Positions 1 to 64,000 of a stretch of 64,000 bases of DNA are shown in pieces. A program made the position numbers and the translations under genes. The stretch is from Macrostomum lignano. Its lineage: Eukaryota. The stretch spans positions 62,001-126,000 of the forward strand of contig NIVC01002838.1 of NCBI GenBank assembly GCA_002269645.1, read 5' to 3'. Numbering within the stretch: the first letter of the stretch is position 1; every line of letters starts with the position of its first letter. The notes beneath the pieces are model-generated. The model saw only the letters and a program-made list of their open reading frames with translations, was not told the DNA's origin and ran no database searches.

Positions 1-156
1 TCCAAGGTTGAGTTCATGCGAGTCATGACTCGGGTTAACCGGGCGGTAGCCTACGAGTTTGAGTCGCACACGAACAATCCTCACCTGGATAGAAAGAAGC
101 AGGTGCCATCTATTGTGTCCATGCTTACTAAGGAGCTGTACTTTCCATCGAAGTGA
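1..156 (+). CDS. Effector caspase (caspase-3/7-like), C-terminal end of small subunit; gene begins upstream of window
   Basis: Frame 1 reads [51 protein letters not shown]. This matches the caspase-3/7 C-terminus (EFMHILTRVNRKVATEFES...[17 protein letters not shown]). Not in the ORF track because there is no start codon in the window. Confidence 0.93.
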
Positions 157-358
157 CTCGCGCTCGTAAAGGCGAAGTATATGAATAACTAAGTATTTTA
201 CTTCAAATTTTAAAGAGAAAAATAAGTGATTTCCTTGATGCTGTTTTGGGACTGTTACGAGTATTAGTGTTGTATGAAATAAGGTTTGGTGTGTCTGTTT
301 AATTAAATCAGTTTTCTTAACGAGTATTAAATGCTTGTTATTGATTTTAACAAAACCA

Positions 359-364
359 AATAAA
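359..364 (+). promoter_or_regulatory. Probable polyadenylation signal of the caspase gene
   Basis: AATAAA about 200 nt after the stop in an AT-rich 3' UTR, followed by T-rich sequence. Confidence 0.45.
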
Positions 365-986
365 GTTGCTTTCAATTCACTTTAATCGTCTTCTTCTGCA
401 TTCTAAAAATTGTTTTGTTATTCGATTTTATAGGCTTACTCATCCGCGAAATATCCTACTTATGCTACTTACAGTAATTGCTTTACTGCTCAGTAAGTAG
501 TGCAGCTCGATTGCGAATACAATTTTGTGCAATAGTAACTTAATTTTTGTACTTATAATTAGATAAGCTTGTTTTGCCATATATTCACTCTATTTGAATA
601 TTTCAGTTTGACTGGTGACAATTCCTGTGCGGATTACTCGTATTTTACATACGCTGTGTTTCTATTTTTTACTGTGTCAAAATATCAGTCTATTTAATTT
701 ACTTTACGGGTAAAATTTTTATAAAATTATCATAAATCAACCATTTTTGCGCGATATGCTACTTAAAGTGCGTGTGTGTACACCGTCTTTTATTTTTATC
801 TTGGTCAACAATTACACGAAAATCAATTTTTTGTTAACCTAATTGTCGCAGGCTCGCGATCAACTAATTTAAATGCTTTTGCACTTTATTTTTAAAAAAT
901 ATTTAAAAAAATTTTCTAATTATTTAAACGGACGTTGTGTACTTTTACCATACTGATAGGTGACGAAAATCACCTTTGGAAACATG

Positions 987-1265
987 TTTTTCGATACATA
1001 TCGGCAATTGTGTCACTAATAATAATCCGGTTTAGTTTTAATTAAGCAGAGACGGTGCTCAGCACGGTGAGAATCTGCTCTGACAAAGTGGAATGTTGCC
1101 ATCCGCATCAGATTCGAGCAGCTGGACCAGCTCCTCCACTTTGCTTGGGTCTATTAACACCTCATCTAATGCTCATCTAACACCTGCGGGTGACGGTTAT
1201 AGATGTTACATATGAGTGTCATATGGGTGTTAGATATGATTGTTAGTTATGGGTGTTAGATATGG
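987..1265 (-). pseudogene. Decayed duplicate of the last exon, 3' UTR and intron end of the calmodulin-like gene
   Basis: Aligns to about 11446-11760 (TCGATACATATCGGCAATTG, AAGCAGAGACGGTGCT, TTCGAGCAGCTGGACCAGCTCCTCCACTT, ACCTGCGGGTGACGGTTAT). It has a 5-nt insertion (frameshift) and loss of about 95 nt of exon. Confidence 0.85.
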
Positions 1266-1487
1266 ACTAGCAATCAGCGCCCCCCGTTGGGGAGCCAAAA
1301 AATGCAGCACAAGTTTTTTTAATAAACTACATGTAAGCGTCTCTTTGCATTGTACCTCAGCAACCCCTTGTAAGCCTTGACATGTCAGCAATTCCCCCCC
1401 CCCACAAGCCTTAGCATATCAACTCCCCCTTGACATCTCAGCAATGCCCCCATAAGCCTTGAAATCTTAAAAAAATCTGTCAACCTT

Positions 1488-1528
1488 CTAACCCTAACCC
1501 TAGCCTACCCTAACCCTAACCCTAACCT
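1488..1528 (-). repeat. Short interstitial telomeric repeat (TTAGGG)n
   Basis: About 7 imperfect CCCTAA units on the + strand. Confidence 0.8.
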
Positions 1529-1929
1529 TAAAGCATTGAAATTTCAGTAATTCTCTCCGAGAGTCATTATAGCACTACAGCATTATAGCGATTCCCTGCA
1601 AGCCTCGACATCGTAGGGATTCCCAAATGAATCTCTCAACTTCGACATGATGCCGATATTCTAGGCTATCACCTGTAAGCTTCATAGCTGCCCTGAGCAG
1701 CATATAGTCCCTATAAATTATTTAAATAAATGGCCAGAGGGGATCCATGAGCCCACCAGAGATTCAGAGGCTTAGTCTGGGAAAATAAATTGCAAATTTA
1801 TTAAATAGCCTGGCAGAGCAACTGCACAGGTCTCCATCTCCAAGCCCAGGTATTCCCAGCAGCCGCTGTCAGCTTCAAATGAATTCACCTAGCAACGGAG
1901 TTTTCCTGTGCTTTTTCGCTGCCATTTTC

Positions 1930-2830
1930 TTAGTAGATGTGGCCACTCAGTCTTCGGTCAGCCAGCACAGGCAGACAGATTCAAAGTGTCTACTTGTCAA
2001 ACTTGTCGTTGTCGGTGTGGCGGCTGCCGCGACCCTCCGCCTCCCTGCTCGACTGCTTCGTGTCGAGTCGGTCGTTCCGTCTCGGCAGCGTCGGCGTGGT
2101 GCAGCGGAACAAGCGAGACGCCTCGTGCGCGCTGTTCCGCTTCGGTGAGGTGTGCCGCCTGCTCAACATGACCAGCTCGTCTACACCGACTGAGGCAGTG
2201 GCCGCTGAGAGCACCTCATGGGTGGTGGACTCGGAGTACGACGCGATTTCTGCAAACGAGCACTTCAGCGCTGTGTGGGTCGGAGACTGGAGAACCTGGT
2301 GTGCGGCTCCGAGGGACAGAGGAACCCCATGAAGTCCAGCGGTGTCTCGTGGACGAACGAAGGCGCTCGCATGGACGGAGTCTCGTCTCGGCTTTGGGTG
2401 GAGGACCCCACAGGTCTGGACTTCACGGCGTCCTACACCTGGGTGCTGCACCTGAAGAGAACACCGGGTGATCAATGTTTCATGGAGCTGTCTGCAGATG
2501 CCGCAGCAGGAGGTGGCCCAGCCGATCATTTCTGGGGGTACAGCAGCGTTCCTGGTTTGAAGCGCTGTTTGCACCTGTTTCCAGGTGCACCCATGGCTTA
2601 CCAAACAGTTCGTCATTGTTGGATTGTCGTTTAACAGATCGGCGCCCAGGTGCAAGTTCTTCTTCGAGACTGCGTTTGTGCCGGAGACTTTCAACAAAAC
2701 GCAAACCGTTGTGTTCAACCAAAACGATGCTGGCCGGTTCTATAAATTCAGAAAGATTTTTTTCGTTTTAAAAATTAACAACTTGTTTCACAAGTGTTAT
2801 TGTTTCGCGATTTTAATGAAAGTTGCTTAA
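1930..2830 (+). pseudogene. Frameshifted coding-like segment of unknown family
   Basis: GC-rich island. Three overlapping + ORFs (1937-2332, 2218-2634, 2585-2830) can be chained by frameshifts into about 280 aa of non-repetitive protein-like sequence. No family recognised. Confidence 0.3.
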
Positions 2831-2904
2831 GGAACATGTTAACAGTAAGCATTTTTGTACGAGTAGCTATATAATGAATATCTAATTCGAAAAAAAATCG
2901 TGAC

Positions 2905-3360
2905 CTTACTTTGAGATGCTGGTCTTATCGTCAAACATCGTCTGCAAGTTGTATCAGTGAGTCTACCAACAATTTTCAGCCGCTTTTCCAGAGCTCTTAT
3001 GATAGTCAAAATCTGATAACCAACTGGAACTGTTCCTTCAACTTCTGCTGCATTTTCTGCAACGTCAAAAGGGTTCGTCTTAATTGCAATAAAAAGTAGC
3101 AGGAAACCATCTTTTCTTTTACATTCAGCAACCTTGCAATGTCCTTTGGGTGTTCACCTCTGCTGAGTGCTTCGATCACAAGCCAATGGCATTCGTTCAA
3201 CAGCCTAGCATATGGTCTACTTTTCTTGGGCTGATCTTGCTCCTCCGCGGCAGTTGCAAAAATAAAGCTACATGGACCAAATTGAGGCTTGCTGGACCAA
3301 ATTAAATGCCGCTGTGCCAGCCTTGCTACCATAGACAAAAGCTCCATTACATTGGCAAAA
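2905..3360 (-). mobile_element. Truncated second copy of the Tc1/IS630-like element (HTH relic plus partial TIR)
   Basis: 2960-3360 is a direct repeat of about 3595-4080 with an internal deletion. It encodes LVIEALSRGEHPKDIARLLNVKEK. Confidence 0.7.
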
Positions 3361-3361
3361 A

Positions 3362-4135
3362 TATAGCATTTTGCAGCCCATTTGGGCTTACGCGCATTTA
3401 ATTTAATCCAAGATACGTTTGCCAATGTAAAAGAGCTTTTGTCTATGGTAGCAAGGCTGGCGCAGCGGCATTTAATTTGGTCCAACAAGCATCCATTTGG
3501 TCCAAACATTCGTGAGCCATTGGACAAACTCTTGCCTTCCCTCAACCGTCTGCAGGTTGTTGCACACCGCTGGAATGTCAGCGTCTCTACCAGCAATTTT
3601 CAGTTGCTTTTCCAGAGCTCTGCTGATAGTCGAAATCTGATAACCAACTGGAGCTGTTCCCTCAACTTCTGCTGCATTTTCTGAAACGTCAACAAAGGGT
3701 TCGTCTCCACTGCATCGAGTAGCAGTTGGACCTGAGGCTCTCGAGCAACTTTCCTTGGCGATTGCCACCCTTTCGCAGGCAATCTCTGCCGGCAGAGTTT
3801 CAAGGCGCTGCTGGATGCTGTAAACCACCTTTTCTTTTACATTCAGCAACCTTGCAATGTCCTTTGGGTGTTCACCTCTGCCGAATGCTTCGATCACAAG
3901 CCAATGGTATTCGTTCAACAGCCTAGCATCAGGTCTACTTTTCTTGGGCTGATCTTGCTCTTCCGCGGCAGTTGCAAAAATAAAGCTACATGGACCAAAC
4001 TGATGCTTGCTGGACCAAATTATAGATGCCGCTGTGCCAGCCTTGCTACCATAGACAAAAGCTCCATTACATTGGCAAAAATATCTTGCATTGAATTCAA
4101 TGCGCGTAAGCCTAAATGGACTGCATAAAGCTATA
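3362..4135 (-). mobile_element. Non-autonomous Tc1/IS630-like DNA transposon (~775 bp) with ~145-bp terminal inverted repeats
   Basis: 3362-3513 is the reverse complement of 3989-4135, and both ends lie at TA. The frameshifted interior encodes two HTH-like segments (VIEAFGRGEHPKDIARLLNVKEKVVYSIQQR; LLDAVETNPLLTFQKMQQKLREQLQLV/ISTISRALEKQL) typical of Tc1/IS630 N-termini. No DDE domain. Confidence 0.75.
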
Positions 4136-4144
4136 CTGGTGGAA

Positions 4145-4480
4145 TCGTTGAGATGTCAAGGCTAATGGGGAATTGCTGAGATGTCAAGGCTTATGGGGAA
4201 TTGCTGGGATGTCAAGGCTTATGGGGAATTGCTGGGATGTCAAGGCTTATGGGGAATTGCTGGGATGTCAAGGCTTATGGGGAATTGCTGGGATGTCAAG
4301 GCTTATGGGGAATTGCTGGGATGTCCAGGCTTATGGGGAATTGCTGAGATGTCAAAGCTTATGGGGAATGGCTGGGATGTCAAGGCTTATATGGGGAATT
4401 TCTATGATGTCAAGGCTTATGGGGAATTGCTGGGATGCCAAGGCTTATGGTGGGATTGTTGAGATGTCAAGGCTTACTGG
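4145..4480 (+). repeat. Minisatellite, 28-bp unit GGGGAATTGCTGGGATGTCAAGGCTTAT
   Basis: About 12 tandem copies. A degenerate reverse-orientation relative lies at about 1355-1465. Confidence 0.95.
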
Positions 4481-4899
4481 AAGCATGGGTGTATTCTTTA
4501 ATATTAGCTATATTTTCATTTTCCTTTTTGCACTCCCCGAACGGGCTGGATTTCTAGTATTTACTAAACTTCAGCCGCAAAAAGTGTATACATCGTTACA
4601 TTCTGTCTTGGCCTTGAAATTTGGAAGAAGCATTTTTGAGTTTGAATTGAACTCAAAATTGTTCAAAATGGAAGATCAATTGGTGCACTAAAAATTTTAA
4701 CTGTTAAAACAAATGATGCTTTAGTAAAATCCAGTGAAACTGAGTTTGTGTATTTTAATTGGCGACGGAGACAGCAACAGACTGGCTCGCAGCTGAAGGT
4801 ACAACAAAGGTCAAACAAATTACGCACTTGTTTAAATGAAACATCTGGACCCCACATACAGGAGACCCAAAAGAGCGGAGCGCTGCAATAGCCTCAAGT

Positions 4900-6470
4900 A
4901 AATTACAGAGATTTATCACGCTGTGACAGTACATTACAGAGATTTATCACGCTGTGACAGTACATTACAGAGATTTATCACGCTGTGACAGTACATTACA
5001 GAGATTTATCACGCTGTGACAGTACATTACAGAAGTTTATCATGCTGTTACAGTACATTACAGAAGTTTATCATGCTGTTACAAGTACATTACAGAAGTT
5101 TATCATGCTGTTACAGTACATTACAGAAGTTTATCGTGCTGTTACAAGTACATTACAGAAGTTTATCATGCTGTTACAGTACATTACAAAAGTTTATCAT
5201 GCTGTTACAAGTACATTACAGAAGTTTATCATGCTGTTACAGTACATTACAGAAGTTTATCATGCTGTTACAGTACATTACAGAAGTTTATCATGCTGTT
5301 ACAGTACATTACAGAAGTTTATCATGCTGTTACAGTACATTACAGAAGTTTATCATGCTGTTACAAGTACATTACAGAAGTTTATCATGCTGTTACAGTA
5401 CATTACAGAAGTTTATCGTGCTGTTACAAGTACATTACAGAAGTTTATCATGCTGTTACAGTACATTACAGAAGTTTATCATGCTGGAACAGTACATTAC
5501 AGAAGTTTATCATGCTGTTACAGTACATTACAGAAGTTTATCATGCTGTTACAAGTACATTACAGAAGTTTATCATGCTGTTACAGTACATTACAGAAGT
5601 TTATCATGCTGTTACAGTACATTACAGAGATTTATCACGCTGTGACAGTACATTACAGAAGTTTATCATGCTGTTACAGTACATTACAGAAGTTTATCAT
5701 GCTGTTACAGTACATTACAGAAGTTTATCATGCTGTTACAGTACATTACAGAAGTTTATCATGCTGGAACAGTACATTACAGAAGTTTATCATGCTGTTA
5801 CAAGTACATTACAGAAGTTTATCATGCTGTTACAGTACATTACAGAAGTTTATCATGCTGTTACAGTACATTACAGAGATTTATCACGCTGTCACAGTAC
5901 ATTACAGAAGTTTATCATGCTGTTACAGTACATTACAGAAGTTTATCATGCTGTTACAGTACATTACAGAAGTTTATCATGCTGTTAAAGTACATTACAG
6001 AAGTTTATCATGCTGTTACAGTACATTACAGAAGTTTATCATGCTGTTACAGTACATTACAGAAGTTTATCATGCTGTTACAGTACATTACAGAAGTTTA
6101 TCATGCTGTTAAAGTACATTACAGAAGTTTATCATGCTGTTACAGTACATTACAGAAGTTTATCATGCCTTGACAGTACATTTCAGAAGTTTATCATGCC
6201 TTGACAGTACATTTCAGAAGTTTATCACGCTGTTACAGTACATTATCATGCTGTTACAGTAAATTACAGGGATTTATCATGCTGTTACAGTAAATTACAG
6301 AGATTTATCATGCCGTGACAATAAATTACAGAGTTTTATAATGCTGTGACAGTGAATTACAGAGATTTATCATGCTGTGACAATACATTACAGAAATTTA
6401 TCATGCTGTTACAATACATTACAGAAATTTATCATGCTGGGACAGTACATTACTGAGATCTATCATGTCA
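4900..6470 (+). repeat. Minisatellite, 31/32-bp unit CAGTACATTACAGAAGTTTATCATGCTGTTA
   Basis: About 50 copies with a homogeneous centre and degenerate edges. Source of ORFs 4985-6204. Confidence 0.97.
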
Positions 6471-6698
6471 AGCGTGAAGTATTGCTATAGAAACAGTCAA
6501 CAGAGGGTTACCAATTGCTCACAGGCTGAGCAGCAAAGATGCGATGCTCCTGCAATTCCCTATCAATATACGCTGCTGAAATAAAATCAAGGATGAGCTT
6601 CAAACATTGAGCTCAGAGAGCCATTTGCAATGAATTGAAACTGAAGCCAGTGACCGATCCAAACCGCTATGCAGAGAGCTGCCGATTCGAACTCAGGA

Positions 6699-6824
6699 CT
6701 ATTCTTCAGTGTCCGAGTCGTCATCATTTCTCCTGCACTTCTGCACCAGAATATAGATGAACTCAAGCAGCTCAAATGTGCTCACGACGCTGATGCCGAG
6801 CCAGAGTCCCAGAGTTCCTCCAAT
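6699..6824 (-). CDS. DEG/ENaC channel exon 3 (TM2, selectivity filter, C-terminus)
   Basis: Acceptor ccgcag|ATT. Reads IGGTLGLWLGISVVSTFELLEFIYILVQKCRRNDDDSDTEE*, with the GxS filter (GIS). Phase 0 matches the upstream donor GAG|gtgaga at 7004/7003. Confidence 0.92.
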   Translation of the reverse strand: MGGTLGLWLGISVVSTFELLEFIYILVQKCRRNDDDSDTEE

Positions 6825-7003
6825 CTGCGGGATATGGAGAAAGCATGCAGTACTCAAATTTTTGAGCAGATGTCAAAACAGCTGCTGCCCTGTTGCTAGG
6901 GAAGAAACTGGGCAGAAGCTCAGTGCGGCCAAAGGAACCGTAGCGGGATGTCAGTGCGGGATGTCTGAAATGCGGGAATATTGCAACCGGATGCAGCTCT
7001 CAC

Positions 7004-7845
7004 CTCTGACAGGGCCTCAGTCCAGTGGTACTTGTACTTCTCTTCGTAAGCATCCGCCGCAGGACTCTGCAAGCTGATGCTGACTGCTGCCAGCTCTTTG
7101 GCCAGTTCGCTACGAGAAACGCAAGACGTTGCAGATTCAATAATTTTTTTTTTATAATCTTTACCCAAGAGTCGGTCAATAAAATTAAATTTTCTTAAAA
7201 AATTGAAACGGCAATAGTCGCTCCCACGGGCTAGCAAATACAGCTGAATTTCCTGCCTGGTTTTGGTGCTGTTCCTAAATATGTGATGCTCTTTGCCATC
7301 CTCGGGCAGGAACTCGACTCCATGTCTGACTTGCGGCACCATCAGGTTCTCCCAGATCTCTTGAATGGCGCTGAACGGGGGCCACCTGCGGCTCTGCTGC
7401 CAAGGCCGTTGCTGAGTGAACTGGCACCACATCCGGTGCTGGAACTCCTTCGCCAGCTCCTCGCTTTGCCTCTGTGCGTGCTCAAACCAGTGATCATGGC
7501 AGTCAATTCTCTTGAGCACAGCATCCGATGGGGTGATCCACTCCTGTGGTGGAGCGAAGTAGCACAGGTCGCTCGTATTCACCGAGAACGGGAGCAGGTG
7601 CGAATAGCAGCCGCAGTTGCTGTGCAGGATGCTCTGCTGTGCCTCGACTACGAAATCGGAGACGGACTTTGAGTAGGCCTTGGTGACCACGTTCAGCGAG
7701 GCGTTGGAGAAGTGCCTGACATAGTTGATGGTTTCGATTGGAGGCTCGGAGCATCTGCGGCTCGGCTTCGACATGAGTCGGTTGTGGACCGGCCTGAGTT
7801 TGATGGAGGTGCTGGTGGCTGAGGCCACGTCCACGAACTCGGTCT
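7004..7845 (-). CDS. DEG/ENaC channel exon 2 (palm, thumb, pre-TM2)
   Basis: Acceptor aaccgcag|AG, phase 1, gives FPMSETEFVDVASATSTSIKLRP. Also QQSILHSNCGCY, WP, and ELAAVSISLQ...YEEKYKYHWTEALSE. The AT-rich stretch at about 7140-7240 is open but could be a small extra intron. Confidence 0.85.
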
Positions 7846-8169
7846 CTGCGGTTTTGCATGGGTTTGGCATGGGTTGTGAGACTGGTTTGGCATGGGTTGT
7901 GCGTGGGCTATGAGACTGGTTTGCCATGGGCTGTGAGACTGGTTTGCCATGGGTTGTGCATGGGTTGTGAGACTGGTTTGGCATGGGTTGTGAGACTTTC
8001 GTGGAATGAAGCAGTTTCAACTAAAACATTAAAACTTATTAAAGGTTTATCTAAATATAAGAAAAAAGATTACTATATTAACACTAAATTAAGCAACTAA
8101 TTTATTAAGTTTTGGGCTACTTTTTGCTGCAAAAAACTAATTCGCGGGTAGCGAAGCAAAATTACGCAC

Positions 8170-9034
8170 CGCTCATCGGGAAGCTTTTCTCCTCGTGAAT
8201 GAAGATGCGCAATCCAGCGGACTGCGGCTCGTTGCTCTGCAGCAACCGGTTGACGGCTTTGCTGCGTAAGAACTTGCGAGTGATGCAGCCGTCGGGCAGT
8301 GCTCCATTTGGGTAAATTTCATACAAGTCGGGATACTTCTCGTTGCTATCGGTGAAGAGCACCATGTCCAGCTCGGCTCCCCTGCCCCCAGGACCGCTGG
8401 ACGACTGCCGTGGGTCCGGGTGGAACGTGTAGCAGTTCCAGAACCGGCTGGTCTGGACAAGCGAGAAGTTCTTGTGACTGCACGGCTCGCTGTTGTAGCG
8501 GCAGCTCAGCAGCATGGTCTCGTCGAGCTGGGAGATGTCTCTGGTGTCGCCCGATACCCACATCACGTCCAGGACCTTCTTGCACACCTTCTCAAGTCGG
8601 TTATCATAGCTTTCATCCGATTCTTGCGGGCGCTTCTGGGTGTCCTCCTTGAACCAGTTGTCGAAGTTGCCCCAGAAGATTTCAAAGTAGTCAAACACCT
8701 CAAACTTAAACTCATTCTTAGAGTGGAATTCAAGGAAATTTATAATAGACAGCAGAGATGCAGAAGCGGGCTTGAAGTTGCAAATTGTGACGTCGGGAAA
8801 CTGGGCTCGTTCGCTCCTCAGCTTCAGCTGCGACTCAACGGAGCGCTCGGTGAATTTCTGCACCAACTTGGCCAAGTGGACGCTGCAGCCGATCAGGGCA
8901 GCTACGAACAGAAGCAGCCAGAAGAGCCGTCGAGCTGAGCCTCTGGACAGGAAGATGTGCAGCAAGCCGTGGGTTCTCGTGATGCCAGCCACCTCCTGGG
9001 CGGCACCGGTCACCGTGCGGAGTCGGGCTCGCAT
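8170..9034 (-). CDS. DEG/ENaC (ASIC/FaNaC-like) channel exon 1 (HG motif, TM1, extracellular domain)
   Basis: ITRTHGLLHI (HG gating motif), hydrophobic TM1, FPDVTICN, SCRYNSEPC, NCYTF, AGLRIFIH. Donor AGCG|gtgcgt. Spliced product is about 610 aa. Confidence 0.93.
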
Positions 9035-9711
9035 TTTCCTCTTCAGCTAATTGTAACTTCAGCTTGTAGATTTCTCAAAGCAGTTGCTAACGAGTTTTTT
9101 GCTAGTGCCCAGAGAATACCGAGCGCTCAAGCCGAGTACTCTTTCGCCCGGCAGTCCTGTTGCAACAGTGCGAGCTGCGTCCGATCGCTGCCCGAGACTA
9201 AATCCCTCCCGCGACTTTCGTACTTTGCTACATTGGCAAGCTCAGAACGCAGATCAAACACATTGCAAAAACACAGAACCATTTTTTATAATCTGTGGCT
9301 TTACACCCAGGGAATACGCAGCTTAAATTGTTACTATGGTTTATTTACCATACTAACAACGCTTCAGTCAAAGATTGATTGTTTAACGATGATTGAAAAT
9401 TTTGCCATAGACAATTTATTTTATATGTATTGTACTCTAAACGTTCAATGCATGAAAAACATTGGGAATAGAAAATCATAGAAAAGCTACGCATTTTAAC
9501 ACATGCGCTAACAAATACATGGATGAACAAAACAAAAAGCATAGATGAACTAAATACGCATTTTAACACAAACTGTGCGTTAACAAATTTAGCGTGGAAA
9601 AACGTAAAATACGCATTTTTACACACATTTAAACAAATTAAGAGCACAGAAAAAACATAGAAGACATTTTAAAATGTGTGTAGTGAAGCATTAAAAGCAA
9701 TTAGCTAGTTG

Positions 9712-10170
9712 TTATGACACATCAGCTTTACCATGTTGGAACATCCGTTCTCGCGTAGTTTTAGGAAGCGAATAGATTTCAATGCGATCCAGGTCGCCAA
9801 CCGTCAGAGGAGCGTCATCTGATATATCCGGTAGGGGTGTATCCAGAACCGAACAGTCATCCATCGTGGGATCTTCTAAGAAACGGATGAACTCCGCTAG
9901 ATCAGCGTCGCCAGCGTGGTCGGTTGCACTCAGCAGAGAAAGGAAATCCATTTCGCTTGAAGACTCTCCGTTAAGAGAATCAGTAGGCAGATTTTTCCAA
10001 TTTATTAGATGCATTTTAGTGGTTGATGTTAAAGCAAGCAAGCTTATATCAAGCCGCAGTCCCCTGCATTTCTCTACTCTATACTCACTCGATAGTCTAT
10101 GGTACAGTTGGAATCGCTCCATAGCGCTTCCTATGGCAGTGTCGATGTCGTTGTCGATGTCTATGGCCAA
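9712..10170 (-). other. 152-aa acidic ORF, possibly the N-terminal relic of a Crypton/DUF3504-type element
   Basis: Intact non-repetitive ORF. ISDDAPLTVGDLDRIEIYSLPKTT loosely recalls the DLDxIE...PKxT segment before the core-binding domain of Crypton-like proteins. It lies between 42-bp direct repeats. Confidence 0.25.
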
Positions 10171-10489
10171 AACCTGCGCAGTCTAGGACGTTTCTGATTC
10201 GCTGAGACATTGTTAAACAATCGGCGTTAAACGACGCTTCAGCGTTAAACAATGCTTCTAGTCGAGTATGCTAAACGATAGTGACAATAAGTCTATACAT
10301 ACGGTACTATCGTTAAACAATAAGCAAAGATCACGAGTGGCGTATTTTGCTTATTGTTTACCTCTAGTACCGTATGTATAATCTCCCATTGTTACTTATG
10401 GTTTATCATACTAACAACGCTTCAGTCAAAGATTGATTGTTTAACGATTGTCTCACTCATATTGAATATTGTCGACAATTATGTCCAAA

Positions 10490-10797
10490 GCCACTAACTC
10501 GTCCCTTCGCCAGTCCGGGCAATTTAATCATCAGAAACCATTAGACAACTCTCTAATCATAGTCTCGGTCGAAGATGCTTCTGAAGCTGTTCAGTCCAAG
10601 GACTGGGGGGTCGCCACACACACCCTCAATTACCCCAGTTAAACGCTGGTACCCATTTTACAGCTGGGTAAACTGAAGCAATGCAGAGTTAAGTGTCTTG
10701 CTCAAGGACACAAATTGTTCCAGGGGGGATCCGGAATCGAACCCCCGATCTTCCAGTCGTGAGTCCAACGCTCTGACCGCTGCAGGGCTGCAATCCC
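10490..10797 (-). mobile_element. tRNA-derived SINE with CORE (MIR-like) domain
   Basis: The minus strand has a tRNA-like head with A box (GCAGCGGTCAGAGCG) and B box (GGTTCGATTCC). It is followed by GTGTCCTTGAGCAAGACACTTAAC...TGCTTCAGTTTACCCAGCTGTAAAATGGG, resembling the CORE consensus. The 3' limit is approximate. Confidence 0.8.
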
Positions 10798-11497
10798 ACT
10801 GTGGCCTTAAGAATTATCAAATAATTCGATTATTTGATTTCCGTTGTTCTTTCCATCCAGGATGATAAAACGCCGTCGAATGACACATGTACCATTTTAA
10901 CAAATGCCAGTTGGACAAACGTCAGCCATTTTTTAAACAACCTTTCTAAACTATCCTTATATTCTCGCTGGATATATGGGTTTAAAAAACTCACAATGTC
11001 TCTGTCTCTATCTATGGCATAAGCTGATGCTACAATGATCATTTTCTTTTAAGCTCGCACTACCATAGCTATAGCTGATGTTCTTAATCGCACACACAAA
11101 TTATCTAGATTTACACAGATTTGATTGCCAAATGTCCAACGAGTGGACTAGTTATACAGGACAGTTTATTGATGAAAAATAATATAATCAAACTTTTGCA
11201 TTAAGTTTAATTTATTCCGCAAAATACTACTTAAAGTAAAAAGTCATTGCGTCTCTATTTATTCAAAAAAATCAATAAAATATTAATCGTTTTTTTCTAC
11301 ATGATTGTCGGCTTGAAAGCGACAAAAAAAATGAAAGTTGCATGTTCAGAATGATTTTTCAAATAGTAGCAGTAGAATAACTGGACTTTTGAATACGACC
11401 AGGTAATCATTGAATAATATTGAGGTAAAGGTTTCTAGAAAGTGCTTTTTCGATACATATCGGCAATTGTTTTCATTATATTCTGGTTTAGTTATAA

Positions 11498-11689
11498 CTA
11501 AGCAGAGACGGTGCTGCGGCTGCTGAGCACGGTGACAATCTGCTCAAGTGGAATGTTGCCGTCCTCATCAGGTTCGAGCAGCTGGACCAGCTCCTCCACT
11601 TCGCTGGGGTCCATTCTGTCGCCCAGACTCACCATGATGTAGCGGAGCTTGTCAACGTGTAGCTTGCCAGTGTCCTGCTCATCGAATAC
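11498..11689 (-). CDS. Calmodulin-like protein exon 3 (degenerate EF-hands 3-4)
   Basis: Acceptor cccgcag|GTA, phase 0. Reads VFDEQDTGKLHVDKLRYIMVSLGDRMDPSEVEELVQLLEPDEDGNIPLEQIVTVLSSRSTVSA*. Confidence 0.9.
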   Translation of the reverse strand, partial: VFDEQDTGKLHVDKLRYIMVSLGDRMDPSEVEELVQLLEPDEDGNIPLEQIVTVLSSRSTVSA

Positions 11690-11699
11690 CTGCGGGTGA

Positions 11700-12230
11700 C
11701 GGTTATGGGTGTTAGTTATAGACGTTAGATATGGGTGTTAGATATGTGTGTTAGATATGGATGTTAGATATGTGTTTTTATAATGGGTGTTAGATATGTG
11801 TGTTAGATATGGCTTTTACATAACAATGTTAGATATGGGTGCTAAATATGTGTGTTAGATGTAGGTTATGGATATATTCATGTATGTGTTAGATATGGAT
11901 GTTAAGTATGGGTGTTACATATGAGTGTTAGAATGGGTGCTAGATATGTATGTTAGATATGAATTTTAGATATATGGGTGTTAGATTCAAGTGTTAGATA
12001 TGGGTATTTTATATGAGTGTTATATGTAGGTGTTACATATGGGTGTTATATATAAACGTTAGATTTGTTTTTTAGATACATGTGTGTATGAGTGTTAGAT
12101 ATGGGTTTTGGATATGGGTGTTAGATATGGGTGTTAGATACAGGTGTTAGATATGCATGCTAGATATGTGTTGTTAGAAATGCACATATTTGTGTTGATA
12201 ATATTCTCATAATTTGACTGTTAGACATGG
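11700..12230 (+). repeat. Degenerate ~13-bp repeat (GGGTGTTAGATAT) in calmodulin-like intron
   Basis: Many imperfect GTGTTAGATAT units. Confidence 0.85.
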
Positions 12231-12769
12231 AATGTTAAATTTGTTAATTTATTTATCTGTACCTAGGGTTGTACCTAGTTATACTTTCTAATAATCCATA
12301 AATCAATAAGCCATCAAGCATTAGTCCCTCTCAGCCTTGTCAATATCTCAATTCCCCGCTGTCACAGCAGTGCAAGAGTCCCAATGCAATTAAAAACAGT
12401 TGACGGACCAATAATTCCTGGAGTAATAATGGACTTTCCGCACTCACTTCTTTAACTACATGTATAGTTGATATTGTTATTGGTCCTTCTCTAGCAACCA
12501 TTAGTTTTATAACTCCGTTCGAGTACCTCAATCAAAACTTACTGAGCAATTAGGAGTTAATTGAAGCTTAAAAGATAAGCCGGTTTCATTATTCTGATGG
12601 CCTCTTGCACGAAATTCGAAATTCAAGTCTTTCCTGCCTCTCAAAGTGAGTCTTAGAAATTCCAGAGTTACTTGAAGTAGTCCACTGCGGCAAATGATAC
12701 GAATTATCTAACAGGGAAATCTCCGTGTCTAAGACTCTAAGAGGTCTGCTTCGGTGTCTAACTCATTTT

Positions 12770-13675
12770 GAATTTCTAACAGGTGAATTGTAACTGCCTA
12801 ACAGGTGAACTCTGTGAGCGTTTAACAGGTGAAGTCATCCTGAGTGTCTAACAGGTGACTCATCCTGAGTGTCTGACAAGTGACGCAACCTGAGTGTCTA
12901 ACAGGTGACTCATTCTGAGTGTCTAACAGGTGACTCATCCTGAGTGTCTAACAGGTGACTCATCCTGAGTGTCTAACAGGTGACTCATTCTGAGTGTCTA
13001 ACAGGTGACGCAACCTGAGTGTCTAACAGGTGACTCATTCTGAGTGTCTAACAAGTGACTCATTCTGAGTGTCTAACAGGTGACTCATCCTGAGTGTCTA
13101 ACAGGTGACTCATTCTGAGTGTCTAACAAGTGACTCATTCTGAGTGTCTAACAAGTGACGCAACCAGGGTGTCTAACAGGTGACTCATCCTGAGTGTCTA
13201 ACAGGTGACTCATTCTGAGTGTCTAACAGGTGACTCATCCTGAGTGTCTAACAGGTGACTCATCCTGAGTGTCTAACAGGTGACTCATTCTGAGTGTCTA
13301 ACAGGTGACGCAACCTGAGTGTCTAACAGGTGACTCATCCTGAGTGTCTAACAGGTGACTCATCCTGAGTGTCTAACAGGTGACTCATCCTGAGTGTCTA
13401 ACAGGTGACTCATTCTGAGTGTCTAACAGGTGACTTATCCTGAGTGTCTGACAGGTGACTCATTCTGAGTGTCTGACAGGTGACTCATCCTGAGTGTCTA
13501 ACAAGTGACTCATCCTGAGTGTCTAACAGGTGACTCATCCTGAGTGTCTAACAGGTGACTCATTCTGAGTGTCTAACAGGTGACTTATCCTGAGTGTCTG
13601 ACAGGTGACTCATTCTGAGTGTCTGACAGGTGACTCATCCTGAGTGTCTAACAAGTGACTCATTCTGAGTGTCTA
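12770..13675 (+). repeat. Intronic minisatellite, 25-bp unit TGAGTGTCTAACAGGTGACTCATCC
   Basis: About 35 copies with 25-nt periodicity, ending about 20 nt from the exon 2 donor. Confidence 0.97.
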
Positions 13676-13698
13676 GCGCGTCACTACCAGCCGCTCAC

Positions 13699-14006
13699 CT
13701 TTAGAGCCTCCCGAATCTGTGTCCCAGACTCTCCTTCGTTCATCTTCTTCATCATGAGGATGGTGAACTCGGCAAAGTCCAACTCTCCGTTGCCGTCAAC
13801 GTCCACCTGCCTGATGAGGCGCTGCACCTCGTCCTCCGAAGGATTCTGGCCCAGCGACCGCATCACGTCGCCGAGCTCGTTCGCCGAGATGGTGCCGCCC
13901 CCGTCGCGGTCGAACAGCAGGAAGGCCTCGCGCAGTTCTGCAATTTCATCTTCAGACAGATCGAATTCGGCCTCCGATTTCATGCCTGACTGGGGAAGGT
14001 CAATCT
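13699..14006 (-). CDS. Calmodulin-like protein exon 2 (EF-hands 1-2)
   Basis: Acceptor cctgtag|AG, donor AAG|gtgagc. Reads [102 protein letters not shown], clearly calmodulin-family. Confidence 0.93.
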
Positions 14007-14184
14007 CTACAGGTGGATTATAGTCGGAGTCGCTAATCCCCCAGCAACCGGAGGTTATATAACTGACTTACAGAGCCAATCAGCTTCTGGGCGAGAGAAA
14101 TAAGGGAAGACAGCGAACAAAGAGGATATGGGTATGGAGTAGGAGGGGGGTGTTGATACAGATGTACTGCCAACTCAGACTCAC

Positions 14185-14272
14185 GGATCCCAGTTTGCAA
14201 ACAGACACCACCCACAGGCTTCAGGCCTTCTGCCAGTTCTTTCTCGATCGTGTGGAATTTCTCATGCTCCAT
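14185..14272 (-). CDS. Calmodulin-like protein exon 1 (N-terminal extension), predicted
   Basis: ATG is preceded by an in-frame TGA. Reads MEHEKFHTIEKELAEGLKPVGGVCLQTGI. The strong donor ATCC|gtgagt is phase 1 and matches the exon 2 acceptor in frame. Confidence 0.65.
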
Positions 14273-14389
14273 TCAGCTACTGGTTTCGTGTGTCTCTCAT
14301 TTCTGTGATGCACTCTGGCAGTCGTCGCCTGAGTTCACCTCTCCCAGATCCTTATTTATCTACTCTCACTCTGCTCGTGAGGCACGACA

Positions 14390-15640
14390 GACAGTCTCTC
14401 TGTCGACTACTATGTCTACCTCTCTATCTACCTGTCTTTCTACCTCTTTATCTACCTGTCTGTCTACCTCTCTATCTACCTGTCTTTCGACCTCTCTATC
14501 AACCTGTCTGTCTACCTATCTATCTACCTGTCTGTCTACCTCTCTATCTACCTGTCTGTCTACCTCTCTATCTACCTGTCTGTCTACCTCTCTATCTACC
14601 TGTCTGTCTACCTCTCTATCTACCTGTCTGTCTACCTCTCTATCTACCTGTCTGTCTACCTATCTATCTACCTGTCTGTCTACCTATCTATCTACCTGTC
14701 TGTCTACCTCTCTATCTACCTGTCCGTCTACCTCTCTATCTACCTGTCTGTCTACCTATCTATCTACCTGTCTGTCTACCTCTCTATCTACCTGTCTGTC
14801 TACCTCTCTATCTACCTGTCTGTCAACCTCTCTATCTACCTGTCTGTCTACCTCTCTATCTACCTGTCTGTCTACCTCTCTATCTACCTGTCTGTCTACC
14901 TCTCTATCTACCTGTCTGTCTACCTCTCTATCTACCTGTCTGTCTACCTCTCTATCTACCTGTCTGTCTACCTCTCTATCTACCTGTCTGTCTACCTCTT
15001 TATCTACCTGTCTGTCTACCTCTCTATCTACCTGTCTGTCTACCTATCTATCTACCTGTCTGTTTAATTTTCTATCCACCTGTCTGTCTACCTCTCTATC
15101 TACCTGTCTGTCTACCTCTCTATCTACCTGTCTGTCTACCTCTCTATCTACCTGTCTGTCTACCTCTCTATCTACCTGTCTGTCTACCTATCTATCTACC
15201 TGTCTGTCTACCTCTTTATCTACCTGTCTGTCTACCTCTTTATCTACCTGTCTGTCTACCTCTCTATCTACCTGTCTGTTTAATTTTCTATCCACCTGTC
15301 TGTCTACCTCTCTATCAACCTGCCTGTCTACCTATCTATCTACCTGTCTGTCTACCTCTCTATCTACCTGTCTGTCTACCTCTCTATCTACCTGTCTGTC
15401 TACCTCTCTATCTACCTGCCTTCTACCTCTCTATCTACCTGTCTGTCTACCTCTCTATCTACCTGTCTGTCTACCTCTCTATCTACCTGTCTGTCTACTT
15501 CTCTATCTACCTGTCTTTCGACCTCTCTATCTACCTGTCTTTCGACCTCTCCATCTATCCATCTCTATCTATCTATCTACCCGTCTGTCTATCTCTCTAT
15601 CTACCAATTTTTGACTGCTCTATCTACCTAACTGCCTGAC
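14390..15640 (+). repeat. Minisatellite, 24-bp unit TCTACCTCTCTATCTACCTGTCTG
   Basis: About 50 copies. Source of the (STSLSTCL)n and (LPLYLPVC)n ORFs. Confidence 0.97.
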
Positions 15641-16269
15641 TGTCTACCCTAAAAATTAAGGTGGAAGTCTGGCCGTGCACAGTGCGTGCAGTATCGAAGC
15701 AGCATGACAAGTATCAAAAAGTTGCAAAACGGAAGCACAGGAAACGAGAGTACACACGGGTAGATGAGGTGTCGAAAAGTCGAAGCTTTTAGCAGAATGA
15801 CTGTTTTATTGTGTCGTTTTTATGATTCTTGGTCCTTCCCCCTCTTCTCCCAGAATTTGCATCGCAAGCATCCCCACCACTGCGCCAGTGGCTTCATCTG
15901 CAGTTTAATATCCCGATTTCATATACTTCAGCTCTCTCCCCAGCTTTCTTGTTCCTTCCTTCCTCCCATCCCAACCGGGAGATTTGGTTGGGAAAATTTC
16001 TGCTAAATGCAGATCCAGCGCGAGGGAACAATGAGAGAATTGAGGAGGCTTGCAGTTTCGTTGGGTCTGGGGGGGGGGAGAATTCAGAGTTCGCCTCATC
16101 AGTCCGATAGGACGCAGGTTGTGACAAATGCTAAGCCTAGAGCAGACCGCACATAGTTCTCCCGCCTTTAATCTGGCTCGATCGATTGAGTAGACTGACG
16201 CGTGACTTTGGAGCATGAATCTTTTATTTAAAGTAAAAAAATTGCTTAAATATAAAGACTGAGTAGGGT

Positions 16270-17585
16270 GAGTATCAGGTGAGGATTAGGGTGAGGATTA
16301 AGTGAAGATTAGGTGAGGATTAAGGTGATGATTAGGTGAGGATTAGAGTGAGGATTAAGTGAAGATTAGGTGAGGATTAAAGTGAGAATTAGGTGAGGAT
16401 TAGAGTGAGGATTAGGTAAAGATTAGTTGAGGATTAAAGTGAGAATTAGGTGAGGATTAAGTGAGGATTAGGTGAGGATTAAGGTGAGGATTAGGGTGAG
16501 GATTAAGTGAGGATTAGGTGAGGATTAAGGTGAGGATTAGGGTGAGGATTAAGTGAAGATTAGGTGAGGATTAAGGTGATGATTAGGTGAGGATTAGAGT
16601 GAGGATTAGGTAAAGATTAGGTGAGGATTAAAGTGAGGATTAGGTGAGGATTAAGTGAGGATTAGGTGAGGATTAAGGTGAGGATTAGGGTAAGGATTAA
16701 TTGAGGATTAGGTGAGGATTAGGTGAGGATTAAGGTGAGGATTAGGTGAGGATTAGGTGAGGATTAGGTGAGGATTAAGATGAGGATTAGGTGAGGATTA
16801 GAGTGAGGATTATGTAAAGATTAGGTGAGGATTAGGTGAGGATTAGGTAAGGATTAAGTGAGGATTAGGTAAAGATTAGGTGAGGATTAGGTGAGGATTA
16901 GGTGAGGATTAGAGTGAGGATTAGGTAAAGATTAGGTGAGGATTAAGGTGAGGATTAGGTGAGGATTAGGTGAGGATTAGGTGAGGATTAAGGTGAGGAT
17001 TAGGTGAGGATTAGGTGAGGATTAGAGTGAGGATTATGTAAAGATTAGGTGAGGATTAGGTGAGGATTAGGTAAGGATTAAGTGAGGATTAGGTAAAGAT
17101 TAGGTGAGGATTAGGTGAGGATTAGGTGAGGATTAGAGTGAGGATTAGGTAAAGATTAGGTGAGGATTAAGGTGAGGATTAGGTGAGGATTAGGTGAGGA
17201 TTAGGTGAGGATTAAGGTGAGGATTAGGTGAGGATTAGGTGAGGATTAATGTGAGGATTAGGGTAAGGATTAGGTGAGGATTAAGATGAGGATTAGGTGA
17301 GGATTAGAGTGAGGATTAGGTAAAGATTAGGTGAGGATTAGGTGAGGATTAGGTGAGGATTAGAGTGAGGATTAGGTAAAGATTAGGTGAGGATTAGGTG
17401 AGGATTAGGTGAGGATTAAGATGAGGATTAGGTGAGGATTAGAGTGAGGATTAGGTAAAGATTAGGTGAGGATTAGGGTGAGGATTAGGGTGTGGATTAG
17501 GGTGAGGATTAGGGTGAGGATTAGAGAGGGGATTAGGTGAGGATTAGGGTGAAGATTAGAGAGGGGATTAGGTGAAAACTAGGTG
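16270..17585 (+). repeat. Minisatellite, ~11-bp unit TTAGGTGAGGA
   Basis: About 115-120 G-rich copies with 11-12 bp variants, upstream of the tubulin. Confidence 0.97.
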
Positions 17586-17845
17586 AGCTTTAAATTGCTG
17601 ATTGATTTTTAATGCTGCCACTCGCACAATCAGCTCAGGACTTGAGTAAAGCTAAAAGCTTAGAGATAGTTCTCCCTCTTTATTAACAGTTTCAAAAGTT
17701 TTGTCTGTGGCACTAATTGAACCCTAATGCGGTTAAAAAGCTGCTGCATAATTTGAGAGGAATGTTAGTTGCTCTGTCAGTCAACAGTTGCTAACCGCTG
17801 TCTCAATTGCTTGTAGGAATCTCAGGTCATCTCGAAGCGACACTA

Positions 17846-17860
17846 ATGGCGTCCTCTCAT
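17846..17860 (+). CDS. Divergent alpha-type tubulin exon 1 (MASSH), predicted
   Basis: ATGGCGTCCTCTCAT|gtaagc, phase 0, followed by an 87-nt intron to tctgcag|CCG. Translation could instead start at Met 17960. Confidence 0.6.
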
Positions 17861-17947
17861 GTAAGCCGGTAGTTCTTTAGTATTAAAACTGTTATAGTTT
17901 CATTCTCATGCTATGACGATTCCCTCATAACCCCGTATCCTCTGCAG

Positions 17948-18164
17948 CCGAAATCCCTAATGACGGTGCAAGTTGGTCAAGCTGGGATACAAATTGGACA
18001 TGCGGTGTGGGAGCTGTTCTGTCTGGAGCACAACATATCGGCAGATGGCACCCCGAAACTGCACTGTGGCGATCTCGGCAATGTGGAATCAGTGTTTGTG
18101 CCCACACCGAAGGGGCGCTACTTTCCCAGGAGCCTGTTTGTGGACACAGACCCCGCTTGCGTTG
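17948..18164 (+). CDS. Divergent alpha-type tubulin exon 2
   Basis: PKSLMTVQVGQAGIQIGHAVWELFCLEHNI...GRYFPRSLFVDTDPACV matches the alpha-tubulin N-terminus ([32 protein letters not shown]). Donor G|gtgaga, phase 1. Confidence 0.93.
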
Positions 18165-18169
18165 GTGAG

Positions 18170-18785
18170 AGGAGATGGGGTCTCAGGGTGAGAGTAGATA
18201 GGGTCTGAGGGTGATGATAGTAGATAGGGTCTGAGGGTGAGAGTAGATAGGGTCTGAGGGTGAGAGTAGATAGGGTCTGAGGGTGAGAGTAGATAGGGTC
18301 TGAGGGTGAGAGTAGATAGGGTCTGAGGGTGAGAGTAGATAGGGTCTGAGCGTGAGAGTAGATAGGGTCTGAGGGTGAGAGTAGATAAGGTCTGAGGGTG
18401 AGAGTAGATAGGGTCTGAGGGTGAGAGTAGATAGGGTCTGAGGGTGAGAGTAGATAAGGTCTGAGCGTGAGAGTAGATAGGTCTGAGGGTGAGAGTAGAT
18501 ACTAGATAGGGTCTGAGGGTGAGAGTAGATAGGGTCTGAGCGTGAGAGTAGATAGGGTCTGAGGGTGAGAGTAGATAAGGTCTGAGGGTGAGAGTAGATA
18601 GGGTCTGAGGGTGAGAGTAGATAGGGTCTGAGGGTGAGAGTAGATAAGGTCTGAGCGTGAGAGTAGATAGGTCTGAGGGTGAGAGTAGATACTAGATAGG
18701 GTCTGAGGGTGAGTAGATAGGGTCTGAGGGTGAGAGTAGATAGGGTCTGAGGATGAGAGTAGATAGGGTCTGAGGGTGAGAGTAC
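18170..18785 (+). repeat. Intronic minisatellite, 23-bp unit GGGTCTGAGGGTGAGAGTAGATA
   Basis: About 26 copies starting right after the tubulin exon 2 donor, with an ~180-bp higher-order duplication. Confidence 0.97.
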
Positions 18786-18917
18786 AATGGTTGAGTCCCT
18801 GGTAAGAGAAATAGGCTAAACGGTTCTCCGTAAATCATGAAGCAGGTAAATCCCAGCCAGGAAGTTCATAGCAAACTTTAATCGCAAAAAGTTCACCCGC
18901 CCTGAAACCGCCACCAG

Positions 18918-20583
18918 ACGAGATGCGCTCAGGACCCTACAAGCAGCTGTTCAGCTCCCGGCAGCTGCTCTCAGACCAGGTGGACGCGGCCAGCAACTAC
19001 ACAACTGGTCGCTATGGTTACGCCAAGCGGCTGGTGCCGGACACGCTCGAACGACTGCGCTGGATGACTGAGAAGGCGGACTCGAAGCCGACGCTCTGTC
19101 TGGTGCACAGCGCCTGCGGCGGCACCGGCAGCGGCTTCGCCGTGGCCTGCCTCGCCAGGATGGCCGACGAACTGGGCATCGAGCCGCAGAACATCATCGA
19201 TCTGTGCGTTGTGCCCGGCGTCTCCGCTGGCCAGAGCTCCTGCGAGCTGCTCAACACCGCCCTGTACCTGGACGAGTCGCAGGATCTGACCAGGCAGACC
19301 GTCTGCGTCTCCAACTCGGCGATGTTCCGCCTGTGCAACTCGCAGCTGCAGTCGCAGGGGGCGGCCACCTTCGCACACGCCAACCGCGCCCTGGCAGCCG
19401 CCTTCAGCAACCTCACCGCCACGGAGCGCCTGCCCGGCTCCAGCGTCGGCCTGTCCGGCATCCTGGACAGCCTGCTGCCGTTCCGTCACCTGCGCTACAC
19501 CCTGCTAGCCTGCGCTCCTTTCCTCACCGCCGAGAGCGCTAGGACGGAGCGTCCAACCGCCAAGTCCGCCACCGCGGCCGTGTTGGAGCTGTCCAGCCAG
19601 TTCCTCGACGTTGACCTCCGTCAGGGTCGCCACGCTGCCGGCTTCCTGTTGTACCGCGGCGACGCCAGTCTGGGCGAGGCGCAGAAGCTGGCGGCGGAGC
19701 TGACTTCCCGAGGCCGAGTGCAGTTCCAGGACTGGGCGCCTACCGGCTTCCGCACCGGCGTTGTGACGCCTCCGCCAGTTGCTCCGCCTGGCAGCGGCTT
19801 CGCAGACGTCCCGATTTCCGCGACGCTGCTTGCCAGCCACTCTGGCATCTCCGACATCTTCGCCAAGCTGGCCGCGAGTTCTAGGAAGCTGCAAGACCGC
19901 GACATGTTCGTGCACAACTACGAGGGCGCGATTGTGTCTCTGCTGAACAAAACGGTGGAGGGGAGCAACGCGGGGATGAATTTAGGGGCAGGCGGACCGG
20001 GGACCAACACGGACTCGGACTCGCAGAAACCGACCAGCCTGGACTCGGCTTCGGCCGATAACAACAGCGTGCGAATGTGGATGAACCCGCCGGCGGCTCA
20101 GGCTGCGCTGGCTTCGGGCGGTGGTCGTGGTGAGCTGCAGAACTACCGGCGCAGGCGACTGACGTCCAGAGAGCCCGGAAGCCACGCCACCCAGAAGCCG
20201 CAGCAGCAGCAGCAAGAACAGCAGCAAGACGAGGAGGAGCCTCAGGTGTCGCGTACCTGCGCACTAAGCGACGTCTTCGGCGTTCGAGTCCGCCTATCAT
20301 CGGCCATCGACTACCTGCAGCGTGTGTCGATCAGCTACGCCGCCGACAGTCAAACCGACGCAGGTGACGCCGCCGATGTCGATGCTGCCGCAGTTGGCGA
20401 CGACAATGACGTCATCGAGGCGACTAACGGCGAGGAGGACGGCAAGGAGGACGAGGAGGAGACGGAGGGCGCCGACGAGAAGGATGGAGAGGAGGGCGAG
20501 CAGCGAGTGGATAACAAGCTGCACGTGACCATCAATGATGTCGGCGGGATCGGCAGAGATCTGGAAAATGTCGACTCCAATCG
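18918..20583 (+). CDS. Divergent alpha-type tubulin exon 3 (GTPase and C-terminal domains, insertion, acidic tail)
   Basis: Acceptor ccaccag|AC gives DEMRSGPYKQLF. Also DAASNYTTG, HSACGGTGSG, LLYRGD, QFQDWAPTGF, FVHNY. Ends at donor AATCG|gtaaga, so the TAA used by the ORF track is intronic. Confidence 0.92.
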
Positions 20584-20698
20584 GTAAGAGGTCGTGGGCA
20601 CCCCATGGCGCAATGCCTTTCGGCGAAATCGGTCCCGCAACCACCTCTGAGGCCAGATGCATTTACATGTAGCTTCTTACTCTGATACAAAAACACAG

Positions 20699-21029
20699 GT
20701 CCGTTAGCGGCCAGTCTGCCCAGTCTGACTCAAAGCAACAACAGCAACAAGCGGACGGGAACTCAGTCAGCGCAGAAGAGGAGCCGCAGGTTGAACCATC
20801 TCAGCAAAGCGAGCAGGCGGATCTCTCAGCCAGCAAAGACCCCAACGATCCTCCGGCGAACAACGCCAACCAGCAGGGCGAGTTGCCTGTCCCAAGCAGT
20901 CGTTGGTGTCTCCGACGTCGCAGCAAGTCTCGCCGACCAGGCGAAGCCGCCGCCACCGCCGCCGCTGCCGCCGCCGCTGCAGCAGCCGCAGGAAAACACC
21001 CGCAATCGCTGAAGCCGAGAAAATTCTGA
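20699..21029 (+). CDS. Divergent tubulin exon 4 (Q/A-rich tail with basic tip), predicted
   Basis: Acceptor aaacacag|G, phase 2, matches the donor. It has 109 open codons (SVSGQSAQSDSKQQQQQ...RWCLRRRSKSRRPGEAAATAAAAAAAAAAAGKHPQSLKPRKF*) with exon-like GC content. Confidence 0.75.
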
Positions 21030-21334
21030 TGAAGTACCAACGAAGTCTGGGCGGCCAATGACGCGATCACGTCGTGTTGGCGTTTTAAACTAACGAATTG
21101 TTAATTTCTGGTCAAAAAAATTAATGCAAAAACTAATATGACTTTTGTCTAATGGTTTTTAGTTTCGCCCAGACTGACCGAACGCAGCTATATTGCGCTG
21201 CCAACAAAGAAAATATATGAACAGCTGATACATTTCTTTGAAAGCGTTTGAGAATTTGAAATAGTTCAATTTTGTTGCTTTAGAAATTTGCCACATTCTT
21301 CGCCGTTCAAGTTATCATCTCCACTGATCCCACT

Positions 21335-22000
21335 GCATCTCTGCCCACCTCACCCTATATCTGCTCACATCACTTGACCTCTGCTCACCTCATCTCACCT
21401 CTGCTCACCTCACCTCACCTCTGCCCACCTCACTTCATATCTGCTCACCTCACTTCACATCTGCTCACCTCACTTCACATCTGCTCACCTCACTTCACCT
21501 CTGCTCACCTCACTTCACATCTGCTCACCTCACTTCACATCTGCTCACCTCACTTCACATCTGCTCACCTCACTTCACATCTGCTCACCTCACCTCACCT
21601 CTGCCCACCTCACTTCATATCTGCTCACCTCACTTCATATCTGCTCACCTCACTTCACATCTGCTCACCTCACTTCACATCTGCTCACCTCACTTCACAT
21701 CTGCTCACCTCACCTCACCTCTGCTCACCTCACCTCTGCTCACCTCATCTCACCTCTGCTCACCTCACCTCATATCTGCTCACCTCACTTCACATCTGCT
21801 CACCTCACCTCACCTCACCTCATCTCACTTCACATCTGCTCACCTCACTTCACAGCTGCTCACCTCACCTCACCTCACCTCATCTCACCTCTTCTCACCT
21901 CACTTCACCTCTGCTCACCTCACCTCACCTCTTCTCACCTCACCTCTTCTAACCTCACCTCACATCTTCCCACCTCACTTCAGACTTGCTCACCTTGCCT
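21335..22000 (+). repeat. Minisatellite, 20-bp unit CTGCTCACCTCACTTCACAT
   Basis: About 30 copies between the convergent tubulin and PDE1 3' ends. Confidence 0.95.
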
Positions 22001-22629
22001 CTCTACTCGCATCTACTAACCTCGCTTCACATCTTTACTCACATCTCTACTCTGTGCTCATCTCACATAGTCTCTATTTTATCTTACTATTTATCTCACT
22101 ATTTATCTCCCTGACAGGGTTGCAGCTCATTAAACCAAGTTAACCATATCCAAGTTAGAAGTTTAACAATGCTCTTAATTAACGATAACTCATAAGAAAC
22201 CAAATATATAAAGTTTATATTTATATTTTTATTCAGCTCTCGTCAATAAATAAAAACAACGAAAAAAGGAAACACGAAAAATCTACGTTAAAAAGTTAAT
22301 TGAACAGGTATTTAAGAGGGAACAAGTTTGAGGGCATACACAGTTTAAAATAGCCATATAATAAATTTGGAGGCCCTGAAAAGTTTAATTAGTTCAAAAT
22401 GTACTTTAATTTAGTTTTAAACATTTTATTATTTGAAGCATGCCGCATCAGGAGCTGCGTCGATCTCATTTCGAAAAGCAAACAGAGGCAAAGGAAAAAA
22501 GACAGTGAGCAAACGAAATGTGTCATCATTATTCAAACGGGAACCAACGATTGAATGCAGAGAAAACAAGCTGCATCTTGCATTTGTGACCGAATTGGGG
22601 CTGCTTAAGTTTAATCGAGCTTAACCGGG

Positions 22630-22965
22630 AGCCAATGTACACTGAGGGGTGGTGGGGCAGGGGTTGAGTGAGGGCCAGTGTACACTGAGTGGTGGTGGGG
22701 CAGGGGTCGAGAGAGACCCAGTGTACACTGAGGAGTGGATGGGCAGGGGTTGAGAGAGAGCCAGTGTACACTGAGGAGTGGATGGGCAGGGGTTGAGAGA
22801 GAGCCAGTGTACACTGAGGAGTGGATGGACAGGGGTTGAGAGAGAGCCAGTGTACACTGAGGGGTGGATGGGCAGGGGTTGAGAGAGAGCCAGTGTGCAC
22901 TGAGGGGTGGTAGGGCAGGGGTTGAGAGGGAAAGAGAGCCAGTGTAAACTTGAGGGATTGGTGGG
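22630..22965 (+). repeat. Minisatellite, ~41-bp unit GAGAGAGAGCCAGTGTACACTGAGGAGTGGATGGGCAGGGGTT
   Basis: About 8 copies. Confidence 0.92.
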
Positions 22966-23454
22966 ACAAGGGCTGACGGAGAGCAAGATTGCATAAATTA
23001 TTCGCTAAACTTAACTGACTAAACCACAACAGAGAGAATTGATAAGTCAGAGCAATAAAGCCAAACGTCTCTCAATCAATAACTTGCAACACCTTTAAAG
23101 TGTCAGAAGGCGCAGAAAAGTTAAAGAACAAATAATAAAGTCATTGGTTATTTACTGTAATTAGCGCGCTTACAGAAAAATATTCAATAATAACTTTAGA
23201 GAAAAAAGAACCTTGGAGAGAAATCGCAGCTGTCAAGAGGATTAAGGTTAGGTTGATTTTTACTCGATTAATTCTATATTTTACAAGAAACAGTGCAATA
23301 ACATGTTGATATTAGGGGCAACGCAGACAAAGCACAGAACATAGAGACGTCATAATAATAGCCCGCGGTTTCTCAGATTAGAATGAAAAATACAATTCTG
23401 TCATACGCTTTGCAGAAGGTATATTTGAATACAAGCTTCCAGTGAGGCTCTGGC

Positions 23455-23603
23455 TCAGTGCTTGTCCTCTCTGATTGTGTCCAGTTGTCTGGACGAGCCA
23501 GGAGCTGTAGGTGGCTGCTGATTGCTTTGCTCGGCAGCCGCATCAGAGGACTTCTCACCGTCTGCGGCTGTCGACTCAACTGCGGCTGCTCGTTCGGCTT
23601 CTT
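23455..23603 (-). CDS. PDE1: PDE1 terminal exon (low-complexity C-terminus)
   Basis: Acceptor ctctccag|AA, phase 1. Reads EEAERAAAVESTAADGEKSSDAAAEQSNQQPPTAPGSSRQLDTIREDKH*. Confidence 0.75.
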
Positions 23604-24118
23604 CTGGAGAGTGGCAAGCAGTAAGTAGTATTGAAAAGTAGTAAAAACGCTAACACCGGCAGAATGAGGTGTGGGAAATGAGGTCAAGAGCAATTAGGCA
23701 GTGATTTTTTTATTTAAACGGTATTTTTAAGCTTACTAATATTAAATATACCATAAAATTTGATGACGTTTGTTATTATTTGTTAATTACCGACTTTCCG
23801 GAAAATTTAACACTTAGAATTACGGTATAATTAACAGAACTGATATTTAATAAAAATTGATATTTTAGTTGCATTATTGACTATATTGACTATTGTTATA
23901 ATTTCGCAAAGGGTCACTAAAATAACAAATTAAAATATCCATCGAACCTGTTGGTATAGTCGTACGTAAACTAAACTAAAATTTTATTTAAGCAAAAAAT
24001 ATTTTTTGTTTTGTAAAGCGAAAATTTTGCTGAGTAACTTGATAAAATTATATTAGCTGGGTAACTGAATTGATAATTATGCATAATTTAAATATCAACT
24101 AAATAAGCATTAACTCAC

Positions 24119-24232
24119 CGATATCAGCTTTCTCTTTCCACAGGGCCCGATTCGTCTTCAGGTGCTCGTTCCAGGGCCTGTGCAGAACAAAGGCTCCTTC
24201 GGCTGTGGGTTTTAAATTATCGGAAGGAAAAT
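24119..24232 (-). CDS. PDE1: PDE1 exon (end of catalytic domain)
   Basis: tacaatag|AT ... ATCG|gtgagt, phase 1-1. Reads FPSDNLKPTAEGAFVLHRPWNEHLKTNRALWKEKADI. Confidence 0.82.
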
Positions 24233-25190
24233 CTATTGTAGTCAAATAAAACAATTTTCTGATGCAAAACTTTCAGGTAATAAAACACGTGCTTAAAAGT
24301 TTCAAACAACAAATCAATAACTTCTTTAGACCTCTTCACTTGCAACCATTACAACGAAAAACATAAAGTGCCGTAAATTACTGGTGCAGAGTAAAACAAA
24401 AAATACTTCAATACTCCAACGCGTGTGCCAATTAACACTCCTCAGTCGTCTTTTCTTTGCATTACCTTGCCACTTTCTAAGCGGTTTTGTTGCGTTAGCG
24501 GCTAAATTGTGAGGAGAGATGGGCGAGTTTATATAGAAATTTTTATAAACTGATTAAGTCAATTAACTACAATATTTTTATACAATTTCAGTTGAAATAT
24601 TAAAAGAGAAATACCTAAATAAGTACGGAATATACACGTAGCTTTCTTTAGTTAAATCGAGTTAAAGTTCAAGTTAAATTAAGCACAAAATAAGACTTAA
24701 GACAGCTTAGAGTAAAAAAACAGGGCACTTGAGAGGGTAGCTTGAGACGACGAGCAAAATTGCGGGAGTGTGATGGCATGGGTAGTTCCGGTCCACCGAC
24801 CAATTAGATTCAAGCTAGGGTTAGGGAGTCCGATGGGTAGTTCCACCGACCAATTAGCTTCAAGCTAAGGGTTAGGGAGTCCGATGGGGTAGTTCCACCG
24901 ACCAATGAACTTCAAGCTACATGTAGGGTTAGAAACGGACATGAGCAGTTCCATTTTTCAAGCCATTAGAATTAGAGCTTGGATAAATTAGATGGTTAGC
25001 ATTGTCAACAAATTAGATTAACGGGCAAGATTTTTGTTGCATTTATAACACGCTGAATAACTCAGTCGAATCATCCTCATTACCGGAACTCCACATGCCA
25101 ACTGAAATAAAGTGGCAGAAAAATCCACACTTGTCACAAGTCACAAAAATGAAAACTATTATGAATGGCAGCGTGGATCTCCAATCTTAC

Positions 25191-25316
25191 CTCCGCCCTC
25201 ATCGACCGGGTTTCGAGTCCCGTGCTGTCTCTGCTGTTCGAATAGCGGCATCAGAATCTTTTCGAGCATGTCGCCGAGAACTCCAAAGCTGGGCTCCATG
25301 ATGAAGTCGATGAAAC
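25191..25316 (-). CDS. PDE1: PDE1 catalytic exon
   Basis: GFIDFIMEPSFGVLGDMLEKILMPLFEQ. Splice sites ttcag|GT and GGAG|gtaaga. Confidence 0.93.
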
Positions 25317-25411
25317 CTGAATCGGATTAGTTAACATGCCAGAGTATGGGCGCATGATCGGAGGGCGTGTTACGTGCCATAGGTAATAAATGTGTATTCC
25401 TGAAAACTTAC

Positions 25412-25493
25412 CAACTTGTGACTGTGCCACCATGGTGGTGCTCCGGTCGCACAGCGGGGAGCACGGCAGGTCCAGCGCCTTCTCTCGGTCCCC
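25412..25493 (-). CDS. PDE1: PDE1 catalytic exon (invariant Gln)
   Basis: GDREKALDLPCSPLCDRSTTMVAQSQV. Donor G|gtaagt. Confidence 0.94.
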
Positions 25494-25539
25494 CTGAGTT
25501 CATGGCATTGATGAATGAAATGATTATAAGATCATTGAT

Positions 25540-25800
25540 AAATTTTCAAGATTGATGAATCGATAAAATTGATGTATTAATAAGATTGATGAAATATTGA
25601 TGGATTGATAAGATTGGTAAGATTGATATATTGATAAGATTGATGAAATCGATAGATTGATAGATTGATAAGATTGATAAAATTAATATATTGATAAAAT
25701 TGATGAATTGATAAGGCTGATAATATTAGCAAGATTGATAAGTGATTCATCGATTAAAATTGCAGCTTATAAGACTCTTCGATCGATAAGATAGCTTGAT
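25540..25800 (+). repeat. Degenerate short repeat (GATAAGATTGAT)
   Basis: Imperfect tandem units in a PDE1 intron. Confidence 0.75.
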
Positions 25801-25835
25801 TGACAAGAGAATTGGTTAATCAGAGGATTACAAAC

Positions 25836-25956
25836 CTGTCTGAAAAATTCCTCCAGCAGCGACATGGTCCATCTTTGGTGCAGGTCGAACCGCTTTCCGG
25901 GATGGCTGATGTCGGCGCAGTGCAGCATAAGGGCCAGCGCCTTCTCCTTGTCGATG
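25836..25956 (-). CDS. PDE1: PDE1 catalytic exon
   Basis: IDKEKALALMLHCADISHPGKRFDLHQRWTMSLLEEFFRQ, with canonical splice sites. Confidence 0.95.
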
Positions 25957-28150
25957 CTGACATTGTGTTAGTGAGAGGGAGGGATATATAGGGAGATTGA
26001 GATTCTGCCACACAATATTCATTCACTCATTTTGATTGAGCAACATAGAATCAAACAAACTTTCCCTTCTATTTTAATTCACGAAAGTTTACACTACTAA
26101 CTAGCTAGAAGAGTAGTATAGAGCATGATAGTGGCTATTCGTACGGTTAGTCTTTGAAACCAGAAATTCAGATTAAAAACTATTTTTGAATGTTAAAAAT
26201 ATTTTGCAAAACTAGGAAAATTTTGGCGTGAAAAACTATAACTTTTAGACTTAAATAATTTCCACAAAAGTTTGTTTTAACCCAACCGTTTTTAAACTAA
26301 AGCAATGAAGCTGGGACCACTTAAACGAATAACCGCTATGAGAAAGCATCTTTTAAAAAAGTTTTTGCGATGTTTTGATAAAACGAAAACTAATTTGCAC
26401 TTTTATTGAAATTAATTTGATTAAAAAATTGAGATTTTATCATTGTTTTGCACTAAATACTAATTGTTAGTCGAAGTAGTAGTAAATTACATTTCAAGTT
26501 GATTGGTACAAAAAAGTACACTCAAAATTTGGATGTAAAAATGTAACAAGAAAAAGGTGAAAGAATGAGGCTAGACTAACTTTTCTCCTATAATAAAATA
26601 GAAAAGACCCAGAGTGTGCTAGTAGGCCCTCAATAAATTAGTAGGATTGATCAGGCTGAGAAGACAGAAAATAATTTACAAGAGTGCAACTAATTTACAG
26701 GCTATCTATTAGAGTTTTTATTCATTGAAATTCTAAAATTTAGTTTACTAATATTTTTTTATTTAATGCATTACTTTGTATATCGATATAAAAAATTCAT
26801 TTTTTGTTATTTATGATTTCTAATTTGCAATTCCGTTTTTTTCGAACGAATTCTGTTTAACAGTAAATTATAGTGAAATTTTGTAAGTGCACAAACGAAA
26901 ACAAATTAAAATCGAGCAGCCAATTGATTACTAATGATTAGTTGTACAATATTAGTTAGTGCCATGAGTGTGTAAATTATGATTTATCTATTATAACAAA
27001 GCTATAAAAAATTTCTCAGCTTGCCCGCAAGGGAAGGCGGTGAGAACTGTTCGCCTGGGTCTGGACTCATTGCTGCCATTGCCGAAAAACAGCCACTCTT
27101 GGTCTGGCGCCCTAAATTTGTTATAACGAAAAAAAACGTAGTAATCCGGAAATTTTATTGGCATGCGAACCCCAATCCACGCAAAATTTAAAAACGTGCA
27201 AATCCAATGCATAACCGCCATTAGTTTAAGCAAAATCTTTTCAGAGCAGTACTTCTAAAAATAAAACTTGCATTCCAAACAAGCTGTTAGCAATTTTTTG
27301 GTTTAAATATACGTGTATAATACTGTATATAAGTGTTTATACGTACAAACAAATGTGCTAGAAATGTTCTGTTCATTTAACAGTAAAAAATGGAGTGCAT
27401 TCGGCTAGCGAACAGTTGTCAGTCATAGTTAGTGGTTCCAATTGGAACAGTCCATGCCGTTGACTAAAAATCAAGACTCTCGTAAAAACAACTGGTTAAA
27501 ATGTAATTTTTGTCGATCGATTTAAAACCCGCGTAATTTTTTTCTGTATAAAATATTTATAAATTCAAATAACTGATTATATGAGCTCACATTATACTTC
27601 TTGCCAAAAATGATACAATATGACTTAGGGGTCAGGAAAGTCACTAGAGAGGCAGATGAGTAACCTGAGAGTCTGATGAGTCACTGGAGGGTCAAATGAC
27701 TAACAGATGAGTCAGCTGCATTTCAAGGGTCAGAAAAGTCATTTGAGGATGGGATAAGGCACTTGAATGTTTTGCTCATTACCGCATAAAATAACTAAAC
27801 TCTCTCCGATATGCGCTCGTATACTCGTTTCCAGAAAATGCGGATAAAACCGTAACGGAAACATAAAACCATGCATTAGTCAGCAATAAACAACAAAACA
27901 GCTTGGAGCAATCTTATTCAGACCGTGTTGCGTTGCAGTTGAAGGCTGGCGCAGAGTGAGCTGGTGATGATTCTGGCTGCTGCTGATGAAGCCTTGAGTA
28001 TTCATAATAATCTGACACTTTATACACTTTACACTATGCACTTTATTATTGATAAAATTATCGCTGAAAATACTATCAACAGTTAGAATAAACAATTTAT
28101 AATTTATAATACAAACAAATAAACAATTAGAATAAATTTAATTTACTCAC

Positions 28151-28252
28151 TTTTCCGGCATGCTGAGCAGCTGTTTCATGTTCTTGATCTGCTGGAAGTG
28201 CAGGCTCATGTCAGTGTTCAGCACCATGTCAATGACGAGGGCGCGGAACTCC
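28151..28252 (-). CDS. PDE1: PDE1 catalytic exon
   Basis: EFRALVIDMVLNTDMSLHFQQIKNMKQLLSMPE, phase 2-2. Confidence 0.94.
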
Positions 28253-28309
28253 CTGCGTGCCAAGAGTGAAGACAAGATTTGTCTGAGATGTTCTGGGATG
28301 TTAAACAGA

Positions 28310-29180
28310 ACCCTGATCTGTTAGACAGAACCCTGATCTGTTAGACAGAACCCTATTCTGTTAGACAGAACTCTATAATCTGTTAGACAGAACCCTGATT
28401 TTTTAGACAGAACCCTGATCTGTTAGACAGAACCCTGATTTTTTAGACAGAACCCTGATCTGTTAGACAGAACCCCGATCTGTTAGACAGAACCCTGATC
28501 TGTTAGACAGAACCCTATTCTGTTAGACAGAACTCTATAATCTGTTAGACAGAACCCTGATCTGTTAGACAGAACCCTATTCTGTTAGACAGAACTCTAT
28601 AATCTGTTAGACAGAACCCTGATCTGTTAGACAGAACCCTATTCTGTTAGACAGAACTCTATAATCTGTTAGACAGAACCCTGATCTGTTAGACAGAACC
28701 CTATTCTGTTAGACAGAACTCTATAATCTGTTAGACAGAACCCTGATTTTTTAGACAGAACCCTGATCTGTTAGACAGAACCCCGATCTGTTAGACAGAA
28801 CCCTGATCTGTTAGACAGAACCCTGATCTGTTAGACAGAACCCTAATCTGTTAGACAGAACCCCGATCTGTTAGACAGAACCCTGATCTGTTAGACAGAA
28901 CCCTAATCTGTTAGACAGAACCCTGATCTGTTAGACAGAACCCTGATCTGTTAGACAGAACCCCGATCTGTTAGACAGAACCCCGATCTGTTAGACAGAA
29001 CCCTGATCTGTTAGACAGAACCCTGATCTGTTAGACAGAACCCTGATCTGTTAGACAGAACCCTGATCTGTTAGACAGAACCCTGATCTGTTAGACAGAA
29101 CCCTGATCTGTTAGACAGAACCCTGATCTGTAAGACAGAACCCCGATCTGTTAGACAGAACCCTGATCTGTTAGACATAA
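28310..29180 (+). repeat. Intronic minisatellite, 20-bp unit CTGTTAGACAGAACCCTGAT
   Basis: About 42 copies. Confidence 0.97.
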
Positions 29181-29266
29181 CAGTATACTGTTAGACAAGA
29201 TCCCTAATCCGTCAAACTATAAGTACGCTCGTAGATGAAGCTCAAGCCTTCCAAGCAGCCTCTCAC

Positions 29267-29493
29267 TTGTACTCCTCTCTAGACAGGCCGCTGATGATGT
29301 TGAACTCGTCCAGCTTCATGAGCCTGAAGACGGCGCTGGCGTGGTGATTCTCCAGCACGCCTTTGTCATTGTACAGCAGGGCGAGCTCTGAGGCGGTGTT
29401 CACGTGAAAGTTATTGGTGGTTCCCGTGTGCTCGTAGTCGTGAATGATGGCGGCGAAAATGGTAGCGAAGATCTCCAGGTCTGTCAGCCAGTT
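29267..29493 (-). CDS. PDE1: PDE1 catalytic exon (HD metal-binding motif)
   Basis: NWLTDLEIFATIFAAIIHDYEHTGTTNNFHVNTASELALLYNDKGVLENHH, the class I PDE signature in its PDE1-type form. Confidence 0.96.
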
Positions 29494-29789
29494 CTGTTGG
29501 ATCAAAGTGAGTTTTTGTGGTAATTAATGTCAGATTTTTTAGTTTACAGCGCCACACTAATATATTTATAGGTTTTTAGCGTATGAATAAATGTGACAAG
29601 CTGGTTATCAAACTGATCACAAGGACAAAAAGTTTTCTGCTAAAGATGTTAAACAATAGGTCAATCTGAATGATTTCTTTGTCAAATGAATTTAAGACTG
29701 CTGTCCTGATGGTTGAACAAATTTTCAAATTTTAACAATCAATTATTGTTGGTATAGACTAACGAACGAGAATTTGACGAAAGAGATGA

Positions 29790-30785
29790 AAGGGGATGAC
29801 AATAAATTAGAGCAGATGGCTGTAGATGAGAGGAGAGATCAGAAGGGATGAGATGAGATAAGATAAAAGTAGATGAGAGGAGATGGGGAAGGTGGGGGAG
29901 ACGAGGGGAGATGAAAGGAGATGAGGGGAGATTAAAATAAGATAAAAGAAGATGAGAGGAAGAGAAGAGAAAAAGAGATGAGAGAAGAAGACATGAGATG
30001 AGATGAGAGGAGATGACAGGAGAAGAGATAATGTGAGAGGAGATAAGAGGAGATGAGAGGAGATGAGTGGAGATGACAGGAGGAGATGAGAGGAGATGAG
30101 AGGAGATGAGAGGAGATGAGTGGAAATAAGAGGAGATGAGGGGAGATGAGAGGAGATGAGTGGAGATGACAGGAGGAGATGAGAGGAAATGAGAGGAGAT
30201 GAGAGGATATGAGTGGGGATGAGAGGAGATGAGGGGAGATGAAAGGAGATGAGAGGAGATGAGAGGATATGAGTGGGGATGAGAGGAGATGAGGGGAGAT
30301 GAAAGGAGATGAGAGGAGATGAGAGGATATGAGTGGGGATGAGAGGAGATGAGGGGAGATGAAAGGAGATGAGTGGGGATGAGAGGAGATGAGAGGAGAT
30401 GAGAGGATATGAGTGGGGATGAGAGGAGATGAGGGGAGATGAAAGGAGATGAGTGGGGATGAGAGGAGATGAGAGGAGATGAGAGGATATGAGTGGGGAT
30501 GAGAGGAGATGAGGGGAGATGAAAGGAGATGAGTGGGGATGAGAGGAGATGAGAGGAGATGAGTGGGGATGAGAGGAGATGAGGGGAGATGACAGGAGAT
30601 GAGTGGAGATGAGAGGAAATGAGGGGAGATAAGGGGAGATGAGAGGAAATGAGAGGAGATGAGTGGAGATGAGTGGAGATGAGGGGAGATGAGTGGAGAT
30701 GAGAGGAAATGAGGGGAGATGAGGGGAGATGAGAGGAGATGAGTGGAGATGAGTGGAGATGAGGGGAGATGAGTGGAGATGAGAG
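29790..30785 (+). repeat. Purine-rich 10-bp repeat (GATGAGAGGA)n
   Basis: Long imperfect tandem array. Source of the S/L/H/P-rich minus-strand ORFs. Confidence 0.95.
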
Positions 30786-31319
30786 AAGGGAACGCAGAAG
30801 ATAAAACGCCAGATGAAGAGGAGATCCAAGAGAAAAACTGCAGCCCAGAGAGGACGGCCTTCCCAGGAACGCAGCCCGACCCATCCGCATCAGCGAAGTC
30901 GGACATGCGATCCGCCGCTGTTAACAGCTCATCGCAGCTTCTCCAGCCTCCCTCCCGCCTCATCTCCGCTAAAATCTGTGGCGGCGCAGCGCAGCGTGAA
31001 GCGAAGCTCCATCATCAAAGAGGCTGCGAGCGAAATGCAATCTGCATGAATTTCTCATCAATCTACCTGACACTCTTAAATTGCATTCAGGGTTGCTGGG
31101 CTAGCAAAGCCGCTCATTTTTTGGCGTCAGACCTCCCGGCCCGAATAATGAGTTTTCCGAGTTTCGGATTTTTTGGCTATTAGGCTCTTCTCGAGTTTCT
31201 GATTAAGTCTGTTGACTCTCGGCTGGAAACTGAAAATTACAGCGGCTAAGCGTTTCGGTGTCCATTTCATCAACTTGCAATTTTCGTAATCTGTCCTTCT
31301 TCCAGATTTTCACTCTTCC

Positions 31320-32125
31320 ATATTGTCACTCTTCCATATTGTCACTCTTCCATATTGTCACTCTTCCATATTGTCACTCTTCCATATTGTCACTCTCCCA
31401 TATTGTCACAGCTCCATATTGTCACAGCTCCATATTGTCACTCTCCCATATTGTCACAGCTCCATATTGTCACAGCTCCATATTGTCACAGCTCCATATT
31501 GTCACAGCTCCATATTGTCACAGCTCCATATTGTCACAGCTCCATATTGTCACAGCTCCATATTGTCACAGCTCCATATTGTCACAGCTCCATATTGTCA
31601 CAGCTTCATATTGTCACAGCTCCATATTGTCACAGCTCCATATTGTCACAGCTCCATATTGTCACAGCTCCATATTGTCACAGCTCCATATTGTCACAGC
31701 TCCATATTGTCACAGCTCCATATTGTCACAGCTCCATATTGTCACAGCTCCATATTGTCACAGCTCCATATTGTCACAGCTCCATATTGTCACAGCTCCA
31801 TATTGTCACAGCTCCATATTGTCACAGCTCCATATTGTCACAGCTCCATATTGTCACAGCTCCATATTGTCACAGCTCCATATTGTCACTCTTCCATATT
31901 GTCCCAGCTCCATATTGTCACAGCTCCATATTGTCACAGCTTCATATTGTCACAGCTCCATATTGTCACAGCTCCATATTGTCACAGCTCCATATTGTCA
32001 CAGCTCCATATTGTCACAGCTCCATATTGTCACAGCTCCATATTGTCACAGCTCCATATTGTCACAGCTCCATATTGTCACAGCTCCATATTGTCACTCT
32101 TCCATATTGTCACAGCTCCATATTA
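31320..32125 (+). repeat. Intronic minisatellite, 16-bp unit TTGTCACAGCTCCATA
   Basis: About 50 near-identical copies next to the exon donor. Confidence 0.97.
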
Positions 32126-32144
32126 CTCCACAGCATCAACTCAC

Positions 32145-32285
32145 CACCAGCTTGGAGGAGCTCATGATGAAGTGGCAGGTCTGGGCCACATCCGCCCCGT
32201 GGACCAGGTTGTGGTACGGGTTGCTAAACCTGCTGTAGCCTTCCTCGCATTTGGTGAGGAAATTTTCCAACACGTTTGTGTTGAT
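32145..32285 (-). CDS. PDE1: PDE1 catalytic exon (YHN..H motif)
   Basis: INTNVLENFLTKCEEGYSRFSNPYHNLVHGADVAQTCHFIMSSSKLV, phase 0-0. Confidence 0.95.
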
Positions 32286-32339
32286 CTGCGGGTTTTATAG
32301 ATAAATTTGTAGCTTTTAGAGTGTGAAAGTGGGAAAGAA

Positions 32340-33085
32340 TGATCTTGAAAGAGTGACAAATTGACCATGAGAGAGTGATCTAGTGGCGGAATGACCATGA
32401 GAGAGTGACAAAGAGACGGAATGACCATGAGAGAGTGAGAAAGTGACGGAGTGACCATGAGAGAGTGACAAAGAGACAGAGTGACCATGAGAGAGTGACA
32501 AAGTTACGGAGTGATGAGAGAGTGACAAAGTGAAGGAGTGACCATGAGAGAGTGACAAAGTGAAGGAGTGACCATGAAAGAGTGACAAAGTGAAGGAGTG
32601 ACCATGAGAGAGTGACAAAGTGAAAGAGTGATCAAGAGAGAGTGACAAAGTTACGGAGTGACCATGAGAGAGTGACAAAGTTACGGAGTGACCATGAGAG
32701 AGTGAAAAAGTGACGGAGTGACCATGAGAGAGTGACCATGAGAGAGTGACAAAGTTACGGAGTGATGAGAGAGTGACAAAGTGAAGGGGTGACCATGAGA
32801 GAGTGACAAAGTGAAGGAGTGACCATGAAAGAGTGACAAAGTGAAGGAGTGACCATGAGAGAGTGACAAAGTTACGGAGTGACCATGAGAGAGTGACAAA
32901 GTTACGGAGTGACCATGAGAGAGTGACAAAGTGACGGAGTGACCATGAGAGAGTGACAAAGTGACGGAGTGACCATGAGAGAGTGACAAAGAGACGGAGT
33001 GACCATGAGAGAGTGACAAAGTTACGGAGTGACCATGAGAGTGTGACAAAGTTACGGAGTGACCATGAGAGTGTGACAAAGTGAC
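32340..33085 (+). repeat. Intronic minisatellite, 30-bp unit GAGTGACCATGAGAGAGTGACAAAGTGACG
   Basis: About 24 copies. Confidence 0.95.
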
Positions 33086-33174
33086 TGAGTGATGGTTAGA
33101 AAGTAAAAAGTAATAAATTCAAGGCTATAAAGAAGGAGGATAACTTTCTTCACAGATTTATCGAGTCAGCTCAC

Positions 33175-33294
33175 CTTGAACTTGTTAATAAGGTCGTATT
33201 TATGCAGCAACTCGAAACCAACAAACTTAAGAGCATGATTGTCCGAGGCCTCATTGAGCTCAAAAATATTGAAGCACCAATCGTCCAAACCGGC
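33175..33294 (-). CDS. PDE1: PDE1 exon (start of catalytic domain)
   Basis: AGLDDWCFNIFELNEASDNHALKFVGFELLHKYDLINKFK. Confidence 0.94.
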
Positions 33295-33398
33295 CTAAAA
33301 AAAGGTAGCGGATGAAGTAGTGCTAAAAATCATTGTTTTTTTTTAAATTGACATGTTAATGTAGTTAATAATAGACAGCTGTTTTTAGATTGCTGTAC

Positions 33399-33465
33399 CT
33401 TCAACAGCACGAGGACATTTTGCGGCACGTTGATGTTGCTTGAGCTTGACAGTCTGCGGTAGATT
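33399..33465 (-). CDS. PDE1: PDE1 exon
   Basis: IYRRLSSSSNINVPQNVLVLLK, phase 2-0, with canonical sites. Confidence 0.88.
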
Positions 33466-33589
33466 CTGTTAAAGATATTGGTAGATTAAGGAACTGTTCG
33501 TGTCGACTAGTATGTGTAGTAGCTAGACTGGTGAAATCTGGACCACAACGTGTACACTCAAAGATAAGATTTTATCAAAGCATATTTGA

Positions 33590-34230
33590 GGGGAATAGGG
33601 AGGCAAAGAGAGGGTGAACGAGAGGGAGAGAGACAGGTAGAGAGGTAGACAGAGATGGGGAGAGAGGAAGAGGGAGATGGGGAGGGAGGGAGGGAGACAG
33701 AGATGGAGAGAGAGGGAGGGAGACAGAGATGGAGAGAGAGGGAGACAGAGATGGGGAGGGAGGGAGACAGAGATGGGGAGAGAGGGAGACAGAGATGGGG
33801 AGAGAGGGAGACAGAGATGGGGAGAGAGGGAGACAGAGATGGGGAGAGAGGGAGACAGAGATGGGGAGAGAGGGAGACAGAGATGGGGAGGGAGGGAGAC
33901 AGAGATGGGGAGAGAGGGAGACAGAGATGGGGGATGGGGAGAGAGGGAGACAGAGATGGGGAGAGAGGGAGACAGAGATGGGGAGAGAGGGAGACAGAGA
34001 TGGGGAGAGAGGGAGACAGAGATGGGGAGAGAGGGAGACAGAGATGGGGAGAGAGGGAGACAGAGATGGGGAGAGGGGGAAACAGAGATGGGGAGAGGGG
34101 GAGACAGAGATGGGGAGAGAAGGAGACAGAGATGGGGAGAGAAGGAGACAGAGATGGGGAGAGGGGGAAACAGAGATGGGGAGAGAGGGAGAAAGATAGA
34201 GGGAGAGACGGGAAAGAGAGAGGGTGAGAA
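33590..34230 (+). repeat. Intronic minisatellite, 22-bp unit GGGAGACAGAGATGGGGAGAGA
   Basis: About 27 copies. Confidence 0.95.
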
Positions 34231-34260
34231 GAAGTGGACTGGGAGGCACCGCAGGCGCAC

Positions 34261-34440
34261 CTCTCAACCATGATGCCGGCCCTGATGGCATTGGCGACGC
34301 TGCGGAACTTGGGCTTCTCCCGGTGCTGCTTGAGCGAAGTCTGAGACCGCGTGAAGGTGCTCGCCAGCCAGTCACGCACCTCGTTGGGCACCTCGCCGGA
34401 GGGCACTTCGGGCAGTTCGTCCTCTTCGTTGCACAGGCGC
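34261..34440 (-). CDS. PDE1: PDE1 N-terminal regulatory exon (inhibitory and second calmodulin-binding region)
   Basis: RLCNEEDELPEVPSGEVPNEVRDWLASTFTR...EKPKFRSVANAIRAGIMVE, the hallmark PDE1 N-domain. Confidence 0.96.
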
Positions 34441-35439
34441 CTGCATATTTAGCGGTATAAATAATCGATAATTTTACTTCGAAAATTTTAATTACCGCGA
34501 AAAAATGAGAAAAATTAAACAAAAATTTACAAAAATTATTTACCATTGAGGCAAAAACTACAGATCGATAATTAATTCGTTAACGCGCTACTGAGCGCAA
34601 GGCAAGTCAACTACCGGTAAGCAAAATTATTTTTGAAATTTTGTTTAAATTTTGTACGTTTTTCAAGTCAAACATTTTAGCGAGTTTTTGTAATTCACAA
34701 AGAAACACGCAAACAAATAATTAACTCAGATTAGAAAACCAGTTTCAACTGAAGCGATGGGTGAAATAAGGAAAAATGCGTTTTGTTATATGCAGCTCGC
34801 TGTGATGGCTGTTTGAAATTTGAATTCCCGCGCTAAACCCGTTGCCATGGTGATCAGTCTGATCTCCGTATTCTAGTTGCTAAGGCTGGTTAATTAGAAA
34901 AAATATCAGCGGCACAAATTGTTAATCAGCTACCAAAGACGCGCGGATAAATTAAATATTTTATAGCAAGAGTTTGTGAGGCTTTGGTGATATTTAAACA
35001 AAATATTTGTTCAAGCTACCAGTTAAGAAGTTCAAATTATTGGGATCACAGCTATCGCTTTCTAGTTTCATAGAAAAAAATTACTCTGTCACTGCGGTGA
35101 CAGCTGCTCCTCGGCCGCTGGACTCCCTTCGAGTGACAGACAGGCTGCCCTCGGGGCTCAAGTCTGCCGCCGAATTCCGGCCCGTGTCACGTGGCGCCCT
35201 TGATGGCGGGCAGGTGTTTGTTTGGGAAATTTGAAACACTGTGTACTTTGGAAAGCGAAAAAAACTAGATTTTAACTTTATCGTGCTGTGGCAGGTTGCA
35301 AGCTGAATCATAGAACAAGTACATATTGATGAGCGCGAAACGTCAATATCTTTTAATACATTCACCGAAAGTATGCCATCAATGCGTAACACAAAGTTAG
35401 CACGAATGCTAGCCCCTCTCTTCTCTCCTTTCTTCCCAC

Positions 35440-36200
35440 CTCTCTTATACCCTCCCCGTACCCTCTTATACACCCTCTATTCTACCCTCAACCCTCTCTT
35501 CTACCCCCTTCTCTTCTACCCCCTTCTCTTCTACCCCCTTCTCTTCTACCCCCCTTCTCTTCTACCCCCTTCTCTTCTACCCCCTTCTCTTCTACCCCCT
35601 TCTCTTCTACCCCCCTTCTCTTCTACCCCCTTCTCTTCTACCCCCTTCTCTTCTACCCCCTTCTCTTCTACCCCCTTGCTCTTCTACCCCCTTCTCTTCT
35701 ACCCCCTTCTCTTCTACCCCCTTGCTCTTCTAACCCCTTGCTCTTCTACCCCCTTCTCTTCTACCCCCTTCTCTTCTACCCCTTGCTCTTCTACCCCCTT
35801 CCCTTCTATCCCCTTCTCTTCTACCCCCTTCCCTTCTATCCCCTTCTCTTCTACCCCATTCTCTTCTACCCCCTTCTCTTCTACCCCAGTCTCTTCTACC
35901 CCCTTGCTCTTCTACCCCCTTCTCTTCTACCCCCTTCTCTTCTACCCCCTTCTCTTCTACCCCTTCTCTTCTACCCCCTTATCTTCTACCCCCTTCTCTT
36001 CTACCCCCTTCTCTTCTACCCCCTTCTCTTCTACCCCCTTCTCTTCTACCCCCTGCTCTTCTACCCCCTTCTCTTCTACCCCAGTCTCTTCTACCCCCTT
36101 GCTGTTCTACCCCCTTCTCTTCTACCCCCTTCTCTTCTACCCCCTGCTCTTCTACCCTCTTCTCTTCTACCCCCTTCTCTTTTATCCCTCTTCTCATCTA
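35440..36200 (+). repeat. Pyrimidine-rich 16-bp repeat (CTTCTCTTCTACCCCC)
   Basis: About 45 copies. Confidence 0.95.
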
Positions 36201-36689
36201 CCTTCTCGTTTTATAAGCATTTTCTTCGACTCTACATTTCTTTCACCCTCTGTGGACCCTCTCTCCAAACACAGCTCCTCCAGCTTTCACAGCATATCGC
36301 CAAAAATCTCATAACTTATTTTCTAACTAATTAGCTTGGCGGTTCACTTTTTTATAATTAATAATTACTGATGATGATAAAATCGATGACCTCAGCAGCT
36401 TCATACCCAGTTGGAAGTCACATAAAATTACCAGAAAAAGATGCTTTTATAATGCCACATCTGTATGATGCCCATCCCACATTCTTCTGAGACCGAAATT
36501 CAATGAATTACTGCTAGGCTTTGATGCAGGCAACCCTTAGAAACATCCATAATGAAATGAAGGCTGATTTACAGGAGAACCAAGTCAGGGTGCGGGCTGC
36601 TGTGCCAAACTAGCATGCTAGAGAACTGCTCCACTTACTGACTGGGTATCGATTTAGTGATATACTGCCTGAGCTCATCCTTTTTGCAT

Positions 36690-37900
36690 TGTGTCTGTCT
36701 CAGTGTCTCAGTGTCTCACAGTCTGTCTCGGTGTCTGTCCCAGTGTCTCAGTGTCTCACAGTCTGTCTCAGTGTCTGTCCCAGTGTCTCAGTGTCTCACA
36801 GTCTGTCTCGGTGTCTGTCCCAGTGTATCAGTGTCTCAGTGTCTGTCTCAGTGTCTGTCTCGTGTCTGTCTCGTGTCTGTCCCAGTGTATCAGTGTCTCA
36901 GTGTCTGTCTCGGTGTCTGTCTCGTGTCTGTCTCGTGTCTGTCCCAGTGTATCAGTGTCTCAGTGTCTGTCTTAGTGTCTGTCTCAGTGTCTGTCTCAGT
37001 GTCTGTCTCAGTGTCTGTCTCAGTGTCTGTCTTAGTGTCTGTCCCAGTGTATCAGTGTCTCAGTGTCTGTCTCAGTGTCTGTCTCAGTGTCTGTCTCAGT
37101 GTCTGTCTCAGTGTCTGTCTCAGTGTCTGTCTTAGTGTCTGTCCCAGTGTATCAGTGTCTCAGTGTCTGTCTCAGTGTCTGTCTCAGTGTCTGTCTCAGT
37201 GTCTGTCCCAGTGTCTCAGTGTCTCACAGTCTGTCTCGGTGTCTGTCCCAGTGTATCAGTGTCTCAGTGTCTGTCTCAGTGTCTGTCTCGTGTCTGTCTC
37301 GTGTCTGTCCCAGTGTATCAGTGTCTCAGTGTCTGTCTTAGTGTCTGTCTCAGTGTCTGTCTCAGTGTCTGTCTCAGTGTCTGTCTCAGTGTCTGTCTCA
37401 GTGTCTGTCTTAGTGTCTGTCCCAGTGTATCAGTGTCTCAGTGTCTGTCTCAGTGTCTGTCTCAGTGTCTGTCTCAGTGTCTGTCTTAGTGTCTGTCCCA
37501 GTGTATCAGTGTCTCAGTGTCTGTCTCAGTGTCTGTCTCAGTGTCTGTCTCGTGTCTGTCTCGTGTCTGTCCCAGTGTATCAGTGTCTCAGTGTCTGTCT
37601 CGTGTCTGTCTCGTGTCTGTCTCGTGTCTGTCTCAGTGTCTGTCTCAGTGTCTGTCTCAGTGTCTGTCTTAGTGTCTGTCTCAGTGTATCAGTGTCTCAG
37701 TGTCTGTCTCAGTCTGTCTCAGTGTCTGTCTCAGTGTCTGTCTCAGTGTCTGTCTCAGTGTCTGTCTTAGTGTCTGTCTCAGTGTATCAGTGTCTCAGTG
37801 TCTGTCTCAGTCTGTCTCAGTGTCTGTCTCGTGTCTGTCTCAGTGCCTGTCCCAGTGCCTGTCCCAGTGCCTGTCCCAGTGCCTGTCCCAGTGCCTGTAA
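36690..37900 (+). repeat. 12-bp repeat (CTCAGTGTCTGT)n with variants
   Basis: Long tandem array. Source of the SVSV/CLSQ ORFs. Confidence 0.95.
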
Positions 37901-37989
37901 ATGTCGATATTGTCGCAACCATACCAGGTAATTCTGTTCAATTATTTATTAAAAAAACAATTAGTAGGCACAGATAATTCCAGTCTCAC

Positions 37990-38103
37990 CTGGTCTCATC
38001 AAGGTAGACAGACTCCAGCACCTGAGCGGCATAAGTCAAATTCTTGATCAGTGCATCTTTTGATATACCGTCGCTTGCAACTAGTTTAGCAATTTTTCTT
38101 AGC
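37990..38103 (-). CDS. PDE1: PDE1 N-terminal exon
   Basis: LRKIAKLVASDGISKDALIKNLTYAAQVLESVYLDET matches PDE1 LR..VKQLE...KKNLEYAA.VLE.VYIDETR. Phase 2-2. Confidence 0.93.
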
Positions 38104-38484
38104 CTGAAAATTTGCAGAAACGGAGCTTTGTTATAATCGACTTGCAGAATTAAATTTTAAAATATCAATCAAAAATAACAAATGCTTCGCCAACCCGCCC
38201 CAGCCTCATGCTCCAATCTCCATCTAATTTCCTGTTATGCATGGATTATCATCCTTCCACCATCATACAGACTTTAGAATCCGCCTCAGATTAGCCTTGG
38301 AGAGTCACTCTCGCTAAGATCACTAATAAGGCTGTCAGGCTGACGAGCGGGAGGCTGGGCAGGAAGGCAGGGAGATTAGCGGGATGCAAGCCAGTCTTCA
38401 AACTTTCTTAGCTACGAAGAATTAATAGTCACTTGGGTTGGGAGCTTGTCAAGGAGTCCCACAGCCAGAACTTGTGGTCTCTCT

Positions 38485-39285
38485 CACTCACGAACTCACG
38501 AACTCACGAACTCACGAACTCACGAACTCACGAACTCACAAACTCACGAACTCACGAACTCACAAACTCACTCACGAACTCACGAACTCACGAACTCACG
38601 AACTCACGAACTCACAAACTCACGAACTCACGAACTCACAAACTCACTCACGAACTCACGAACTCACGAACTCACGAACTCACGAACTCACAAACTCACA
38701 AACTCACAAACTCACGAACTCACAAACTCACTCACAAACTCACGAACTCACAAACTCACAAACTCACAAACTCACGAACTCACAAACTCACAAACTCACG
38801 AACTCACGAACTCACTCATGAACTCACAACTCACTAACTCACGAACTCAAGAACTCACAAACTCAAGAACTCACGAACTCACGAACTCACGAACTCACGA
38901 ACCTATGAACTCACTCACAAAGTCACTCATGAACTCACAACTCACTAACTCACTAACTCACTAACTCACTAACTCACTCACGAACTCACAACTCACTAAC
39001 TCACTAACTCACGAACTCACGAACTCACGAACTCACAAACTCACGAACTCACGAACTCACAAACTCACTCACGAACTCACGAACTCACGAACCTATGAAC
39101 TCACTCACAAAGTCACTCATGAACTCACAACTCACTAACTCACTAACTCACTAACTCACTAACTCACTCACGAACTCGCGAACTCACGAACTCGCGAACT
39201 CACGAACTCACTCACGAACTCACGAACTCACAAACTCACTCGCGAACTCGCGAACTCACTCACGAACTCGCGAACTCACACTCTC
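38485..39285 (+). repeat. 8-bp repeat (ACTCACGA)n
   Basis: About 95 imperfect copies. Confidence 0.95.
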
Positions 39286-39729
39286 ATAAATTTGTGCATT
39301 AAAATGAAGTTGTCTGAAGCCCGCTTGTTAATCCAGGTTTTGCTTCTACTAACTCAGTGTGGTCTCCTTGGTCATACAGGACAGGCCACAGGGGATTGGC
39401 ACTTTAAAAAAAGCTCCAGATGCGACTGCCCGGCAGGAGGTCATCAAACTGATCCTCGAGGCCGTCAAACTTGATCCTGATCAGCCGTGTATATAAAGTT
39501 AGACCGACAAAATGGTCACAGGCAGAAAACGAAGGAGTTCGAGAGCTTCCCAGCGGGATAGGGGAGGCTCTTAAACGAGCCGATAGGCAGATCCACTTGA
39601 CATTTTGTGATAGCGACTGCCTCGCCTTGATTTGGACTTATTTGATCATCAGTTGAGGTGCAGCCACTTGCTCAATAGTTTATCAATTGGCCCCTGATGA
39701 GCCGCTTAACTGGGCAGCTCTTTACTGCT

Positions 39730-40500
39730 CTGTCTTTATTCCTGTCTCTCTCCTGTCTGCCTTCCTGTCTCTCACTTCCTGTCTGTCTGACTGTCTGTCT
39801 GACTGTCTCTCTCCTTGTCTGCCTTCCTGTCTCTCACTTCCTGTCTGTCTGACTGTCTCTCTCCTGTCTGCCTTCCTGTCTCTCACTTCCTGTCTGTCTG
39901 ACTGTCTCTCTCTTGTCTGCCTTCCTGTCTCTCACTTCCTGTCTGTCTGACTGTCTCTCTCCTTGTCTGCCGTCTGCCTTCCTGTCTCTCACTTCCTGTC
40001 TGTCTGACTGTCTGTCTTTATCTCTGTCTTCATGTCTGTCTTCATGTCTGCCTTCATGTCCGTCTGACTGTCTGTCTGACTGTCTGTCTTTCTGTCTGTC
40101 TTTCTGTCTGTCTTCCTGTCTGTCTTCATGTCTGTCTTTCTGTCTGTCTTCCTGTCTGTCTTCATGTCTGTCTTTCTGTCTGTCTTCCTGTCTGTCTTCC
40201 TATCTGACTTCCTGTCTGTCTTCATGTTCGTCTTCCTGTCTGTCATCATGTCCGTCTTTCTGTCTGTCTTCATGTCTGTCTTCATTTCCGTCTTCCTGTC
40301 TGTCATCATGTCCGTCTTTCTGTCTGTCTTCATGTTCGTCTTCCTGTCTGTCATCATGTCCGTCTTTCTGTCTGTCTTCATTTCCGTCTTCCTGTCTGTC
40401 ATCATGTCCGTCTTTCTGTCTGTCTTCATTTCCGTCTTCCTGTCTGTCTCCCTGTCTGTCTGACTGTCTCTCTTCCTGTCTCTCTGTCTCTTTCTCTGCC
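39730..40500 (+). repeat. Compound (CTGT)/(TCTT)-based repeat
   Basis: Pyrimidine-rich tandem units with 12-bp and larger periodicities. Confidence 0.9.
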
Positions 40501-40755
40501 TCTCCGTTTCTCCTCGTCTTTGAGTCTCCCCGCCAATCATATTGCTTGACCTTAAAAATATTTTGCAATCAACTTTAATCCACCTATCTGCAGATTGTAA
40601 GGCCATAAAAATCCCAGGATCACACTGTTGGGAATCTGCACTTCAGCTGAAATGCACTCAAGTTTATTTTTCAGCTTGCGGAGAGATGGCACCGTGTATG
40701 AATCTAATGGAAAAAAAATTAAGCCGCAATAAAATAAAAAGTTTGTTGAGCTCAC

Positions 40756-40897
40756 CGAATCGAGCAGGAGTAGCTGGCCTCGGCTTCGCCAGGGGCGGGC
40801 ATCCTGTCCGGGTCCAGGTCCGGGTCCGAGCTTATGGCGGCCTCCGCCTGCGGAACACTCGGGTTCAAAGCTCGGTTCGGGCTCGCGAAGTCAGCCT
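40756..40897 (-). CDS. PDE1: PDE1 N-terminal exon
   Basis: ccttcag|AG ... ATTCG|gtgagc, phase 1-2, in frame with the next exon. ...DLDPDRMPAPGEAEASYSCSIR aligns loosely with PDE1C ..DELPQLD....KTSFR. Confidence 0.78.
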
Positions 40898-40924
40898 CTG
40901 AAGGTGTGAGGTGTTGGACTGCGT

Positions 40925-41770
40925 CAGTCAGGCAGTCAGTCAGTCAGTCAGTCAGTCAGTCAGTCAGTCAGTCAGTCAGTCAGTCAGTCAGTCAGGCAGT
41001 CAGTCAGTCAGTCAGTCAGTCAGTCAGGCAGTCAGTCAGTCAGTCAGTCAGTCAGTCAGTCAGTCAGTCAGGCAGTCAGTCAGTCAGTCAGGCAGTCAGT
41101 CAGTCAGTCAGTCAGTCAGTCAGTCAGTCAGTCAGTCAGTCAGTCAGGCAGTCAGGCAGGCAGGCAGTCAGGCAGTCAGTCAGTCAGTCAGTCAGTCAGT
41201 CAGTCAGTCAGTCAGTCAGTCAGGCAGTCAGTCAGTCAGTCAGGCAGGCAGTCAGTCAGTCAGTCAGGCAGGCAGTCAGTCAGTCAGTCAGTCAGTCAGT
41301 CAGTCAGTCAGTCAGTCAGTCAGTCAGTCAGTCAGTCAGTCAGTCAGGCAGTCAGTCAGTCAGTCAGGCAGGCAGTCAGTCAGTCAGTCAGGCAGGCAGT
41401 CAGTCAGTCAGTCAGTCAGTCAGTCAGTCAGTCAGTCAGTCAGTCAGTCAGTCAGTCAGTCAGTCAGTCAGTCAGTCAGTCAGTCAGTCAGTCAGTCAGT
41501 CAGTCAGTCAGTCAGTCAGTCAGTCAGTCAGTCAGTCAGTCAGTCAGTCAGTCAGTCAGTCAGTCAGTCAGTCAGTCAGTCAGTCAGTCAGTCAGTCAGT
41601 CAGTCAGTCAGTCAGTCAGTCAGTCAGTCAGTCAGTCAGTCAGTCAGTCAGTCAGTCAGTCAGTCAGTCAGGCAGTCAGTCAGTCAGTCAGTCAGTCAGT
41701 CAGTCAGTCAGTCAGTCAGTCAGTCAGTCAGTCAGTCAGTCAGTCAGTCAGTCAGTCAGTCAGTCAGTCG
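40925..41770 (+). repeat. Microsatellite (CAGT)n
   Basis: About 210 units with CAGG variants. Confidence 0.98.
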
Positions 41771-42119
41771 ACCTCAGTCTGCACGAAAATACGAATAAAA
41801 TCTATCCCTAATTCCTTTAGACCTCACTCAGCTATCCCACATCCCGCAACCCTCCTCATCGCGTTTTTTCAGCTTCATCGGGCGCGGGACGCTTGTCTCC
41901 TCAGAGCAAAGTAGCTGATGCTATCTGAATTATTAGATTTTCTAGCTGAGGAACTTCTCAGTTGGGGGATGCGAGGAAATGAGGGACTATGGATTTCGAA
42001 TTGTTCCGATGGTGGGCTGCCCTATGTGCCTGCACTTTTACTGCCCGGGGTAAACAGCTAAGTTTTTGGGAGAACTTGTGGGTCATTTTCTCGGCTATGG
42101 TGTCCACGGGTGTATGTCT

Positions 42120-42690
42120 TTGTTCTAAAGTGTGTGTCTTTGGTCTAAAGTGTGCCTTTGGTCTAAAGTGTGTCTTCTTGGTGTAAGTTTCTTTAGTCTA
42201 AAGTGTGTCTTTGGTCTAAAGTGTGTTTTTGGTCTAAAGTGTGCCTTTGGTCTAAAGTGTGTCTTCTTGGTGTAAGTTTCTTTAGTCTAAAGTGTGTGTC
42301 TTTGGTCTAAAGTGTGTCTTCTTGGTCTAAAGTGTGTCTTCTTGGTCTAAGTGTGTCTTTAGTCTAAAGTGTGTCTTTGGTCTAAAGTGTGTTTTTGGTC
42401 TAAAGTGTGTCTTTGGTCTAAAGTGTGTCTTTGGTCTAAAGTGTGCTTTTGGTCTAAAGTGTGTCTTATTGGTCTAAAGTATATCTTTAGTCTAAAGTGT
42501 GCCTTTGGTCTAAAGTGTGCCATTTGTCTAAAATGTATGTCTTTGGTCTAAAGTGTGTGTCTTTAGTTTAAAGTGATTCTTTGGTATAAAGTGTGTTTTT
42601 GGTCTAAAGTGTGCATTTGGTCTAAAGTGTATTTACGCTCTAAAATGTGTCTTTGGCTTAAAGTTTGTCTTTGGCCTAATTGTGTCAGTA
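42120..42690 (+). repeat. Minisatellite, ~19-bp unit TGGTCTAAAGTGTGTCTT
   Basis: About 28 imperfect copies. Confidence 0.92.
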
Positions 42691-43319
42691 GTGCATAACG
42701 TGCCTTTCGTTTACCAAAGTAAGTATCTAATCTAGAAGTGTGTCGAGCGAGGTTAATCAATTGAATTCCAGCAGTTTTGAGCCGAACTCTGACAGGATCA
42801 GTGAGATACCGGAGAGTGCAAACCAAGCAAAAAGCATTGAAAATCGAAAACCTATATTGTTGCCAATGCGGGTCTACTCACATTCTTAAAGCTGACTCGT
42901 GATATGCTGATCTCAAAAAAATCTAGAACATATCCAGTCGAACTTTGAGTTGAGTTATTTTTGTGTGTACTGTTCGATGAATCGAACACTTCTTGCTTGA
43001 GTTTGGTGGAGGGTTTTTCTAGGAAAAATCACATCTCTAGGATGAGGCCGGTGCAGAATCTGTTTTAAGCTACGCCCGTTTCTCGTCACAACCAATACCG
43101 AAAGCAAACCAATGGGAAGCCGTTCAATGGGAGTTTTTTCTGCGACACTTCCTGTTTGACTGATTCATAACAAAAACAAATAATGAAATAGCTAATGAAG
43201 AATAAATAGAAATAATTAGAACTACAAAATAGTTATTTTGTAGCATACTTAACCCAGAATATTTAAGCGGCAGTGAAGTTCCTTGAAACTCTTATTTAAA
43301 AGACAGAATTCCACGAAAA

Positions 43320-44305
43320 AGTTTTTGAAGGATCGCAGACATTCCTGGAAAGGCATTTTTAAAGGGCTTCAGACATTCCTGGAAAGGCATTTTTAAAGGG
43401 CTTCAGACATTCCTGGAAAGGCATTTTTGAAAGGCCGCAGACATTCTTGGAAAGGAATTTTTGAAGGGCCGCAGACATTCCTGGAAATCTTTTATTGAAG
43501 GGCCGCAGACATTCCTGGAAAGGCATTTTTGAAGGGACGCAGACATCCCGGAAAGGCATTTTTGAAGGGACGCAGACATTCCTGGAAAGGCCTTTTTTTG
43601 AAGGGACGCAGACATTCCTGGAAAGGCATTTTTGAAGGGCCGCAGACATTCCTGGAAAGGCATTTTTGAAGGGCCGCAAACATTCCTGGAAAGGCATTTT
43701 TGAAGGGCCGCAGACATTCCAGGAAAGGCCTTTTTTGAAGGGCCGCAGACATTCCTGGAAAGGCATTTTTGAAGGGCCGCAGACATTCCTGGAAAGGCAT
43801 TTTTGAAGGGCCGCAGACATTCCTGGAAAGCATTTTTGAAGGGCTGCAGACATTCCTGGAAAGGCATTTTTGAAGGGCTGCAGACATTCCTGGAAAGCAT
43901 TTTTTTGAAGGACTGCAGACATTCCTGGAAATCTTTTATTGAAGGGCCGCAGACATTCCAGGGAAGGCCTTTTTTGAAGGGACGCAGACATTATTGGAAA
44001 GGCATTTTGAAGGGCCACAGTCATTCTTGGAAAGGCATTTTTGAAGGGCCGCAGACATTTCCTGGAAATCTTTTATTGAAGGGCCGCAGACATTCCTGGA
44101 AAGGCATTTTTGAAGGGCCGCAGACATTCCTGGAAAGGCATTTTTGAAGGGCTGCAGACATTCCTGGAAAGGCCTTTTTTGAAGGGCCGCAGACATTCCT
44201 GGAAAGGCATTTTTGAAGGGCCGCAGACATTCCTGGAAAGGCATTTTTGAAGGGCTGCAGACATTCCTGGAAAGGCCTTTTTTGAAGGGCCGCAGACATT
44301 CCTAG
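43320..44305 (+). repeat. Minisatellite, ~33-bp unit TTTTTGAAGGGCCGCAGACATTCCTGGAAAGGCA
   Basis: About 29 copies. Confidence 0.96.
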
Positions 44306-45329
44306 AGACCAGAATATTTTAGCGACTGTATGAAAGTTGTGGATAATCAATGATTTCACAGCCATGAAATTTTTTTAAAAATCTAAAAATTTCAAGGTCA
44401 CTGAAATTCCCGGAAGCACCACTGACGTTCCAGAAAAGCACATTTCTACAAAACATTTTGACTGAGCAGATATTGGTTGGATGAAGTATATAAAAAAGCA
44501 AAAAAATGCGTCAGTTAAATTGATAAAAGGGCCATGAATTTTTTCCGTACTGAGCTTATCAACCTCGATGTTAAAGGGGTTGACAGCCGAAAATATATTT
44601 AATATTTCTCCGATTTTCGGGACAGAAAATCGAAACGTTTGTAGCGATCCCGGTCTGGTTAGCTTCGGGCTGTTTCGAAAAATCGATATTTTTACAAATT
44701 GAACATTGAGTTCTTTACTTATAGTAGACACACACAAATCTAGGACATTGTTATCTAAATTGTTATTTACAAAATTATTTTTTCGATTTATCGATAAAAT
44801 GGAAACCTTTGCAGGATAAAATTAATGGCCCTTCAATAAAAAATTAATGATTTTTATCAAACAATTTGACTCTTGAACACATAAAAGCGCATAAAATCGC
44901 AAAAGTGCTCACTTGCCGACTCAACCAGAATTTGAGGTCTGTGACATCTCGCATTCTCATCCATGGCTCAATCAGAAATATCCTTCCTTTGAGCTTGCTG
45001 TTTGAGTTTTAACAGATAGTCAAGACTTTACTTGTCTGTCAAAGATTGCAACCTCTCTGCATAGCAACAAATACAGTGATAAATACATTGGACTGTCTCA
45101 ACTGCTTGGATCTAAAGATGCACCAATGGTAGGGCAGGGATCTGCTTGGGCTAGCGATCGGCCAATGGCTGCCTCAGTTGCGTTACATTCGTTCTTCACT
45201 TCACTTGCATGTGGGGATGAAGTGTGCAGAGAGGCGGCGGATGAACCATTCAAAGGTGGAGATGGGGGCGGGGAGGACGGAGAGCAAGGCTGAGGACGAG
45301 AAGAGGTGAGACATTGCGGAGGAGTAGAC

Positions 45330-48300
45330 GAGAGGGAGATGGCAGGAGGGAGAGGAGAGAGATGGCAGCAGAGAGAGGAGAGAGATGGCAGCAGAGAGAG
45401 GAGAGAGATGGCAGCAGAGAGAGGAGAGAGATGGCAGCAAAGAGAGGAGAGAGATGGCAGCAGAGAGAGGAGAGAGATGGCAGCAGAGAGAGGAGAGAGA
45501 TGGCAGCAGAGAGAGGAGAGAGATGGCAGTGAGAGGAGAGAGATGGCAGCAGAGAGAGGAGAGAGATGGCAGCAGAGAGAGGAGAGAGATGGCAGCAGAG
45601 AGAGGAGAGAGATGGCAGCAGAGAGAGGAGAGAGATGGCAGCAGAGAGAGGAGAGAGATGGCAGCAGAGAGAGGTGAGAGATGGCAGCAGAGAGAGGAGA
45701 GAGATGGCAGCAGAGAGAGGAGAGAGATGGCAGTGAGAGGAGAGAGATGGCAGCAGAGAGAGGAGAGAGATGGCAGTGAGAGGTGAGAGATGGCAGCAGA
45801 GAGAGGAGAGAGATGGCAGCAGAGAGAGGAGAGAGATGGCAGCAGAGAGAGGAGAGAGATGGCAGCAGAGAGAGGAGAGAGATGGCAGCAGAGAGAGGAG
45901 AGAGATGGCAGCAGAGAGAGGAGAGAGATGGCAGTGAGAGGAGAGAGATGGCAGCAGAGAGAGGAGAGAGATGGCAGTGAGAGGTGAGAGATGGCAGCAG
46001 AGAGAGGAGAGAGATGGCAGCAGAGAGAGGAGAGAGATGGCAGCAGAGAGAGGAGAGAGATGGCAGCAGAGAGAGGAGAGAGATGGCAGCAGAGAGAGGA
46101 GAGAGATGGCAGTGAGAGGTGAGAGATGGCAGCAGAGAGAGGAGAGAGATGGCAGCAGAGAGAGGAGAGAGATGGCAGCAGAGAGAGGAGAGAGATGGCA
46201 GCAGAGAGAGGAGAGAGATGGCAGCAGAGAGAGGAGAGAGATGGCAGCAGAGAGAGGAGAGAGATGGCAGTGAGAGGAGAGAGATGGCAGCAGAGAGAGG
46301 AGAGAGATGGCAGTGAGAGGTGAGAGATGGCAGCAGAGAGAGGAGAGAGATGGCAGTGAGAGGAGAGAGATGGCAGCAGAGAGAGGAGAGAGATGGCAGT
46401 GAGAGGTGAGAGATGGCAGCAGAGAGAGGAGAGAGATGGCAGCAGAGAGAGGAGAGAGATGGCAGTGAGAGGAGAGAGATGGCAGCAGAGAGGAGAGAGA
46501 TTGTAGCAGAGAGAGGAGAGAGATGGCAGCAGAGAGAGGAGAGAGATGGCAGTGAGAGGAGAGAGATGGCAGCAGAGAGAGGAGAGAGATGGCAGCAGAG
46601 AGAGGAGAGAGATGGCAGTGAGAGGTGAGAGATGGCAGCAGAGAGAGGAGAGAGATGGCAGCAGAGAGAGGAGAGAGATGGCAGTGAGAGGAGAGAGATG
46701 GCAGCAGAGAGGAGAGAGATGGCAGCAGAGAGAGGAGAGAGATGGCAGCAGAGAGAGGAGAGAGATGGCAGCAGAGAGAGGAGAGAGATGGCAGCAGAGA
46801 GAGGAGAGAGATGGCAGTGAGAGGTGAGAGATGGCAGCAGAGAGAGGAGAGAGATGGCAGTGAGAGGAGAGAGATGGCAGCAGAGAGAGGAGAGAGATGG
46901 CAGCAGAGAGAGGAGAGAGATGGCAGTGAGAGGAGAGAGATGGCAGCAGAGAGAGGAGAGAGATGGCAGTGAGAGGTGAGAGATGGCAGCAGAGAGAGGA
47001 GAGAGATGGCAGCAGAGAGAGGAGAGAGATGGCAGTGAGAGGTGAGAGATGGCAGCAGAGAGAGGAGAGAGATGGCAGCAGAGAGAGGAGAGAGATGGCA
47101 GTGAGAGGAGAGAGATGGCAGCAGAGAGGAGAGAGATGGCAGCAGAGAGAGGAGAGAGATGGTAGCAGAGAGAGGAGAGAGATGGCAGCAGAGAGAGGAG
47201 AGAGATGGCAGCAGAGAGAGGAGAGAGATGGCAGCAGAGAGAGGAGAAAGATGGCAGCAGAGAGAGGAGAGAGATGGCAGTGAGAGGAGAGAGATGGCAG
47301 CAGAGAGAGGAGAGAGATTGTAGCAGAGAGAGGAGAGAGATGGCAGCAGAGAGAGGAGAGAGATGGCAGTGAGAGGAGAGAGATGGCAGCAGAGAGAGGA
47401 GAGAGATGGCAGTGAGAGGAGAGAGATGGCAGCAGAGAGAGGAGAGAGATGGCAGTGAGAGGTGAGAGATGGCAGCAGAGAGAGGAGAGAGATGGCAGCA
47501 GAGAGAGGAGAGAGATGGCAGTGAGAGGAGAGAGATGGCAGCAGAGAGGAGAGAGATGGTAGCAGAGAGAGGAGAGAGATGGCAGCAGAGAGAGGAGAGA
47601 GATGGCAGCAGAGAGAGGAGAGAGATGGCAGCAGAGAGAGGAGAGAGATGGCAGTGAGAGGAGAGAGATGGCAGCAGAGAGGAGAGAGATGGTAGCAGAG
47701 AGAGGAGAGAGATGGCAGCAGAGAGAGGAGAGAGATGGCAGCAGAGAGAGGAGAGAGATGGCAGCAGAGAGAGGAGAGAGATGGCAGCAGAGAGAGGAGA
47801 GAGATGGCAGCAGAGAGAGGAGAGAGATGGCAGCAGAGAGAGGAGAGAGATGGCAGCAGAGAGAGGAGAGAGATGGCAGCAGAGAGAGGAGAGAGATGGC
47901 AGCAGAGAGAGGAGAGAGATGGCAGTGAGAGGTGAGAGATGGCAGCAGAGAGAGGAGAGAGATGGCAGTGAGAGGAGAGAGATGGCAGCAGAGAGAGGAG
48001 AGAGATGGCAGCAGAGAGAGGAGAGAGATGGCAGTGAGAGGAGAGAGATGGCAGCAGAGAGAGGAGAGAGATGGCAGTGAGAGGTGAGAGATGGCAGCAG
48101 AGAGAGGAGAGAGATGGCAGTGAGAGGAGAGAGATGGCAGCAGAGAGAGGAGAGAGATGGCAGTGAGAGGTGAGAGATGGCAGCAGAGAGAGGAGAGAGA
48201 TGGCAGCAGAGAGAGGAGAGAGATGGCAGTGAGAGGAGAGAGATGGCAGCAGAGAGGAGAGAGATTGTAGCAGAGAGAGGAGAGAGATGGCAGCAGAGAG

Positions 48301-48745
48301 AGGAGAGAGATGGCAGCAGAGAGAGGAGAGAGATGGCAGCAGAGAGAGGAGAGAGATGGCAGCAGAGAGAGGAGAGAGATGGCAGCAGAGAGAGGAGAGA
48401 GATGGCAGAAGGGAGAGGAGAGAGATGGCAGCAGAGAGAGGAGAGAGATGGCAGCAGAGAGAGGAGAGAGGTGGCAGAAGGGAGAGGAGAGAGATGGCAG
48501 CAGAGAGAGGAGAGAGATGGCAGAAGGGAGAGGAGAGAGATGGCAGCAGAGAGAGGAGAGAGATGGCAGAAGGGAGAGGAGAGAGATGGCAGCAGAGAGA
48601 GGAGAGAGATAGCAGCAGAGAGAGGAGAGAGATGGCAGCAGAGAGAGGAGAGAGATGGCAGAAGGGAGAGGAGAGAGATGGCAGCAGAGAGAGGAGAGAG
48701 ATGGCAGCAGAGAGAGGAGAGAGATGGCAGAGAGAGAAGAGATGA
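45330..48745 (+). repeat. Large minisatellite, 23-bp unit GAGAGATGGCAGCAGAGAGAGGA
   Basis: About 3.4 kb, about 150 copies with recurring shorter variants. Explains the 1200-aa minus-strand ORFs. Confidence 0.98.
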
Positions 48746-49099
48746 CAAGAGTTTAGGGGCAGCAATAATGTATAAAACGGATTTTCACTCGGCACAATCC
48801 TGCGCACTTTTTCCCAGCCATCACGAATAAACTTGTAAGCTGAAGAAAATTGATTTTCGTTCAAAGCTGAGCCGGCAATCAGCGAGAATTCATCAAAGCA
48901 AGAGGCAAATCAAATGGTCAATTCGGAGCCGAATGAAAGATGGGCAAGAGAAAAGGAAAGAAAAAATAAATCTGAATGAATTTTGGCACCGGAGCGGCAG
49001 CACCCCAGTCAGCAGCTCTGGGAGGGTGCTGGGGAACTGGCGGTGCCCTACATTTCACTCCACATTTCATGGATTGCAATGTCTTAAAGCCTTATGTCG

Positions 49100-49880
49100 A
49101 GTGACGCGTGGAGAGAAAGGGGGGCGAAGAGAGGGCGGAGGGCGGAGAGAGGGCGGATATGGGTGGAGGATTTCCGGAGAAAGGGGCGGAGAGAGGGGGC
49201 GGCGGAGAGAGGGGCGGAGAGAGGACGGAGAGAGGGGCGGGGAGAGGGCGGAGAGAGGGGCGGAGAGAGGGCGGAGGAAGAGGGCGGAGAGAGGGTCGGA
49301 GAGAGATGGGTGGAGAGAGAGGCGGAGAGAGGGGCGGAAAGAGGGGCGGAAAGAGGGGCGGAAAGAGGGGCGGAGAGAGGGGCGGAGAGAGAGGCGGAAA
49401 GAGGGGCGAAGAGAGGGGCGGAGAGGGGGGCGGAGAGAGGGGCGGAGAGAGATGGGCGGAGAGAGGGGCGGAGAAAGGGGCCGAGAGAGGGGCGGAGAGA
49501 GAAGCGGAGAGAGATGGGCGGAGAGAGAGGCGGAGAGAGGGGCGGAGAGAGGGGCGGAGAGGGGGGCGGAGAGAGGGGCGGAGAGAGATGGGCGGAGAGA
49601 GGGGCGGAGAAAGGGGCCGAGAGAGGGGCGGAGAGAGAAGCGGAGAGAGATGGGCGGAGAGAGAGGCGGAGAGAGGGGCGGAGAGAGAGTCGGAGAGAGG
49701 GGCGGAAAGAGGGGCGGAGAGAGGGGCGGAGAGAGGGGGCGGCGGAGAGAGAGGCGGAGTGAGGGGCGGAGAGAGGGGCGGAGAGAGGGGCGGAGAGAGG
49801 GGCGGAGAGAGAAGCGGAGAGAGGGGCGGAGAGAGGGGCGGAGAGAGGGGGTGGAGAGAGGGGGCAGCGGAGAGAGAGGC
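49100..49880 (+). repeat. 12-bp repeat (GAGAGGGGCGGA)n
   Basis: About 60 imperfect copies, most containing GGGCGG or GGCGG. Confidence 0.95.
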
Positions 49881-50165
49881 GGCTATAGCAGATAAAGGGA
49901 TGCGAATAGCACTGGAGCAGGCATAAACAGGATTGAGTTTGGTACGCGGCAGCGCATTCCGGAGGTATAAAAACGGGCAGGTAAAAAGCCCGCCTAATCA
50001 ACAGGCACTGAATGCTTTCTGTTCTAGCAAGCAGACAGCGGATTAAAAGACAGAAAATTATTTTTTCCATGCTAAATGCGCTCCCATGCAATTGACAGCC
50101 TCGTGGAGAGCTATAAGCGTCGCATTTGATGAAACACAAACCCCGGAGCGCGAAAGGATGAGCTG

Positions 50166-50191
50166 GAGAGAGAAAGAGAGAGAGAGAGAGA

Positions 50192-50240
<49 letters not shown>
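50166..50240 (+). repeat. (GA)n microsatellite
   Basis: Near-pure GA run. Confidence 0.95.
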
Positions 50241-50241
<1 letters not shown>

Positions 50242-50799
50242 CAGACAGACAGCGTTTGAATTTGCGCCATAAGCGAGGCATCAATTGACAATTTGAGCAA
50301 TTTTGAGTTGCTACGCCAGAGAGTGCATCTGCACTTCCGCTCTTTAGGGAATTCGAGCTGCTCAGCTCAGTACGACGGGATGTTTCGAGTGAATGGCACA
50401 GGAAATTTTAAAAAAAGCCTGGCTTGCTTTAAAACGTCAGCTAGCATTGCTGGGTGGTGGAGGCGGCTTTGTTTTTTTGCACGGAGCGATTTCATGAAGT
50501 TGAGAAAGAAGCTGATGATGGGAAGCCATGCGCCCGGCCCCCAGACTCTCTATTGTTCTGCCAGTTGCATTCAAAAAAATTTTTCTGATCCCTGCATTCT
50601 CGCTTTTATGATGGACCGATGGGTGAAAATGGGGATGTTTGTCGGGAGCACAGAACTGAAGGCAAACTTTTAGTAGCATGATGATGGGATGATGGAGAAT
50701 GGTTGGGTTGAGAGAGGAGCGAAGTTCCAACTAAAGTTGAGTACAGTAAAGTAGAGAGTATCTTAGTAAGAAATGTAAAAAAAGATTTAGATTACAGTA

Positions 50800-52085
50800 G
50801 AGTAGACTTCAGTAGAGTAGAGTGGTGTAAAGTAGAGCAGAGGGCAGTAGAGTAGAGAGTAGAGGGCAGTAGACTAAAGAGTAGAGGGCAGTAGACTAGA
50901 GAGTAGAGGGCAGTAGACTAGAGAGTAGAGGGCAGTAGACTAGAGAGTAGAGGGCAGTAGAGAGTAGAGGGCAGTAGAGTAGAGAGTAGAGGGCTGTAGA
51001 GAGTAGAGGGCAGTAGAGAGTAGAGGGCAGTAGAGAGTAGAGGGCAGTAGAGTAGAGAGTAGAGGGCAGTAGACTAGAGAGTAGAGGGCAGTAGAGAGTA
51101 GAGGGCAGTAGAGTAGAGAGTAGAGGGCAGTAGAGAGTAGAGGGCAGTGGAGAGTAGAGGGCAGTAGACTAGAGAGTAGAGGGCAGTAGACTAGAGAGTA
51201 GAGGGCAGTAGAGAGTAGAGGGCAGTAGAGTAGAGAGAAGAGGGCAGTAGACTAGAGAGTAGAGGGCAGTAGACTAGAGAGTAGAGGGCAGTAGACTAGA
51301 GAGTAGAGGGCAGTAGACTAGAGAGTAGAGGGCAGTAGAGAGTAGAGGGCAGTAGAGAGTAGAGGGCAGTAGACTAGAGAGTAGAGGGCAGTAGACTAGA
51401 GAGTAGAGGGCAGTAGAGAGTAGAGGGCAGTAGAGAGTAGAGGGCAGTAGACAGTAGACTAGAGTAGAGGGCAGTAGAGTAAAGAGTAGAGGGCAGTAGA
51501 CTAGAGAGAAGAGGGCAGTAGACTAGAGAGTAGAGGGCAGTAGACTAGAGAGTAGAGGGCAGTAGACTAGAGAGTAGAGGGCAGTAGACTAGAGAGTAGA
51601 GGGCAGTAGAGAGTAGAGGGCAGTAGACTAGAGAGTAGAGGGCAGTAGACTAGAGAGTAGAGGGCAGTAGAGTAAAGAGTAGAGGGCAGTAGACTAGAGA
51701 GAAGAGGGCAGTAGACTAGAGAGTAGAGGGCAGTAGACTAGAGAGTAGAGGGCAGTAGACTAGAGAGTAGAGGGCAGTAGACTAGAGAGTAGAGGGCAGT
51801 AGAGAGTAGAGGGCAGTAGACTAGAGAGTAGAGGGCAGTAGACTAGAGAGTAGAGGGCAGTAGAGAGTAGAGGGCAGTAGACTAGAGAGTAGAGGGCAGT
51901 AGACTAGAGAGTAGAAGGCAGTAGAGTAGAGAGTAGAGGGCAGTAGACTAGAGAGAAGAGGGCAGTAGACTAGAGAGTAGAGGGCAGTAGAGTAGAGAGT
52001 AGAGGGCAGTAAACTAGAGAGAAGAGGGCAGTAGACTAGAGAGTAGAGGGCTGTAGAGAGTAGAGGACAGTAGAGAGTAGAATAG
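50800..52085 (+). repeat. Minisatellite, 22/15-bp units (GAGAGTAGAGGGCAGTAGACTA)
   Basis: About 60 copies. Confidence 0.96.
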
Positions 52086-52639
52086 AGGGTAGCCGTGGGC
52101 AGGAGTCAACAGCAGATTTCAGTCAGTCAGTGGGCATTTTCATCACAGTTCCAGTTGAAGGTCAAAGTGAGCCTGACAGAGTGCTTCAGTGCACTGTTGT
52201 CATCAGTAGTTGCAAATGCGCAGAGCGCAGGCCAAGTTTAAACAGAAACGAATTTGTGATAAACGGAGGGAGGTTTTTGTTTAGCTGAAACCCTTGCCAA
52301 GTTATACCGAGAATACTTAAGCGAAGGTTATTTTCCATTTAGCCGGTAGCTGGAACAGTTGTGTATTAGAATTTATTCTTTATTTTATAGCAGGATATGA
52401 GGAAGACCCTGCACTGCAGTTTCGCGAAGCCAAGCGTATGAAGGAAGTCCCGCCTTTGTCAGATGGCGGCTGGTAAATTTGTTTTGTAAAATAGGGAAAT
52501 TATCTAGTAGAAGGGATTAATCCTGTGATTGGACCACGCCCTTGCTTAATCCTGGATCTCCGTAGAGAAGATTTTTATTAACTGATTACAAATCGGGAGT
52601 TACTCCAGCCGATAGCGCAAAAAAAGTTTAGATTTTATA

Positions 52640-53390
52640 ATATCCAGACACTCGTAGATAGAAGGCCGTCTGGGTATCTAGAAGAGTGTCTGAGTATCTC
52701 CAAGGGTTTCTGGGTATCTAGAAAACCGTCTGGGTATATAGAGAAGTGTCTATTATCTATAATTATGTCTAGGTATCTAGAAGAGTGTCTGGGTATATAG
52801 ATGAGTTTCTGGGTATCTAGATGAGTGTCTGGGTATCTAGATGAGTCTCTGGGTATCTAGAATGGTATCTTGCTATCAAAATGATACCTATAAATCTAGA
52901 AGGGTCTATAGGTATTTAGAAAAGTGTCTGGGTATCTAGACGAGTGTCTGGGTATCTAGACGAGTGTCTGGGTATCTAGACGAGTTTTTGGGTATCAAGA
53001 GGAGTCTCTGGGTATCCACAAGGGTATCTGGATATTTAGTAAGGTTGGTGGGTATTTAAAAAGGTTTATGGGTACCCAGGAGGGTGTGCGGTTATCCAGA
53101 AGTCTGTCTGGGTAGCTAAAAATGTGTCTGGGTATTTAGAGGAATGTTTGGGATCTGGGTATCCAGAAGGGTGTCTATGTGTCTAGAAGGGTGTCCAGAA
53201 GGGTGTTTGGGTATCCAGAAGGGTGTGTGTCTGGGTATCCAGAAGGGTGTCTGGGTATCCAGAAGGGTGTCTGGGTATCCAGAAGGGTGTCTGGGTATCC
53301 AGAATGGTGTCTGGGTATCCAGAAGGGTGTCTGGGTATCCAGAAGGGTGTCTGGGTATCCAGTAGGGTGTCTGGATGTCTAGAAGGGTGT
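52640..53390 (+). repeat. Minisatellite, 20-bp unit CTGGGTATCCAGAAGGGTGT
   Basis: Degenerate on the left, homogeneous on the right. Confidence 0.92.
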
Positions 53391-53469
53391 CTGAGGCCCT
53401 TGAAATGAGATTAGAAGCATCTGTAACAGCACCAGTGATTTCATACGAGGCAATCAATGCTGCATTTAC

Positions 53470-53694
53470 CTTCGCCAACTATTCGACTCGTGCCGTTCAT
53501 TGGGGCAGCGGCGGCTCCACCCGCCGAGATGCCGGCCACTCGGGGCAGGTTGATTTGCTTCTTGGCCTCCCGGCCTGGCGTGAGCTGTCTCGGCGCTGGC
53601 TGCACCTGCAGGATCCGAGCTGCCTGACCGGGCGATGCGGCTGCCCCGGCGCTGCGCTGTTGTGCGGGTGGGCGATTGGATGAGCGATTGACAG
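53470..53694 (-). CDS. Putative upstream PDE1 exon (disordered N-terminus)
   Basis: GC-rich island, ttcaccag|CT ... GAAG|gtaaat, phase 1-1, compatible with exon 40756-40897. Reads VNRSSNRPPAQQRS...KKQINLPRVAGISAGG...IVGE. No homology support. Confidence 0.55.
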
Positions 53695-53824
53695 CTGGTG
53701 AACTTATCATAGTAGGGGGCTGGTTAGCTTAGTAGTTGTGGGCGAGCGCGGGAATGAGGAGTGGCGCTTTTGTGACTCCGGCGCCACACTGACACACCTG
53801 AATTCGCGTCAGAACGACAGCTGA

Positions 53825-54650
53825 TGTGGCGCCACAATGCCATGAAAGGTTGGCACCACAGTGACATAAAAGATTGGCGCCACAGTGACATACAGGAGTT
53901 GGCGCCACAATGCCATGAAAGATTGGCGCCACAATGACATAAAAGATTGGCGCCACAGTGACATACAGGAGTTGGCGCCACAATGCCATGAAAGATTGGC
54001 GCCACAATGATATAAAAGATAGGTGCCACAATGCCATGAAAGATTGGCGCCACAATGATATAAAAGATAGGTGCCACAATGCCATGAAAGATTGGCGCCA
54101 CAGTGACACACAGGATTTGGCGCCACAGTGACACGACACACAGGAGTTAGCGCCACAATGACATAAAAGATTGGCGCCACAGTGACATACAGGAGTTGGC
54201 GCCACAATGCCATGAAATATTGGCGCCACAATGATATAAAAGATAGGCGCCACAATGCCATGAAAGATTGGCGCCACAGTGACACGACACACAGGAGTTA
54301 GCGCCACAATGACATAAAAGATTGGCGCCACAATGATATAAAAGAGTGGCGCCACAATTCCACTTAAGATTGGCGCCAGAGTGACACACAGGAGTTGGCG
54401 CCACAATGTCATGAAAGAGTGGCGCCACAATGCCATGAAAGATTGGCGCCACAGTGACACACAGGATGTGGCGCCACAATGCCATGAAAGATTGGCGCCA
54501 CAGTGACACACAGGAGTTGGCGCCACAGTGACACACAGGAGTTGGCGCCACAATGACATTAAAGATCGGCGCCACAATGCCATGAGAGATTGGCGTCACA
54601 ATGACATTAAAGATTGGCGCCACAGTGACATCTGATGTGGCGCCACAATG
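53825..54650 (+). repeat. Minisatellite with TGGCGCCACA core (~23-25-bp alternating units)
   Basis: About 35 units such as TTGGCGCCACAATGCCATGAAAGA. Confidence 0.93.
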
Positions 54651-55089
54651 ACACTTAAGACGCGCTATTTTTCCTGCTTTCTAATTTCTAGTAACTATCT
54701 GTATAAATATGAGTACTCAAGAGGCCGCAGCTGAAGCCTCGCGGATGCAGGAGTGCAGGATTTCAGCAAGGAGATTTGGGAAATGGTGGGGGGAAGCAGG
54801 AAAAATGAAGAGCAGGAAATTAGTAGCGCTACGCTACTAGGGGAAGAGGAAGCCTTTGTAAAACTGAAAGGCATTGTGTAGCAGCACGCCCGGGTTTCGT
54901 ATTATAATTAATAAGGCTCGGAGGCTCAAGCTCAGACAGTGAAAGAGAAACCAACTCATAACTCTCAGTTCTGTCACCACAGCGGCGTTAGATATGTACA
55001 ATATTGAAGAGGATCCTTTCTGCGTGTGCATCAGGCTTTCACCTGCTTGACTGAGTCAATATCTTTTTCAATGCTTTTGAATTCACCTG

Positions 55090-55425
55090 GTGCCACTATA
55101 AGGACCTTCGTCGGGCGCCACTATAAGGACCTTCGTCTGGCGCCACTATAAGGACCTTCATCTGGCGCCACTATAAGGACCTTCGTCTGGCGCCACTATA
55201 AGGACCTTCGTCTGGCGCCACTATAAGGACCTTCGTCTGGCGCCACTATAAGGACCTTCACCTGGTGCCACTATAAGAACCATCGTCTGGCGCCACTATA
55301 AGGACCTTCGTCTGGCGCCACTATAAGGACCTTCACCTGGTGCCACTATAAGAACCATCGTCTGGCGCCACTATAAGGACCTTCGTCTGGCGCCACTATA
55401 AGGACCTTCGTCTGGCGCCACTCAA
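55090..55425 (+). repeat. Minisatellite, 25-bp unit CTGGCGCCACTATAAGGACCTTCGT
   Basis: About 13 copies. Confidence 0.95.
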
Positions 55426-56204
55426 GAATCTTAAAAATCCAAGCTACCTAATAAGAAATTTTGGTGCTACTAAAAGTAAAATTACATGAATTTTCTGTTT
55501 ACAAACCCATCAACAAGATGTGCTTTTATATAACAAAAATAGTTGTACAATACAAGATGCTGTGTATTATTTTTAAAGCGAGAACTTACCAGTTAGATGA
55601 ATTATTTACTTCTGACCTACTGGGCAACAGGCAAAATGCTGTATAAGTTCTTTCTCGATATTATTTCTTCTAACGTTTTAATCTGTCGTGCAGAATTGAA
55701 GAGCAACTGATTTTTGCATAAGGTAGTGTCGTCACTCGCTCCAAACCTCAAACTCATGCACCCCAGCTGTTGGCGGTGAGTAACTTTACAAACCTACACA
55801 AGTCGTTACCAGCTTAAGAGCTGTGGTCGGGGTCTGTCACACACACTGACGACCAATCGGGTTGCAGTACAGAGTGTAGGCTTAAATACTTTAACAGAAT
55901 TTCTTTTGCGTAGGGTGTTTGTTGAGCTACTATAATAAGTTCTGCACACACAGACAGGCATGCACTGAGAGGGAATTGGAATATATTGATTTGCATTGGT
56001 TGGAATCGTACATTAGCCAACGAGACAGAACTCTGACTGACTGACTGCTCAGTCCCAAAACAGCCACTTGGAAATGGTCAAAATCAATGTACGTTGATTA
56101 AATTGTAGAAAAGCACAAACTATTAGGGTGGGAGTTCAAAATCTACTTTAAATCGGTGTTTTTTATGGACTGTCTTCAGCGCATTACCTCGTAGGGACAC
56201 AAGA

Positions 56205-57365
56205 TTGGCGCTCTATGATCAATAAGACTGACGCTCTATGATCAATAAGACTGGCGCTCTATGATCAATAAGATTGGCGCTCTATGATCAATAAGACTGG
56301 CGCTCTATGATCAATAAGACTGGCGCTCTATGATCAATAAGACTGGTGCTCTATGATCAATAAGACTGGCGCTCTATAATCAATAAGACTGGCGCTCTAT
56401 GATCAATAAGACTGGCGCTCTATAATCAATAAGACTGGCGCTCTATGATCAATAAGACTGGTGCTCTATGATCAATAAGACTGGCGCTCTATGATCAATG
56501 AGATTTGCGCTCTATGATCAATAGGATTGGCGCTCTATGATCAATAAGATTGGCGTCCCATGATCAATAAGATTGGCGCTCTATGATCAATAAGACTGGC
56601 GCTCTATGATCAATAGGATTGGCGCTCTATGATCAATGAGATTGGTGCTCTATGATCAATAAGATTGGCTCTCTATGATCAATAAGATTGGAGCTTTATG
56701 ATCAATAAGATTGGCGCTCTATGTTCAAAAAGATTAACGCTCTATAATCAATACGATTGGCGCCCAACGATCAATAAGACTGGTGCTCTATGATCAATAA
56801 GATTGGCGCTCTATGATCAATAGGATTGGCGCTCTATGATCAATAAGATTGGTGCTCTATGATCAATAAGATTGGCTCTCTATGATCAATAAGATTGGAG
56901 CTTTATGATCAATAAGATTGGCGCTCTATGTTCAAAAAGATTAACGCTCTATAATCAATACGATTGGCGCCCAACGATCAATAAGACTGGTGCTCTATGA
57001 TCAATAAGATTGGCGCTCTATGATCAATAAGATTGGCGCTCTATGATCAATAAGATTGGCGCTCTATGATCAATAAGATTGGCGCTCTATGATCAATAAG
57101 ATTGGCGTCCCATGATCAATAAGATTGGCGCTCTATGATCAATAAGACTGGCGCTCTATGATCAATAAGACTGGCGCTCTATGATAAATAAAATTGGCGC
57201 TCTATGATCAATAAGATTGGCGCTCTATGATCAATAAGATTGATGCTCTATGGTCAATAAGATTGGAGCTTTATGATCAATAAGATTGGCGCTCTATGAT
57301 CAATAAGATTGGCGCTCTATGATCAATCGGATTGGCGCTCTATGATCAATAAGATTGGCGCTCTA
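56205..57365 (+). repeat. Minisatellite, 23-bp unit GATTGGCGCTCTATGATCAATAA
   Basis: About 50 copies with a 207-bp (9-mer) higher-order duplication. Confidence 0.97.
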
Positions 57366-57704
57366 TGATCATTAAGATTGTGACCCCGTTCTGAGGAAAC
57401 CATTTGTAACTGCATGGGTTGAGAGTAAATTTTGAGAGCAAGTCTTTCGAAAATTTACACAGCAACAAGAGCAAGCACGTGTTTGAACAAAAAGCAATCT
57501 TCCATGGGTGCCTGAACTCCTCTTCGATTGCTCCTGCAGGTCCTGTGCCATTTGATCTCCCTACTCTGAGGATTCCGCGAGCCACTCCTTTGATCTGTCG
57601 CTACTTGTTGCTGAGCGGTTATTAAAAATAATGAAAACGCGCTGCTCAAGCCACGAAAGCGAAGTACTTTTTGAGCTGAATTCACTGCAGTTCAGTTTAC
57701 TCAC

Positions 57705-57758
57705 TTGGGGCGTTGCTCAAACCACTGCTTTTACTAAGAATACTCAGCATGAAACTGG
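57705..57758 (-). CDS. Putative small 5' exon (SFMLSILSKSSGLSNAP), possibly PDE1
   Basis: tactcag|CC ... CCAA|gtgagt, phase 1-1. The internal ATG at 57750 could be a start. Confidence 0.35.
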
Positions 57759-57784
57759 CTGAGTACATTTGCTTATGAGCATGG

Positions 57785-57867
57785 CTGTCTGCCTGCCTGT
57801 CTGTCTGTATGTCTGTCTGTCTGTCTGTCTGTCTGTCTTTCTGTCTTTCTGTCTGTCTGTCTGTCTT

Positions 57868-57910
<43 letters not shown>

Positions 57911-57911
57911 T

Positions 57912-57958
<47 letters not shown>

Positions 57959-57979
57959 TTCTGTCTGTCTGTCTGTCTT

Positions 57980-58026
<47 letters not shown>

Positions 58027-58027
58027 T

Positions 58028-58058
<31 letters not shown>

Positions 58059-58181
58059 TTCTGTCTTTCTGTCTGTCTGTCTGTCTTTCTGTCTGTCTGT
58101 CTGTCTGTCTGTCTGCCTGTCTTTCTGTCTTTCTGTCTGTCTGTCTGTCTTTCTGTCTGTCTGCCTGTCTGTCTGTCTGCC

Positions 58182-58258
<77 letters not shown>

Positions 58259-58261
58259 TAG

Positions 58262-58298
<37 letters not shown>

Positions 58299-58343
58299 GT
58301 CTGTCTGTCTGTCTGTCTGTCTTAGTGTCTGTCTGTCTGTCTT

Positions 58344-58405
<62 letters not shown>
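57785..58405 (+). repeat. Microsatellite (GTCT)n
   Basis: About 150 units with TTCT variants. Confidence 0.97.
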
Positions 58406-58464
58406 GTATTGCTGCATTGACAACCGAAATTAATGCCCGAGAGCCATCAGTCATGGGGACTCAC

Positions 58465-58562
58465 ATCAGTCAAAGGCAGGCTTGGCACCCCATTGCTGTT
58501 CCCCGGCTGCTCAGTTGATGATGAGGCTCGGTAGACGCAGCTTCCAAGACGGATGGCCTCGC
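58465..58562 (-). CDS. Putative exon ([32 protein letters not shown]), gene assignment uncertain
   Basis: cacctcag|GC ... GAT|gtgagt. The only open frame is phase 1-0. Confidence 0.35.
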
Positions 58563-58789
58563 CTGAGGTGATAAAATTGGACCAGAGAGTCTGTGGCGAG
58601 TGTGTGCTGTCACACCTGCCTTACCCCCACCTACCTCACTAGCTACAAAGAATGTACCTGCTTTACTAACGTCAAGGTCTACTTTTCTGTCTTTACATCT
58701 ACCAAGTCTGCACCGCTTGGATGCTGCTCTGTCTACCTCACCAGCTAGTCTGCCAACCTCAGTAGCTCCCCTGCCTACCTTACTAGAGC

Positions 58790-59105
58790 ACCCCTGTCTA
58801 CCTCACTAGAGCTCCCGTGTCTACCTCAGTAGCTCCCCTGTCTACCTCACTAGCTCCCGTGTCTACCTCACTAGCTCCCGTGTCTACCTCACTACCTCCC
58901 GTGTCTACCTCACTAGCTCCCCTGTCTACCTCACTAGCTCCGCTCCCGTGTCTACCTCACTAGCTCCCATGTCTACCTCACTAGCTCCCCTGTCTACCTC
59001 ACTACCTCCCGTGTCTACCTGACTAGCTCCCTGTCTACCTCACTAGCTCCCTGTCTACCTCACTAGCTCCCTGTCTACCTCACTAGCTCCTGTGTCTATC
59101 TCATA
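58790..59105 (+). repeat. Minisatellite, ~21-bp unit CTACCTCACTAGCTCCCGTGT
   Basis: About 15 copies. Confidence 0.93.
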
Positions 59106-59186
59106 GCTCCCGTGTCCATTTACTAAAACCGAACAACTGAACATCCCGATGAACTTTTCCGCATAAGCCAGCCCAGCCAGACTTAC

Positions 59187-59261
59187 CCAATCGGTTCCGT
59201 TTATCTCTGTAGGCAATTCTAATGCTATTAAAGTCTCGCCGACCCTGGTACAGGTCCATAT
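59187..59261 (-). CDS. Putative exon (MDLYQGRRDFNSIRIAYRDKRNRL), gene assignment uncertain
   Basis: gtatttgtag|AT ... TTGG|gtaagt, phase 1-1. Joins 58562 or 57758 in frame. Confidence 0.4.
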
Positions 59262-59892
59262 CTACAAATACCAATAATAACTCGCGGCTAACAAAAGTAA
59301 CTATATTATTCTCTGTTAACTCTCCGTGTGGGAAAGTTTGCCAATGAAAGGAAAAAATTACTTGTCTATACAGCGCCGAAAGCAAATGTTCTCAAACTAT
59401 TAAAGTCAGCTTGAAGCAAACATTGCAGCAAAAAAGAAATCTGCACGCCCCCCTACTCCCCCAGTTTTTCAATTCTGTTTCTACCCAGCAAAGTGCATTC
59501 GAGCCGAGCCAACGAGAGCCAAGCAACCGCCGAGGCAGCAAAGAAACTGCAAAGCAAAAAAATGAGAAGAAAAAAACGATTAAGTTTTTGCCAACTCTCA
59601 CCCCCCTCTCTCGCTGTGCGCAGGTCACGCGGGGTGAGGGCTAGCGGCGCTGTGCAGTACTGCTCAAACTGAATTCCTACACAGCTCACTCAACCATATT
59701 TATTGTTCAACTGTGTACATCATTCCTCTGACAATATTTCTTTGCACAAGAAGCCAAGGCTGACAAATGGTCAACTCAAAATTCATTTCTTATCTCTGCT
59801 GTTAGCGGGCCCCACCCCGTTAGCCAAGCAACCGGTCTGTCAGTTTGCCAAGCTGCACTGTGCGACCCACTGTGCAATTGCAGGGCTTTATA

Positions 59893-60888
59893 CGAGGGGT
59901 GTCCAAAAAGTAGTGATACTTTTAACCGTAGCTCTCGTTCTGTAGCTTCCTGTGATTTAAAATTTTATGAACTGATAGCGGAAAATCTCTTCTACAGACT
60001 GCTTTTTGAATTTTTAAAATTGATACCAGAGAACAAAAGTTATACCCACAAAAGTAACAGTACCTGTACCATAGAGTTACACAAATTATAGGCTGAGCTT
60101 CACGAGATCCATGCCGAGTAAGCTTCGATGAATTGTTGATTTCGGCTTGTCCAACCTGTCAGCGATCTCTCTAATGGTCATTCGGGAGTCCTCGTCAAGA
60201 AGATTCAGAATGGAGTCCGCCAGTACATCAGGTCGATGAACGTATGGCCGCCCCGTCCAATGCTGATCTGCCAAGTCAATCCTTCCCTCGCTGAACTGCT
60301 CCATCCATCGATAAACTGTCATTTTGCTGACCGCAGAGGATCCGTGCGCAGAGCAAAGTTTTGCGTGAATTTCTGAGGCACCATGGCCAGCGCCCCAAAG
60401 AGTGAAGATAGTACTTTGCTGAGCAACAACTGAGTGCACATTCATGTGTGTTGTCGAGTATGGGCAATGAAATCATGAACGAATCGCAAAATGCAAGCGA
60501 TCCTCTGTTTGCAAGTAAAGTAATGCATTTAATGCTTTATTTTTCTGCGCCTGATCCCGCGTCCATAGACAAATTTCAGTCAGTCACAGTGAGCATCATT
60601 TTGCAATTGGGGTTTGGTATTGCTTAAACAAGACATTTATCGATGCCTTCTTAATGAATGAGTGCAGAAGTCAACTATTATAAATTTCGATATAATTTGT
60701 GTAACTCTATGGTACAGGTACTGTTACTTTCGTGGGTATAACTTTTGTTCTCTAGTATCAATTTTAAAAATTCAAAAAGCAGTCTGTAGAAGAGATTTTC
60801 CGCTATCAGTTCATAAAATTTTAAATCACAGGAAGCTACAGAACGAGAGCTACGGTTAAAAGTATCACTACTTTTTGGACACCCCTCG
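59893..60888 (-). mobile_element. Internally deleted mariner element (996 bp) with 198-bp near-perfect TIRs and TA target duplication
   Basis: TA|CGAGGGGTGTCC...GGACACCCCTCG|TA. 59893-60090 is the reverse complement of 60691-60888 with about 2 mismatches. ORF 60086-60445 encodes the mariner N-terminal HTH pair (ASEIHAKL..AHG..AVSKMTVYRWMEQFSEG; GRP; MTIREIADRL...KSTIHR). Confidence 0.95.
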
Positions 60889-61074
60889 TAGTTTCTGTTT
60901 GCTTGGGCAATGATTTGAGCAGTCCAATTGTGTGGCTACTCTGTGCTCAGCAAGGTGTCACGCTTAAGATGGTGTTAAAGCGGGTGGGAGGCTGGTTGGT
61001 CAGAAACTGAGAACAGATTTTTTCCGTCGCGAGGGGCGACACGGAAGCAAAAAAGAATGAACTGATGAAAGAAA

Positions 61075-61127
61075 AGATAGATAGATAGATAGATGAATAG
61101 ATGGATAGATAGATAGATGGATAGATG

Positions 61128-61198
<71 letters not shown>

Positions 61199-61220
61199 GA
61201 ATAGATAAATAGATAGATAC

Positions 61221-61280
<60 letters not shown>

Positions 61281-61291
61281 ATGGATAGATG

Positions 61292-61328
<37 letters not shown>

Positions 61329-61329
61329 G

Positions 61330-61383
<54 letters not shown>

Positions 61384-61395
61384 AATGGATAGATG

Positions 61396-61455
<60 letters not shown>

Positions 61456-61500
61456 GATAGATACATAGATAGATAGATAGATAGATAGATAGTAGATAGC
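61075..61500 (+). repeat. Microsatellite (GATA)n
   Basis: About 105 units, with a shorter run at 61625-61685. Confidence 0.98.
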
Positions 61501-62104
61501 GAGAAAGAGCGAGCGAAGCGAGCTCTTTCGAGCTTGCTTGCCGCAGCCAATCAAGCTGAATGCACGCACACAAGATCACCGGTCACAAGATTATCACAAG
61601 ATTAAGACGCACACAAGATTATCCGATAGATAGATAGATAGATGGATAGATAGATAGATGGATAGATAGATAGATTGATAGGTAAATACACAGATAGATC
61701 CTTAAGCAGTGGATCTTATCAGTTAATTTAATTTCATTACAAACGTAATAAACTTACAGTAATTAGCTAGGCGTTGCTTTGATTCACTGATCCGATGTGC
61801 TTTAAATTATTTAGCAGAAATCTAAATTTTGTTAAATTAGTTTGACACAGTGCTGCAGTTTATTTTTTAAAACTTCTATAGGAAAAGTGAATGCCCGTTT
61901 TAAGCCAAATAAATATTTAATCCGATCTTGGTTACTGTCTTGCGGTTTCCAACGAGGTCAGTTGCGGGTTCTGAATTTGTATTTTCTGAGTTCACGAGAC
62001 TAAAGGCGTCAAAGTTAAGTAGAATGAGTCGTTGGGTTCTGTTCAGACTGAGATGGTGAAAGGCAGACAAGAAACTTAATGCTAAACAGGATTGGCTGTT
62101 AAAC

Positions 62105-64000
62105 AAAGAAATCTGTTAGACAGGGGAATCTGTTAGACAGGGGGAATCTGTTAGACAGAGGGGAATCTTTTAGACAGGTGGAATCTGTTAGACAGGGGAA
62201 TCTGTTAGACAGGGGAATCTGTTAGACAGGGGCAATCTGTTAGACAGGGCAATCTGTTAGACAGGGCAATCTGTTAGACAGGGGGAATCTGTTAGACAAT
62301 GGAAATCTGTTAGACAGGGGAATCTGTTAGACAGGGGAATCTGTTAGACAGGGGAATCTGTTAGACAGGGGGGAATCTGTTAGACAGAGGAATTTGTTAG
62401 ACAGAGGGGAATCTGTTAGACAGGGGGAATTTGTTAGACAGGGGAATCTGTTAGACAGGGGAATCTGTTAGACAGGGGAATCTGTTAGACAGGGGAATCT
62501 GTTAGACAGGGGAATTTGTTAGACAGAGGGGAGTTTGTTAGACAGAGGGGAATTTGTTAGACAGAGGGGAATCTGTTAGACAGGGGGAATTTGTTAGACA
62601 GGGGAATCTGTTAGACAGGGGAATCTGTTAGACAGGGGAATCTGTTAGACAGGGGAATCTTTTAGACAGGTGGAATCTGTTAGACAGGGGAATCTGTTAG
62701 ACAGGGCAATCTGTTAGACAGGGGAATCTGTTAGACAGGGGAATTTGTTAGACAGAGGGGAATTCGATAGACAGAGGGGAATTTGTTAGACAGAGGGGAA
62801 TCTGTTAGACAGGGGGGAATTTGTTAGACAGAGGGGAATCTGTTAGACAATGGAAATCTGTAGGGGAATCTGTTAGACAGAGGGGAATTTGTTAGACAGG
62901 GGGAATCTGTTAGACAGGGGAATCTGTTAGACAGGGGAATCTGTTAGACAGGGGGGAATCTGTTAGACAGGGGGAATTTGTTAGACAGGGGAATCTGTTA
63001 GACAGGGGAATCTGTTAGACAGGGGAATCTGTTAGACAGGGGAATTTGTTAGACAGAGGGGAATTTGTTAGACAGAGGGGAATTTGTTAGACAGAGGGGA
63101 ATCTGTTAGACAGGGGAATCTGTTAGACAGGGGAATCTGTTAGACAGGGGAATTTGTTAGACAGGGGGAATCTGTTAGACAGGGGGGAATCTTTTAGACA
63201 GGTGGAATCTGTTAGACAGGGCAATCTGTTAGACAGGGCAATCTGTTAGACAGGGCAATCTGTTAGACAGGGCAATCTGTTAGACAGGGGGAATCTGTTA
63301 GACAATGGAAATCTGTTAGACAGGGGAATCTGTTAGACAGGGGGGAATCTGTTAGACAGGGGGGAATCTGTTAGACAGAGGAATTTGTTAGACAGAGGGG
63401 AATCTGTTAGACAGGGGGAATTTGTTAGACAGGGGAATCTGTTAGACAGGGGAATCTGTTAGACAGATGGGAATTTGTTAGACAGAGGGGAATTTGTTAG
63501 ACAGAGGGGAATCTGTTAGACAGGGGGGAATTTGTTAGACAATGGAAATCTGTTAGACAAGGGGGAAACTGTTAGACACGGGGGAATCTGTTAGACAATG
63601 GAAATCTGTTAGACAGGGGAATCTGTTAGACAGAGGGGAATCTGTTAGACAGGGGAATCTGTTAGACAGGGGAATCTGTTAGACAGAGGGGAATCTGTTA
63701 GACAGAGGGGAATCTGTTAGACAGGGGGAATCTGTTAGACAATAGAAATCTGTTAGACAGAGGGGAATCTGTTAGACAGGGGGAATCTGTTAGACAATAG
63801 AAATCTGTTAGACAGGGGAATCTGTTAGACAGAGGGGAATCTGTTAGACAGGGGAATCTGTTAGACAGGGGGAATCTGTTAGACAATAGAAATCTGTTAG
63901 ACAGGGGAATCTGTTAGACAGAGGGGAATCTGTTAGACAGGGGAATCTGTTAGACAGGGGAATCTGTTAGACAGAGGGGAATCTGTTAGACAGAGGGGAA
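62105..64000 (+). repeat. Minisatellite, 18-21-bp unit GGGGAATCTGTTAGACAG, running off the window end
   Basis: About 95 copies with variable G-run length. Confidence 0.98.

Follow-up and report, generated by a model that had tools for sequence, protein, structure and literature searches.

A lineage-restricted alpha-tubulin variant of Macrostomum lignano from which both catalytic residues of the T7 loop are missing

Gamma-tubulin is a minus-end subunit that does not activate hydrolysis in the subunit below it. In alpha-tubulin, E254 and D251 activate GTP hydrolysis on the neighbouring beta-tubulin, and R2 and K352 belong to the same site (PMC10319017, PMC7018511, PMC8764682). The role of the two acidic residues has so far been studied almost entirely in engineered mutants, in which GTP persists in the lattice and the microtubules are very stable (PMC7018511, PMC8764682, PMC11893814, PMC10319017). 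For the alpha-like and beta-like tubulins of ciliates, a role in specialised microtubule arrays has been suggested (PMC1557398, PMC4202323). Here we describe a natural loss of both residues in Macrostomum lignano: in the gene Mlig033756, evolution has removed the catalytic pair, the nucleotide pocket is largely kept and the gene is under purifying selection. Such a gene can reveal what use cells make of a non-triggering tubulin, be it to stabilise, cap, seed or sequester, and because RNAi, in situ hybridisation and transgenesis are established in M. lignano (PMC5730564), the question is directly testable.

The gene, BOX15_Mlig033756g2, occupies 17846-21029 (+), in four exons, of the 64,000-nucleotide stretch of DNA that we analysed (the window), which is 100% identical to NIVC01002838.1. 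Its product, PAA54932.1 (P0161), has 742 amino acids and carries the database label 'hypothetical protein'; splicing 17846-17860, 17948-18164, 18918-20583 and 20699-21029 (+) gives exactly this translation. A first-pass annotation of the DNA had placed an alpha-type tubulin at 18918-19935, in a frame intact over 1.66 kb. The frame is indeed open for 554 codons (18923-20587, +), and the start at 18918 coincides exactly with the splice acceptor of the large exon. The extent of the span did not hold, as it covers only part of the gene and leaves out the tubulin N-terminus (GQAG, T1/H1 and the H1-S2 loop), which is encoded in an upstream exon. An exact-sequence look-up of the unspliced 554-residue ORF and UniProt model P0001 matched no record. 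The gene is built as follows:

17846..17860, +, exon 1: start codon and MASSH, which stands in place of the canonical MREC N-terminus
17948..18164, +, exon 2: S1, T1 loop/H1 (GQAGIQIGHAVWELFCLEH), H1-S2 loop and S2/T2 (FVDTDP)
18165..18917, +, intron 2: nearly all a 23-nt tandem repeat of about 26 copies, from the 5' splice site onward
18918..20583, +, exon 3: remaining tubulin core (H2 to H11), low-complexity insertion and acidic tail
20699..21029, +, exon 4: a tail rich in Q, S and E, the basic patch RWCLRRRSKSRRPG at 20901-20942, a run of Ala and the stop codon

A GT donor lies at 17861, directly 3' of exon 1. Three genomic copies of the gene keep a frame of more than 740 codons intact, with conserved GT-AG splicing; there are no indels among them in exon 3, and the introns vary, intron 2 in its length. 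A run of C near 21000 is 1 nt shorter in the window copy, which frameshifts its last 19 codons (ending ...PRKF); the other copies read through to 21057-21059, in window-equivalent coordinates, and end ...SLGGQ. Within exon 3 lie the following elements:

18989..19009, +: T3 motif ASNYTTG (canonical ANNYARG), N101 replaced by Ser
19115..19135, +: T4 signature CGGTGSG (canonical GGGTGSG), G142 replaced by Cys, G143-G148 intact
19235..19255, +: T5/H5 motif SSCELLN (canonical AVVEPYN), E183 and N186 kept; QSTCELVN in the paralogue
19307..19327, +: T6/H6 motif VSNSAMF (canonical VDNEAIY), N206 kept; VTNSAMF in the paralogue
19427..19480, +: T7 loop and H8, RLPGS-SVGLSGILDSLLP, with D251 and E254 replaced by Gly, N249 and N258 by Ser, and a one-residue deletion
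19769..19813, +: S9-S10 loop with the alpha-specific 8-residue insertion, PPPVAPPGSGFADVP
19904..19927, +: MFVHNYEG, which closes H11; no later segment is clearly tubulin-like
19928..20260, +: low-complexity segment of about 110 residues at the expected place of H11'-H12 (weak AlphaFold2 helix, 415-430)
20261..20338, +: possible H12-like helix, ALSDVFGVRVRLSSAIDYLQRVSISY (AlphaFold2 helix 537-554, low pLDDT; tentative)
20339..20583, +: long acidic D/E-rich tail, replacing the short canonical acidic E-hook (disordered, pLDDT below 40)

PAA54932.1 adopts a tubulin fold and is of alpha-tubulin ancestry, which bears out the alpha-type assignment of the first-pass annotation. It contains the Pfam domains Tubulin (PF00091, 2.8e-32) and Tubulin_C (PF03953, 1.3e-15), and phmmer against the PDB gave only alpha-tubulin as top matches (E about 1e-70). 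Its AlphaFold2 model superposes on tubulin chains in Foldseek with TM scores of 0.83-0.86; the top 50 matches come from microtubules or tubulin complexes and share 29-32% identity, an alpha-like level, in an output that does not name the chain type. Identity is 31-35% to alpha, 26-29% to beta and 24% to gamma, with BLASTP scores of 213-229, 143-161 and 122 bits (the last for human TUBG1, whose reference sequence was checked against 7qj0_U). It could nevertheless be asked whether the protein belongs to a characterised class other than alpha (gamma, delta, epsilon or zeta) that is naturally without D251 and E254. Its T7/H8 string is slightly gamma-like (R-x-P-G ... L-x-G-[IL]-x-x-S-L-x-P), the verified human TUBG1 likewise carries Gly where alpha has E254, and the identity to alpha is as low as that between alpha and gamma. 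Such a placement is extremely improbable, however, as gamma scores lowest of the verified classes, and human epsilon-tubulin, in an unverified sequence (there is none in the PDB) that serves as a rough yardstick, reaches only 95 bits at 23% identity. The S9-S10 loop VVTPPPVAPPGSGFADVPISA has the length of alpha's, including the insertion by which beta sequences are gapped (8 residues), and a neighbour-joining (NJ) tree places PAA54932.1 inside the alpha/alpha-like clade, to the exclusion of beta and gamma, with bootstrap 200/200. A search of 1.84 billion representatives (entries without names) gave, in its best 150 matches, the two M. lignano proteins and otherwise sequences that inspection of their motifs assigns to alpha, alpha-like or beta. 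We therefore rejected membership of gamma-tubulin.

Selection on the gene was measured between the window copy and copy g3, which differ at 24 synonymous and 8 non-synonymous sites (dN/dS 0.106, p = 3e-9); in the tubulin core alone there are 17 and 3 (dN/dS 0.058, p = 4e-8). Non-synonymous divergence is below that of introns and UTRs (p = 0.01). Because synonymous divergence is three times intron divergence, dN/dS somewhat overstates the constraint; relative to introns, dN is about 0.2-0.35. Mlig033756 g2 is under purifying selection and is not a pseudogene, given a dN/dS of about 0.06-0.11 between genomic copies rather than the value near 1 that the first-pass annotation had named as a ground for refutation. 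It is accordingly very improbable that the gene is a duplicate in decay, on its way to becoming a pseudogene, or an artefact of annotation without function, and we rejected this, although the extreme divergence from alpha-tubulin and the frameshifted last 19 codons of the window copy would fit such a history. No expression table naming Mlig033756 or Mlig018576 was found in the full texts and Macrostomum supplements, of which coverage was incomplete, so that this absence is uninformative. Against decay stand the selection values (p below 1e-7), the three copies with intact frames and conserved splicing, an old, 47%-identical paralogue that is intact too, and a transcript-derived gene model, the Mlig_3_7 annotation having been built by genome-guided assembly of the transcriptome (PMC5730564).

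HMMER alignment with solved alpha-tubulins (E = 1.8e-70) sets 'rlpgs.svglsgildsllp' against 'rfdgalnvdlnefqtnlvp', confirming that the equivalents of D251 and E254 are both Gly and that T7 is one residue shorter, as had been read from the sequence. In the paralogue Mlig018576 both positions are Asn. The basic residues that face the neighbour's GTP are retained, alpha R2 as K7 and K352 as Arg (in FRTG, upstream of the S9-S10 insertion). The substituted motifs CGGTGSG, CELLN (within SSCELLN) and ASNYTTG described in the first pass were all confirmed, at 19115-19135, 19235-19255 and 18989-19009. Elsewhere the pocket is identical to that of alpha at GQAG, Q15, D69, D98-A100, S140, G143-G148, E183, N206 and N228, and changed conservatively at E71 (Asp), N101 (Ser) and Y224 (Phe). 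As judged from sequence, PAA54932.1 retains nearly all the residues by which alpha-tubulin holds its structural GTP, and the protein is probably an alpha-derived subunit that would bind GTP and be unable to activate its hydrolysis.

The only close relative that we found is the M. lignano paralogue Mlig018576 (PAA47215.1 and related; 47% identity), which has an intact frame and exons identical in its two copies (three large exons compared). Common to both are the derived motifs QS[ST]CEL[LV]N, V[ST]NSAMF, ATFAH.NR and ER.PG, the loss of both D251 and E254, added sequence past H11 and a long tail that includes a basic patch. The position of intron 2 (...C[VI]|DE...) is apparently shared too, as judged from an HSP boundary at residues 120/121 of the paralogue match rather than from a reconstructed Mlig018576 gene model. 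Mlig018576 differs in its intact GGGTGSG, in retaining R2 and K352 as Arg and Lys, in having one more intron and in a tail without detectable homology. A word-indexed search and an exhaustive profile search, the latter of 1.84 billion representatives, turned up the derived motifs in M. lignano proteins only, in libraries that may not cover other Macrostomum transcriptomes.

In flatworms there are several independent alpha-like tubulins that have diverged very far, and the published tubulin classifications that could be searched do not cover them. Those nearest to PAA54932.1 in the NJ tree (M. lignano Mlig020438 and proteins of Taenia, Mesocestoides, Opisthorchis, Paragonimus, Calicophoron and Echinostoma) are likewise alpha-derived, are 36-44% identical to canonical alpha and in many cases have long C-terminal extensions. 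They differ in keeping the canonical T5 (VEPYN), T6 (DNEA) and a contiguous H11'-H12, and most retain E254 or carry Asp; they have no derived motif in common with Mlig033756, and their sister placement in the tree is uncertain. Loss of D251 and E254 recurs among diverged alpha-like proteins, and sequence databases contain many diverged alpha-like tubulins whose T7 loop is degenerate. In the best database matches, about 24 of the roughly 130 alpha-type proteins are without both residues. The suggestion in the first-pass annotation of an undescribed system was thus overstated for what is a single lineage-specific paralogue, already annotated. Mlig033756 is a lineage-restricted, uncharacterised alpha-tubulin variant and not a new system, and its wider significance is limited, the family being represented so far by sequences of one species.

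For an element-by-element comparison, we assigned sequence elements to tubulin interfaces where we take them to lie from textbook structure, rather than from coordinates. The elements that are un-alpha-like are H8, H10, H11, T5, T6, H3, the M-loop and the H1-S2 loop. Identity to alpha is 26% in the H1-S2 loop (15% between the paralogues), 36% in the M-loop (36%), 22% in H8 (22%), 6% in H10 (19%) and 15% in H11 (10%). T5, which is part of the face expected to dock beta-tubulin, is 18% alpha-like, making pairing with canonical beta-tubulin uncertain. On this comparison, the longitudinal, lateral and outer surfaces of PAA54932.1 appear not to be alpha-like.

After FVHNYEG the canonical H11'-H12 is unrecognisable, and about 340 low-complexity residues lie beyond H11, in a model whose AlphaFold2 confidence is moderate in the intermediate domain and low past residue 404. 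The low-complexity segment is coding, as all five differences between copies at residues 416-520 are synonymous. MAFFT aligned the DY of the possible H12-like helix with the canonical DYEEV. The extra sequence is not read as a clean insertion that separates H11' from H12, because the alignment splits canonical H12 over two candidate helices and leaves the position of H12 ambiguous. We also dropped a conserved C-terminal domain: phmmer found no similarity when the two paralogue tails were compared with each other or with those of other flatworm alpha-like proteins, and in the MAFFT alignment a short basic patch is all that looks similar.

Our preferred reading, to which we give a probability of about 0.55, is that Mlig033756 encodes a functional, lineage-restricted and extremely diverged alpha-tubulin paralogue that would act as a GTP-binding, non-activating subunit, terminal or outside the lattice, or as a tubulin-binding regulator. 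The protein would bind GTP as a permanent structural cofactor. Its nucleotide face is probably still able to dock a tubulin-type partner, the motifs of T5, H5, H6 and H7 being conserved between the two paralogues, and contact through the T7/H8 face would not trigger hydrolysis. It might then serve as a capping or seeding terminal subunit, as a non-lattice subunit or as a regulator that binds tubulin. The lateral elements (H1-S2 loop, M-loop and H3), together with H8, H10 and H11, lack both likeness to alpha and conservation between the paralogues, and the outer surface at H11'-H12 is broken up or followed by about 340 disordered residues, acidic and basic, which favours a terminal or non-lattice role.

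The protein might instead be, as in the first option of the first-pass annotation, a bulk lattice subunit that replaces alpha in the heterodimer with ordinary beta-tubulin and co-polymerises; with E254 and D251 missing, the microtubules would be GTP-locked and hyperstable, as might suit the stable cortical microtubules of sperm. Alpha ancestry and the retained N-site pocket fit this, as do the basic E-site contacts R2/K352, kept although the acidic pair is lost, and engineered E254A/N alpha does polymerise into hydrolysis-deficient, stable microtubules (PMC7018511, PMC8764682, PMC11893814). The lateral and longitudinal elements are nevertheless poorly alpha-like and unconserved even between the paralogues, the H11'-H12 surface is disrupted, with a tail of about 340 residues after it, and T5 is replaced by a family-specific motif. 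The element comparison thus speaks against an alpha that differs simply by a dead T7 and sits in a normal lattice, and we regard a lattice subunit as unlikely; a bulk building block of ordinary microtubules would, we think, be less likely than a terminal, non-lattice or regulatory role. More doubtful still is that Mlig033756 and Mlig018576 form a new, flatworm-restricted tubulin class, a natural, alpha-derived and GTPase-dead subunit that the animal would use to terminate or seed protofilaments or to lock GTP at chosen lattice sites. If so, permanently stable microtubule arrays, for example in aflagellate sperm, could be built without reliance on microtubule-associated proteins. On a further proposal, nucleotide binding would be lost as well, leaving a purely structural or regulatory pseudo-GTPase of tubulin fold whose function has nothing to do with tubulin polymers. 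At N101, which contacts the gamma-phosphate, PAA54932.1 has Ser and the paralogue Phe, so that GTP binding could be weakened; G142 is Cys, E71 is Asp, the tails are long, disordered and non-homologous, and highly diverged Paramecium tubulins without a P-loop provide a precedent (PMC4202323). Set against this, conservation in both paralogues is highest at T1 (GQAG), T4 (GGTGSG), S140, E183, N206 and N228, as expected if selection preserves nucleotide binding, and we consider the proposal improbable.

Mlig033756 resembles several described systems and differs from each of them. Canonical alpha-tubulin (TUBA1B; PDB 6e88_A, 5mjs_E and 3j8x_A) is its top sequence and structure match and shares its fold, both Pfam domains, the S9-S10 insertion, most residues of the N-site GTP pocket and the R2/K352 equivalents. 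At 31-35% identity, it differs from Mlig033756 in the D251/E254 pair (Gly/Gly in the latter), in a T7 longer by one residue, in T5, T6, H8, H10, H11, H3 and the M-loop, and in the about 340 residues that Mlig033756 has beyond H11. Canonical alpha also begins with MREC and ends in a short acidic tail with a terminal Tyr; PAA54932.1 begins MASSHPKSLM and has no such tail. Gamma-tubulin likewise has Gly at the alpha E254 position and a similar R-x-P-G ... S-L-x-P string in T7/H8, but lacks the alpha-type length of the S9-S10 insertion and is set apart by its 24% identity, 122 bits and a tree separation of 200/200. Tetrahymena ALT/BLT and the diverged Paramecium tubulins are also lineage-specific alpha and beta paralogues without canonical tail-modification motifs; they arose independently, in another phylum, and are compared here at the level of the superfamily. 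In the engineered yeast and human alpha mutants E254A, E254N, E254D and D251A the same catalytic positions are neutralised, but those proteins are otherwise wild type and polymerise normally, whereas in Mlig033756 the remaining polymerisation surface has diverged too and the loss is natural, fixed and common to two old paralogues.

Window positions 17700–21300 match contig NIVC01002838.1 (GCA_002269645.1; Macrostomum lignano, a free-living flatworm) at 100% identity and carry a four-exon gene; once spliced and translated, it reproduces the 742-aa protein PAA54932.1 (BOX15_Mlig033756g2, annotated 'hypothetical protein') at every residue. The first-pass annotation had described an alpha-type tubulin lacking the catalytic T7-loop residues at 18918–19935, and its sequence statements all proved correct by open reading frame, Pfam, PDB alignments and a motif check. 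The start of its span is the exact splice acceptor, but the N-terminal 77 residues (S1, T1/H1, H1–S2 loop and S2) lie in upstream exons that it omitted. Positions 18923–20587 are open for 554 codons, Pfam assigns Tubulin (2.8e-32) and Tubulin_C (1.3e-15), and no further tubulin-like sequence was found within the 64-kb window.

Mlig033756g2 and its surroundings
17846–17860, + strand: exon 1
17948–18164, + strand: exon 2
18165–18917: intron 2, nearly all a 23-nt tandem repeat, GGTGAGAGTAGATAGGGTCTGAG, in about 26 copies
18918–20583, + strand: exon 3
20699–21029, + strand: exon 4
8162–9034, − strand: exon-sized ORF with a match to the amiloride-sensitive sodium channel family (PF00858, E = 6e-31), which marks a DEG/ENaC channel gene on the upstream side of Mlig033756g2
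29263–29505, − strand: exon with a 3'5'-cyclic nucleotide phosphodiesterase match (PF00233, E = 2e-29)
14413–15605: satellite-like array, 24-nt unit, 50 copies
16267–17587: satellite-like array, 11-nt unit GGTGAGGATTA, 116 copies
21340–21995: satellite-like array, 20-nt unit, 33 copies
22629–22928: satellite-like array, 43-nt unit, 7 copies
45332–48742: very large purine-rich array, 23-nt unit, 153 copies
49175–49863: very large purine-rich array, 12-nt unit, 56 copies
50834–52000: very large purine-rich array, 22-nt unit, 56 copies

Mlig033756g2 sits between the satellite-like arrays. The intron 2 array starts exactly at the 5' splice site, so every unit carries a donor-like GGTGAG. The purine-rich arrays account for the extreme GC/AT skew at 46–50 kb and for spurious 1200-aa minus-strand ORFs. 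At 20997–21002 the window copy reads CACCCG where another genomic copy, g1, reads CACCCCG; without that C the frame shifts and QSLKPRKF takes the place of the final 19 residues, AIAEAEKILMKYQRSLGGQ, which are predicted to form a helix. Either a genuine allele or a homopolymer error in long reads may explain the difference.

Mlig033756g2 is alpha-derived, as indicated by BLASTP scores, a diagnostic insertion, a tree and structural superposition. In BLASTP, its core (residues 1–410 of the first model) scored 213–229 bits against canonical alpha-tubulins (31–35% identity), 143–161 bits against beta-tubulins (26–29%), 122 bits against human gamma-tubulin (24%; sequence identical to PDB 7qj0_U) and 95 bits against an unverified human epsilon-tubulin sequence. 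The 8-residue S9–S10 insertion that distinguishes alpha from beta is present in both Mlig033756g2 and Mlig018576, its only close M. lignano paralogue. A neighbour-joining tree of alpha, alpha-like, beta and gamma sequences (410 HMM-aligned columns, 200 bootstraps) paired these two proteins in 200/200 replicates and placed them inside the alpha plus alpha-like clade, with beta and gamma outside, in 200/200. Consistent with the alpha-type assignment, the best 60 phmmer matches among all PDB chains were all alpha-tubulins (top E = 1.8e-70). The AlphaFold2 model (core pLDDT mostly 70–90, tail <40) fitted chains of microtubule or tubulin-complex entries in Foldseek, whose output leaves the chain type unstated, at 29–32% identity and TM 0.83–0.86, with an rmsd of about 2.9 Å over about 408 columns in the shorter alignments and up to 11.8 Å in longer ones.

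The phmmer alignment pairs 'rlpgs.svglsgildsllp' with alpha 'rfdgalnvdlnefqtnlvp'; D251 and E254 are thus both Gly and T7 is one residue shorter, as first claimed, and N249 and N258 are both Ser. Likewise, CGGTGSG, SSCELLN and ASNYTTG stand for GGGTGSG, VVEPYN and ANNYARG. On the alpha side, R2, D251, E254 and K352 are listed as completing the E-site of beta (PMC10319017). Both paralogues keep the basic R2/K352 pair (K7 and R in Mlig033756g2, R and K in Mlig018576) and both have lost the acidic pair D251/E254, which Mlig033756g2 is unable to supply. T1/H1 (GQAG...WEL.CLEH; 75–85% identity to alpha), T4 (GGTGSG), S8 (LLYRGD) and the H10–S9 segment (VQF.DWAP) are conserved with alpha and between paralogues. 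Un-alpha-like elements conserved between the paralogues are T5/H5 (QS[ST]CEL[LV]N), T6/H6 (V[ST]NSAMF.LC.S.L) and H7 (ATFAH.NR.LA..FSNLT..ER.PG). T7 (25% identity between the two proteins), H8 (22%), H10 (19%), H11 (10%), H4, S5, the H1–S2 loop (15%) and the M-loop (36%) are un-alpha-like as well and lack conservation between the paralogues. Past FVHNYEG, the canonical 26-residue stretch cannot be recognised in Mlig033756g2: AlphaFold2 predicts low-confidence helices at residues 415–430 and 537–554, between which MAFFT divides canonical H12, and the tail runs from acidic through Q/S-rich to a basic patch, RWCLRRRSKSRRPG, with an Ala run. In Mlig018576 a string resembling H12 (EASDHLEGLAQVY) is more evident, about 35 residues past its H11, and no tail homology between the two was detectable. 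Mlig033756g2 also lacks the MREC N-terminus, used in tubulin autoregulation, and the C-terminal Tyr of the tyrosination cycle.

We scored a profile of Mlig033756g2 and Mlig018576 against 1.84 billion representative proteins. Among the matches listed, only Mlig018576 (47% identity) shares the derived motifs; canonical alpha-tubulins follow, often as fused gene models, and a word-indexed search gave the same outcome. Several other diverged alpha-like proteins among those matches are from flatworms (M. lignano Mlig020438, Taenia asiatica, Mesocestoides corti, Opisthorchis felineus, Paragonimus species, Calicophoron daubneyi and Echinostoma caproni), and such proteins are the pair's nearest neighbours in the tree, with sister candidates split between Opisthorchis (55/200 replicates), Mlig020438 (46/200) and Taenia (39/200) and long-branch attraction possible. 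Unlike Mlig033756g2, they retain VEPYN and DNEA; where checkable, their H11'–H12 is contiguous, and most keep E254 or have Asp. Several more alpha-like tubulins, all very diverged (36–44% identity to alpha) and many with C-terminal extensions of 200–650 aa, occur in Macrostomum, cestodes and trematodes; none was found in the tubulin literature searched, and the main text of a broad 2014 tubulin classification does not mention flatworms. Both D251 and E254 are absent from about 24 of about 130 alpha-type best matches with an alignable T7, a sample skewed to diverged sequences, which indicates that T7-loop degeneration is recurrent among diverged alpha-like tubulins.

The gene has three genomic copies, g1, g2 (in the window) and g3. 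Each is followed downstream by a 749-aa phosphodiesterase gene on the opposite strand, so the duplication extends beyond the tubulin gene. That Mlig033756g2 is a non-functional duplicate is very improbable. By the Nei–Gojobori method, g2 and g3 differ by 24 synonymous and 8 non-synonymous changes over the whole coding sequence (dN/dS 0.106, binomial p = 3e-9) and by 17 and 3 in the tubulin core (dN/dS 0.058, p = 4e-8), far from the value near 1 that the first-pass annotation, in combination with absent expression, had set as refuting its proposal. Synonymous divergence (0.046) is about threefold that of non-repeat intron and UTR sequence (13/850 nt), probably because third-position T/C or CpG transitions in the GC-rich exons make up many of the changes; even against the non-coding rate, non-synonymous sites are significantly slower (p = 0.01). 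The three g2–g1 differences are all synonymous, and the large exon has 0 indels across copies, whereas intron 2 spans 476–753 nt (753, 563 and 476 nt). All 5 differences in residues 416–520 are synonymous, so the low-complexity segment after H11 is translated and is not an unrecognised intron. Across the two Mlig018576 copies the exons (1614 nt) are identical, and the region as a whole, with its introns, is about 96% identical. Gene models in Mlig_3_7 come from genome-guided assembly of the transcriptome (PMC5730564), so the one for this gene implies assembled transcripts; no tabulated expression pattern was found for it. Taken together, these data identify Mlig033756g2 as a selected, alpha-derived tubulin-fold protein.

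Membership of another tubulin class is hardly credible by the comparisons above with beta-, gamma- and epsilon-tubulin, even though identity to alpha (31–35%) is below that between alpha and beta (42–44%) and equals that between alpha and gamma (31%). Loss of nucleotide binding is distinctly unlikely. N101 is not conserved (Ser here, Phe in Mlig018576), yet Q11, Q15, D69, D98–A100, S140, G143–G148, E183, N206 and N228 are identical to alpha and E71 to Asp and Y224 to Phe are conservative; by these residues, the GTP pocket is kept. GTP would be held as a structural cofactor, as in alpha-tubulin, and the nucleotide face, constrained within the family, probably still docks a tubulin-type partner; the T7/H8 face, if it touches a GTP-bearing subunit at all, would trigger no hydrolysis. 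The hyperstable lattice first proposed on the loss of the acidic pair seems doubtful: lateral elements, H8, H10, H11 and the outer surface show disruption or no constraint, so we place a role at filament ends, as cap or seed, or outside the lattice, at a probability of roughly 0.55, above bulk co-polymerisation.

No paper on Mlig033756 or its family was found in our literature search; the protein is already in public databases, but unnamed and unstudied, and it is not the new system for which it was first put forward as a candidate. It descends from alpha-tubulin and probably works much as that protein does. Two defining features of the class that were tested fail: the catalytic residues of T7/H8, and the N- and C-termini typical of alpha-tubulin. 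We therefore class it as alpha-like and alpha-derived, and not as a bona fide alpha-tubulin. Gly at 254 and the R-x-P-G...S-L-x-P string have counterparts in gamma-tubulin, a minus-end subunit; we take this apparent T7/H8 resemblance as a lead and not as evidence of relationship. As a natural experiment, Mlig033756g2 offers a good and tractable way to study how the tubulin GTPase is activated. Its closest functional analogues are engineered E254A/N/D mutants (PMC7018511, PMC8764682, PMC11893814), and its closest natural precedents are alpha-like tubulins, themselves uncharacterised, from ciliates (PMC1557398) and other flatworms.
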